Of a stretch of 36,214 nt of DNA, positions 1 through 36,214 are shown one piece after another. The notes under the pieces were generated by a model. That model was not told the origin of the DNA. It saw only the letters and a list, made by a program, of their open reading frames with translations, and made no database searches. Position 1 is the stretch's first letter. Each line of letters starts with the position of its first letter. The translations under genes were made by a program, and so were the position numbers. The stretch is from a virus, in IMG/VR virus record IMGVR_UViG_3300021426_000046; one strand, 5' to 3'.

Positions 1-127
1 CTTTCCGCGTCAACGGTAGTATCCACCGAAGTAACAAGAACACGGGATAGGTCAAAACCTACATCCACCGGGATTCTCTGCGATATAATTTGTCGTACGA
101 TATCGAATGTTTGCGTACCGGACCGCA
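1..127. repeat. Terminal direct repeat, left copy (identical to 36088-36214); circular-contig overlap
   Basis: Read directly. Both copies start ctttccgcgtcaacggtag and end gtaccggaccgca, with exact 127-nt identity. That length is typical of a k=127 assembly overlap. Confidence 0.9.
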
Positions 128-1424
128 ATAACACCCTCGCGGTATCGTTAAATAAACTCACAAGAACATTGACTGTTGCATCGTCATCAAACCACAAAGG
201 TTCGTTTGAAATTACAACATTCGAGAAGAACGTCCCCGCCCCGCCCGACTGCAAAAAAAACGTTGAAAATGCAACGCCGTTGTTGACGCTGGTCCCCGTC
301 AAAGAATAGATTAATTCACCGCCACCCGTATATACTTCTAAAACGCCATCAGACGCGTCGGATTTCATATGTAATAAAATGGTTTGTATTGAGTTCACCA
401 CGACTTTATTCGATAAATCTGCTTTTTTAGAGTCGCAGTTAAAGACTTCCATCGTGCCGTTGGTTAGCCCATTTACACCTGTATCCGTACCCGTCGAATA
501 ATCATACGCTCGCCAACGGTTTGAACTCCCTAAATATACGTCAAATTTCACCCACAGCTCGTATGAATCCGGAATATCAAATAACCGAATGCCGCGTGTT
601 GTTTGGTAGAACGCCACACCTGTCTTGCTTTGAGTGGCTGGTAAATCAGTCAGCTGTACAGCCGTAGATGTGTTAATTAATAACGATGTCTCACCGACAT
701 TTTCATACTTCCATCCGGAGCTACTGTGTATTTTACGAAGTGTGTCAACCCGCGTCGTAAGCACGTATGTCGAATAATACGACTGTGACGGAGGTGTGAA
801 ATTAGTAGTATATACCGCTAACCCGTCATACACTAAAAATTCATCGACAGAACCAACCATTTTTTGAGAGCCACCGTCATAAGCGCCGATAGTAAAGTAA
901 TAAGACTTTCTGTCGTATCGAGGGCAGTTTGAATAAAGCACCGCCTGCACGCCATTAACATACACTGCCAGCTTTTGGTCATTGTACTGGTAAACGATAG
1001 CGACATGAGCCAGATTTCCTACTCCTCCAATTTCCGTCGCGTCGTATTTACCCCCCGCCCCTGTTGGCGTGCTTCCTGAAGCTATATACACACGTAATCT
1101 GTCTGAATAAGAAGTGCTTTTTTCGACGTAAACTAGTGACCTTCCATTGGATAGAGTGACGTCAACAACCGCCTGTCCATTTGATGGTGACGAAATATTG
1201 CACCAGAATTCAATCGTGAAATCTTGCCCACCTAAATCTACAGCATTCGAATGTAAATAACTGTTCCCGTCCAGCTGTAAAGCGTGCCCGCTAACCGCAT
1301 TAACACTAGACGTCGTTGGTGTTCCCGTTACCGTCCACGCGTTATTAACAACGGCGTCAGTCGCCGCCGATGCGTCAAAGTTTAGCCATGATTTCAAACG
1401 TTCATCGAAAATCAAATTCTCCAC
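1..1424 (-). CDS. N-terminal 474 codons of a 1,035-aa tail fibre/host-recognition protein that wraps the junction (continues 36087 down to 34404); LamG/ConA-like lectin domain
   Basis: Hand translation of the minus frame is open from the TAA at 1449-1451 down to nt 1. GTG at 1424 follows AAGGGGAAGG (alternative TTG at 1415 or 1397). Residues read LQLDGNSYL..DFTIEFW..HVAIVYQYNDQKLAVYVNG..GSVDEFLVYDG..NFTPP, a LamG_3-like signature. It is absent from the ORF track because it has no stop inside the window. Confidence 0.8.
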   Translation of the reverse strand, partial: MENLIFDERLKSWLNFDASAATDAVVNNAWTVTGTPTTSSVNAVSGHALQLDGNSYLHSNAVDLGGQDFTIEFWCNISSPSNGQAVVDVTLSNGRSLVYVEKSTSYSDRLRVYIASGSTPTGAGGKYDATEIGGVGNLAHVAIVYQYNDQKLAVYVNGVQAVLYSNCPRYDRKSYYFTIGAYDGGSQKMVGSVDEFLVYDGLAVYTTNFTPPSQSYYSTYVLTTRVDTLRKIHSSSGWKYENVGETSLLINTSTAVQLTDLPATQSKTGVAFYQTTRGIRLFDIPDSYELWVKFDVYLGSSNRWRAYDYSTGTDTGVNGLTNGTMEVFNCDSKKADLSNKVVVNSIQTILLHMKSDASDGVLEVYTGGGELIYSLTGTSVNNGVAFSTFFLQSGGAGTFFSNVVISNEPLWFDDDATVNVLVSLFNDTARVLLRSGTQTFDIVRQIISQRIPVDVGFDLSRVLVTSVDTTVDAE

Positions 1425-1453
1425 CCGCCTTCCCCTTGCTACGGGGTCTTAAA

Positions 1454-1849
1454 TCATGCTGTCGTAATAGTCGTTTGCACCTGCAACGAAACGCTCCGGT
1501 CCGTGGACGGAGTTTCTGTGTCTACACTAGACGCTTTCGCGTAAAAGACCGTATTGGCGTTCGTAATAGCGTTGCTGATTGTAATGCTATCCGTGAATGT
1601 GCCGTTTTCCGTCAAACACAATTTCCAACGGTCATTCGTATCACCGACATCGGAAATGACGGTATCTCCTACAGTGGCATAGCCTGCTTCTGTTCTGACC
1701 GCCAGTTTTACCGTCTTACTTTCGTTGATAGTCGCGTTCAGCGAAACGGTTAATGGATTAGTGTATGTACCATCTGTTGAAATTGCCGTTCCGTCCGTAC
1801 CGCCTGCCGTGGGATTGTTCTTATAAAGATTGATATATGCGTTTGCCAT
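1454..1849 (-). CDS. Hypothetical tail-tip associated protein (131 aa, Thr/Asn-rich)
   Basis: ATG at 1849 is preceded by GGAGG plus an 8-nt spacer; the track start at 1864 is TTG inside that RBS. It is adjacent to the stop of the upstream gene and sits between the tape measure and tail fibre genes. Confidence 0.6.
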   Translation of the reverse strand: MANAYINLYKNNPTAGGTDGTAISTDGTYTNPLTVSLNATINESKTVKLAVRTEAGYATVGDTVISDVGDTNDRWKLCLTENGTFTDSITISNAITNANTVFYAKASSVDTETPSTDRSVSLQVQTTITTA

Positions 1850-1851
1850 TT

Positions 1852-2187
1852 TCAGCACCTCCAAATTTCAAAATCCAGCATAACATAATCAGGGAACCGG
1901 GGTTCGTACTTATATGAGCGAATAACCATTCGACAATTCTGCCATACTTCCCCCGAATCATCCGTAAAAGTAACTCTTTGCCGTGCTCTCCACAATGCGA
2001 GAATCGAATTGAAATTTGTTTTGGAAAATAGGCAGGAGACCACAAAAGAGTCCCCGTTTTCTATGTGCCCATAGTCCTGAACCGTATTCCCGTTAATCAA
2101 CGGGATTTTTTCAATACGATCATCTATATTGATGGTAAGACTTTCCGGAGAGCGATAGCTTTCGATATCATTTATTTTTATCTTCAT
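1852..2187 (-). CDS. Minor tail protein (111 aa) immediately after the tape measure
   Basis: RBS AGGAGGG plus 5 nt, then ATG. The position matches the distal-tail or gpM-like slot of siphoviruses. No motif recognised. Confidence 0.6.
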   Translation of the reverse strand: MKIKINDIESYRSPESLTINIDDRIEKIPLINGNTVQDYGHIENGDSFVVSCLFSKTNFNSILALWRARQRVTFTDDSGEVWQNCRMVIRSYKYEPRFPDYVMLDFEIWRC

Positions 2188-2197
2188 AGCTGCCCTC

Positions 2198-4960
2198 CTA
2201 GTTTCCGAAACCGGTATTTATTCGACTGGTAGCTTCATTGACTGCACTGGTTACGGCGTTCGCGACATTGTTTGTAATGTCGTCCGTCAACCGTTGTTTC
2301 ATCGCATTGTCGAAAACATAAGCACCGCCGAGATTAACATTTATCGACGGGCTGACATTTATCTCCGGTGCACTTTGACTCCTTTGCTCAATGGCCCCGA
2401 GTATTGCTGACAAGTTTGTATTGACCTCCGGAACCTGGCTGTTAATCTGCCCGAGGATATCAATAGTCTGTTCATTATTTTGTGCCAATACATTTGATAA
2501 TTCGGAAATCCCGTTTGCGGTGCCATCTGAGATTAGACCGGAGCCCCAATTATTGGCTTCCTTCATGGCTTTTTGAAATCCCATGATTTCCGCCATACTG
2601 GTTCTTTCGTTCGGACTGACACCAGCTTCCGCCATCATGGCCCGCTGAATCGCCCGGATAGCATTCTTCTGCCTATCCCCTTGTGACTGAGTGAAGTCAT
2701 AGAACCCGCTCCCGTCAGCCGAGATATTCCCGGCCATCGCATTGCGGTACAATGCGAGATACTTCTTTTGACTGGTAAACATACTCTTGACACTATCATT
2801 CACAGCCTGTTTTTTCTGTTGTTCGGCGGCTCTCGTTGCTGTGACTTCGTCCATACCCTTCTTTATCCAGGCTTTGCGTTCCCGTTCAATCTGCCGGAGC
2901 CGTTGAGTCAAAGAATCCTCATAAACACTATCGAGATATTGTGCCGTTTCCCGTGCACTGTCCTCGATAACCTTTTGCCTCTTTAACTCGGCCTCCCGGG
3001 CAACCCTTGCAGGGTCTGCACCTTTTTTCAGAGTGTCTTCCGCAGAATACTCTATATCCTTTAGACTATTTTCATAGTCGCTATGGGATAACCTGTAAAT
3101 GCTACGGTCAAGAGCTTTGTTGGCTTCCCGGGCTTCCTTTGCGGCGTCCTTCATGGCCTTTTTGATATCATCAGCGACAGCCACCCATGCGGCGGCTTCG
3201 GTCTTTCCCTGTCTTACAGATTCATCAACTTTGTCCTTAATGGCTTCAAGCTGTTCTTTCAGTTTTTGGCTAGTTGCTTTGGCAAGCTGGTCCTGTAATT
3301 CAGTTTTGACCTGCGTCGCTTCTTTTTCCATCTTTACGGATTCGGCGATGCTCCGGTTTTCTTCTTCGCGCTCTTTTCTGCGTTCCTCGTTGAACTTTTT
3401 GAAACTCTCCTGTTCCTCTTTCAAAAGTTGCTGACGCATTTTTATGGCTTCGAATTCATCACTACCGACTGCCCATTTACCGATTCGGCCGAGAATTTCG
3501 TCTGCGGCACTGCCCGAAGCGTAGGCACCTCCGACTGCACCCTTCCACCCGAACCGGGAACCGCCCGCGATACCTCCTGCTAGAGCGGCGGAACCATCAA
3601 CCAGAGGACGCAGGATTTGTGTACCCGTTGGATTTATCTTTTTCAGGACTTCCCAATCCTCGGCAGACGCCCCGACCTTATCAATGCCCTCTTTCACTTT
3701 TCCCAGTAGGGAAACCACTTCGACAAGAGCCGTGGCTATTCCACCAATCGCGTTTCCAGCTACGGAGCCAAACTCTTTGATACTGCTCTGATTCTCTTTT
3801 ATCAGCTGAGCGAATTCAGAAAACCCCCTCGTAATTTCCGGCATCATTTCCCGGGCTATTGGCATCATTGCCTGACCGACTGCCCCTGTAAGCTGGCCTG
3901 CCTGCATCTGCATAGCCTGCCACTCGATATAGAGCTCATGGGCTTCTTTCGGATTCAGCAAACCCGTGGTCTTTATCCGGGAGACTATCTCCATATTAGT
4001 GGCATAGTCCTGCAGAAGTGGGACGAGAGCTGCGCCTTTCGCGCCCAGAGCCTGCGTCACAAATTCCGTCTCACGACCTGCCTTGACTGCAGCCTGATAG
4101 CCTTTGGCCAACTGCGCCAATTGTTGCTGATAGGATAGCAGGTTTCCTTTATCGTCTGTGAGCGTAAATCCAAATTCAGTCATCGCCTGTGACAACGAGT
4201 TTTGAGTTTTGGCTGCAGACAAAGCCTGCTTATCAAGTCTCGCGAACAATGGAATAACCGAGTTAATATCCGTGCCAGATAACTGGAAGACTTTCGATAG
4301 CTGCGATGCCTCTGCCGTCGTTGTATGGAGTCTGGTCGAAAGCTTATATAAGTCATTGCCAGCTTTCATCGCCTTATCTGTCAGCGCGAATAATCCTGCA
4401 CCTGCCGTTATCCCTGCGACAACACCAGTGATAGCAGTATTGAGCTTTCCGATAGCACCAACAGTACCAGTGACCTTGCCTGTAACGGTGTTAAAGCCAT
4501 TGGCCAGCGTTCCGAGTGCCGATGTCGATGCCGTGCCAGTTTTGGCCAGTTCTCCATTGACTGCACCTATCTGCGCCTTGAGCCGTTCTATATCCCTCAA
4601 CTGATAAAGGCGTTTGGTATCCACTCCTCTGGTCAGCGAATGGTCTGTCCCATAAGTTTTGGCATTGGCTTGGTAAGCCCGATTCAATATTTCCAGCTTT
4701 TTCTGCTGCACCGCCAATTCATCATTGAGTGCTTTTTCACGAGCCTTCAATGCCTCCACGGACTTTCCTGCTGCTTCCAAGCGGGTCACATCAATATCCG
4801 CCTTGAGTCTTATCTGATTAGCTTCACTATTAAGCCTGGACATAGCCTGCCGGACAGTCTGCCCGGCCGTCTGAAAGCCCATCTCCAAGTCTGCAACATT
4901 GAGCCCCAGGGACAGGTAGAGGGAATCCACCTCCTGCCCCATCGCGTCCTTTTTAGCCAT
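2198..4960 (-). CDS. Tail tape measure protein (920 aa)
   Basis: Large size, Ala/Gly/Gln-rich helical and coiled-coil composition, and a hydrophobic Gly-rich central segment. It lies directly after the G/GT chaperone pair. RBS GTGAGGTGAGGGC then ATG. Confidence 0.9.
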   Translation of the reverse strand: MAKKDAMGQEVDSLYLSLGLNVADLEMGFQTAGQTVRQAMSRLNSEANQIRLKADIDVTRLEAAGKSVEALKAREKALNDELAVQQKKLEILNRAYQANAKTYGTDHSLTRGVDTKRLYQLRDIERLKAQIGAVNGELAKTGTASTSALGTLANGFNTVTGKVTGTVGAIGKLNTAITGVVAGITAGAGLFALTDKAMKAGNDLYKLSTRLHTTTAEASQLSKVFQLSGTDINSVIPLFARLDKQALSAAKTQNSLSQAMTEFGFTLTDDKGNLLSYQQQLAQLAKGYQAAVKAGRETEFVTQALGAKGAALVPLLQDYATNMEIVSRIKTTGLLNPKEAHELYIEWQAMQMQAGQLTGAVGQAMMPIAREMMPEITRGFSEFAQLIKENQSSIKEFGSVAGNAIGGIATALVEVVSLLGKVKEGIDKVGASAEDWEVLKKINPTGTQILRPLVDGSAALAGGIAGGSRFGWKGAVGGAYASGSAADEILGRIGKWAVGSDEFEAIKMRQQLLKEEQESFKKFNEERRKEREEENRSIAESVKMEKEATQVKTELQDQLAKATSQKLKEQLEAIKDKVDESVRQGKTEAAAWVAVADDIKKAMKDAAKEAREANKALDRSIYRLSHSDYENSLKDIEYSAEDTLKKGADPARVAREAELKRQKVIEDSARETAQYLDSVYEDSLTQRLRQIERERKAWIKKGMDEVTATRAAEQQKKQAVNDSVKSMFTSQKKYLALYRNAMAGNISADGSGFYDFTQSQGDRQKNAIRAIQRAMMAEAGVSPNERTSMAEIMGFQKAMKEANNWGSGLISDGTANGISELSNVLAQNNEQTIDILGQINSQVPEVNTNLSAILGAIEQRSQSAPEINVSPSINVNLGGAYVFDNAMKQRLTDDITNNVANAVTSAVNEATSRINTGFGN

Positions 4961-4969
4961 GCCCTCACC

Positions 4970-5173
4970 TCACAGAATATCGTCTATATACGCTTCATCT
5001 TTGCCAGCCTCTATGCGCTCAAGGACGCAAAGCTGATCCAGCAGAAAGCCCATATCGGTTTCATCTATCTCCCGTACTGTCCAGCCGTATGCTTCCTGAT
5101 ACCTGGCATAGAGCCGGAGCATTTGCTCATACGGAGAAAGGTCTATTACCCTTCCTCCGCTTCGGCGTTTGGG
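4970..5173 (-). CDS. -1 frame extension (gpT-like) of the tail assembly chaperone, expressed as a G-T fusion
   Basis: The -1 frame is open from the heptamer C CCA AAC (plus gtttggg, 5167-5173) to the TGA at 4970-4972. It reads PKRRSGGRVIDLSPYEQMLRLYARYQEAYGWTVREIDE...DDIL. It fills the otherwise unassigned gap before the tape measure start. Confidence 0.7.
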   Translation of the reverse strand, partial: PKRRSGGRVIDLSPYEQMLRLYARYQEAYGWTVREIDETDMGFLLDQLCVLERIEAGKDEAYIDDIL

Positions 5174-5460
5174 AGCTTCTTCAATTTCTCATTTGCCACG
5201 CCGATAACATAGCCCGCCGCCTCCATATACATGGGCAGCACATCGGCAGGGTCCATATCATCAGCAGATTCCAGACCGAACATCTCTGCAATCACGGCAG
5301 CGTGCTCTGTCATGAGCTTGGATATAGTCCAGTCAGTTTTGTCCAGCTCATCATATTCCGCCACCCGGCGCCACATTTTCATATTTGGCCTGGGCAGAGT
5401 TACTTCTCTACCATCAATCAGAGTAATACTGGGAATTGCCATTTCTTTATTCATTGCCAT
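5146..5460 (-). CDS. Tail assembly chaperone (gpG-like)
   Basis: Acidic ~104-aa protein between the major tail and tape measure genes. RBS GAGGTG plus 6 nt, then ATG at 5460. A slippery heptamer lies near its 3' end. Confidence 0.8.
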   Translation of the reverse strand: MAMNKEMAIPSITLIDGREVTLPRPNMKMWRRVAEYDELDKTDWTISKLMTEHAAVIAEMFGLESADDMDPADVLPMYMEAAGYVIGVANEKLKKLPNAEAEEG

Positions 5461-5515
5461 ATCATTCACCTCAAAAAAACAGCGGCAGGTATTCTCACCC
5501 TGCCGCCAAACATTA

Positions 5516-6073
5516 TCAAGACGGCTCTACTGCCGAATACCATCCTGCAATCAAAGTCGCGCTTTCCGTGTTGTCGCTATCTGCGACACGCTTCCAAGCA
5601 CCATCGTACTCTCTGGCCACAAAGCGACCTTCCAGCTTGGGCGTGGTGTAGGTGACCGACTCGCCCTTGGTCTGCATGGTCTCCTGAGTAGGAGCAAACT
5701 TGCCTTTCAGGAGCTTCACATAGCGGGTATTCCCATTATGCTTCTTGGCCTCGAACAGAAGCGCCACATAAGGTGCCGTATCAGATGCCTTGGCCTCCAG
5801 CTGCTTGGTGGTGGAATTCACCGTATGGCCCAGCAAAGCCGCCTGATCCTCCAGCGTCAGGTCGCAGGATTCTATCGTCACGGTGATTTCCGACATGGAA
5901 GAATCTGCAGCAAAAGGCGCATCATCGCCATAGAGCGTGGCGAAATTCACGCTCGGGTTAATATCCACACTGACGGCCCCCGCAATCTTCACAGGCGTGC
6001 CATAAGTGGCGCCGCTGGAAGTGTCGCTGGACAGGGCTGCATAATACAAATTCTTGAGACCTACTGTTGCCAC
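5516..6073 (-). CDS. Major tail protein (phi13-like family)
   Basis: 185 aa. The N-terminus MATVGLKNLYYAAL..GATYGTPVKIAGAVSVDINP resembles phi13-type major tail proteins. GTG start. Synteny supports the call. Confidence 0.85.
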   Translation of the reverse strand: MATVGLKNLYYAALSSDTSSGATYGTPVKIAGAVSVDINPSVNFATLYGDDAPFAADSSMSEITVTIESCDLTLEDQAALLGHTVNSTTKQLEAKASDTAPYVALLFEAKKHNGNTRYVKLLKGKFAPTQETMQTKGESVTYTTPKLEGRFVAREYDGAWKRVADSDNTESATLIAGWYSAVEPS

Positions 6074-6447
6074 GTTGAATCAACTCCTATCCTGTAATCT
6101 ACAATTAATGTTTTTTCACCATTTTCCATATAAGGAATGGCCTGAACTCTAAAAAAGCCCAGTCCCTCCATAATCCGATGAACTTGCCGATAGATACCAC
6201 CATACTGACCATCCAGCGTGGTGATATGAATTCTGACTGTCACTCGATGACTGATTTCCCCATCATCTCCAGCTAATGCCGGAACATCGGAAATGGGGGT
6301 ATAAACCAGAAATGGGCAACGGTCTTCTTTATCCCCTGGGGCCTGTAAATGGTATACGGATTTCGCTCCCTTAGCCAGCAATGCAACCAAGGCTGAATCA
6401 TTGGTCAACGCCGTATAAACTTGTGCTTCAAGTTCAATAGTCTCCAC
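6061..6447 (-). CDS. Tail completion / neck protein (DUF3168-like)
   Basis: 128 aa in the slot between the HK97 gp10-like protein and the major tail protein. The family call is from memory of typical sequences. Confidence 0.65.
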   Translation of the reverse strand: METIELEAQVYTALTNDSALVALLAKGAKSVYHLQAPGDKEDRCPFLVYTPISDVPALAGDDGEISHRVTVRIHITTLDGQYGGIYRQVHRIMEGLGFFRVQAIPYMENGEKTLIVDYRIGVDSTWQQ

Positions 6448-6448
6448 G

Positions 6449-6907
6449 TTACCTCCCCCTTGCTATTGCCTGCCGAATAGCATCCGATACGCTTCTTATC
6501 ACCATTTCCCTATTTGCCTCCAACGCCGGATACAAGAACGGCCGATTCACCCGCGGGGAGAATTCCACAATCTGGCCATAGAGGAAACCATCTTTAGATT
6601 TTGCATCAGCGCTGATTTTGTAGGCTGTTCCCTTGCTGTTCGGTTCTGCCTTGATGGAGTCGCGCAATGCTCCCGGATTCACTCCGGCTGCCATATAGGT
6701 CCTGCCATTTTTCTTGTGTCCCGCATAAACAGGGCACCGGCTTTTGGCATCCCGGACAACAGCCTCAACCGCCTGGCCTAAAGCCGTCTTTGCCGCTTCA
6801 AGAACATGATTCCCCAGTTCCTTAAGCACTTGCTCGGTCTTGGCGGTGCTCACATGCCCACGGGAAAAGCTTTTATCACGATAATGATTTTTACGTTGCC
6901 GCCCCAT
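6449..6907 (-). CDS. HK97 gp10-family head-tail protein
   Basis: ATG at 6907 after CAGGAGGTG. The sequence ...RCPVYAGHKKNG..GALRDSI..GQIVEFSPRVNRPFLYPAL is typical of the gp10 family. The track ORF start at 6964 overlaps the upstream gene. Confidence 0.8.
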   Translation of the reverse strand: MGRQRKNHYRDKSFSRGHVSTAKTEQVLKELGNHVLEAAKTALGQAVEAVVRDAKSRCPVYAGHKKNGRTYMAAGVNPGALRDSIKAEPNSKGTAYKISADAKSKDGFLYGQIVEFSPRVNRPFLYPALEANREMVIRSVSDAIRQAIARGR

Positions 6908-7259
6908 CAGCCAACACCTCCTGACACTCCAGCACCGTCCATGTACGGGCAGATTCTGCATCATAGGCGGGTTTTATCATACGCAGCCTCTTGCCGCGCC
7001 ATAGGACTTCATCATCTGGAAGAATATCGGTGCGGTAACGGACAATCACCCGGTAGTCCACCTGGTTCATTCGCTCCACGCCGCCCTCCTGAATACGTGC
7101 CCCATAAGGATAAACCTTGGCCCATACCATGCAGCGGACTTCATCTTCACCGTCTACAATGTTGCCGCAGGAATCCCGCGTCCTGGCATGATAGACAATG
7201 CTGATTCGTTCCGTGAGGTCATCCATGGTCGTTCTCATCAGAGTACCTTTCATTCTCAT
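6891..7259 (-). CDS. Head closure / head-tail adaptor (SPP1 gp16-like)
   Basis: Motif-level resemblance (ISIVYH..DSCGN..W..VY..RY..I.....V.W.GK.L.I) plus synteny. The start forms an ATGA overlap with the upstream stop. Confidence 0.75.
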   Translation of the reverse strand: MRMKGTLMRTTMDDLTERISIVYHARTRDSCGNIVDGEDEVRCMVWAKVYPYGARIQEGGVERMNQVDYRVIVRYRTDILPDDEVLWRGKRLRMIKPAYDAESARTWTVLECQEVLADGAAT

Positions 7260-7594
7260 GGATCTCCCTCCGTTTCCTCAGCGGATTCATCTTCCGCATA
7301 ATAAGCGCCACCCATAGCTATTTGACTGGTCAACTGCGTTACGGCAAAAGGCACCTCGACCACCGCCGTAGCAAGTGGCTGCCTGCACTCATACCAATGA
7401 GCCACCAGCATCTTCACCGCCTGCTGGAAGAGCATATCCCCAGCAATATCCACATATTCGCCAGCTTCCAACACGTAATTCTTACCGGTCTCCCGGCGAA
7501 TCAGGAGTTCGGCGGCATCGATGTAACTTTGAAGCAGTTCATCCTCCTCATTCCCGTCAATGCGCAGATGCTGCTTTAACAAGGTCATATCCAT
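7256..7594 (-). CDS. Head-tail connector (gp6-like / QLRG DNA-packaging family)
   Basis: LLKQHLRIDGNEEDELLQSYIDAAE is a classic gp6-like N-terminus. RBS AAGGAGG plus 8 nt, then ATG at 7594. Confidence 0.8.
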   Translation of the reverse strand: MDMTLLKQHLRIDGNEEDELLQSYIDAAELLIRRETGKNYVLEAGEYVDIAGDMLFQQAVKMLVAHWYECRQPLATAVVEVPFAVTQLTSQIAMGGAYYAEDESAEETEGDP

Positions 7595-7612
7595 CACTGC
7601 CGCCTCCTTTCC

Positions 7613-8893
7613 TTAAGATGCTGCTTCTTCAATGAGAACAAAAGCCTTGGTGGTGAGCAAATCGCCGTCAAGAATAGCATAGCCCATATAATCCGTGCTG
7701 CGGGCCAGCGTATGTTCTTCGGTGTAGATGGACACATCCTGATTGCGGTTCATCACATAGGCGCGACGCACGTTGCCGATCAGGAAGGAGCCTGTCGGAA
7801 TTGCATCTTCTTCCACAACTTCCCGGCCAAAGAGACGGCCAATGGTCTGTCCCGTGGGGTCAGGAATAAAGATGGGCTGTTTCTGCGTGGTGGTGATGTT
7901 GGCCAGCTGATTCCAGATATCGGAGTTCTTGGCGTAAATCTTCACACCGTCCATATAGCCGGACTTGATTTTGCCCAGAGCCGCCGTGATATTGGCATAA
8001 GCCACACTACCACCATGCGTATAGGTCACTACCTGCGGGGTGTTGGTTTCACCCTTCAGGCGGGTGATGATGCCATAAGGCTGTGCCTTGAAGGTGTCAC
8101 CCACGCCCGGAATGCCCTGACCGCTGACAATGGCGTTGGCGATGGCAGCGCCCATGCGTTCCGCAATCTTGGTCGTGATGTAGGTCAGGAAAGCGTCAAT
8201 GCTCATGGTCTTGAGCTTCCAGGACACCGTGATGGCCTTGACCAGTTCATGGCCAGCCAGCGTTATATTACTGAGGCTCAGCGTTCCGCTGGTAGCTGCA
8301 GTGTCTTCATCCACCCATGCCGCATCGCCACTGTTGCCGGTTTCTTTGGGGATTTCCAGATTGCCCGGTACATCGGTGAAATCTACTTCGCCAATGATGG
8401 GGTGAAGCTCAGCCATTTCCTGCCAAATTTCCTGCTTCATGGTGGTCGGGATAACCACCTGATTGTCGGACGCTTTGTTAGCCACCGTAGCAAAAGCATC
8501 CTGATTGACTTGGGCGAAAGCATCCTGATTGACTTGGGCGAAAATTTCACTTTCGTCAGTGGTCAATGCCCGCTGCATCAAGGTCTTGGCAAAAGCCGTG
8601 CGGTACATGTCCTCACGTGCCTTTGCGTTTTCAACCATGGGCGCTACCGAAATAGCAGGGCCAGTTGCTGCAGCAATAGCCTGCGGGGCCACCGGTGCAG
8701 CCGGCTTGGCCACGCCATCTTTCAATGCCGTCAGATTGGCTGCTTCTGCCTGAGCTTCTTCATAGGCCGCATCCAGTTCCTCGATTTCTTTGCGAGCCGC
8801 TTTGGCCTCATCCACCTTGCCATTATCCAATGCAGCATTGGCCTTGGCCATAAGCTCATCTCTCTGGGCTTTATAATCTTCGTAACGCATCAT
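7613..8893 (-). CDS. Major capsid protein, HK97 fold, with N-terminal coiled-coil delta/scaffold region
   Basis: 426 aa following a ClpP-like prohead protease. Coiled-coil N-terminus and a typical C-terminal region (..GREVVEEDAIP..YVMNRNQDVSIY..). Confidence 0.9.
   Translation of the reverse strand: MMRYEDYKAQRDELMAKANAALDNGKVDEAKAARKEIEELDAAYEEAQAEAANLTALKDGVAKPAAPVAPQAIAAATGPAISVAPMVENAKAREDMYRTAFAKTLMQRALTTDESEIFAQVNQDAFAQVNQDAFATVANKASDNQVVIPTTMKQEIWQEMAELHPIIGEVDFTDVPGNLEIPKETGNSGDAAWVDEDTAATSGTLSLSNITLAGHELVKAITVSWKLKTMSIDAFLTYITTKIAERMGAAIANAIVSGQGIPGVGDTFKAQPYGIITRLKGETNTPQVVTYTHGGSVAYANITAALGKIKSGYMDGVKIYAKNSDIWNQLANITTTQKQPIFIPDPTGQTIGRLFGREVVEEDAIPTGSFLIGNVRRAYVMNRNQDVSIYTEEHTLARSTDYMGYAILDGDLLTTKAFVLIEEAAS
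8493..8540. repeat. Perfect 2 x 24-bp tandem duplication inside the capsid gene
   Basis: aaagcatcctgattgacttgggcg occurs at 8493-8516 and again at 8517-8540. It is in frame and encodes AQVNQDAF twice. Confidence 0.9.
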
Positions 8894-9003
8894 TTTTTGT
8901 CTCCTTTCTCTTCACCCTTCTTATCCTTCTTGGCCGTATCAGCCTTGGCCTTGGTATTTTCCTGCTTGCCGTCCTGATACCGCTTGAATTCTTCTGGTGT
9001 CAT
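8890..9003 (-). CDS. Small Lys/Glu-rich ORF (37 aa) between the protease and capsid genes
   Basis: Below the track cutoff. RBS AAGGAGG plus 9 nt, then ATG at 9003. ATGA overlaps with both neighbours suggest translational coupling. Sequence MTPEEFKRYQDGKQENTKAKADTAKKDKKGEEKGDKK. Confidence 0.45.
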   Translation of the reverse strand: MTPEEFKRYQDGKQENTKAKADTAKKDKKGEEKGDKK

Positions 9004-9710
9004 AACTGACAGCCTCCTTTCATATTCAGGAGCCGCAAGTGCTCCCGTTCCACTTCCACAGCGGCTTTTGCCCTCTGCTCAGCCGCCCGCATTCCTGCGG
9101 GGATATTTCTGAACTGTGCCATAGTTTTCGAGTCAGCCTGTGCTGTTATCTCCACCGTTGGCACAGTGGAAATCTTATGAAAAGCCTCTGCTGCCTCAGC
9201 CCCGGTGAACCATTTTTCCATATCCATGTACTCAATGATTTGATCCCGGCTGATAGCTGCAGCCGCTTCGTAAACAGACAGCATAGCATCGTCCATAGAA
9301 CGGAGCATGCCCACCACATTCTCCAGCTCATTGACATTGCCCGCGGCACTTGTCCAGGCATGATGAATCATAAAGAACGCATTTTCCGGAATGATTACCT
9401 TATCCCCGGCCAGTGCTATGACGGAAGCCGCCGATGCCGCCAAACCATCTACATAGACAACCTTCTCTCCCTGATAACGGGAAAGCATATTGTAGATGGC
9501 CATACAGGCGCATACACTGCCGCCCGCAGAATTGATGTAGATATCCAGCGGGCCTGTCTGGCCGGACAGGAAATCCCTGATGCGTTCCGGGTATTGGTCT
9601 GTATTATCCCAAGCCCCCCACCAACTACTGACGATATCACCATAGAAATAGAGTTTCCCTCTATCCCCTTGCTTGGTGATGGTAGTGGCCTGTTCTATCG
9701 TTGTCTGCAT
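9000..9710 (-). CDS. Prohead maturation protease, ClpP (S14) family
   Basis: ..IYINSAGGSV..MAIYN....VDGLAASAASVIALAG..MIHHAW.. matches the ClpP Ser/His core. It lies between the portal and capsid genes. Confidence 0.9.
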   Translation of the reverse strand: MQTTIEQATTITKQGDRGKLYFYGDIVSSWWGAWDNTDQYPERIRDFLSGQTGPLDIYINSAGGSVCACMAIYNMLSRYQGEKVVYVDGLAASAASVIALAGDKVIIPENAFFMIHHAWTSAAGNVNELENVVGMLRSMDDAMLSVYEAAAAISRDQIIEYMDMEKWFTGAEAAEAFHKISTVPTVEITAQADSKTMAQFRNIPAGMRAAEQRAKAAVEVEREHLRLLNMKGGCQL

Positions 9711-10891
9711 TATTCGTCACCCCCTTCCATGGTTTTGCCATCTGTAACCTGAGCCGTATCCAAGCGCCGGATAGGTGTATCGCCGTCCTCGATGGGCCCA
9801 AGGTTCAATACCTTTCGCCACTCGTTCGGTGTCATACTGCCACGGTCCACCATCTGCACCAGATTCAGCTTATTGGCCATGCTGGCATATTGCAGGCTGG
9901 AAGTTTCAAAAACAATACGGTTCCCATGAGCGCGTTCTCGCCGGGAGAAAATCTTGCGGGTCAGTTCATGAGAAAACTGCGTAGCAAAAGGCTCAATCTC
10001 CGACTCGTAATAGGCGTTCCATTGGTCTTCATCATATTTCGATTGGACAATGGCCTCATTGGTGCCGAAGATGTTATAGATGCGGTTCAACGCCCTGTCC
10101 ATCTGCGCCGCATTCGGCAGTTTATCATCAGGGTGAATCTGCTCGGCATCAGCCTTGGTATCGACAGCGGCCACGCCAGTGCTGTTCTCTGACTGGTCAA
10201 GGAAGGCTTTGGCGAACATTTCCACCTGTCTCTTCTTATCCGGCTCAGCCAGAGGAGATTTGAACTTCAGCAGCCAACGGATAGTAGCGCTGTTCTTGAT
10301 GCTGGAAACCATGCCCTGGTCTGTGGCATTGATGACTTCCATCAACGGTTTGAGCATCTCCATATTGGAACTGCCAAACACATCATTCTCGCCATAATCC
10401 TGACGCAGGTGAATCACGTCCGAATAGTAGAAAGTCAGGACATGCCCGTTCTTCATGGTGAATTCCAGAAACAGTACACCGTTCTTGTCATACTTGGCCT
10501 GTACGCCTACCGCATTGATGGGATAGATTTCCCGGGCATAACCGCCCGCATCCCGCAGAATGAACGCAAAAGCATTATTGTTCAGCTTGAACTGGATAGC
10601 CAGCCGCTCCTGCATCATCTGCCCGGTCATATATGGATTAGGTTCTTCCAGCAAAACCCGCACATAAGAATCCGGATTGATAAGTGTCTCGCCTTTACTA
10701 TTTTCCCTGACCTGCTTCGGCACCAGCTTTCCCGCCGACTTATAAAACGGCCGCAGGCAGGCGCGGATAATATCGCTGCGGTAAAGGTCACCATTCCAGG
10801 AATAGAACCCATTACCTGTCGAACTGACCATGGCCAGCCGGGTTTCTTCCGGGCCGCCCAACCATGTCTTGATTTTATCGAAAATCCACAC
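9710..10891 (-). CDS. Portal protein (HK97 family)
   Basis: 393 aa directly after the large terminase. GTG start after AAGGAGGTGA. Sequence character is typical of HK97-type portals. Confidence 0.85.
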   Translation of the reverse strand: MWIFDKIKTWLGGPEETRLAMVSSTGNGFYSWNGDLYRSDIIRACLRPFYKSAGKLVPKQVRENSKGETLINPDSYVRVLLEEPNPYMTGQMMQERLAIQFKLNNNAFAFILRDAGGYAREIYPINAVGVQAKYDKNGVLFLEFTMKNGHVLTFYYSDVIHLRQDYGENDVFGSSNMEMLKPLMEVINATDQGMVSSIKNSATIRWLLKFKSPLAEPDKKRQVEMFAKAFLDQSENSTGVAAVDTKADAEQIHPDDKLPNAAQMDRALNRIYNIFGTNEAIVQSKYDEDQWNAYYESEIEPFATQFSHELTRKIFSRRERAHGNRIVFETSSLQYASMANKLNLVQMVDRGSMTPNEWRKVLNLGPIEDGDTPIRRLDTAQVTDGKTMEGGDE

Positions 10892-10894
10892 GCA

Positions 10895-12583
10895 TCACTC
10901 ACCTCCTTCTTCCACATGGTCATCTACCATGCTGATATATTCTTCCAAATGCCGGGTGTAGACCACATAAGCGTCCAAGAGGGCCGCAAAGCCATCAATA
11001 CGCCGCCGCTGGTTGTTGGTCTTGCACGGCTGGATATTCAGGTTCTTATCCACGTCGATGGCCACGTTGGACATGCACCATTTGAGTATCGGATTATTGT
11101 TATAGACAATATGGTTTGCCCGCAACTCTGCCGCCAGTTCCTTCATCGGATTGGACAATGTGACTTTACCCTGCCGGACTTCCTCCATAATTTCCCCGAA
11201 GGTTGCTTCCATGTCACTTTTCCAGTAAGGAGCGCCCCACGGATCATATCCAACCCATGTGATATAAAGGCCATGTTCTGCCTGCATCTCAGCAAACCAG
11301 GCAGTCACATCCTTATACTCGACACGATTACCAGGACATGCTCTGAGAATTCCTTGTTCCCGCCAAAGGTCATAGGGAATCTTATCCTCAGCCACCCGCT
11401 TTTCGATAAGTTCCTCCGGCATCCAGTACATCTGCAGCACATACAAATGATTGTCATGCTTGAGCCGATAGATGATAACCGCCGCCGTGAGGTCAGTGGT
11501 AGCAGACAGGTCAGCACCGCCGATAGCATAGCAGGGAGCCTGCTCCTCGATATCAAATACCGCCTTATTATTGAGTTCCTCAAATTCCAGCCAGGCTTCG
11601 CTGGAAGTCTCCCTGACATCAAAATCTTTGGTCAGCAAATTCTTGACCAGTTTTATATCTGCCTGAGCTTTTCGGACTTTATCTTCCAGCTGGTCAAGTT
11701 TCTTGATAGTCCCCAGCCCGGGGTTAGCTTTCGGCCAACATTCCGGCTGTGTCCATTCATTCCTTGTGTCCAATTCGTACACAATCGGCAGAACACGTTC
11801 ATCCTGCGGAAGATTCGGATCATCATAACCTTTGATGATATTGGCATACTCATCATACTTCTGGTCATATACTGCTTCACGGATAATCCCCGCTGTAGAA
11901 GTAATGAAAATCATAGGCTGTTCACGAGCGCTGGTACCATCAACGATAACATCATAAAGTTCCCGGCTTTTCCAGGCATGGATTTCATCCAGCAAAGCTC
12001 CATGAACGTTCAGGCCGTCCAACGTATCTGAGTCACTGCCCAAAGGTTTGAATGTACTGTCGTTGTAATCTGAATTCAACTCAGCCACCAACGGCTTTAT
12101 CTTGGAACGCAAGATTGGCGACTTATTCACCATGCGCTTAGCTTCCAGCCATATAATTTTGGCCTGGTCTTTTTTGGTGGCCGCTGCATAGATTTCCGCC
12201 CCTGGCTCTTGATCCGCAATCATCAAGTAGATGCCGATGGCTGCCGCCAAGGTGGACTTACCATTCTTACGAGCTACAATCAATGCCACTTCACGGAAAC
12301 GGCGTGTGCCGTCTATCTTGTGAATGAAGCCAAACATAGCCGCCACCAGCGCTTTCTGCCACAGCTCCAATATGAAAGGGCTGCCGCCCGCGGGGCCTTT
12401 GCTATGCTTGCAGAACCGTTCGATAAAAATTACGGCATGGTCTGCCCGGCGCTCATCGAATTCCCATGGGCATTCCATATCGCTCATATCGGCGACCAGC
12501 TTTCGATAAACCCGCTCAACCTTTTTGGATACCACCACCTCGCCAGAAACAATCTGTCCCAGGTATGCTCTCACATAATTCAT
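10895..12583 (-). CDS. terL: Terminase large subunit (Terminase_1 type)
   Basis: Walker A-like VARKNGKST. 562 aa. Lies between the small terminase and the portal. Confidence 0.9.
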   Translation of the reverse strand: MNYVRAYLGQIVSGEVVVSKKVERVYRKLVADMSDMECPWEFDERRADHAVIFIERFCKHSKGPAGGSPFILELWQKALVAAMFGFIHKIDGTRRFREVALIVARKNGKSTLAAAIGIYLMIADQEPGAEIYAAATKKDQAKIIWLEAKRMVNKSPILRSKIKPLVAELNSDYNDSTFKPLGSDSDTLDGLNVHGALLDEIHAWKSRELYDVIVDGTSAREQPMIFITSTAGIIREAVYDQKYDEYANIIKGYDDPNLPQDERVLPIVYELDTRNEWTQPECWPKANPGLGTIKKLDQLEDKVRKAQADIKLVKNLLTKDFDVRETSSEAWLEFEELNNKAVFDIEEQAPCYAIGGADLSATTDLTAAVIIYRLKHDNHLYVLQMYWMPEELIEKRVAEDKIPYDLWREQGILRACPGNRVEYKDVTAWFAEMQAEHGLYITWVGYDPWGAPYWKSDMEATFGEIMEEVRQGKVTLSNPMKELAAELRANHIVYNNNPILKWCMSNVAIDVDKNLNIQPCKTNNQRRRIDGFAALLDAYVVYTRHLEEYISMVDDHVEEGGE

Positions 12584-12590
12584 CTGCGCA

Positions 12591-12938
12591 TCACCTGTCC
12601 ATCACGAATTTATCAAACTCATCCACCTGGGGCGTTTCCTCATCCTCGGGGATAGAACTCAACAGCTGCTTCATCACAGCGGCATAGTTCTTGGCCATGG
12701 TATTGTAGATATCAACCTCAGGGCTTTTCTTGGTTCCCCACTGATTCTCACCATTCTGATATTTGCATACCGGACCGTCCCGATTGATAATCTCCTCCAA
12801 GTCTTCCAGTGTGATGCGCATAAAAGCAGCTCGATGCATCAACGGCTCATTGAATTTCTTTACAGTCGGCAACATAGCCGATAAATTCCGCCGGAGAGCC
12901 AAAAACGCTTTTCGAATTCGCTCCTCTTTGTCTGCCAT
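12591..12938 (-). CDS. terS: Terminase small subunit (P27 family-like)
   Basis: ~115 aa upstream of terL and downstream of the HNH gene. ATG at 12938 after GAAGGGGGG. Confidence 0.75.
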   Translation of the reverse strand: MADKEERIRKAFLALRRNLSAMLPTVKKFNEPLMHRAAFMRITLEDLEEIINRDGPVCKYQNGENQWGTKKSPEVDIYNTMAKNYAAVMKQLLSSIPEDEETPQVDEFDKFVMDR

Positions 12939-13000
12939 ACACCACACCCCCCTTCAAAGTTATGCTGTGCGTTTTTTGAACCTCTGGGCGCGGTGGAGCT

Positions 13001-13324
13001 TCAAAAACGCTCCACATTTTTGAACGGGGGGGATTGCATTCTGACCAGCTGCCCCGAACCGTCAAACTCCAAACCTTCTCTGACGCTTGCTGCTTTCGCA
13101 TGGATACGATTGTGACAGTCAATGCAGAGAGCCATGAGGTTATCCTGTCCCAGAGCAATGTCCGGATCACCGATATTCTCTGGTGTCAGCCATATTTTAT
13201 GATGAATGATTTTAGCCGGCCGCCCGCACTTTTCGCAGACTCCGTAATGGAGCTGCATTGCTAATTTCTGTGCCTGCTTCCAAGCAGCGCTGTGATAAAA
13301 CGCCTCAGCAAAATCTCTTGCCAA
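13001..13324 (-). CDS. HNH endonuclease (packaging-associated)
   Basis: CEKCG..HH...L....G......NL..LC..CHN..H motif. TTG start after GGGGATGG. The HNH-terS-terL arrangement is typical of cos-type HK97-like phages. Confidence 0.85.
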   Translation of the reverse strand: MARDFAEAFYHSAAWKQAQKLAMQLHYGVCEKCGRPAKIIHHKIWLTPENIGDPDIALGQDNLMALCIDCHNRIHAKAASVREGLEFDGSGQLVRMQSPPFKNVERF

Positions 13325-13354
13325 CTGTCTACCATCCCCAATCTCTTAACACGC

Positions 13355-13386
13355 AAAAAAGGCGCTGCCTTAATCGACAGTGCCTT
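13355..13386 (-). terminator. Rho-independent terminator upstream of the packaging/late genes
   Basis: On the minus strand: AAGGCACTG, a 10-nt loop, CAGCGCCTT, then TTTTGCG. The stem is 9 bp with 1 mismatch, and the T-run continues out of the stem. Confidence 0.6.
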
Positions 13387-13500
13387 GATTTTGGTCACAA
13401 TTTTTCCGTATTTTTAGTATAACATGGGAAAATCACGCCGTAAATATCACTTTTTTCAGCCTAAAAAGTATCACTTCCAGCCAACCGCTCGCTATGAAAA

Positions 13501-13692
13501 TTATTCCATTGCCAACATCCTATCCGCCCGTTTGGGGTCATCTTTGAGGATTTTAGCGAACTGCTTAATCTTCTCCCATTCCCCATCAGAAGCCCTCAGG
13601 GAACGCATACGCCTTTCGGTGCCATCAGCTGCGGCAGGTCTACGGCCAGCTCCTTCACGAGCGCCGCCCCATCCGTTTTTATTCTCACTCAT
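13501..13692 (-). CDS. Small basic protein (63 aa), possibly RHH/MobC-like DNA binding
   Basis: Strong RBS GGAGGGG plus 6 nt, then ATG at 13692. Sequence MSENKNGWGGAREGAGRRP...RMRSLRASDGEWEKIKQFAKIL. The in-frame upstream extension to 13884 has odd composition and only a TTG start. Confidence 0.6.
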   Translation of the reverse strand: MSENKNGWGGAREGAGRRPAAADGTERRMRSLRASDGEWEKIKQFAKILKDDPKRADRMLAME

Positions 13693-13930
13693 ACCTTGCC
13701 CCTCCATTTCGCATACCCGAATAAGCTCCACACGGCAATCAGGGAAATCAATATCCCCCAGTCTAAAATGTCGAAAGCTGCTACTGACTTGCCATGTAAT
13801 ACGCCGATACTCCCCAGCGTACAGATTAATACGAAAAGATTTATCTTTTTCATGTCTCCGAAACATGGTATAATTGAGGTGCAAGGAACCTCTTGCGAGG
13901 CTCCCTGCTTTGCTTAGAACTGGCTACCCA

Positions 13931-14020
13931 TCATCCTTTGATTGTCTTGATTAGGACAATCACCGTGAGAAGGTTTACGATGATGTTGGTGGCCTTTTCT
14001 GCTACCTCAAGGTATTCCAA
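13931..14020 (-). CDS. Candidate 29-aa hydrophobic peptide (MEYLEVAEKATNIIVNLLTVIVLIKTIKG)
   Basis: TTG at 14020 lies 8 nt after AAAGGAAAGGGGG and ~26 nt downstream of the consensus promoter at 14053-14081. One predicted transmembrane helix. Below the track cutoff. Confidence 0.35.
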   Translation of the reverse strand: MEYLEVAEKATNIIVNLLTVIVLIKTIKG

Positions 14021-14052
14021 GTTTCTTTCCCCCTTTCCTTTAGCTTGATTTA

Positions 14053-14081
14053 ATTATATCATTTCTATCTTGTTTTGTCAA
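14053..14081 (-). promoter_or_regulatory. Perfect consensus sigma-70-type promoter (TTGACA, 17 nt, TATAAT)
   Basis: The minus strand reads cgtaTTGACAaaacaagatagaaatgaTATAATtaaatc. The -35 is at 14076-14081 and the -10 at 14053-14058. Confidence 0.65.
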
Positions 14082-14125
14082 TACGTTTATCAAGATATTA
14101 TACAATTAATTTGCCCGTAAGCCCC

Positions 14126-14359
14126 TTATTCTTCAAGGCTTGCGGGCTTTTTCGTCTTCGTTTCCGGTCGTTCAGCTACTTTGATTTCTGTGATTACCGG
14201 CCTTGGGTTCCGTGGTTTCCTGTCCATATACTCGCGCTTGATTTTCACAGCGGCCTTTATCCGTGCCTCTTCCATATCCTTAGCCCATACGCCGATAGTA
14301 TAACGGTTAGTCAGACCAATCGTGGCATAATATAGCTTCTCTTCTTGCTCACTCAACAA
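14126..14359 (-). CDS. Hypothetical protein (77 aa)
   Basis: ORF in the early operon. TTG start overlaps the upstream stop. Lys/Glu-rich. No motif recognised. Confidence 0.5.
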   Translation of the reverse strand: MLSEQEEKLYYATIGLTNRYTIGVWAKDMEEARIKAAVKIKREYMDRKPRNPRPVITEIKVAERPETKTKKPASLEE

Positions 14360-14537
14360 GAAACACCTCTCTGTGGTTATGCCCTTTGCAACGTTTCCTA
14401 TGGGCTGGAGATGTCATGTACCGGACCGTTTCCACGGTTATCCCCATTTCCTTGGCAATTTCTTTAATCGTTCCCATGGCCAGTAACTCGTCCCCTTTAT
14501 ACATGGCATAAATTCCAGGTTTCCTGCCTGCAGCCAT
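14349..14537 (-). CDS. Small putative HTH DNA-binding protein (62 aa)
   Basis: GTIKEIAKEMGITVETVRYM resembles a helix-turn-helix. ATG start. Confidence 0.55.
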   Translation of the reverse strand: MAAGRKPGIYAMYKGDELLAMGTIKEIAKEMGITVETVRYMTSPAHRKRCKGHNHREVFLVE

Positions 14538-14552
14538 TTTCCTTCACCCCCA

Positions 14553-15056
14553 CTACATCATTGTCCTTCGCATCCATTTTCGTGCAGCTATTACATTTGA
14601 ATCATTCATGCCTGCCGCTATCGCTTTGGCCATATATTCCCGTTGTTTAGCCAGGTGTTCTTCACAAAAATAATATCCTGGCACGGCAGGCTTTGAGCAC
14701 CGCCGGCAGATATGCAGCTCTTGTCTCAGACCATGGGGTAATGTTCTCCCACTAGAATGTCTCCTTGCCAAAGTTCTTCGATTATCCCTCAAAGCGCATT
14801 CCAGACATTGCACTTTCCCTGGACGTGCTGGACGGCCACAACGGCACAATCCTTTCTCTTTCATCCGGCGATTCCACTCTTTTTGTTCTCTATTTATTTC
14901 ATCGCGCTTTGCCGCTCTACGTTCAGCAGCACGGATACGGCTTTTTTCAGCACATTCAGGGCAAAGGGTTCTTCCTGGCACAGTTTCCTCCTTACGGCAT
15001 TGCGTACATATGTTATGGGCTTTGTACCACCAATATAGTCTCCCCATAGCCATCAT
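14553..15056 (-). CDS. Protein with three zinc-ribbon repeats
   Basis: CTQC-x11-CPEC, CRC-x10-CLEC and CRRC-x10-CEEH. The start is placed at the ATG cluster 15047-15056 after AGGAG. The longer track ORF overlaps the upstream gene. Confidence 0.6.
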   Translation of the reverse strand: MMAMGRLYWWYKAHNICTQCRKEETVPGRTLCPECAEKSRIRAAERRAAKRDEINREQKEWNRRMKEKGLCRCGRPARPGKVQCLECALRDNRRTLARRHSSGRTLPHGLRQELHICRRCSKPAVPGYYFCEEHLAKQREYMAKAIAAGMNDSNVIAARKWMRRTMM

Positions 15057-15141
15057 CTCCTGTATAATAACTTGCCTACAACTTGCTACCGGCATTAATG
15101 TCGGTCGCAAAGCCGCATCGTTACTGCCATTTTTAACTTGC

Positions 15142-15330
15142 CTACAATTTTTGCTTATCTTTTCTTCTATAATCTGCCAATTCAAGTAATGCCCAAAAGG
15201 TACAAAAAGATATTGCTTTTTCTGTATCATTCAAATCCATAAACTTCATTTTGAATGCAGTTACATCCATAAGATTTTCTAAAGCGTCATCAGGTAGTCT
15301 GTCCTTTTGGGCTAATTTATTCTTTGCCAT
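15142..15330 (-). CDS. Hypothetical protein (62 aa)
   Basis: RBS GGAGAA plus 8 nt, then ATG. Confidence 0.55.
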   Translation of the reverse strand: MAKNKLAQKDRLPDDALENLMDVTAFKMKFMDLNDTEKAISFCTFWALLELADYRRKDKQKL

Positions 15331-15372
15331 ATTCTACATTCTCCACGACTGCCCACCGTATCGCTCTTTTAT

Positions 15373-15711
15373 TCATATTCTCCACCCCGCCGAACGTGCT
15401 AATAGCTTAGCGATGGCATTTTGGCATCGTTCTTCACTTACTTCACCACCATTCATACCACACCAGCCAAAAGTCACGCACATATCACAGACCTCAACAT
15501 TATCATAGATTTTCTTGGCCAAGCCTTCCAATTCATTTATCACATCAGGTGGTATTGGAAAATTTTTAGTAGTTCTTCGCTGGTGCAATTCGACCAACAT
15601 TTCAATTAAATCTTTTATATCCTGCCGGGTAACTTCTCCATGATGTTCTTGTTCTATAGGATAATCTTCAAATCCAGACTCTAAGTGAATTATCCATTCG
15701 CCAAGTGTCAT
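15373..15711 (-). CDS. Hypothetical protein (112 aa)
   Basis: RBS GGAGGAAAA plus 5 nt, then ATG, overlapping the upstream stop. Confidence 0.6.
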   Translation of the reverse strand: MTLGEWIIHLESGFEDYPIEQEHHGEVTRQDIKDLIEMLVELHQRRTTKNFPIPPDVINELEGLAKKIYDNVEVCDMCVTFGWCGMNGGEVSEERCQNAIAKLLARSAGWRI

Positions 15712-15857
15712 TTATATTTTCCTCCATTATCTAACAATAGTGCCATAGCAAAAGCCTTTCTACGTCTGCGGCGCCCGTCACCAGCATAGCCCCGCAATTT
15801 ATCAAATATATTCCGTTCAATTCGAATAGCAGCTTTATTGTGGTATCTTTTAATCAT
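15708..15857 (-). CDS. Small RHH-like protein (49 aa)
   Basis: Strong RBS AAGGAGGG plus 7 nt, then ATG at 15857. Sequence MIKRYHNKAAIRIERNIFDKLRGYA.. has an Arc/CopG-like beta-strand plus helix pattern. Confidence 0.5.
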   Translation of the reverse strand: MIKRYHNKAAIRIERNIFDKLRGYAGDGRRRRRKAFAMALLLDNGGKYK

Positions 15858-15927
15858 TACTGCGCCCTCCTTATACTCCATCATCATCCGCCCGCCTAAC
15901 CTCGCAGAATTGTTCGAAAACCTCTCA

Positions 15928-16067
15928 AACGATTTACCCATCTAAAATAAAGGCTTCATGGCTATTTTCGAACGATTTACCTCTCAATTTTAACGATTAC
16001 TTCGCAACTCCCTCTAACTGGCGCATCATCTACGCCATCAATCAAAACAATCCATGAACGATTCATG
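15928..16067. repeat. Four copies of AACGATT(T)AC-like motif in a 230-bp intergenic region
   Basis: aacgatttacc at 15928 and 15971, aacgattactt at 15992, and aacgattcatg at 16057. The last lies inside the palindrome ccatgaa-cga-ttcatgg (16051-16067). Confidence 0.6.
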
Positions 16068-16087
16068 GCCATCCGGGTATTTTATCT

Positions 16088-16267
16088 TCAACCGTCCTTC
16101 ATCCGATGCACAATATTATGCGGTCGAGTCGCTTGTTCGTAGTAGCCACGCATGCACTTCACTTGTCCGGAGCATTCTTTCACCGGTTCAATTTTATTGC
16201 CATAGCGCCGCTGTAATAATTCTTCCAATTCAGCTTTGTCCATCTTTGTGGTCATGCATTCGGTCAT
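16088..16267 (-). CDS. Hypothetical protein (59 aa)
   Basis: RBS GGAGGG plus 6 nt, then ATG at 16267. Confidence 0.5.
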   Translation of the reverse strand: MTECMTTKMDKAELEELLQRRYGNKIEPVKECSGQVKCMRGYYEQATRPHNIVHRMKDG

Positions 16268-16284
16268 GTTTATCCCTCCGAATT

Positions 16285-16482
16285 TTATGTTCTCCACGAC
16301 TGCCCGCCGTCAAAGTTCACTCTGCCTCTGTAGTTTATCGCCCTATCATTGTCCACAGCCCCATAACAGCACAGACAAATCTTGATGCCCTTCTCGCGCT
16401 TTACGTAGCAGTGGCAATACGACCAAGCGTGAATGATGCCGCCCGCTTGGTCGGTCGTGACCAGTATGCTTTTCTTCTCCAT
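16285..16482 (-). CDS. Hypothetical Cys-rich protein (65 aa)
   Basis: ORF in the operon context. Weak RBS. Confidence 0.4.
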   Translation of the reverse strand: MEKKSILVTTDQAGGIIHAWSYCHCYVKREKGIKICLCCYGAVDNDRAINYRGRVNFDGGQSWRT

Positions 16483-16486
16483 TCCA

Positions 16487-16696
16487 TCACGACACTTTCC
16501 TCATCCGCTTTTTGCCCGCATATTCAGTCAGGTCATTTTCTGCTGCCTCCGGATTGTCACGCCATGGCAAGGTTCTCACACAATGCCAGCCGCTGCTCCC
16601 CGTTTTGTTATATCTGGCTTTGAACTGCTCATGTCCCAGCCCTGGCATTACTTTATAACGCCAGCCCCTCGAATCTTCCCAAACACAATTATCCAT
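16487..16696 (-). CDS. Hypothetical protein (69 aa)
   Basis: RBS AAAGGAG plus 9 nt, then ATG. Confidence 0.55.
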   Translation of the reverse strand: MDNCVWEDSRGWRYKVMPGLGHEQFKARYNKTGSSGWHCVRTLPWRDNPEAAENDLTEYAGKKRMRKVS

Positions 16697-16709
16697 AACC
16701 TTTCGCTCC

Positions 16710-16738
16710 TTTACTTACGTATTATTACGTAGTATAAT
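16710..16738 (+). promoter_or_regulatory. hicAB promoter with two TACGTA boxes in the spacer
   Basis: TTTACT (16710-15), a 17-nt spacer tacgtattattacgtag, then TATAAT (16733-38). It lies 22 nt upstream of the hicA ATG. Confidence 0.6.
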
Positions 16739-16760
16739 AATCATAGAGGTGAGTTTGTAC

Positions 16761-16952
16761 ATGCCCATGACCCCCAAAGAAATGATTCAGATTTTGAAGC
16801 AAAACGGTTTCCAATACGTCAAAAGCAACAATGGCTCTCATCAAAAGTATTTCAATCCTGTCACAAACGTAACAGTTTCCATTCCAGTACATTGCCGCGA
16901 CCTAAAGAAAGGACTGGAGCAGGCAATTCTAAAACAGGCCGGGCTCAAATAA
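16761..16952 (+). CDS. hicA: HicA-family mRNA interferase toxin
   Basis: 63 aa. KEMIQILKQNGF....GSH.KY........V.IP.H..DLKKG....ILKQAGL is the HicA signature. RBS GAGGTGA plus 8 nt, then ATG at 16761. Confidence 0.85.
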   Translation: MPMTPKEMIQILKQNGFQYVKSNNGSHQKYFNPVTNVTVSIPVHCRDLKKGLEQAILKQAGLK

Positions 16953-16978
16953 GATAAATTCATGGAGGTGTAAATATT

Positions 16979-17368
16979 ATGAGCACTAAGTTTTTCTATC
17001 CTGCCATTTTTGAACCTGAAGATATTGGCTTTTCTGTCTATGTACCGGACATTGCTGGTTGCATGACACAGGGCGACACCTTGGATGAGGCCCTCGACAT
17101 GGTTCAGGATGCCATTGGCTTAATGCTTGAAGGGTTAGACGAGCAAGCGTACCCTGTGCCGTCTTCGCCTTCTGATATTGCCCATGAAGGCAAAAGCTTT
17201 GTTATGATGGTTCCCTTCGACAAATTGGCCTATGATAAAAAGTATAATTCAAAATCCGTCAAGAAAACTCTTTCCATCCCTGCTTGGCTAAATAACATGG
17301 CCATAAAGAAAAACCTCAATTTTTCCAACATCTTACAGAATGCACTGATGCGCGAATTGAATGTTTAG
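16979..17368 (+). CDS. hicB: HicB-family antitoxin
   Basis: YPAIFEPEDIGFSVYVPDIAGCMTQGDTLDEALDMVQDAI is a typical HicB N-domain. The C-terminal KKTLSIPAWLNNMA.. is RHH-like. Confidence 0.85.
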   Translation: MSTKFFYPAIFEPEDIGFSVYVPDIAGCMTQGDTLDEALDMVQDAIGLMLEGLDEQAYPVPSSPSDIAHEGKSFVMMVPFDKLAYDKKYNSKSVKKTLSIPAWLNNMAIKKNLNFSNILQNALMRELNV

Positions 17369-17377
17369 CATAACCTT

Positions 17378-17403
17378 CCCGCCTTTTGGCGGGCTTTTTA
17401 TTT
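17378..17403 (+). terminator. Rho-independent terminator after hicB
   Basis: cccgcc-tttt-ggcggg followed by cttttta ttta. Confidence 0.75.
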
Positions 17404-17706
17404 ATCCCAGCGTATCTTCCCCGCTGCAATCATTTCTTCGGCATTCTTGTAGCCGTGGGTTTGGGCATGATAATTTGTGATGATATCCATGTATTCGCCA
17501 CAGATAAGGCATGTCCCCGGGCTCCAGCGGGTCTTTTTCTTGTTGCGTGGCAATGTCACATTGGGCTTTTTGCGCTCATGGAAAAACATTTCACAGGACA
17601 CATCATGGTTCTGTCGAATCCCCCGCTCTGCCGCCCGCGAGATGTGTACGCCTTTCTTCATAATTCGTTTTTGGCCATAGTGCAAAGTCCTGCCCTCCTG
17701 TTCCAT
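17398..17706 (-). CDS. Hypothetical protein with a C-terminal C2H2-type zinc-finger motif (Ros/MucR-like spacing)
   Basis: CLIC-x10-H-x3-HG near the C-terminus. Start uncertain (M1 at 17706 or M16 at 17661). No clear RBS. Confidence 0.45.
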   Translation of the reverse strand: MEQEGRTLHYGQKRIMKKGVHISRAAERGIRQNHDVSCEMFFHERKKPNVTLPRNKKKTRWSPGTCLICGEYMDIITNYHAQTHGYKNAEEMIAAGKIRWDK

Positions 17707-17882
17707 AATTCTATCGCATACTCCAGATTGGCTCTGTCACACAGAATCTTATTGAAGCACTCTATGCAGCCAACATAATACCAGCCGTCCTTCTGGGGCC
17801 TTATGCTGGTGTTTCCCGCTTTACAGGAAGGGCAAGGCCCCAACTTTATCCCGGCCAGTTCTTCTTCGGATAAGTTCGCCAC
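17658..17882 (-). CDS. Lar-family restriction alleviation protein
   Basis: PCPSCKAG...x14..GCIEC...x13..AIELWNRR matches the Lar family pattern (CPFCG ... C..C ... A..WN.R). GTG at 17882 after GGGGAG plus 6 nt. The longer track ORF overlaps the upstream gene. Confidence 0.7.
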   Translation of the reverse strand: MANLSEEELAGIKLGPCPSCKAGNTSIRPQKDGWYYVGCIECFNKILCDRANLEYAIELWNRRAGLCTMAKNEL

Positions 17883-17902
17883 AGTTTTCTCCCCAATCCA
17901 TA

Positions 17903-18478
17903 TCAACGAGCCAGTGCATCCGCACCATAGAGCGTAACATTTATAATATCCAGCAAGCGCCCTAGCTGTCTGGACACCGTAGCTACTCCACAAGGAAGTT
18001 TCTCTGCGATTTCCTCATGGGTCATATGCTGAAAGAATTTCATCTCGATAATCGGATAGTATTGGTCCAGCCGGACGCTATCCAGCGCCACTTCAATTTC
18101 CCGAACTTCCCGGGTATCCCGGTCAATCTTCATCTCCGCAATACGTATCTTTGCCGCCCGCAAATCTTCCACATCAGGCTTTTCCCATTCATTGTTCTTA
18201 CTATGGAACTCTACAATGCTCTTAGATTTTCCCATATCCTCCCGCCGAATATCCTCAATATCCTTTTGATACCGTTCAATATTGGCTTTCAGTATCGGAA
18301 AACTATAGAGTCGCTTCATGGTCATCTTCGTCCAGTTCTTCTGGTTTTTCTTCCCTGCCAAAATCAGCCTGCGACCAACCTCTTCCATCTTGTTTTCCAC
18401 AGTTTCTTTGATAAGCTCCTGTAGCTCAGATTTTCCCTGTTTTGTGTCCAAATCGGACACTTTTTTTATATTCTGCAT
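17903..18478 (-). CDS. Sigma-70 region-4-like phage transcriptional regulator (ArpU/RinA-like; candidate late activator)
   Basis: The C-terminus YYPIIEMKFFQHMTHEEIAEKLPCGVATVSRQLGRLL is a region-4-type HTH. Phage early-region context. Confidence 0.65.
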   Translation of the reverse strand: MQNIKKVSDLDTKQGKSELQELIKETVENKMEEVGRRLILAGKKNQKNWTKMTMKRLYSFPILKANIERYQKDIEDIRREDMGKSKSIVEFHSKNNEWEKPDVEDLRAAKIRIAEMKIDRDTREVREIEVALDSVRLDQYYPIIEMKFFQHMTHEEIAEKLPCGVATVSRQLGRLLDIINVTLYGADALAR

Positions 18479-18499
18479 GATAGTCCCTTCTTTCCGGGC

Positions 18500-18796
18500 T
18501 TATACCCGAATATGTTTCACCCGGTCATGTTCTTCAGCCTGCTTGGCATTATTCCACCGGTCAATGGTGCCAACCAAATATCCCGTTATCCGGCGTATGC
18601 GTTCAAATTTTTCTCCCCGGCAGGTATAGCTCAGCGTGATTTCATCAAGGCCGACCGGTTCTATCTGCAGTTTGACCAATTTGGCGCTCGTTTGTGTTTT
18701 GACAAAGTCGATGTATTTAGCCACTTCCCCCTCATCCATGTCTGGGATATTGTAAATCTCCACATGAACATCATCTATTTGATACACAGAAACCAT
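18500..18796 (-). CDS. Stand-alone NrdD-type glycyl-radical domain protein (98 aa)
   Basis: The C-terminus RRITGYLVGTIDRWNNAKQAEEHDRVKH aligns with the C-terminal glycyl-radical motif of class III RNR NrdD (E. coli RRVCGYLGSPDARPFNAGKQEEVKRRVKH). The catalytic barrel and Zn ribbon are absent. Confidence 0.7.
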   Translation of the reverse strand: MVSVYQIDDVHVEIYNIPDMDEGEVAKYIDFVKTQTSAKLVKLQIEPVGLDEITLSYTCRGEKFERIRRITGYLVGTIDRWNNAKQAEEHDRVKHIRV

Positions 18797-18834
18797 TTTT
18801 ATCCCCCCTTCCCCTGAGGGTATTCTACTAAAGA

Positions 18835-20259
18835 TTATTTGCCGCCCGCTTCCTGGTCAAAAAGTTCTTCCCATTCTCCCAGGCGGGCGGTTATATCCGC
18901 AATTTCTTCCTTGCCTAGGGCAATATACTCTTGGAATATGTCCGCCATTGCACGGTGGGTGTTTCTCTTAACAGGCGATTCAGCATTTATATTCACCTGC
19001 ATAGTTTCATATTCCACTTGGCTGTTCAGATTTTGGATAACTCCACGCAAAGCCCTTTTCCGCAGCCACATCTCCCGCATATCCTCTATCTCCAGTTCCT
19101 CACCATCTGTACCTCTGGTGGGCGGTTGCGTTACCGAATCCTCTTTGTTGTGGTTATTTTCGTCTGTTGATGATTCTGCCGGTGCTTCTGACTGGTTCTC
19201 TGTCAGCCTCAGTTCTTCGGCAGGATTTTCTTTTGCTACCGGGCAGCCTACGATACTATAACCGCTCTCCCACAAAGCTTCGTGCAAAGGCGGGTAATAA
19301 TGAGCCAGTTCAACCATAATCCCTTCTATGGCCTTTTGACTGGATTCATAAGGGAAATTGTAGTTTATCCCCGAAGCTGCGCCGCCATTTTGAGCACGAT
19401 AATTATACCCGGCATAAAACTTGCCATCTTTCTCTATATATTGAATGGTCAACGTCATATTAAATCTGGGTTTGATATGGAGCATATATTCCATCTGCAT
19501 AGGCAATGCCATATCCGATTCCTCAGCAGCCTTCCGCACCTCAGCCTGTTTCTGCCGCTCCACAATATCCCTTATGGTGATTGTCTGTCCCTGGCTTAAT
19601 TTTTCAGCCAATGCCGCCTGTTCCTCTGCAGACAACCTGGCGGCTTCATAGGCTACGCTGATACCGATTTCGCTATTTTCAAAAGCCGCCCGCAATACTT
19701 CATTGTTCAGCCCCTTGGAAATGACATTGTAACGTCCCAGCTGCCCTGTGGTCGTCCCTAACATCTTCGCAGCAATATCCCGCACCCGCCCGCTGATTTG
19801 CTTACGCTCCTTTAGCTGATTGAGAATGGACGTTGCCCGCTCTGCCTGACGCATCTTTTCAGCCTCAGACAGTACGCGAGCCGTACTGTTGGTCTGGATC
19901 AGGAACAACTCCTGCAACAGGTCATCCGGTTCAGTCATAACCATGCAAGGCATCTGCGCAAATTCGGTATGCCCTTCCTCAACCAGTTTCTGACACGCCA
20001 GCCTACGGCGATGACCGGCGATAATCACATGATTGCCATTTTCATCTGCCGCCGTCACCACAGCATTCTGCAGAACCTTGCCTGTAAGCAGAATAGAATG
20101 TGCCAGCTCTTCAATCTCACCAACTTCATAAATAAGCTCATTGGCCGGATTGGGTATCATCTTTTCCAAAGGGATATTATGGAGTTCATATTTCTTGCCT
20201 GCGCCTGCCGCCTGTGCCTTGCTCTTATTATTCATCAAGGTCATCATATCGAATGCCAT
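18835..20259 (-). CDS. parB: ParB/Srx-domain protein (474 aa) with an extended C-terminal region
   Basis: IPLEKMIPNPAN...VIIAGHRRRLA is the ParB N-terminal domain motif. It follows parA directly, with AGGAGG before the ATG. Confidence 0.8.
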   Translation of the reverse strand: MAFDMMTLMNNKSKAQAAGAGKKYELHNIPLEKMIPNPANELIYEVGEIEELAHSILLTGKVLQNAVVTAADENGNHVIIAGHRRRLACQKLVEEGHTEFAQMPCMVMTEPDDLLQELFLIQTNSTARVLSEAEKMRQAERATSILNQLKERKQISGRVRDIAAKMLGTTTGQLGRYNVISKGLNNEVLRAAFENSEIGISVAYEAARLSAEEQAALAEKLSQGQTITIRDIVERQKQAEVRKAAEESDMALPMQMEYMLHIKPRFNMTLTIQYIEKDGKFYAGYNYRAQNGGAASGINYNFPYESSQKAIEGIMVELAHYYPPLHEALWESGYSIVGCPVAKENPAEELRLTENQSEAPAESSTDENNHNKEDSVTQPPTRGTDGEELEIEDMREMWLRKRALRGVIQNLNSQVEYETMQVNINAESPVKRNTHRAMADIFQEYIALGKEEIADITARLGEWEELFDQEAGGK

Positions 20260-21027
20260 TTACTTCGCCTCCTGAATCATTTCCAGATATTCCTCTGCCA
20301 TTTCCCGATAGTTTTTTGCCGCCCACGAGCGAGGACTATACTCCCGCAAGGGCTTGCCCACGAAACTGGCTTCATCTACTTTTGGCGTCCAATGAATCTT
20401 TGTCTGGAACATCTTGTACTGGCTATTGGCCAGATATGCTGCCCCCGTCCGGTTCACATCATTAAAGCGATAGCTGGTGATAATACAGCCACAAAAATTC
20501 AATCGCGGATTGTAATTGTCCCTGACCTGGTTGGCTGTGTCTACCATGATATCTACTCCATCAAAAGTAAACCGGTCAATCTTCACCGGGACAATATAAT
20601 CATCTCCTGCAGTCAAGGCATTGATAACACTCATGGACACATCTGGAGCATTGTCAATAATGGCAAAATCATACTGACCATCAACAAAAGCCAGTGCCCT
20701 TTTCAGATGTTCATGCTGTGGTACTGTTTCATCCATGAGTATCTCCTTATCAGCTGCCAGCAGATTCATATTGGCAGGCAAAATATCCAAATGGGGGAAC
20801 TCTGTCTGCTGAACAGCCTCCTGTATGGCCGCTTTCCCGGTCAACACCTCAGCAATGCCGGGAGCCTCATAGCTATGGCGGTCAAAGAACTGCGAAGAAT
20901 TGGCCTGCTTATCGTTATCCACCAGCAGCACCCTTTTCCCCATTTCAGCCAGATTACATGCCAGGTTTATGCTGGTGGTGGTCTTAGCCACCCCGCCCTT
21001 CAGATTGCAAATATTTATGGTTCTCAC
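20260..21027 (-). CDS. parA: ParA/Soj-family partition ATPase
   Basis: Deviant Walker A NLKGGVAKTTT plus VLLVDNDKQAN. GTG start after AAAGGAGAA. Confidence 0.9.
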   Translation of the reverse strand: MRTINICNLKGGVAKTTTSINLACNLAEMGKRVLLVDNDKQANSSQFFDRHSYEAPGIAEVLTGKAAIQEAVQQTEFPHLDILPANMNLLAADKEILMDETVPQHEHLKRALAFVDGQYDFAIIDNAPDVSMSVINALTAGDDYIVPVKIDRFTFDGVDIMVDTANQVRDNYNPRLNFCGCIITSYRFNDVNRTGAAYLANSQYKMFQTKIHWTPKVDEASFVGKPLREYSPRSWAAKNYREMAEEYLEMIQEAK

Positions 21028-21811
21028 TTTGTTTTCTCCTTTTCATTCGACAGAAGAAATACCATTGGGAAGTGTCCTCCCGGTATTCCTTTTCCACACG
21101 ATCCATCTCATAGCCGGGATTATCCGCCTCGATAATTTGCTTCATGAATTCACTGTCTTCCGGCAGGTCCTTCATCAGCGCCATCTTTTTACTGCTCATC
21201 ATTCGCGGATTATCATTGATACTCTCCCATGGCCGAACAAGGTTGTGGGAAGATGACCACCGCTTGCGTCCCTTAGGGTCTTTGGACAAATAGCCAATCA
21301 AAGGAGCAATGTCATTTTTCCTGTCCGGCTGGATGCGGTCTGCATTGCAATAGCCCAGTCCCCATCGCTTTTCTACCGTGTCCCTGTCCAAATCTCCATC
21401 CATGATGAAATGATGGTGAATCCGGCCATTGGTGGCTCCTTCCTCTGTGACACATACATACCGGACAGAGGGCAGCCCTGCCTTGCTCCGGGTATAATTC
21501 AGTCTCCTGATGTAATTTTCCACCGCCTTCATGGCCATCTTCAGGTCAGCGGGCCGGTTCTCATCATCATAGGTCACAGTCACATGCAGGTCATCTTTGT
21601 GGAAATTAGACAAAACCAGTGCTTCAAAATATCGCTTGCTTCTTTTCTCATTGAGATTCCTCTGCTTTGGGGTGCTGGCTTCAAACTTCCGCTGCCTGCC
21701 TCGCCCTTGCCTAGTTCCTCTCTCTGTGTATTTGAAATAACTTACCTGAATATACTCTGCTCTGGCTCCATACCTTCCGCAGTGTCTGGTTCTTTTTCGA
21801 TTCCCACTCAT
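20984..21811 (-). CDS. HUH-superfamily rolling-circle replication initiator (Rep)
   Basis: Motif I HVTVTYDD, motif II (HUH) RIHHHFIMDG, and motif III IGYLSKD (YxxK) occur in the canonical order. Confidence 0.7.
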   Translation of the reverse strand: MSGNRKRTRHCGRYGARAEYIQVSYFKYTERGTRQGRGRQRKFEASTPKQRNLNEKRSKRYFEALVLSNFHKDDLHVTVTYDDENRPADLKMAMKAVENYIRRLNYTRSKAGLPSVRYVCVTEEGATNGRIHHHFIMDGDLDRDTVEKRWGLGYCNADRIQPDRKNDIAPLIGYLSKDPKGRKRWSSSHNLVRPWESINDNPRMMSSKKMALMKDLPEDSEFMKQIIEADNPGYEMDRVEKEYREDTSQWYFFCRMKRRKQSENHKYLQSEGRGG

Positions 21812-21985
21812 AATCTATTTCCTTGTCTCAAACTATGGTTCATATCTTCTTAAGATATACAATTGTATTTCAACGAAATGTTAATACCGCATACAAGCCC
21901 CATGCCGCCCCGCGGCGGCAAAAGACTTTTTTGACCATGCCATATTGCTTTTCGCCCGTGGGAATGATATACTAGACGCAGTTGA

Positions 21986-22162
21986 TTAAATAGCGTGTAT
22001 ATCATGCCGCAGGCTCTTTCCTGATGTCCCAATCAGGAAGGGCTTTTTTGTTTTACTGACCATTACCTGTATGCTCTTGTCTGCATACTGAATCTTGACG
22101 ATTGACTCACGGCCATTGCTCCTTCCAAACAGTCGGACAATTCTCTGCTCTTTAAACGACAT
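21986..22162 (-). CDS. Candidate small ORF (58 aa) upstream of rep
   Basis: ATG at 22162 lies 11 nt after AAGGAGGTGA. Sequence MSFKEQRIVRLFGRSNGRESIVKIQYADKSIQVMVSKTKKPF.. Below the track cutoff. It runs through a hairpin. Confidence 0.35.
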   Translation of the reverse strand: MSFKEQRIVRLFGRSNGRESIVKIQYADKSIQVMVSKTKKPFLIGTSGKSLRHDIHAI

Positions 22163-22200
22163 GCGCCATCACCTCCTTTCGTATGGGGCTGCCCACTTTC

Positions 22201-22461
22201 TCACTCCCTGGCTCCATCCACTACCACAACAACAGGGTTAATCATCAGCTTCATCATATGTACCATGTCCCTGAAATCCTCATCTATGGTGCAGGTATAT
22301 TCCGTGCTGACAGTCTTGACATCTTCATGTGCCTCTGGAGGTTCAATGCTAAAACCGGCGCGATTCAGCCGGTCATCTGCAAACCAGCGCAGAATAAACG
22401 CACGACGCATCTTGATATCCTCTTCCGTTTTAAAAAAAATTGCTTTATGAATCATTCTCAT
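22201..22461 (-). CDS. Hypothetical protein (86 aa)
   Basis: RBS GGGGAGG plus 9 nt, then ATG at 22461. The longer track ORF lacks an RBS. Confidence 0.55.
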   Translation of the reverse strand: MRMIHKAIFFKTEEDIKMRRAFILRWFADDRLNRAGFSIEPPEAHEDVKTVSTEYTCTIDEDFRDMVHMMKLMINPVVVVVDGARE

Positions 22462-22546
22462 ACTTCTTAACCTCCCCAAAAATCCGTATAAATAGCCGCC
22501 CGCTACCGTCATCAGACTTACGCCGGCGGCTATATTGCTGTCCTCA

Positions 22547-22699
22547 TCATGCTGACTTCTTGCCTTCCTTTGGCACGGGAACAAACATAGAGATATCTAT
22601 GCCGGACTCCTGTATGCGTTTATCCAGCTCTTCTTCAGTGGTGATTCCCATCGCTACCAGCTTCTTTTTCAGCATTTCTGCTTTCTCATGGGTATTCAT
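22547..22699 (-). CDS. Hypothetical small protein (50 aa)
   Basis: RBS AAGGAGG plus 8 nt, then ATG at 22699. Sequence MNTHEKAEMLKKKLVAMGITTEEELDKRIQESG. Confidence 0.55.
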   Translation of the reverse strand: MNTHEKAEMLKKKLVAMGITTEEELDKRIQESGIDISMFVPVPKEGKKSA

Positions 22700-23089
22700 A
22701 CTTACTGCCTCCTTAATATTGCAGGTTGCCGCCTGCATGAACATCTGACAGTCTCATTTTTCACAACACTGGCCACCATGGCAGCCACATTTATTGCTGC
22801 CAGCGCTTGCCGATTTGAGCAGCCAGAAGCTCATCAATGCTTTATATGCAAATGACAAGCTCCATGCCCTAAGCCCTCAACCATATGCGCTTGCCCGGCT
22901 GAAGACCAAGCGAGAACAGAAAATCTTCTCCCTGCAATGGGATTTGGTCAAGATTGCCCTGGGCTATATTCTTGGCTTTCTCAGCGCATGGCTACTCAAA
23001 TAAATGGCAGTAAGTAAGCCACCCCAGCCAAAATCCCAAAGTCAGCAACAATCCAGTCCATAAAATTTCCTTCAGCATCGCTCATATCC

Positions 23090-23410
23090 TCATCTTTCCG
23101 CCAAGCAATTGGCGGCTTTATTTTTGCCTTCCTCCATCTCACGAAGCCGCCGCCCTACCGGGCACATCATATCGCAATAATAGCGAAGCAGTTCCGGAGC
23201 CTCATAGACCTCTGCCATAATCAACAATTCGTCCCTGTGCGGCTCCTGCAGCCCCCGTTCAATCTGGTAAAGCCGCGTAGAGCTGATGCCCACCATTGCC
23301 CCAGCAGACACCCGCGACTCAAACGCCGTGTCACGTTCCGCTGCATGGAGCCGGGCCCGATAATATGGATTTGCCGCAGTCTCCTGACACATAAACACCA
23401 AAGCGCTCAC
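23090..23410 (-). CDS. XRE-like HTH regulator (106 aa)
   Basis: VSAGAMVGISSTRLYQIERGLQEPHRDELLIMAEVY is an XRE-type HTH. Start codon uncertain. Confidence 0.65.
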   Translation of the reverse strand: MSALVFMCQETAANPYYRARLHAAERDTAFESRVSAGAMVGISSTRLYQIERGLQEPHRDELLIMAEVYEAPELLRYYCDMMCPVGRRLREMEEGKNKAANCLAER

Positions 23411-23541
23411 CCCTTCTCCAACATACGCAAATACATGCTTTTGGTATATTTTTTTCTGCTAAAATCTAAATAACCCATCAAGTACCACTAGAACCAACAA
23501 CAAATTTTCTATTGTCTACTCTACATTGAGCGAAGCCGCGT

Positions 23542-23922
23542 TTATCGTTTGGGCTTCGCTTTCTTTTTTCCCTCCTTATATGCCCGCATAAGCTGGTCAA
23601 ACAAGAAATCTGCGTGCCAATTTCTGAACGAAACGCCATCCAGCTCCTTGACGGTTGTCATAAACTCATCACGCAGTTTTACCAGCATTTTAGCTTCACT
23701 ATATGTCAGGTGCTCTTGTCCAGGGGTTACTCGTCTGTGCTCTCCACACGCTGAAGTTCCGTGGTCTGTTCCCTCGTACCATTCAAAAAACCTAAGCCAA
23801 CATTCCATATCATCTTTTATAAAATCCAGCTCACACCCCTCAGACACAGGGCAAACCTCACAATAGGGGCTGTGCATAAATGTTGCTGCCAGATAGGCCA
23901 GTTTTTTATTTTCCTTGTCCAT
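23542..23922 (-). CDS. Hypothetical Cys-rich early protein (126 aa)
   Basis: Second gene of the leftward early operon, after the Cro-like gene. No motif recognised. Confidence 0.6.
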   Translation of the reverse strand: MDKENKKLAYLAATFMHSPYCEVCPVSEGCELDFIKDDMECWLRFFEWYEGTDHGTSACGEHRRVTPGQEHLTYSEAKMLVKLRDEFMTTVKELDGVSFRNWHADFLFDQLMRAYKEGKKKAKPKR

Positions 23923-24004
23923 TGTCAGTCCCTTCTGGTTTTGGTGATTATGGAAGCCCTGCTGAATTTTTCAGGCAAGGTATTGCTCAGTCAAAGCTTG
24001 CTGA

Positions 24005-24229
24005 TTATGCTTCCTTTTTTTCTAACAAGATTTCCTTGTTAAATACATCAAAAAAAAGTTCTTCCATAGGGATACCGCTGTCAATTTCCAAGCGTTTCAT
24101 AGTGACTACATTAGGTTTCAACACTCCCATTTCCCACATGCTCCATGCCTGTTGGCTTACACCGTAGACTGCTGCCATGTCAGCTTGAGAGCGTTTGCCT
24201 CTAAAGGCAATCAGTTTTTCTCGTTTCAC
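24005..24229 (-). CDS. Cro-like XRE-family repressor (74 aa)
   Basis: FRGKRSQADMAAVYGVSQQAWSMWEMG is an HTH. GTG at 24229 after GGGGTGA. Divergent from the CI-like gene. Confidence 0.8.
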   Translation of the reverse strand: MKREKLIAFRGKRSQADMAAVYGVSQQAWSMWEMGVLKPNVVTMKRLEIDSGIPMEELFFDVFNKEILLEKKEA

Positions 24230-24248
24230 AATTTCACCCCCTATAAAA

Positions 24249-24345
24249 ACAAGATATACTTGTAATGATATAATACAAGTTTTCCTTGTCCATGTCAATA
24301 TTTTTTACAAGCTTAGCTGTGTTTATTTATACAAGTATTGATTGT
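24249..24345. promoter_or_regulatory. Switch region with four ACAAG-N5-CTTGT-type operator half-palindromes
   Basis: acaagatatacttgt at 24249-63 and acaagttttccttgt at 24275-89 (both with perfect 5-bp arms). acaagcttagctgtg at 24307-21 and acaagtattgattgt at 24331-45 are degenerate. A TATAAT lies at 24268-73. Confidence 0.65.
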
Positions 24346-24376
24346 AAAATCTATACTATAGATAGGAGTGATTGTA

Positions 24377-24808
24377 ATGTTTGCAATAAGACTCAAAGAG
24401 TTACGGACTAAAAAGAACAGCCTTACCCAGGCTAAACTTGCAGAAATAATGAATGTATCTCAACAGGCTGTTGGCTTATGGGAACGCGGTAAAAATATGC
24501 CTTCTCATGAATTAGTAGCTAAACTGGCCGCCTACTTCAACGTCACCACCGACTATCTCCTTGGCCTGTCCGACCAGCCACATGCTCCTCAGCAAGAGCC
24601 ACCTAAAACCAGCAATTCCTCCCCCCATCAGCAGCAGCCACTCCAGCCCGATACCCTCACCCCCGAAGAAGCTTCTCTCGTCCAAGCCTACCGCAACGCC
24701 AACGACCGCGACAAATCCATCATTGACACCATCCTCAAACCGGAAGTGCGTGCTCAGAGCGAAACCGTGGAAGAAACGCCCCTGAGCACTGCCGAACGTA
24801 TAGGATAA
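24377..24808 (+). CDS. CI-like XRE-family repressor (143 aa) without a peptidase domain
   Basis: LTQAKLAEIMNVSQQAVGLWERGKNMPS is an HTH ending in DYLLGLSD. It is followed by a Pro/Gln-rich linker and a 45-aa tail. RBS AGGAG plus 8 nt, then ATG at 24377. Confidence 0.85.
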   Translation: MFAIRLKELRTKKNSLTQAKLAEIMNVSQQAVGLWERGKNMPSHELVAKLAAYFNVTTDYLLGLSDQPHAPQQEPPKTSNSSPHQQQPLQPDTLTPEEASLVQAYRNANDRDKSIIDTILKPEVRAQSETVEETPLSTAERIG

Positions 24809-24856
24809 ACAATAGCCGCCCCGTGGTTGGGACGGCATGAAAGGATATGATTATTT

Positions 24857-25228
24857 TTGAAACGTGATTTAGATTTACTTCGAGCTATTTTAATAAAAAT
24901 CGAATTCTTGGAACCATCATATGGAATCATGCGGCTACATACCTTCCATGAGCTATGTGATGACGACGTTGTGCTATCCTTGCATATCCAACTCTTACGG
25001 GATGCAGGCTTTATTGAAGTAACTGATTCTCTATATGCTGATGATATGGTACAAGACTTCCTTATCAGCAGAATAACATTTGCTGGCTACGATTATTTAG
25101 ACACAGTCCGCAATGAATCTATATGGAACGAAATAAAGCAAAAGATTTCCACCATTGGAGGAAGCGTTTCCATCGATGTCATCAAATCAATTGGGGTTGC
25201 TATCGTGAAGCAGCATCTAGGAATCTAG
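24857..25228 (+). CDS. DUF2513-like protein (123 aa)
   Basis: The N-terminus MKRDLDLLRAILIKIE matches the characteristic DUF2513 start, recalled from memory. TTG start. AT-rich. Confidence 0.6.
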   Translation: MKRDLDLLRAILIKIEFLEPSYGIMRLHTFHELCDDDVVLSLHIQLLRDAGFIEVTDSLYADDMVQDFLISRITFAGYDYLDTVRNESIWNEIKQKISTIGGSVSIDVIKSIGVAIVKQHLGI

Positions 25229-25391
25229 CTTCTTCCGCTATTGTTTCATTAAGCTGATTACGCAGAGTAAGATATTTCTCCCGATGAGGTTCATTTTTAG
25301 GTACCCAGCCCATCACTGAGTTCAGCGATTCCCTAAGGTCCAGCAATTTCTTCAGTCGTAAGCAGCTCACAGCAAAATCGCCTTTCTCCAT
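25200..25391 (-). CDS. Hypothetical small protein (63 aa), convergent with the DUF2513 gene
   Basis: RBS GAGGGGG plus 6 nt, then ATG at 25391. An extended -10 TGGTAAAAT lies upstream on the minus strand (plus coordinates 25427-25435). Confidence 0.45.
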   Translation of the reverse strand: MEKGDFAVSCLRLKKLLDLRESLNSVMGWVPKNEPHREKYLTLRNQLNETIAEEARFLDAASR

Positions 25392-25490
25392 CTTTGTCCC
25401 CCTCACTTTCTACAAGCTTTACTCTAATATTTTACCACAAAATCCATCTCGAAGAGTGACTGGAAGTATCCGCTAAATCTGAACCTTACT

Positions 25491-25583
25491 CGTGCTCAGA
25501 GCGATGCCGTGGAAGAAACGCCGATGAGCACCGCCCAAGCTCATACTAAAGCCCGCCCTATTATCCGAGAGTCTGCTGGTTAA
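25491..25583 (+). pseudogene. Remnant 2 of a repressor 3' end (last ~30 codons only)
   Basis: cgtgctcagagcgatgccgtggaagaaacgccgatgagcaccgcc aligns with the CI gene near 24748-24795. It ends at the TAA at 25581-83. It has no HTH part and no start. Confidence 0.75.
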
Positions 25584-25673
25584 CTCCCAAATCGTTCACT
25601 TACTCGGAATAGACAGGGAATCCAAAGCTTAATGCGTTCATAATATTGTTTAATGCATGATAGGAGGGTTTTT

Positions 25674-26255
25674 ATGTTTAACCTTGATAACAAGAGTAAA
25701 CTCATTCTCTGTTTTTCTCTTTTATTCGCCTTTGGTAGTGTTGCTTACTTATTTGGATATTACCATGGTGCAACAAACAGTATCCCTAAAAAGGCCTCAC
25801 AACTTGCAGAAAACGACATTCCCCCTCAAAAAGACACTCGTCTCGGCATAAGTGCCGATTTATTCATTCCCAACTTCAACGCTTTTTCCGACAGACTGCA
25901 TATATCGTCTTACCAAAATGTACAAAATGACTTCATCGAGTTTGGCAACAACAGCCAATCCATCATCATTATTGGCAAGGGAAATCCCAAAAATCTCGAC
26001 AGTATAGGTGTGATATTTCCCAAATATGACACCCGTGCACGCATAGACGGATTGACCGCAATTTATGCTACTATCTCCGCAGTAAGCCCGTCAACAACAG
26101 ATGCTGGGCGGGGGTATATTGGTGAACAGTTAGGGCTAGATGATGATATAGACAACAAAAGTGGCATGAAAATATCCGAATATAATGGCAAGCGATACGC
26201 TGTGACGTATGAACAAGGGAAAGTTACATTTATGTCAATGACGCAGCCTGAATAA
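25674..26255 (+). CDS. Membrane-anchored or secreted protein (193 aa), candidate superinfection-exclusion moron
   Basis: RBS TAGGAGGG plus 5 nt, then ATG at 25674. N-terminal hydrophobic helix KLILCFSLLFAFGSVAYLFGYY followed by a soluble domain. AT-rich. Confidence 0.65.
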   Translation: MFNLDNKSKLILCFSLLFAFGSVAYLFGYYHGATNSIPKKASQLAENDIPPQKDTRLGISADLFIPNFNAFSDRLHISSYQNVQNDFIEFGNNSQSIIIIGKGNPKNLDSIGVIFPKYDTRARIDGLTAIYATISAVSPSTTDAGRGYIGEQLGLDDDIDNKSGMKISEYNGKRYAVTYEQGKVTFMSMTQPE

Positions 26256-26282
26256 AACTTACCTATCTCCTTTAGCATTATC

Positions 26283-26538
26283 CTTCCCTTGGCCTGTCCG
26301 ACCAGCCACAGGGCCACCAGGCAGACTCCCCTGCTGCCGCCCGCAGCCACAAATCCAGTCCGATACCCTCACCCCTGAAGAAGCTGCCCTCGTCCAAGCC
26401 TACCGCAACGCCAACGACCGCGGCAAATCCATCGTTGATACCATCCTCAAACCGGAAGTGCGTGCTCAGAGCGAAGCCGTGGAAGAAACGCCGATGAGCA
26501 CCGCCACCTCCCACTCTATTCAAGAATCCGCCTGCTGA
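26283..26538 (+). pseudogene. Remnant 3 of a repressor gene (linker plus C-terminal tail of a different allele; internally frameshifted)
   Basis: It starts exactly at the LGLSDQP boundary (cttggcctgtccgaccagcca). The tail reads DTLTPEEAALVQAYRNANDRGKSIVDTILKPEVRAQSEAVEETPMSTA... up to the TGA at 26536-38. The proximal and distal parts are in different frames. Confidence 0.75.
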
Positions 26539-26552
26539 CCAATAACTCCATA

Positions 26553-26581
26553 TTGCATATACAAGCATCGTATGGTATACT
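26553..26581 (+). promoter_or_regulatory. Near-consensus promoter for a short plus-strand RNA
   Basis: TTGCAT (26553-58), a 17-nt spacer, then TATACT (26576-81). Confidence 0.55.
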
Positions 26582-26587
26582 AAGGGC

Positions 26588-26675
26588 AACGAGAAGAATA
26601 AGTGATTCCATGTAATCACCGACAAAAAGCCCCTTAGCATACGATTCACGGTCGATGCTAAGGGGCTTTTGTTTT
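26588..26675 (+). ncRNA. Candidate ~88-nt antisense/antitoxin sRNA (RNA II-like)
   Basis: Bounded by the promoter at 26553-81 and the intrinsic terminator at 26629-26675. It carries the 30-nt block 26591-26620, which is complementary to the translation initiation region of the peptide gene at 26705-26797. Confidence 0.4.
26622..26675. terminator. Bidirectional intrinsic terminator
   Basis: Perfect 12-bp stem gccccttagcat / atgctaaggggc (26629-40 and 26655-66). It is flanked by acaaaaa on the left and ttttgtttt on the right, so there are T-runs on both strands. Confidence 0.8.
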
Positions 26676-26704
26676 GCCATCAAGGATTCACGGTCCCGTC
26701 AGGC

Positions 26705-26797
26705 TTACTGCCGTGGCTTGAAATACCGTTCATAAACATATGCTGCGACAATGCCGCAGATAACATTTATGATAATTGAGAAGAATAAGTTGTCCAT
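26705..26797 (-). CDS. 30-aa hydrophobic peptide, candidate type I toxin (MDNLFFSIIINVICGIVAAYVYERYFKPRQ)
   Basis: GGAGGTGA plus 4 nt, then ATG at 26797. One transmembrane-length hydrophobic stretch plus a charged tail. It has its own promoter, an SD-sequestering hairpin and a terminator. Below the track cutoff. Confidence 0.55.
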   Translation of the reverse strand: MDNLFFSIIINVICGIVAAYVYERYFKPRQ

Positions 26798-26799
26798 AT

Positions 26800-26825
26800 A
26801 ATCACCTCCCTTCTCCGAGGTGATT
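26800..26825 (-). promoter_or_regulatory. 5' UTR hairpin sequestering the Shine-Dalgarno of the peptide gene
   Basis: The minus RNA reads AAUCACCUC-GGAGAAGG-GAGGUGAUU. It has a 9-bp perfect stem whose 3' arm is the RBS. Confidence 0.65.
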
Positions 26826-26845
26826 TACTGCACAGCAGCATGAGT

Positions 26846-26854
26846 AGTATAGCA
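26846..26854 (-). promoter_or_regulatory. Extended -10 promoter (TGCTATACT) for the peptide mRNA
   Basis: The minus strand reads ttgcttaTGcTATACTactca. The -35 (TTTTCT) is weak. Confidence 0.45.
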
Positions 26855-26949
26855 TAAGCAAACCGAAAAGAAAAGTCATACCGCCTGCCAGCAGCCACCA
26901 ACCCCCCCGATTCCCTTAATGCCCCTAATCATGGACCGCAAGAAGCCAT

Positions 26950-26984
26950 AAAAAAGTAAGCCGCTCCAAACAGGAACGGCTTAT
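26950..26984 (-). terminator. Terminator of the orf216 / HTH-M78 cassette
   Basis: On the minus strand: TAAGCCG-ttcctgtttggag-CGGCTTA followed by CTTTTTTAT. It lies 3 nt after the stop at 26987. Confidence 0.65.
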
Positions 26985-26986
26985 TT

Positions 26987-28108
26987 TCATTTATTCATAA
27001 GTTTAATGATTGAATCTTCTTCGCTAAAATATCCCCTAGGAAGATTGGCTGCTTTTTCAATCAATTCTGCTGGTAAGGATATATTATCCACTAAATCTTG
27101 TTTCGTGGATAACCCCTTATCCACGAATAATTCTATTGATTGCTTATATAAACGAGGCTTTTCAGGAGTTATCTCCTTATCTCCTGGCTCTATCTTCCTC
27201 CAATGCTTTCTTGAAATTTGTTTTTGCATATACTCATACTTATCTTCAGTGATGATTTCGAACTTTCTAGCCCGTATAATCATGGCTGATATAGATGTTT
27301 TCCATTTGGGTTTGAGATATAAAAGTGCATCTAAAGAAGATGAAAAATCTGATAAAAATTCCTTTTGTGGAAGAAGTAAAGCCCCAGCAAATTCCTTTGC
27401 CTCTTCCTCCATCGTTTTCAGCTCTTCTTCTGCCATTTCTTCATCATGGAAATACAAATGACAAATCTCATGCGCAATGCTCATTCTCAACCTTACAGCT
27501 GAATTATCTTTGTTTACAAAAATATATGGTCTTCCATTCTCCCAAAAGGAAAAGCCATCCACTTTCTGTGTATCCATAGACATCACTACTATAATGATAC
27601 CATGTTTTTCAGCTGACAATATTAAATTATTTATTGGTCCTGGTGGCAACTTCCACGCGCGTCTTATAAGTTTTGCCCATAACTCAGGATCTCTTCTTTT
27701 TTCGATACTCATGGATGTTTTTATATCTGTAAAACTTTTATCTACAGGTGGAAAATTTATTTTATCATGAAAATATCCAGTAATATTAGCTACTATCATA
27801 TCTGCGATTTTCAGAGTTTTTTCTCGCTCATGCTTTGTAGCTGTACTGAATTTTCGAAAGAACACTTTACTACGATCTATATAATCCAAATTCTGAGATT
27901 GATAAAAGCTTAGGGGAAATCCATAAATATTTTTTAGTTGAAAAAATTTTTCAGAGTTTACTGCGCAACCACCACGCTCAAAAAGTGATAACGCCTGCGA
28001 TGTAACCCCTATTTTTTCTGCAACACTTTTTATCGTTAATCCTGATGCTATACGTGCATCACGAAGTCGTTGCGGAATATAATTTAATCTATTTACCGCC
28101 ATTTTCAT
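26987..28108 (-). CDS. Fused XRE-HTH / ImmA-IrrE (peptidase M78, COG2856) zinc metalloprotease with a C-terminal extension (~373 aa)
   Basis: N-terminus LRDARIASGLTIKSVAEKIGVTSQALSLFERG is an XRE HTH. The centre SIAHEICHLYFH carries an HExxH site in M78-like context (..AKEFAGALLLP). Start is ATG 28108 or 28102. It overlaps the upstream gene by ~20 nt. Confidence 0.8.
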   Translation of the reverse strand: MKMAVNRLNYIPQRLRDARIASGLTIKSVAEKIGVTSQALSLFERGGCAVNSEKFFQLKNIYGFPLSFYQSQNLDYIDRSKVFFRKFSTATKHEREKTLKIADMIVANITGYFHDKINFPPVDKSFTDIKTSMSIEKRRDPELWAKLIRRAWKLPPGPINNLILSAEKHGIIIVVMSMDTQKVDGFSFWENGRPYIFVNKDNSAVRLRMSIAHEICHLYFHDEEMAEEELKTMEEEAKEFAGALLLPQKEFLSDFSSSLDALLYLKPKWKTSISAMIIRARKFEIITEDKYEYMQKQISRKHWRKIEPGDKEITPEKPRLYKQSIELFVDKGLSTKQDLVDNISLPAELIEKAANLPRGYFSEEDSIIKLMNK

Positions 28109-28739
28109 CACGTTTCTTTACCATATTCAAAAATTCTTCATTTAATTCAACTAGAACTTCTTCTTCATCATTATCTGAAATTACTGAATATGCACCTCTA
28201 TCCAGCGGTTCACAGTACCACCAATTAGAAAGTCCTAACACCCCTATATTACCAAATTGAAAAGAGTTTTTCCCTCTATCTCCATACGTTGCTGTGAATG
28301 TACTGATTTTATTTGGTTCCCATTTCATTGGTTCAAATAAGTTTATCTCTATATTTCCTATTGTTGGGCGATATAATGCTTTATGAGGAATTTCCTCTGG
28401 CCATTCCACTCTGGCTATATAGAGCGAACAATTATCTTTTTCTAATCTTACATGTCGACAATTTTTGGCTTTATTACATTCTTCTGTATATAAAAACTCC
28501 AAATAACCTTTTTGACAATATTTTTTTGTGAAACTCGCAATAGCTGCTCTAAGAATATGTGGACGTACATCTTTTTGTCCAATAATAGTATCCAATAAAA
28601 AGTTTTCCATCACTTGTGATGTGTATAGTTGTTCTACTGCTTCGTAAGCACTATCAATAGCCGCCCGCAAGCAATGAATATCCTGTGACTGAAATAATTT
28701 CTTAAACTGCCTCTTGGATTCAATTTCGAACTCTAGCAT
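28089..28739 (-). CDS. Unknown 216-aa protein (orf216), first gene of the cassette
   Basis: GTGAGG plus 7 nt, then ATG at 28739. No motif I recognise and no transmembrane segment. Helical N-half, Trp/Tyr-rich C-half (..KWEPNKISTFTATYGDRGKNSFQFGNIGVLGLSNWWYCEPLDRG..) and an acidic tail. GC was 30% in one line I counted. Confidence 0.7.
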   Translation of the reverse strand: MLEFEIESKRQFKKLFQSQDIHCLRAAIDSAYEAVEQLYTSQVMENFLLDTIIGQKDVRPHILRAAIASFTKKYCQKGYLEFLYTEECNKAKNCRHVRLEKDNCSLYIARVEWPEEIPHKALYRPTIGNIEINLFEPMKWEPNKISTFTATYGDRGKNSFQFGNIGVLGLSNWWYCEPLDRGAYSVISDNDEEEVLVELNEEFLNMVKKRDENGGK

Positions 28740-28751
28740 AATCACGCCTCA

Positions 28752-28773
28752 CTTTCAAAAACACCTTTGAAAG
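28752..28773. promoter_or_regulatory. Perfect palindrome CTTTCAAA-N6-TTTGAAAG between the -10 and the RBS of orf216 (candidate operator)
   Basis: Read directly: 8-bp arms at 28752-59 and 28766-73. Confidence 0.6.
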
Positions 28774-28774
28774 T

Positions 28775-28803
28775 AATATAGCACTTTTTTGTAAAAAAAT
28801 CAA
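28775..28803 (-). promoter_or_regulatory. Promoter of the orf216 / HTH-M78 operon
   Basis: On the minus strand: TTGATT (28798-803), a 17-nt spacer, then TATATT (28775-80). Confidence 0.6.
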
Positions 28804-28945
28804 GTAATATGATAGAAAACCGCACAAAAGTTGTGAACTCAGCCGAACTAGCCCCCCAACACACATATCCGCGTGCGTTGGGGAATTTTTTATTTGCTAC
28901 AATGGGGATAGAACATCTGACAGTCTCCGAAAGGAGGCTGGCTCT

Positions 28946-30646
28946 ATGCCAAGAGCAAAGAAAGCGGCGATATACTGCCGTGTATCTACCATTCATCAGG
29001 TAGACAAAGACTCCCTGCCGATGCAGCGGAGCGATATGATTAACTACGCGAAGTATGCCCTCAATATTGAAGACTACGAGGTTTTCGAAGATGCGGGATA
29101 CTCAGGGAAGAATACTGACCGACCAGCATATCAGGAAATGATGGAACGCATCAAGGAAGGCGAATTCACTCATGTGCTGGTTTGGAAAATTGACCGTGTC
29201 AGCCGTAATTTGCTGGACTTTGCCTCTATGTATGCCGAATGCAAGAATTTGGGCGTAACCTTTGTGTCCAAGAACGAGCAATTCGATACTTCCACGGCCA
29301 TGGGCGAAGCCATGCTAAAGATTGTCCTGGTATTTGCCGAGTTGGAACGCAATATGACCAGTGAGCGCGTCATGTCCACGATGAACGCTCGGGCCACTGA
29401 AGGGAAATGGAATGGCGGCCGTGTACCTTTTGGATACAGCTATGACAAGGAGACGGATTCGTTCTCCATCCGTGAAGATGAGGCCAAGGTAGTCCATGAA
29501 ATGAAAAACATCTACCTGCGTCTTCATTCCATCACGGGCACGGCCCATGAGCTCAATGCCATTGGCCGCCGCACACGCCGTGGCTATGGCTGGACGCCTC
29601 AGACCGTAGCAATTATTCTACGCAGTCCTTTTTATCGTGGTACATACCGCTACAATTATAGAAATGAAACCAAAGGTACTTTTACCTTCAAAGACCAAAA
29701 AGACTGGGTCATGTGCAGCAAACATCATGAAGCTCTATTTACTCAGGAAGAATATGATAACATCGACTATTGGCTGACCAAGAACCGCCGCTTGCAGGGA
29801 AAAGCCACTCACTCCCAGCGAAAAAATGTTCACATCTTCGCCGGGCTGATAAAATGTGGCAACTGCGGGGACAACTACTTCGCTTCTCTCAGCCGGACGC
29901 TGGCTTCCGGATACCGGCCTTCGATGTACCAATGCAGCGGCCGACGGCAGAAGGCACTTTGCGATAATAAGTATGTCACCGATATAACCATTGGCAACTT
30001 TGTGTTCAACTACATCAGCAACATGATCCGACTGAAAAAGGCGTTTTCACCACGCTGGCAGATGCGTCGAATCTGCAGCACCTTACTGCGCGGTGACACC
30101 TTCCGCGAAATAAAAGCCATCTCCCCTGCCACACTCGCCAGCATCCGTACCACACTGATAGATAACCTTACTTGTACCACTGAATACCAGCCGATAAAAA
30201 ATAGACATGGCCCGGAAGCAGCTAAACGCAAAGATGAAAACCTGCAGGCAGAGTTGGATAAGAACACCCGCGCCCTTGACCGGTTGAAGCATCTATTCCT
30301 GTATGCGGATGATGCCATGGGACAGGCCGAATTCCTGCAGCAAAAGAAAGCCCTGGAAGATAATATTACGCGCATCAAGGGAGAGCTCGATGCCATCCGC
30401 AAGAGCTCCATCTTTGCCACCAATTTGTCCGAGGAGATATTTGTACAAAAAGCTGCCCAATTTTTCATGAATACTGCATTGCAGAAAGGACGCATTGATT
30501 TTGAACAGCTCGCCACTCAAACGGAGGCTACCATACTGAAAGATTTCGTTAATGCCATAGTGTCTCGTATCAGTGTACGCAACGGCAAGATTATCGAGCT
30601 TGAATTTACCAATGGCCAAATACATAGATTTGAATACTCTCTATGA
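28946..30646 (+). CDS. int: Large serine recombinase (integrase)
   Basis: AAIYCRVSTIHQ catalytic-Ser motif, a resolvase domain (..VWKIDRVSRN..), a recombinase domain, a Cys cluster (CGNCG...C..) and a C-terminal coiled coil. 566 aa. RBS AAAGGAGG. Confidence 0.9.
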   Translation: MPRAKKAAIYCRVSTIHQVDKDSLPMQRSDMINYAKYALNIEDYEVFEDAGYSGKNTDRPAYQEMMERIKEGEFTHVLVWKIDRVSRNLLDFASMYAECKNLGVTFVSKNEQFDTSTAMGEAMLKIVLVFAELERNMTSERVMSTMNARATEGKWNGGRVPFGYSYDKETDSFSIREDEAKVVHEMKNIYLRLHSITGTAHELNAIGRRTRRGYGWTPQTVAIILRSPFYRGTYRYNYRNETKGTFTFKDQKDWVMCSKHHEALFTQEEYDNIDYWLTKNRRLQGKATHSQRKNVHIFAGLIKCGNCGDNYFASLSRTLASGYRPSMYQCSGRRQKALCDNKYVTDITIGNFVFNYISNMIRLKKAFSPRWQMRRICSTLLRGDTFREIKAISPATLASIRTTLIDNLTCTTEYQPIKNRHGPEAAKRKDENLQAELDKNTRALDRLKHLFLYADDAMGQAEFLQQKKALEDNITRIKGELDAIRKSSIFATNLSEEIFVQKAAQFFMNTALQKGRIDFEQLATQTEATILKDFVNAIVSRISVRNGKIIELEFTNGQIHRFEYSL

Positions 30647-30654
30647 ACGACAAA

Positions 30655-30694
30655 AGCACCGGCAGTCCTTGACCGTCGGTGCTTTCTGGTATTT
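30655..30694 (+). terminator. Probable terminator after int
   Basis: agcaccggc ... gtcggtgct stem of ~9 bp, followed by the T-rich ttctggtattt. Confidence 0.45.
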
Positions 30695-30808
30695 ATTCAT
30701 CTTTTTGATGGGAAGCTTCGAGTGCTGCCAGTTCTCTATCCCGTTCATCCTTGGGTTGTTGTACTGAGAGATACATAGCGTCCCCTATGTATGGTTAGAT
30801 ATATCATA

Positions 30809-32020
30809 TCAATACAGCCCAGCCCGGTCATTAATAACAAAGACACGAATCATCTCCAGTGTCAAATCCAGCTTATCCTTGCCGCCAATTCCACCCAACA
30901 AGCCTTTATCAATCATCTTCTGAATTGTGGGCCGTGCCCATTCCGGCACCTCGTTTACATTATTATATCGCATCTCATCATCCTCCAACAACATTTTATT
31001 CGTTAACGCAAAGTCATCATAGTAATCTTGAGCATATTTTTCCCTAATGGATTGTACCGCCTCGCTCTGATCAGCTGGTCGTTCAAAATCAAACAGAACA
31101 GTATTGCTTGCATCTTGAACGGAACCAGCATTAGCCAATTTCTCCAGAAGATATTGATTCATCTGCAATTCCTGCCATAAGAACTCTAACTGTATATCCA
31201 AATCGCCAACGGACTTCCCTTTAGCTCTGGCATATTCCAGCAACCCTGCCTTGCGGTTATAATATGTCCACTGTGCCAGACCATAGCCCGCTCGATCATA
31301 CACAAAGTTTTGATATTCTCCGCTATCCACAGCGCGAGTATACTCATCATCCGACATTCCCAGCTTACACTCGTAGTAGTTCTCCAGATTGGTGGAGCTA
31401 AGTCCACTCTCCGCATAGAGATTTCCCATAAGCCCTGCTGCAGCATAGTCATTTAGCCCTTTTCCCTTCAGAAAGCGCCATATCTTTTCCTCAGGCAACA
31501 TTTTAGGTGCGCTTTCCTCCTGTTCTACAGCACCATATCTGTACCAGTTGGCCTTACCAGTTATTGTTCCATCATCAAGCAATGTTTGCAAATTTGCACC
31601 TGGACAGTCTGTGGCCATAAGCTCTCCATGTCCCAGGACATGCTCTCTATCTATAGGAAAACCATAGTCGGCACTCAAATTGGCAATAAGCATCGCGCAT
31701 TTCTCAATCTGCTCTGTCGTTGGCTTAGCCTGTGAAAAATCTCCAGACAAATGAATCCCTATCGTATGGTTGTTTTCCCCACATGCATGAGACCCCACAG
31801 CCCATTCCGGCCTGCCTCGTTCTATCGTGCCATCTTTCCGGATGACAAAGTGATAGCCTATACCGGCCCAGCCATTATTTAGGTGCCAGCCATGAATCTG
31901 TTCCGCGCTGGCATCAATGTCATTTCCACCCGTATGATGAAGGACAACCATATCTGTAGAATCACGCTTGTACAGACTCCCAAAAGACAAGTTTGTTTCT
32001 TTTATATTGGCACGTTCCAT
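30809..32020 (-). CDS. Endolysin: N-acetylmuramoyl-L-alanine amidase (Amidase_2/PGRP) plus a second lysozyme-like domain and a short C-terminal putative wall-binding segment
   Basis: VVLHHTGG....IH.WH...GW.GIGYHFVI..DG.I..GR....GSHA....N..IGI.L.G is the Amidase_2 pattern. The middle AAGLMGNLYAESGL..GYGLAQWT resembles phage tail-lysozyme-type domains. ATG at 32020 after AGGAGGGG. Confidence 0.85.
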   Translation of the reverse strand: MERANIKETNLSFGSLYKRDSTDMVVLHHTGGNDIDASAEQIHGWHLNNGWAGIGYHFVIRKDGTIERGRPEWAVGSHACGENNHTIGIHLSGDFSQAKPTTEQIEKCAMLIANLSADYGFPIDREHVLGHGELMATDCPGANLQTLLDDGTITGKANWYRYGAVEQEESAPKMLPEEKIWRFLKGKGLNDYAAAGLMGNLYAESGLSSTNLENYYECKLGMSDDEYTRAVDSGEYQNFVYDRAGYGLAQWTYYNRKAGLLEYARAKGKSVGDLDIQLEFLWQELQMNQYLLEKLANAGSVQDASNTVLFDFERPADQSEAVQSIREKYAQDYYDDFALTNKMLLEDDEMRYNNVNEVPEWARPTIQKMIDKGLLGGIGGKDKLDLTLEMIRVFVINDRAGLY

Positions 32021-32021
32021 A

Positions 32022-32492
32022 CTATCCCCTCCTTGTTTTCTTCCCATTCAAAGATGAGCTGCCTTTTTCGCCAATGGTTCGATAAGCCATTTTTACAATA
32101 TCGGGCACGGGAACACCAATCATTTCGGCATTCCGGACAATAGATATCCCTTCATTAGCTAAATAGCCATAGGTAACGGCAAGACAGACCACATTTGCGC
32201 CTAAGATGGCATCTGCCAAATGCCCAAGGGCTACAATCAGAAGGATTGTCACTTTCTTTGCCAAACCTTTAGCACCTTTCTCGTAGTCCACTGCCTCATT
32301 TGGGCTGACTGCTGCCGCTAAAACACCGGTCAAATAGTCTATCGCCATCGCAATAAGCAGGGCATTAAGCGCCTGCGTCCATTCGCCATATAAAACTGTA
32401 ACCAAAGCACCAAACATCCCTGTTGTTCCTCCTACTGCAGCCTCTGTCCGATTTGGAACAAGTGACTTTATCAATTCTGTTACCTCATTCAA
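32022..32492 (-). CDS. Holin (phage_holin_4_1 / toxin-secretion holin family)
   Basis: LIAMAIDYLTGVLAA..KGLAKKV...ANEGISIVRNAEMIGVPVP is characteristic. Multiple transmembrane helices. TTG start after AGGAGG plus 8 nt. It lies immediately upstream of the endolysin. Confidence 0.85.
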   Translation of the reverse strand: MNEVTELIKSLVPNRTEAAVGGTTGMFGALVTVLYGEWTQALNALLIAMAIDYLTGVLAAAVSPNEAVDYEKGAKGLAKKVTILLIVALGHLADAILGANVVCLAVTYGYLANEGISIVRNAEMIGVPVPDIVKMAYRTIGEKGSSSLNGKKTRRG

Positions 32493-32504
32493 AATACTCG
32501 CCTC

Positions 32505-34178
32505 CTAATTTATATTTTGGCCCGGCTCTAATTTACTGGCTGGGATTCTCACTATTCTACGCATACGCCGAAGCCGCGTGTTAGCCATATGTCTATCTAG
32601 GTACTCATACTGGCCATCCTGACACATAAGCAATCTATCCCCAAAATCCGCCGCTAGTGTCTTTGGAGAATTTGAAAACTTGTAACAACTGACATGAGGA
32701 AAAACCCAGTATGACAGCTCCGCACCACCGTGGACTAAACCATACCTCGTATCTAGCCAGCAATTCCCGTGGTACCTATAATCATCGATTACCCTATTGG
32801 AACCTTGCGTAATACTGAGAGCGCCGTAATAAGTAGAATCCTGTGATTTTAGTGTAGCGGAAAACCCGTCAGGCAGGGCCGTAGATAAATCATTTAACTC
32901 ATATATGCTCGGAAAGCGTGTGACCCGCGAAACGGCATTGTAGAACGTTCTTGTCGTTATCCCGTTGAGCCCGCTCGCGAACCCCGCTTGCGTGGCGCCT
33001 GTTATGTCCTCGTCGTCCCTCGGTATCGCGTATCTTACATAATACGAATAGGAACCGCCGTGATTGGTAAAATCGTTAAAATGCTCTTCGAATGGCACCC
33101 CTACCGGCCCGGCGCTCCCCGGACCGATAAAGGTACCGGCGTCCTCTGATACGTCGTAGGATACGACTTCAGGCTCCCACCCGGTCGTCGTGTAATATCC
33201 CCCTACCTCTTTATGATAATTCCTATGGACTACGGTGGCCCGGCCGGAGGAATCCAGTTTCACCGCGGCAAAAAGTCGTCCCACACTTTCCCAGTATTCT
33301 GTCGGGCCGCTGGGTTCTTCGTGTCCGGTCTGCTCCCCACTTAATGTAACTGTTTCATAACAGTAGACGATATCCGTTGCACCAATGAACGGTTCCCGGC
33401 TTATTATATCCCTGCTAAGAGTGGAGTATGTGTGGAATAACGGCCGCCCTACGGACTGCGGAACTGTATGACAAATGCTTAATCCCTGCACCGAAACCCC
33501 TACCAACAATTCCCAATTCCCTTTTTCGTCTGTAAATCGATAGTACAGATACTGTGACGAAAACAGACCGCCGAATTTATAATTGTCCGTGCCGGCTATT
33601 TTCACAAAATCACTGACCACCGCGTTGACGAAAATATTGTCTTTAATTGCAATAGTTTCGGACCGGGTGCCGAGGCTATTTTCGATAAGAATCTCGCTAT
33701 TGTTTGCGCTACAAATCTGTTCACCTTCCCGTACCGTTGCAATAGAATACCCAATCGGGGCTCCCTTATCGTTGGATAGAATTTCGGCGTCTATCACCGT
33801 CCGCTCCGGTGCTGATTTTTCAAGAAATAGACTGCGACCGTTATTTACTAAAAAAGAACTCGTTGTCATTGGCCCGATATGCTTAGGCTTTCGAATAGCG
33901 CGGTCCGTATAATATCCCTGATACCAGTTATCCGCCCCCCATGGCAATCCAATAAACGGAACGCCGGAAAAAGCGGCGGGTGGATTAACCTGCTCCCGTG
34001 GCGGCGTATGACCATAGGCCACCCGCCCATCTGTCCAAATCCGGTCCCCCGGTCTAACCTGCACATTTCCAATCGTCCGTAGTACCCGGCCGCCCGCTGT
34101 GATGGTACCGAGGCCGACGCTTTCAACCGTGGCCGGGTAAAGATACCGGATTGCGTTTGGCACATTGATTTTAGACAC
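32505..34178 (-). CDS. Tail-tip / receptor-binding candidate (557 aa), unknown family
   Basis: Last structural ORF before the lysis genes. GTG start overlaps the upstream stop. No motif recognised. Confidence 0.65.
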   Translation of the reverse strand: MSKINVPNAIRYLYPATVESVGLGTITAGGRVLRTIGNVQVRPGDRIWTDGRVAYGHTPPREQVNPPAAFSGVPFIGLPWGADNWYQGYYTDRAIRKPKHIGPMTTSSFLVNNGRSLFLEKSAPERTVIDAEILSNDKGAPIGYSIATVREGEQICSANNSEILIENSLGTRSETIAIKDNIFVNAVVSDFVKIAGTDNYKFGGLFSSQYLYYRFTDEKGNWELLVGVSVQGLSICHTVPQSVGRPLFHTYSTLSRDIISREPFIGATDIVYCYETVTLSGEQTGHEEPSGPTEYWESVGRLFAAVKLDSSGRATVVHRNYHKEVGGYYTTTGWEPEVVSYDVSEDAGTFIGPGSAGPVGVPFEEHFNDFTNHGGSYSYYVRYAIPRDDEDITGATQAGFASGLNGITTRTFYNAVSRVTRFPSIYELNDLSTALPDGFSATLKSQDSTYYGALSITQGSNRVIDDYRYHGNCWLDTRYGLVHGGAELSYWVFPHVSCYKFSNSPKTLAADFGDRLLMCQDGQYEYLDRHMANTRLRRMRRIVRIPASKLEPGQNIN

Positions 34179-34404
34179 CGACGACCACCGCCATTCTACC
34201 GCCGTCCGGGATAAGGCACCATACGGAATCCCCGTCCGCGAAATAGATATCCACGGCCGCGGTGTATGGCAAAACGCGGTTTCCTATAACCACGTTTCCA
34301 CCGCTGACAATACCGCGTTTTACTTTTTGATTTTGTGTTGTGACGTAGATAGCGCTTGTCACCATATTGCTGACCGCCTGTTTCATATTTCTTAAATCGA
34401 CCAT
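34171..34404 (-). CDS. Small tail protein (77 aa)
   Basis: ATGA overlap with the stop of the 1,035-aa gene. RBS GAGGTGG. The C-terminus GDSVWCLIPDGGRMAVVVGV is reminiscent of small OB-fold spike/XkdR-like proteins, but this is tentative. Confidence 0.55.
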   Translation of the reverse strand: MVDLRNMKQAVSNMVTSAIYVTTQNQKVKRGIVSGGNVVIGNRVLPYTAAVDIYFADGDSVWCLIPDGGRMAVVVGV

Positions 34405-36214
34405 CAATACCACCTCACAAATTCAAGAGTCTGCCGGTTTACAATAGTTTCCGTTCTTGTTGCGGTATTTGACCGCAAAAAATAGGTGTTTCCATGCCAA
34501 ATAATTCTGTCGTTGAAATCAACCAAATGCGAGCAATCATAGAGCTCCAACGTGACGGATTCCTCCGTCCTACGGTCAAGCCATTTTATCTGTTCTGTGA
34601 GATAAGATAATTTATCGTACCCGTTTACCGGGAAGGACGTATCTAAAAGCGCATACGCATTCAGGCGCGTCCGCTGGCCAATTTGCTCTTTGTGAGCCGT
34701 ATGGCCAGTAACTAAATAACGGTTCCCCTGTCCGTCGTAGACCGCCGGATAATAATTCCCGTATTCGTCATGAGCACCACTCACAAAAGCCTCTGAATAG
34801 CCGCCTGTCGTCATCTGCTGGTACCGATACGGGGATATGCGGTCGTCGAAGTTTGTGGATGATACTGTGGTTCCCAAAACGCCATCTTCATCCGCAGAAT
34901 AAACTTGCGACTGGCCATAACTAACAGGCTTATGATAAGTAGTTACTTCGTCCACACGCTGGTCCCCAATTATTGTGACCGTTTTTTCTTCGGATAAGAA
35001 CTTTTGCCCGCCGCCTAAATCCTCATACTTGTATGTAGTAATAACGCGCTCTTGGCCGCGGACAACTTCAGTTTCCTTTACAAGTCCATTATTATCGTGG
35101 ATAGCGCCGCCACCGCCACCGGGCGGTTCGAGTTCTTCTTCCGGCGGCCACGGTGTTAAATCTTCAGAATACCACGAGTTATAGAGGGGCTCAATTTCTG
35201 TATTATTATTCGGGTCGGATCCCCATGTCGTCCGGACCAGTTTTTTGGCAACCGTATGAACTGTCAGTTTTTTATCGTCCAGCGAAAATGTATTATTTTC
35301 GTGGCCACGCTGAACCGCGTAGATGGTATCCCCGCGCATATAACAATTAATCATTAAATGCGGCAAACGTGCTGTCCAGCCAAATAGTTCCTCAATCAAC
35401 CCGCCGTAGTTGGTTCCGGACTTCACGTCCGTTGACATTGTTGAAATCCAATCATCAAATTGTACGGCCACGGTCTTTCCGAGTGCTTGCGCGATAGCTG
35501 TTATGTGTGCACTTGCCGGAGCTGAGGGCATTTTGTTAATTTCCTCGTCTTGATGCTCCGCCTTGTAATTGTTATACGCCTCATTGTATTCGTAGGTCCA
35601 CTCAAAAGCGTTTTCCGGGATTGTATAGGCCATCTGCTGATACAGTATTTCGTCGATGTCGCAAGTGCATTGACAGGACACAAGGGTTCCCCGTTTACTG
35701 GTCTGTTCTACACGGGCCATTAAATTGTAGTCCCACGCATGAAAATTAACAGCCTCCATAATCCCAATATCGCCAGCCATAACAAAGGACACGTTGTCGG
35801 TTAATTGCTGTTCTTGCAGACCGACAGTTATACTCTGCAAAAAATCTGAGTTTCCGTTTATGTTATGCGGCAATTGACGCCATACGTCACAGCTGAAATC
35901 CACGGTTCTTAATAACACACGTTGGGCGTCAACACTCACCTCCACGGGGACTTGAACGTTCCTTTCCGTGTCGTAGTCACCCACAACCGGTATCACTAAC
36001 ACACGCTGAGTGTCGCATCTAATTGTAACTGTATTTTGTGATTTTCTTTCAATGTCAACGCTCAAACGCTCACTACGGAACAACGCCCTTTCCGCGTCAA
36101 CGGTAGTATCCACCGAAGTAACAAGAACACGGGATAGGTCAAAACCTACATCCACCGGGATTCTCTGCGATATAATTTGTCGTACGATATCGAATGTTTG
36201 CGTACCGGACCGCA
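34404..36214 (-). CDS. C-terminal part of the same wrap-around tail protein (track ORF 34404..36155 begins at an internal GTG)
   Basis: The frame stays open upstream of 36155 to the window end. Through the 127-nt overlap it is in frame with 1..1424. It lies downstream of the tape measure gene. It carries 14-aa DxxR repeats followed by a large C-terminal domain. Confidence 0.8.
   Translation of the reverse strand, partial: RSGTQTFDIVRQIISQRIPVDVGFDLSRVLVTSVDTTVDAERALFRSERLSVDIERKSQNTVTIRCDTQRVLVIPVVGDYDTERNVQVPVEVSVDAQRVLLRTVDFSCDVWRQLPHNINGNSDFLQSITVGLQEQQLTDNVSFVMAGDIGIMEAVNFHAWDYNLMARVEQTSKRGTLVSCQCTCDIDEILYQQMAYTIPENAFEWTYEYNEAYNNYKAEHQDEEINKMPSAPASAHITAIAQALGKTVAVQFDDWISTMSTDVKSGTNYGGLIEELFGWTARLPHLMINCYMRGDTIYAVQRGHENNTFSLDDKKLTVHTVAKKLVRTTWGSDPNNNTEIEPLYNSWYSEDLTPWPPEEELEPPGGGGGAIHDNNGLVKETEVVRGQERVITTYKYEDLGGGQKFLSEEKTVTIIGDQRVDEVTTYHKPVSYGQSQVYSADEDGVLGTTVSSTNFDDRISPYRYQQMTTGGYSEAFVSGAHDEYGNYYPAVYDGQGNRYLVTGHTAHKEQIGQRTRLNAYALLDTSFPVNGYDKLSYLTEQIKWLDRRTEESVTLELYDCSHLVDFNDRIIWHGNTYFLRSNTATRTETIVNRQTLEFVRWY
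36088..36214. repeat. Terminal direct repeat, right copy (identical to 1-127)
   Basis: Same comparison as the left copy. Confidence 0.9.

Follow-up and report, generated by a model that had tools for sequence, protein, structure and literature searches.

The architecture of par-like type I toxin-antitoxin (TA) loci is defined in Fig. 1 of PMC7472228 (see also PMC4147584). The repeats of these loci are poorly conserved between paralogues, resulting in orthogonality (PMC7472228, PMC4147584), and the Fst/Ldr signature of the toxins comprises a transmembrane (TM) helix with P/D/S/T-xxx-G(C), a boundary Trp and a charged C-terminus (PMC7472228). In par of the E. faecalis plasmid pAD1 (RNA I/fst and RNA II) and in chromosomal par-like loci, convergent promoters are combined with a shared bidirectional terminator. 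The DRa/DRb repeats of par make the sRNA complementary to the Shine-Dalgarno sequence (SD) and the initiation codon, the 5'-SL sequesters the RBS, a 5'-end helix (5'-UH) locks or stabilises the mRNA, the terminator loops are complementary and binding starts there, with a YUNR U-turn in RNA I, and the peptide of ~30 aa consists of a TM helix and a charged tail.

SprA1/SprA1AS (PepA1) and SprA2/SprA2AS of Staphylococcus aureus are Fst-family, par-homologous systems with a 30-aa peptide. The SprA1-type antitoxin overlaps the 3' end of its target yet acts by a non-overlapping 5' domain on the translation-initiation region (TIR), and SprA1 resides on a pathogenicity island, a mobile element. Type I TAs are also found in B. 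subtilis SPbeta and skin and in S. aureus prophages. In hok/sok and in aapA/IsoA of H. pylori, long-range 5'-3' pairing locks the toxin mRNA and the antisense RNA has a YUNR loop. In C. difficile, phiCD630 carries several type I TAs, and prophage TAs (CD0956.2/RCd10, CD2907.1/RCd9, CD0977.1/RCd11 and others) aid prophage maintenance (PMC5961336, PMC7699646).

The locus described here occupies positions 26553-26854 of a 36,214-nt stretch of viral DNA (IMG/VR record IMGVR_UViG_3300021426_000046; the window). Its elements are confirmed at the following coordinates, far beyond chance expectation.

26553..26581, plus strand: sRNA promoter read directly, with -35 TTGCAT (26553-58), a 17-nt spacer and TATACT (26576-81)
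26588..26675, plus strand: predicted antitoxin sRNA of ~88 nt, its ends deduced from promoter and terminator
26591..26620, plus strand: direct-repeat copy 1, the sRNA targeting block, complementary to the toxin SD, AUG and codons 1-7
26625..26670, both strands: bidirectional intrinsic terminator with perfect 16-bp arms (26625-40 and 26655-70)
26676..26704, minus strand: toxin 3'UTR hairpin, inner stem 26694-97/26683-86, loop CCGUGAA (26693-26687)
26705..26797, minus strand: toxin ORF MDNLFFSIIINVICGIVAAYVYERYFKPRQ of 30 aa, read directly, ATG at 26797 and stop at 26707-26705
26743..26759, minus strand: top of an ORF-internal hairpin (CUGCGGCAUUGUCGCAG) belonging to the conserved toxin mRNA fold
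26778..26809, minus strand: toxin TIR, i.e., direct-repeat copy 2 (26778-26806) plus SD, the predicted sRNA target
26825-26817 and 26808-26800, minus strand: 5'UTR anti-SD hairpin (AAUCACCUC/GAGGUGAUU) with an 8-nt loop, read directly
26831-26839, minus strand: toxin mRNA 5' end GCUGCUGUG, paired with CACGGCAGU (last codons and stop, 26707-26715) in the MFE and consensus folds
26854-26846, minus strand: toxin promoter, extended -10 TGCTATACT, read directly

We consider this locus very probably a par-type (RNA I/RNA II-like) type I TA module, carried by a temperate phage of Firmicutes in its lysogeny region. Because eight related copies keep the design with co-varying pairing, we regard it as a real, unannotated new family of a well-known kind. 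It would add a toxin/sRNA family to the par-type systems and carry this architecture into the temperate phages of uncultured Firmicutes of the gut or rumen type. The earlier suggestion that a prophage location is itself novel does not hold, since type I TAs were already known from phiCD630, SPbeta, skin and S. aureus prophages. The C. difficile systems resemble this one in lying in temperate phage genomes, several per prophage, with convergent overlapping transcripts; however, their toxins are 34-53 aa long and their antitoxins are long, fully complementary and extensively overlapping, without duplicated 5' blocks.

As in par, the promoters are convergent and the RNAs share a terminator; as read from the sequence, they overlap at their 3' ends alone, outside the ORF. 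This differs from hok/sok and aapA/IsoA, where the genes overlap divergently at the 5' end. On the plus strand TGG precedes TATACT, giving an extended -10 (TGGTATACT, 26573-81). A consensus scanner missed this promoter because TTGCAT fits TTGACA at only three of six positions. In 9/9 modules (the window copy and its relatives, see below) it has TTGATA, TTGCAT or TTGCGC as the -35 and a variable spacer of 17-18 nt, and TGnTATACT/TGnTATAAT is kept. The toxin promoter has no obvious -35 in the window (weak or absent); its TGnTATACT/TGnTATAAT is likewise kept in every module, the distance to the conserved mRNA 5' end being constant. The first-pass annotation had proposed the minus-strand extended -10, a hairpin burying the SD and the 30-aa ORF, as well as TTGCAT-17-TATACT on the plus strand leading into the same terminator. 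All of these are read directly where it placed them, and the SD (GGAGG, 26809-26805) lies inside the hairpin; the ~88-nt length of the sRNA is a prediction. The '12-bp perfect terminator' is indeed perfect, but the inverted repeat measures 16 bp, of which 12 bp are the G+C core: each arm consists of GCCCCTTAGCAT plus four A-U pairs, with T-runs on each strand. At the apex, a CGA/UCG stem carries a 7-nt loop that reads CCGUGAA in the toxin sense and UUCACGG in the sRNA sense, the latter opening with the YUNR motif UUCA. The sRNA has an MFE of -36.7 kcal/mol (z -7.4). In the consensus fold of eight sRNAs the 5' ~45 columns are unpaired; the first ~35 nt of the sRNA are largely unstructured there, and the terminator hairpin follows.

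The ~30-nt block noted earlier as duplicated (26591-26620 and 26778-26806) contains exact repeats above chance: GAGAAGAATAAGT has exactly two copies in 36 kb (26591 and 26778; expected 0.08), as has TCCATRTAATCACC (26607 and 26793; expected 0.05). The 11-mer GATTCACGGTC, which had been said to make the sRNA terminator loop (26643-53) complementary to the toxin 3'UTR (26685-95), was found at these two sites alone (26643 and 26685; expected 0.00). Pairing of the sRNA with the SD/AUG over 13 bp and with codons 4-7 over 12 bp had been proposed; RNAduplex gives slightly more, 14 bp from the SD to codon 2 with one G-U and 13 bp over codons 3-7. The total for the sRNA 5' part on the toxin TIR is -43.0 kcal/mol (z = -9.9), compared with -14.8 +/- 2.9 kcal/mol in dinucleotide shuffles, 0/1000 of which reach the observed value. 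Trivial perfect antisense aside, the sRNA 5' segment is the best partner of the toxin TIR on both strands of the 36 kb. Opening both partners leaves a net duplex energy of ~ -22 kcal/mol. The blocks thus resemble DRa/DRb in giving an sRNA complementary to the SD and initiation codon.

The toxin mRNA is predicted to be highly folded. The hairpin at 26800-26825 is analogous to the par 5'-SL, and both the MFE structure computed for the window RNA and the eight-RNA consensus (helices 1-2) contain a long-range 5'-3' helix that closes the ORF. Both par and this locus have a 5'-end locking or stabilising helix, and the closing helix may be the equivalent of the par 5'-UH; it differs in that the mRNA 5' end pairs here with the stop-codon region, closing the entire ORF. 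Long-range 5'-3' pairing and a YUNR loop in the antisense RNA are shared with hok/sok and aapA/IsoA, although hok relies on the leader ORF mok and on processing at the 3' end; of such processing we found no sign here. The consensus fold has 89.5% of positions paired, with both-side changes at 15 pairs versus 6.4 +/- 1.7 in shuffles, and sliding the partners lowers consensus pairing to ~40%. The ORF-internal helices 4-5 are 85-92% paired in the consensus, and four of their pairs have both-side changes. The CACCUC/GAGGUG anti-SD core (helix 3) occurs in the six subfamily-1 modules of alignment A1 and, by reading, in module I; modules B and C have another G+C-rich anti-SD segment in its place, and UGUCGCG/CGCGACA at the sites of the 5'-3' closing helix. 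In the 3'UTR hairpin (helix 7), all five stem pairs have both-side changes. Its loop CCGUGAA repeats that of the terminator apex, so we propose it as a second kissing site for the sRNA terminator loop.

It had been suggested that the peptide and the duplicated block be sought in relatives. We found eight further modules with the same architecture in phage and metagenome contigs, which gives nine modules in seven specificity groups; several are close kin, so the covariation statistics rest on few independent lineages. A pattern search with the subfamily-2 5'UTR retrieved no contig beyond one already known. The architecture is kept in all nine, and the duplicated block in 8/8 related modules with a module-specific sequence: as with the par repeats, the pairing blocks differ between modules and match within them. 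Cognate duplexes have energies of -34 to -49 kcal/mol (mean -41.8), non-cognate duplexes -21.9 +/- 5.8. Among permutations of partners, 2/40320 are equally good: the true pairing itself and the exchange of H with I, which are near-identical. Three modules in a single phage, A, B and C of IMGVR_UViG_3300021256_002213, are mutually orthogonal by computed duplex energies. In every module the duplex spans GGUG of the SD together with the start codon and ~7 codons, and its positions each have many both-side changes. The motif shared by loop and UTR is module-specific in 8/8 modules tested, and also in module I. A YUNR motif (UUCA, UUUG, UUCG or UUAG) is present in the subfamily-1 sRNA loop and not in the toxin RNA, and is absent from B and C; in par, by contrast, YUNR is in RNA I. 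Gene conversion instead of selection on pairing could in principle keep the direct repeats identical within modules, but the G-U pairs and unequal internal loops in the duplexes argue for selection on pairing. The seven groups with their co-varying blocks are a ready data set for the evolution of antisense specificity and orthogonality.

From these elements we infer as follows that the RNAs are transcribed, how stable they are relative to each other, in what sequence binding proceeds, and that the peptide is toxic and has a biological role. The extended -10-dependent promoter would drive an mRNA of ~220 nt, encoding a membrane peptide of 30 aa with a single pass. Without the sRNA, the toxin mRNA would be translationally locked twice, by the anti-SD hairpin and by the 5'-3' helix closing the ORF. 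The convergent promoter, probably the stronger one, would make the ~88-nt sRNA ending in the same bidirectional terminator. Its terminator loop (UUCACGG) is complementary to two identical 7-nt loops of the toxin mRNA, at the terminator apex and in the 3'UTR hairpin, and binding probably starts by loop-loop contact. The 5' part of the sRNA, which is single-stranded, would then zip onto the SD, AUG and codons 1-7 (14 + 13 bp) and block ribosome loading. Upon loss of the phage genome or decay of the sRNA, the presumably longer-lived mRNA would be translated and the peptide would damage the membrane, so that the prophage may be stabilised or growth aborted.

More tentatively, and with less confidence than doubt, we suggest that the modules form a distinct unannotated par-type family with two features undescribed for par, the 3'UTR kissing hairpin and exchangeable cassettes bounded by repeats. 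In this case the extra hairpin, which duplicates the terminator loop and has no described counterpart in par, would allow capture of the mRNA outside the overlap and before the terminator is made, possibly co-transcriptionally; it adds a testable element to the way par RNAs bind. The cassettes, bounded by repeats of the 3' end of the phage repressor gene, would allow orthogonal arrays, one phage having three modules plus a remnant, as well as 'orphan antitoxin' derivatives that lack the toxin, and could serve as a recombining addiction/anti-addiction barcode among competing temperate phages. The carrier also separates this locus from par, being a phage and not a plasmid or core chromosome.

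The co-variation bears on how the sRNA would act. An unlikely alternative is that it works chiefly through its 3' overlap, with the perfectly complementary terminator region of ~55 nt forming an extended duplex that is cut by RNase III, and the mRNA degraded as in txpA/RatA, the 5' complementarity being secondary. Control by degradation is known among type I systems with a 3' overlap (PMC4147584, PMC6563280), and when the full-length RNAs are folded together, RNAcofold favours a terminator duplex that is extended throughout (-159.1 versus -118.3 kcal/mol for the monomers). However, the 16-bp hairpin stems are very stable, which kinetically disfavours strand exchange, and the overlap stops short of the ORF. 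The parts that co-vary strongly and are specific to each module are the 5' block and the 7-nt loops. The terminator stem has compensatory changes across modules; it barely differs among W, E, F, G and H and could not confer specificity. We therefore favour action of the sRNA 5' part on the toxin TIR.

The peptide has an uncharged hydrophobic core with NxxxG at residues 4-21, followed by an aromatic/charged tail, YERYFKPRQ. In eight aligned homologues A18, Y20, Y22 and R24 are invariant. The xxxG-type motif reads N-xxx-G in subfamily 1, while B has GxxxG and C has SxxxS, and the invariant boundary aromatic is Y-x-Y, not W. Outside the RNA-pairing block pN/pS is 0.19-0.40 in five of six pairs, showing, at the level of sequence, that the peptide is under purifying selection. 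A minus-strand ORF through repeat copy 1 (MESLILLVALSIPYDAC...) was considered as a second peptide and rejected, as its frame and length vary among modules.

Searches against known families returned little. Nothing in Pfam rose above noise at E<=10; weak matches to PTS-EIIC and NCE101 were rejected as similarity of TM segments only. The weakest-but-best NCBIfam match was NF047374 (CD_typeI_toxin), which scored 12-16 bits where the cut-off is 60 (best 15.8 bits, E 0.014) and with the TM segment alone matched, and membership of the C. difficile toxin family was rejected on these scores. With a profile of eight members, neither 2kv5 (Fst) nor 4b19 (PepA1) came up at E<=10, and hhalign gave a probability of 1-2%. 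The sole local alignment found sets IIINVICGI opposite IIAPVISGC of PepA1 (hhalign probability 1.4%). Fst/Ldr membership is thus statistically unsupported by profile search and hhalign, as is homology to SprA1/SprA2, from which the loop and UTR elements also differ. Relative to Fst the peptide has NxxxG, not PxxxG, and Tyr-x-Tyr where the Fst family has Trp; the TM core and charged tail shared with the Fst/Ldr signature are a resemblance, not proof of homology. The par logic invoked by the first-pass annotation stands for the architecture (promoters, terminator, repeats, hairpin and loops) and is not supported for toxin family membership; lacking significant similarity to Fst, the locus is par-like in working and not demonstrably an Fst homologue. 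Rfam 15 gave no gathering-level match across the window and chance-level matches alone in 26300-27100. A tandem-duplicated peptide query and an exact-sequence look-up gave no match, nor did blastn of the locus against GenBank phages or a degenerate N-terminal DNA pattern in IMG/VR. Matches of that pattern in GTDB were chance, in unrelated longer ORFs starting MDNLFF or MDNFFF. Among 1.84 billion representative proteins there are two gene calls only for the toxin/sRNA family, which has no Pfam, NCBIfam or Rfam model. Standard phage annotation misses such loci, which may underlie prophage stability or exclusion phenotypes.

The neighbour of a module is always a phage repressor, an ImmA-like protein or an integrase, and the window module lies among lysogenic-conversion cargo, adjoining the repressor. 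The XRE-M78 neighbour had no relatives in IMG/VR and no exact match. As part of the par-type reading we hold it highly probable that the carrier is a temperate Firmicutes phage with the module in its lysogeny region. This location also suits exclusion genes, and the peptide has no significant similarity to a proven toxin, so one may ask whether it is a non-toxic phage membrane peptide (superinfection exclusion, holin-modulating or lysogeny accessory) whose level is tuned by the antisense RNA. We think this still less probable than control through the 3' overlap. Translation would be silenced three times over, by the anti-SD hairpin, the closing helix and the sRNA over SD and AUG, which together with orthogonal paralogous arrays in one phage is a hallmark of type I toxins. 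In its size, its one TM segment, its small-xxx-G motif and its aromatic/charged tail, the peptide is moreover typical of Fst/PepA1-like toxins (PMC7472228). That the downstream block is a vestige, left by a tandem duplication of the start of the toxin gene that has since decayed and giving no antisense RNA, is very improbable: both blocks are same-strand direct repeats and minus-strand copy 1 keeps a GGTGATTACATG-like SD and ATG, but this copy has no conserved frame (products of 11-46 aa, with stops that differ across modules), neutral decay would not yield blocks that match within and differ between modules, and the plus-strand promoter stands at a fixed distance in 9/9 modules.

Both strands of 26400-27000 were read directly, and every element that the first-pass annotation had listed for a toxin-antitoxin (TA) module of the type of par, the RNA I/RNA II locus of pAD1, is present:

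26854-26846, minus strand: extended -10 TGCTATACT of the toxin promoter
26825-26817 / 26808-26800, minus strand: 5' UTR hairpin AAUCACCUC / GAGGUGAUU
26809-26805, minus strand: SD GGAGG, within the 5' UTR hairpin
26797 (ATG) to 26707-26705 (stop), minus strand: 30-aa toxin ORF, MDNLFFSIIINVICGIVAAYVYERYFKPRQ
26625-40 / 26655-70: hairpin 3' of the toxin ORF, with 16-bp perfect arms and T-runs on both strands
26553 (TTGCAT) and 26576-81 (TATACT after TGG), plus strand: sRNA promoter, 17-nt spacer

The plus-strand promoter is directed into the same hairpin as the toxin gene, giving a predicted RNA of ~88 nt. It is absent from the output of a generic promoter scanner for the window because TTGCAT fits TTGACA at just 3 of 6 positions, an omission offset by the comparative data together with the extended -10. 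Each half of the duplicated block has exactly two copies in the 36 kb, at 26591 and 26778 for GAGAAGAATAAGT (chance expectation 0.08) and at 26607 and 26793 for TCCATRTAATCACC (0.05). The 11-mer GATTCACGGTC is found only at 26643, in the terminator loop, and at 26685, in the toxin 3' UTR (expectation 0.00).

By RNAduplex, the 5' portion of the predicted sRNA that lies outside the overlap pairs with the toxin 5' region in two helices totalling -43.0 kcal/mol, the first of 14 bp from the SD GGUG through codon 2 (one G-U) and the second of 13 bp over codons 3-7. Dinucleotide-shuffled sRNA segments gave -14.8 +/- 2.9 kcal/mol, with 0 of 1000 matching the observed value. Once the opening of both partners (~14.0 and 6.9 kcal/mol) is paid, the net is ~-22 kcal/mol. 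A 37-nt probe was slid along the entire window on either strand; trivial perfect antisense aside, the toxin translation-initiation region (TIR) paired best with exactly 26585-26593 on the plus strand. Folding z-scores are -5.8 for the toxin mRNA and -7.4 for the sRNA.

The peptide is nearly undetectable in protein databases, with only two phmmer calls among 1.84 billion representatives. Relatives came from loci retrieved via the repressor and then screened by blastn and tblastn, from DNA patterns, and from one exact look-up. Eight further complete modules were found: A, B and C, adjacent to one another on the IMG/VR phage contig IMGVR_UViG_3300021256_002213 (L014), E on contig L093, F, G and H on metagenome contigs, and I on contig L100. 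Modules like that of the window (W) make up subfamily 1, and B and C stand apart. The peptides are 29-31 aa long with invariant A18, Y20, Y22 and R24. With the RNA-pairing block set aside, 5 of 6 pairs have a pN/pS of 0.19-0.40, indicating that the protein is under purifying selection. Gene context was assessed where flanks were available: E adjoins a repressor or ImmA-like protein and a tyrosine integrase, the module on contig L095 an HTH protein, and I a serine recombinase.

Across the modules both promoters are kept as TGnTATACT or TGnTATAAT at fixed distances, and the sRNA promoters also carry TTGATA, TTGCAT or TTGCGC 17-18 nt upstream, with variable spacer sequence. Conservation of the duplicated block had been proposed as a check, and the block is found in every module with a module-specific sequence. 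Everywhere the sRNA duplex spans the SD, the start codon and ~7 codons, with changes on both sides at many positions. Cognate sRNA/TIR duplexes range from -34 to -49 kcal/mol (mean -41.8), versus a non-cognate mean of -21.9 +/- 5.8. Only 2 of 40320 partner permutations reach the observed total, namely the identity and the swap of the near-identical H and I. Natural co-variation supports the locus unusually well. In L014 8640-10140, the three complete paralogous modules lie in tandem and are mutually orthogonal (cognate -42 to -49 versus cross -16 to -27 kcal/mol), resembling within one phage the reported lack of cross-talk between par(pAD1) and par(EF0409) (PMC7472228). We also considered a second peptide gene on the minus strand at the downstream block copy, and rejected it because the frame is not conserved among modules.

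In the consensus fold of eight toxin mRNAs, 89.5% is paired, and 15 pairs have both-side changes compared with 6.4 +/- 1.7 in column shuffles; pairing drops to 34-48% once partners are slid. The extreme 5' end pairs with the last codons and the stop codon (GCUGCUGUG/CACGGCAGU; UGUCGCG/CGCGACA in B and C). The other elements are the anti-SD hairpin, an ORF-internal hairpin, the terminator and a small 3' UTR hairpin with co-variation at each of its five pairs. The loop of this last hairpin repeats the terminator-apex motif (6-11 nt) in every module, in module-specific form. This makes the complementarity between the 11-mer and the terminator loop, noted at first reading, a conserved property instead of a coincidence. 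The sRNA apex loop of subfamily 1 is UUNRNGG, and so starts with a YUNR motif.

A par-type type I TA is the best-supported reading, and the locus is probably functional as such. The elements, energies, co-variation, peptide selection and context are observed, and transcription, RNA stabilities, binding order, toxicity and role are inferred. In this reading, the anti-SD hairpin together with the 5'-3' closure would keep the toxin mRNA intrinsically locked. The sRNA loop would touch one of two identical mRNA loops, and the free sRNA 5' end would then mask the SD and AUG, blocking ribosome binding; upon sRNA loss the membrane peptide would be translated. The peptide could instead be a regulated, non-toxic membrane protein. 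Degradation via the 3' overlap of the two RNAs could be the main route, and cofolding favours the overlap duplex, but a stem that hardly varies among W, E, F, G and H cannot account for the observed specificity. That the downstream block is a vestigial duplication is contradicted by the conserved plus-strand promoter and by the co-variation. For a par-type TA, the likely role is prophage maintenance, as demonstrated for the C. difficile phiCD630 TAs (PMC7699646), or exclusion/abortive infection.

The locus has four of the features by which par-like loci are defined (PMC7472228 Fig. 1; PMC4147584): convergent promoters, a bidirectional terminator, DRa/DRb-type repeats across the SD and start codon, and a 5' stem-loop sequestering the RBS plus a 5' helix. 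A loop-first step as in par may apply, with the YUNR motif in the sRNA instead of the toxin RNA. Pfam, profile and hhalign searches lend no support to placing the toxin in Fst/Ldr. The peptide has no Pfam match, a family profile search did not retrieve Fst (2kv5) or PepA1 (4b19), both verified sequences, and hhalign probabilities against them are 1-2%. The only local alignment, NVICG against PVISG of PepA1, is no more than a resemblance. Peptides score 12-16 bits against the C. difficile toxin model (cut-off 60), no Rfam family matches the locus, and none of the papers searched contains the peptide motifs. The par architecture is textbook knowledge. The prophage setting, put forward earlier as the novelty, is not new, since prophages with type I TAs, also with several apiece, have been described before (PMC5961336, PMC6563280, PMC7699646). 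The locus is therefore a new, unannotated example of an established par-type design, on which the second kissing hairpin, and the cassette arrays flanked by repressor-tail repeats, may be variants.

The window is an essentially complete temperate siphovirus genome of ~36 kb, encoding a tape-measure-like protein, major head protein, portal, TerL (60-65% identity to TerL of Bacillus, Caldibacillus and Terrisporobacter phages), replication initiator, ParB-like protein, holin and endolysin. It was also found as metagenome contig ena:ERZ12302851 NODE_1936 (36,142 nt, coverage 122x), which is of whole-genome length with ends adjoining the recombinase gene; what was sequenced may have been a circular phage genome, free or induced, rather than an integrated prophage. 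The TA module sits in the lysogeny region, in this order:

24368-24808, plus strand: HTH repressor
next: DUF2513 protein
25653-26255, plus strand: 200-aa ORF with a hydrophobic N-terminal segment
between this ORF and the TA module: truncated copy of the repressor 3' end
26987-28111, minus strand, after the TA module: XRE-HTH/M78-peptidase fusion, 374 aa
between the fusion and the recombinase: 218-aa ORF overlapping the fusion, no family match
28946-30646, plus strand: serine recombinase

The 15-nt palindrome ACAAGnnnnnCTTGT has four copies (24025-24039, 24249-24263, 24275-24289, 25051-25065), three of them intergenic and immediately upstream of the repressor gene (24368); they probably serve as operators in the lysis-lysogeny switch. 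A low-GC island at 27001-29000 (0.35-0.36 versus ~0.47 elsewhere) holds the XRE-M78 fusion and the 218-aa ORF and looks separately acquired, possibly as a regulatory or defence pair.

The repressor gene 3' end is repeated downstream as truncated copies (24559-24793, 25491-25535, 26287-26505; 176 nt at 88% identity, with a 45-nt core in three copies) that bracket cargo cassettes, the TA module included. Two of these repeats flank the 200-aa ORF, which has no match in Pfam or PHROG and looks like another lysogeny-region cargo cassette. Such repeats also lie on both flanks of module H (contig L097) and at L014 9370-9480. Because they bracket cassettes here and modules in other contigs, they suggest that cassettes are gained, lost and exchanged through homologous recombination. 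Toxin-less remnants occur at L014 9886-10002 and at 7406-7523 of contig L013, where an sRNA-type promoter immediately precedes antisense sequence to the final ~14 toxin codons (…IAAYIYERYFKQCQ), and the terminator comes next. They may be products of decay, or else orphan antisense RNAs against the coding regions of other modules.

Follow-up and report, generated by a model that had tools for sequence, protein, structure and literature searches.

The window examined here, the whole 36,214-nucleotide stretch of IMG/VR virus record IMGVR_UViG_3300021426_000046, carries on its minus strand a two-gene cassette, rmrT (orf216) and rmrA, in which the genes are adjacent and co-oriented, with a single promoter upstream and a single terminator downstream. 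All features that an earlier note had listed for this cassette were located on that strand, and they are given here with their coordinates.

28775..28803, minus strand: cassette promoter found by consensus scan, with -35 TTGATT (28803-28798), a 17-nt spacer containing a T-run, and TG-extended -10 TATATT (28780-28775)
28751..28774, minus strand: putative RmrA operator palindrome, ACTTTCAAA-N6-TTTGAAAGT, with the core CTTTCA-N10-TGAAAG
28747..28750, minus strand: ribosome-binding site GAGG, 7 nt upstream of the rmrT ATG, read from the sequence
28089..28739, minus strand: rmrT (orf216), 216 aa, pI 5.4, predicted soluble; predicted toxin; PADLOC RmrT
26987..28111, minus strand: rmrA, 371-374 aa, pI 9.1; predicted antitoxin and autorepressor; PADLOC RmrA
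26957..26983, minus strand: intrinsic terminator with an 11-bp stem and a 5-nt loop, then CTTTTTTAT

The low GC content reported for the cassette is borne out (34.2% against 47.6% in the remainder of the window), as is its position between int and repressor, since it is flanked by a large serine recombinase (28946-30646) and an HTH-only XRE repressor (24368-24808). The overlap between the two reading frames, first put at about 20 nt, measures 14–23 nt and varies with the rmrA start chosen (GTG 28111, ATG 28108, or ATG 28102); gene callers select the 371-aa ATG form in related contigs. The hairpin and T-run at 26983..26957 had been correctly read as a terminator, and because a T-rich run also flanks the hairpin on the plus strand, this element may work bidirectionally. 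A PADLOC scan of seven neighbouring proteins matched no CBASS genes and, for other defence genes, gave generic HTH matches only, while neither Rfam families nor tRNAs were detected anywhere in the window. When the first 24 kb of the window were compared with phages by megablast, nothing matched, and so, at the level of nucleotide sequence, the phage does not correspond to any already described.

The promoter TTGATT-17-TATATT named in the earlier note is present at 28803..28775, with a TG before the -10. Taken alone, this consensus match is weak because 12 promoter-like sites were seen in the region against 8.3 +/- 3.0 expected. Nevertheless, of 8 related loci, 7 share the -35 and the extended -10 as well as the T-run, and the promoter is conserved together with the genes in L001, L002-L006, L009, L010, L011, and L016. 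The GAGG ribosome-binding site is likewise conserved in alignments A3 and A7. Between the -10 and this site, directly after the -10 and across the transcription start region, lies the palindrome. Its presence, N6 spacing, and position at the expected start stand as first described, but the arms are 9+9 and 100% complementary, not 8+8. A single copy of the operator core CTTTCA-N10-TGAAAG is present in the window, where 0.11 would be expected, and the core is retained beside the -10 in 7 of the 8 related loci; in L009, it carries a symmetric, two-sided C..G to G..C change. Judging from these alignments, promoter and operator core move together with the rmrT-rmrA genes, and we infer that the HTH domain of RmrA binds the palindrome at 28751-28774.

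RosmerTA is a pair formed by the toxin RmrT and the Zn-peptidase antitoxin RmrA (Millman 2022; Ernits 2023), for which PADLOC-DB and DefenseFinder both have models. When the cassette was checked with PADLOC, orf216 was assigned to RmrT and the 374-aa protein to RmrA, although the names of these models stem from family expansion and not from family-by-family tests. The cassette had been put forward as a candidate for an undescribed system, which it is not, because both proteins match existing RosmerTA models over their full length. The match of orf216 to the RmrT model PDLC03933 (E 8e-30) covers residues 24-215 of 216 and profile positions 22-210 of 212, with weaker matches to PDLC03940 and PDLC03938. 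That of RmrA to PDLC03947 (E 3.8e-111) covers residues 8-372 and profile positions 8-378 of 383, and 13 more RmrA models are matched as well. The suggestion in the earlier note that orf216 is an effector or toxin held in check by its HTH-protease partner agrees with the published RosmerTA model.

The domain order predicted for RmrA is an XRE HTH, a helical linker, an M78/ImmA-IrrE Zn-protease, and a helical C-terminal region. In 374-aa numbering, Pfam places HTH_3 at 16-67 and Peptidase_M78 at 167-280 (E 5e-20), and the zinc site HEICH at 214-218 is accompanied by an E..A..FA..L.P motif, so that HExxH...E is intact. The XRE HTH, the HEICH site, and the M78 context were thus rightly recognised at the outset, whereas the C-terminal extension, thought to be about 130 aa, amounts to about 94 aa beyond the Pfam domain. 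Across 40 homologues, H211, E212, and H215 (371-aa numbering) are invariant and E232 is nearly so. In the AF2 model (pLDDT 88, pTM 0.88), Foldseek relates the protease domain to IrrE/PprI and CapP, and the HTH to ImmR, CapH, and DdrO. RmrA also matches PHROG 2439 and, over its full length, the NCBIfam spr1629 antitoxin model NF052239 (E 1e-56), scoring 192.4 bits against an equivalog cut-off of 335. Its PADLOC matches to capP (E 3e-18) and capH (E 7e-4) involve single domains only.

Beyond PADLOC, orf216 has no placeable motif, as had been claimed: searches of Pfam, NCBIfam, and PHROGs with this protein and 32 family members returned no meaningful family. For orf216 itself, a sequence search against PDB returned nothing, and neither GenBank phages nor PLSDB plasmids yielded a tblastn match. 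All 32 of the 32 aligned family members match the PDLC03933 model. A word-indexed homologue search gave only 3–5 RmrT relatives, and an exhaustive profile search of 1.84 billion representative proteins was required to recover the family, which comprises 52 clusters at 50% identity. The AF2 model of orf216 (pLDDT 82) has a helical bundle plus a beta-sheet, and no Foldseek match in PDB or BFVD reached E <= 0.001. Weak matches included PD-(D/E)xK-type nucleases (splicing endonuclease, Hjc, BglII, and CinB) at probabilities <=0.25 and TM-scores <=0.3. We do not assign orf216 to these nucleases; its predicted topology, a helical bundle followed by six strands without an intervening helix, misfits the fold. 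With a maximum Kyte-Doolittle hydropathy of 0.47 and no transmembrane segment, the prediction for RmrT is a soluble, cytoplasmic protein with a mass of about 25 kDa. Its conserved polar set consists of Y32, R64, N89, N93, H96, R124, and W173. Within an otherwise disordered tail, the C-terminal motif E-E-x-L-V-x-L (residues 193-199) is also conserved and is a candidate RmrA contact or cleavage site.

Homologues of orf216 stand beside HTH-M78 genes in other genomes, a pairing that the earlier note had named as informative. In all 15 of the other loci examined, a relative of orf216 is found directly 5' of an HTH-M78 gene (~370-390 aa). The count took in loci L001-L012 and L015-L018, about nine distinct lineages with both cultured and metagenomic phages among them; only the start of the HTH-M78 gene is present in the short contigs L003, L009, and L012. 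The paired genes overlap or abut, and their flanking genes vary between loci. A close-alignment scan of viral contigs for related loci found nothing. Identities of RmrA/RmrT to the proteins of the window fall from 70/60 through 51/43 and 45/34 to 31/28%, and by this measure the two proteins diverge in parallel. Among cultured-phage relatives, the annotations read 'hypothetical protein' (Lacticaseibacillus R24.2) or 'cI-like repressor' (phiCD418).

The boundaries of homology coincide closely with those of the cassette. In L001 (69% nucleotide identity), homology runs from ~28805, at the -35, to near the rmrA stop between unrelated flanks, and homology to L002, L004, and L005 stops at 26982. The pair lies between a late regulator and terminase in L016-L018 and phiCD418, just upstream of the terminase genes in phiCT9441A, after the lysin in L011, beside a HicB-like gene in L001, and beside helicase and nuclease genes in L007. 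Phage cargo positions recur for this pair, and the cassette appears, from its sequence, to have been acquired horizontally as a single unit from promoter through terminator.

These positions bear on an alternative already raised in the earlier note, in which the HTH-M78 protein would be an ImmA-like anti-repressor that cleaves the 146-aa CI-like repressor and throws the lytic switch, with orf216 as an accessory. XRE repressors are cleaved by M78 proteases of the ImmA, IrrE, and CapP type, to which RmrA has structural matches, and the CI-like repressor (24368-24808) has an HTH_3 domain only, with no S24 peptidase. The location between int and repressor and the annotation of the related phiCD418 protein would also fit. 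However, the analysis lends this proposal no support. The pair comes with a separate promoter and terminator, on the strand opposite to the repressor and 2.2 kb away from it; its protease is fused to an HTH of its own and matches the RmrA model far better than capP (E 4e-111 against 3e-18); and the same pair is found away from lysogeny modules in L016-L018, phiCD418, phiCT9441A, L011, L001, and L007. Moreover, the window has no second copy of the operator core, and the HTH region of RmrA gave no BLASTP alignment with the CI-like repressor. We therefore regard induction through the CI-like repressor as very unlikely.

It is also conceivable that orf216 is not a toxin but a direct exclusion or regulatory protein, with RmrA acting only as its transcriptional repressor and the protease domain serving as a signal sensor. 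The lack of a toxin-like fold or motif in orf216 and the placement of the operator over the transcription start region are in keeping with such a scheme. Against it, tested Rosmer antitoxin genes are essential or undeletable when the toxin is present and neutralise toxin supplied in trans under another promoter, and the conserved frame overlap and parallel divergence point to a protein-protein partnership. As such, we consider a non-toxic orf216 extremely improbable.

Very probably, then, the cassette is a RosmerTA-type toxin-antitoxin or abortive-infection cargo of a temperate phage with a Selenomonas-like host, apparently acquired horizontally as one promoter-to-terminator unit. By analogy with characterised pairs, its most likely function would be to abort infection and shield the lysogen, as a toxin-antitoxin cargo that regulates itself. 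RmrT toxicity, its neutralisation by RmrA, and the trigger are likewise read from such pairs in the scheme that follows. One sigma-70 promoter would drive co-transcription of rmrT and rmrA, and the overlap of their frames suggests translational coupling. RmrA dimers would sit, through the XRE HTH, on the palindrome that separates the -10 from the ribosome-binding site and repress the operon, and RmrA would neutralise RmrT at the protein level, as in other Rosmer pairs. Upon infection by another phage or other stress, RmrA may lose its activity, be titrated away, or be induced to cleave itself or its partner via the M78 site, in the manner of ImmA, IrrE, and CapP. Freed RmrT could then stop growth or kill the cell before the invader's cycle is completed, leaving the remaining lysogens protected.

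The toxin-antitoxin architecture with autoregulation might equally serve a pure addiction module, which would stabilise the prophage through the death of cells that have lost it, or would modulate host physiology without any anti-phage role. The latter has a precedent in RipAB, a Rosmer pair with a documented physiological role apart from phage defence, in that it modulates competence (bioRxiv 10.1101/2025.09.02.673660). However, two Rosmer systems challenged with phages gave protection and the pair recurs at phage cargo positions, which makes a purely addictive role improbable, and the addiction and defence roles are in any case mutually compatible.

More would follow if the cassette departed from the known RosmerTA scheme, which we think unlikely. 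The soluble RmrT subfamily may have an undescribed toxic mechanism or target, with its C-terminal motif bound or cut by the RmrA protease, or, separately, RmrA may also cut the CI-like repressor. If true, contact at the motif would open a first route to understanding how Rosmer toxins are kept under control by their antitoxins, and cleavage of the repressor would couple defence to prophage induction. The chief value of the present analysis is the correction of an annotation, as a cassette flagged as undescribed is a standard RosmerTA pair, which PADLOC or DefenseFinder would name accordingly. In addition, it adds a Rosmer pair from a phage infecting a rumen Negativicute and shows that the horizontally transferred unit includes the promoter and the conserved operator CTTTCA-N10-TGAAAG. 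How a soluble RmrT acts and how a protease-antitoxin senses infection are questions for Rosmer systems generally and are not peculiar to this locus.

Like other RosmerTA loci, the cassette consists of two adjacent, co-oriented genes for a toxin and an XRE HTH fused to an M78/ImmA-type Zn-peptidase, with both proteins matching the models over their full length. It has the commoner gene order, the toxin being first in 58% of ImmA/Rosmer-node pairs (PMC10440598). The cassette differs in its host lineage, a Selenomonas-like Negativicute, and in an RmrT that belongs to a small subfamily. RosmerTA protects against phages, and a deletion of rmrA could not be transformed (Millman et al. 2022). These systems have also been reported among the defence systems most frequent or enriched in gut phage genomes. 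The RosmerTA of Gordonia phage Kita (RmrT-D5/RmrA-D25) is a validated toxin-antitoxin pair with narrow-spectrum anti-phage defence (Ernits et al. 2023, PMC10440598). Like the cassette, it is encoded by a phage and has an HTH-ImmA protease as its antitoxin, but its toxin, which depolarises the membrane, carries a predicted membrane region at the C-terminus (PMC10440598), whereas the RmrT described here has no hydrophobic segment.

RipAB (Spr1630/Spr1629) of S. pneumoniae also combines a toxin and an XRE-HTH/ImmA-like antitoxin in one operon. RipA, which acts on the DnaN clamp, is neutralised in trans by RipB, and ClpX is needed to keep RipA in check (bioRxiv 10.1101/2025.09.02.673660). RmrA is related to the spr1629 family but, falling below the equivalog cut-off, is not an equivalog, and the RmrT family has no NCBIfam match.

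The XRE HTH and M78 HExxH...E domain types are shared with ImmR/ImmA of ICEBs1, DdrO/IrrE(PprI) of Deinococcus, and CapH/CapP of CBASS. An ImmR/ImmA-type module has separate repressor and protease genes in an operon that includes or adjoins the recombinase gene of the element; in this cassette, HTH and protease are fused and the XRE repressor of the phage, 2.2 kb off on the opposite strand, belongs to a divergent cI/cro-like unit of its own. Nor does it have the CapH/CapP layout of two separate genes beside a CD-NTase/effector operon, there being no CBASS genes among the scanned neighbours and the capP and capH matches being single-domain and far weaker than those to RmrA. In all three known systems, the repressor and protease are separate proteins, unlike the fused RmrA with its additional C-terminal helical region, and their regulatory targets are an ICE excision operon, a DNA-repair regulon, and a CBASS operon, respectively, where the cassette has a predicted toxin gene. 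Nonetheless, analogy with these systems suggests that the cassette may operate as a stress-triggered proteolytic switch.

By its sequence matches, the cassette belongs to a known toxin-antitoxin family with anti-phage function, RosmerTA (toxin RmrT with a fused HTH/zinc-protease antitoxin, RmrA), rather than to an undescribed system, for which the earlier note had taken it as the best candidate. With the PADLOC library, both proteins are named as RosmerTA components. More specifically, orf216 (rmrT, the predicted toxin gene) matches RmrT model PDLC03933 over essentially its whole length (E 8e-30), and the product of the HTH-M78 gene (rmrA, the predicted antitoxin gene) matches RmrA model PDLC03947 at residues 8-372 (E 3.8e-111) as well as 13 other RmrA models, while its capP and capH matches are far weaker and confined to single domains. 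That orf216 carries no placeable motif was borne out, as Pfam and NCBIfam gave no match for it and the PHROGs none of use. RmrT and RmrA make up a system that is protective against phages and in which an rmrA deletion could not be transformed (Millman et al. 2022). An ImmA-protease antitoxin hub pairs with many different RmrT toxins, the toxin comes first in 58% of pairs, and for the phage-encoded pair of Gordonia phage Kita both TA and defence function have been validated (Ernits et al. 2023, PMC10440598). RosmerTA is also among the most frequent defence systems in gut phage genomes (survey preprint). The value left in the cassette lies in its uncharacterised soluble RmrT subfamily.

The cassette itself is real and has the following layout:

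28803..28775, minus strand: promoter TTGATT-17-TATATT with TG extension (promoter scan)
28751-28774: perfect 9+9 palindrome ACTTTCAAA-N6-TTTGAAAGT between the -10 and a GAGG ribosome-binding site (inverted-repeat search)
28739..28089, minus strand: rmrT (orf216); an alternative GTG at 28745 gives 218 aa
28111..26987, minus strand: rmrA (HTH-M78 gene), 374 aa when read from GTG
26983..26957, minus strand: terminator, 11-bp stem then T-run (same scan as the promoter)
28946-30646: neighbouring large serine recombinase (Resolvase, Recombinase and Zn_ribbon_recom domains)
24368-24808: neighbouring XRE repressor, 146 aa, HTH domain only

The earlier description was accurate for the promoter, the terminator, the position between int and repressor and the low GC content (34.2% in 26957-28803 vs 47.6% in the remaining window). 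The palindrome is present and perfect as described, with arms of 9+9 where 8+8 had been read, and the C-terminal extension of the HTH-M78 protein reaches about 94 aa past the Pfam M78 domain, not about 130 aa. The gene overlap, put at about 20 nt, is 14-23 nt because rmrA has three possible starts (GTG 28111, ATG 28108 for 373 aa and ATG 28102 for 371 aa). The repressor gene and a Cro-like HTH gene are divergently oriented. An inverted repeat, CCCCAACACAC-N8-GTGCGTTGGGG then AATTTTTTATTT (28854-28883, + strand), separates the cassette promoter from the integrase ribosome-binding site and is kept in compared loci L002-L006; it resembles a + strand terminator or attenuator a short way upstream of int and might insulate int against read-through transcription.

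A word-indexed search returned three close orf216 relatives only, and an exhaustive profile search of 1.84 billion representative proteins returned 52 clusters of relatives, all of about 205-224 aa. The same PADLOC RmrT model is matched by 32/32 aligned family members, none of which has a Pfam or NCBIfam match. We examined 15 other loci with an orf216 relative, representing about nine distinct lineages; the sources were eleven metagenomic contigs, one Selenomonas ruminantium MAG, three human oral phage contigs and Lacticaseibacillus phage R24.2. Whether orf216 homologues lie beside HTH-M78 genes, a question raised earlier, is answered by all 15: an HTH+M78 gene of 369-391 aa directly follows, overlapping or abutting, and in the short contigs L003, L009 and L012 it is represented by its start only. 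The two proteins diverge from those of the window in parallel (RmrA/RmrT identity 70/60, 51/43, 45/34 and 31/28%), with RmrA the more conserved in every comparison. The cassette is int-proximal in the window, L002, L003 and the MAG prophage (L006), adjoins a HicB-like gene in L001, lies in L007 between helicase and Cas4-like nuclease genes, follows a phage lysin in L011 and sits between a late-gene regulator and terminase in L016-L018.

RmrA homologues also occur with other partners, namely another RmrT family (PDLC03930) in cultured phages phiCD418 and phiCT9441A and a DUF5986 protein in a Parageobacillus prophage; such swapping of partners has been described for Rosmer. Complete pairs in cultured phages (PADLOC) were as follows:

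L013, Clostridioides phage phiCD418, 49186-51123: toxin RmrT PDLC03930
L014, Clostridium phage phiCT9441A, 13688-15649: toxin RmrT PDLC03930, partner by tblastn only
L015, Lacticaseibacillus phage R24.2, 25927-27691: toxin RmrT PDLC03933

The L013 and L015 partners match RmrA models in PADLOC (E 1e-110 to 1e-164). The genes of these three pairs are annotated as 'hypothetical protein', 'XRE family transcriptional regulator' or 'putative cI-like repressor protein', and the phiCD418 and phiCT9441A rmrA genes as 'cI-like repressor' or 'XRE regulator'; the cI-like repressor annotation is probably wrong.

Nucleotide homology between L001 and the window (69%) runs from the -35 hexamer to about the rmrA stop codon; outside the cassette the flanks are unrelated. 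Of eight loci with an RmrA 45-94% identical to that of the window, seven keep the -35 (as TTGAT or nearly so), the T-run, the -10 with its TG extension and the core operator, with consensus (C/G)TTTCA-N10-TGAAA(G/C); the L009 core carries a symmetric change (C..G to G..C). The core occurs once in the window vs 0.11 expected. Together, these conserved elements and the single core support a model in which the RmrA HTH would repress its own operon at the putative operator. The alternative in the earlier note, that the RmrA protease cleaves the CI-like repressor of the phage, is disfavoured, since HTH and protease are fused in one protein, the cassette is a separate transcription unit on the opposite strand to the repressor, the operator is unique in the window, and the same pair recurs far from lysogeny modules.

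In its identity and general logic, the cassette is very probably an autoregulated type-II-like toxin-antitoxin cargo operon that would defend the lysogen through abortive infection or superinfection defence. The analysis itself shows that the pair belongs to the family, that the pairing, promoter and operator are conserved, that the protease site is intact and that the toxin is soluble. RmrT toxicity, neutralisation by RmrA in trans and phage protection are carried over from the literature on other Rosmer members and may apply here by analogy. The toxin-partner logic proposed earlier was partly right as functional intuition. Binding at the operator, the trigger, what proteolysis does and what the toxin targets are inferred. 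The pair might act purely as a selfish addiction module or, like RipAB, in physiology, and each is compatible with a defence role.

In the lysogeny region, the 3' third of the CI-like repressor gene is present a second time in decayed and frame-shifted form (26285-26540, + strand; cf. 24560-24808), and about 24634-24793 matches 26343-26505 at 149/163 nt (91%). As a direct repeat, the two copies flank a DUF2513 gene, a 68-aa ORF and a 200-aa ORF. The same segment (50-110 nt) is found in three places in L006, and in L002 it comes right behind the rmrA terminator; it looks like a recombination joint for module swapping. The 200-aa ORF (25653-26255, + strand), between the DUF2513 gene and the cassette, has a hydrophobic N-terminal segment and matches nothing in Pfam or PADLOC; it could be a further cargo gene expressed in the lysogen, e.g., for a membrane or exclusion protein. 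The window is 94% identical to the integrated L006 prophage over 26866-30785, and the similarity stops at 30785. This breakpoint (around 3953 in L006) falls in the gap that separates the integrase stop codon from the endolysin gene (30809-32047, minus strand), and past it the MAG carries different genes. The attP site is probably at about 30650-30800, in which case the window would show the phage (or circular) form and not an integrated prophage.

The RmrA AF2 model is confident (pLDDT 88, pTM 0.88); its protease region matches IrrE/PprI and CapP, and its N-terminal domain matches the HTH domains of ImmR, CapH and DdrO. The protease is presumably active and under selection because, among 40 homologues, H211, E212 and H215 are invariant and E232 in the E..A..FA..L.P motif is nearly so (371-aa numbering). 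RmrT is acidic (pI 5.4) and lacks any hydrophobic segment (Kyte-Doolittle maximum over 19 residues 0.47). In its AF2 model (pLDDT 82, pTM 0.78) a helical bundle at the N-terminus packs against a six-stranded sheet, and the fold search proposed earlier gave no significant match in PDB or BFVD. Scattered weak matches to PD-(D/E)xK nucleases were not significant, and this reading was set aside. Conserved residues are Y32, R64, N89, N93, H96, R124, G153, G166 and W173. Residues 188-202 are the sole very low-confidence stretch of the model and contain an E-E-x-L-V-x-L motif (193-199), kept across the family, which we propose as a candidate RmrA contact or cleavage site.

The RmrA of the window is related to Spr1629, yet scores 192 bits against an equivalog cut-off of 335 bits. 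The Kita toxin is a membrane protein, whereas the RmrT of the window is not, and the only characterised soluble Rosmer toxin that we found is RipA (Spr1630), which targets the DnaN clamp and needs ClpX to be kept in check (bioRxiv 10.1101/2025.09.02.673660).
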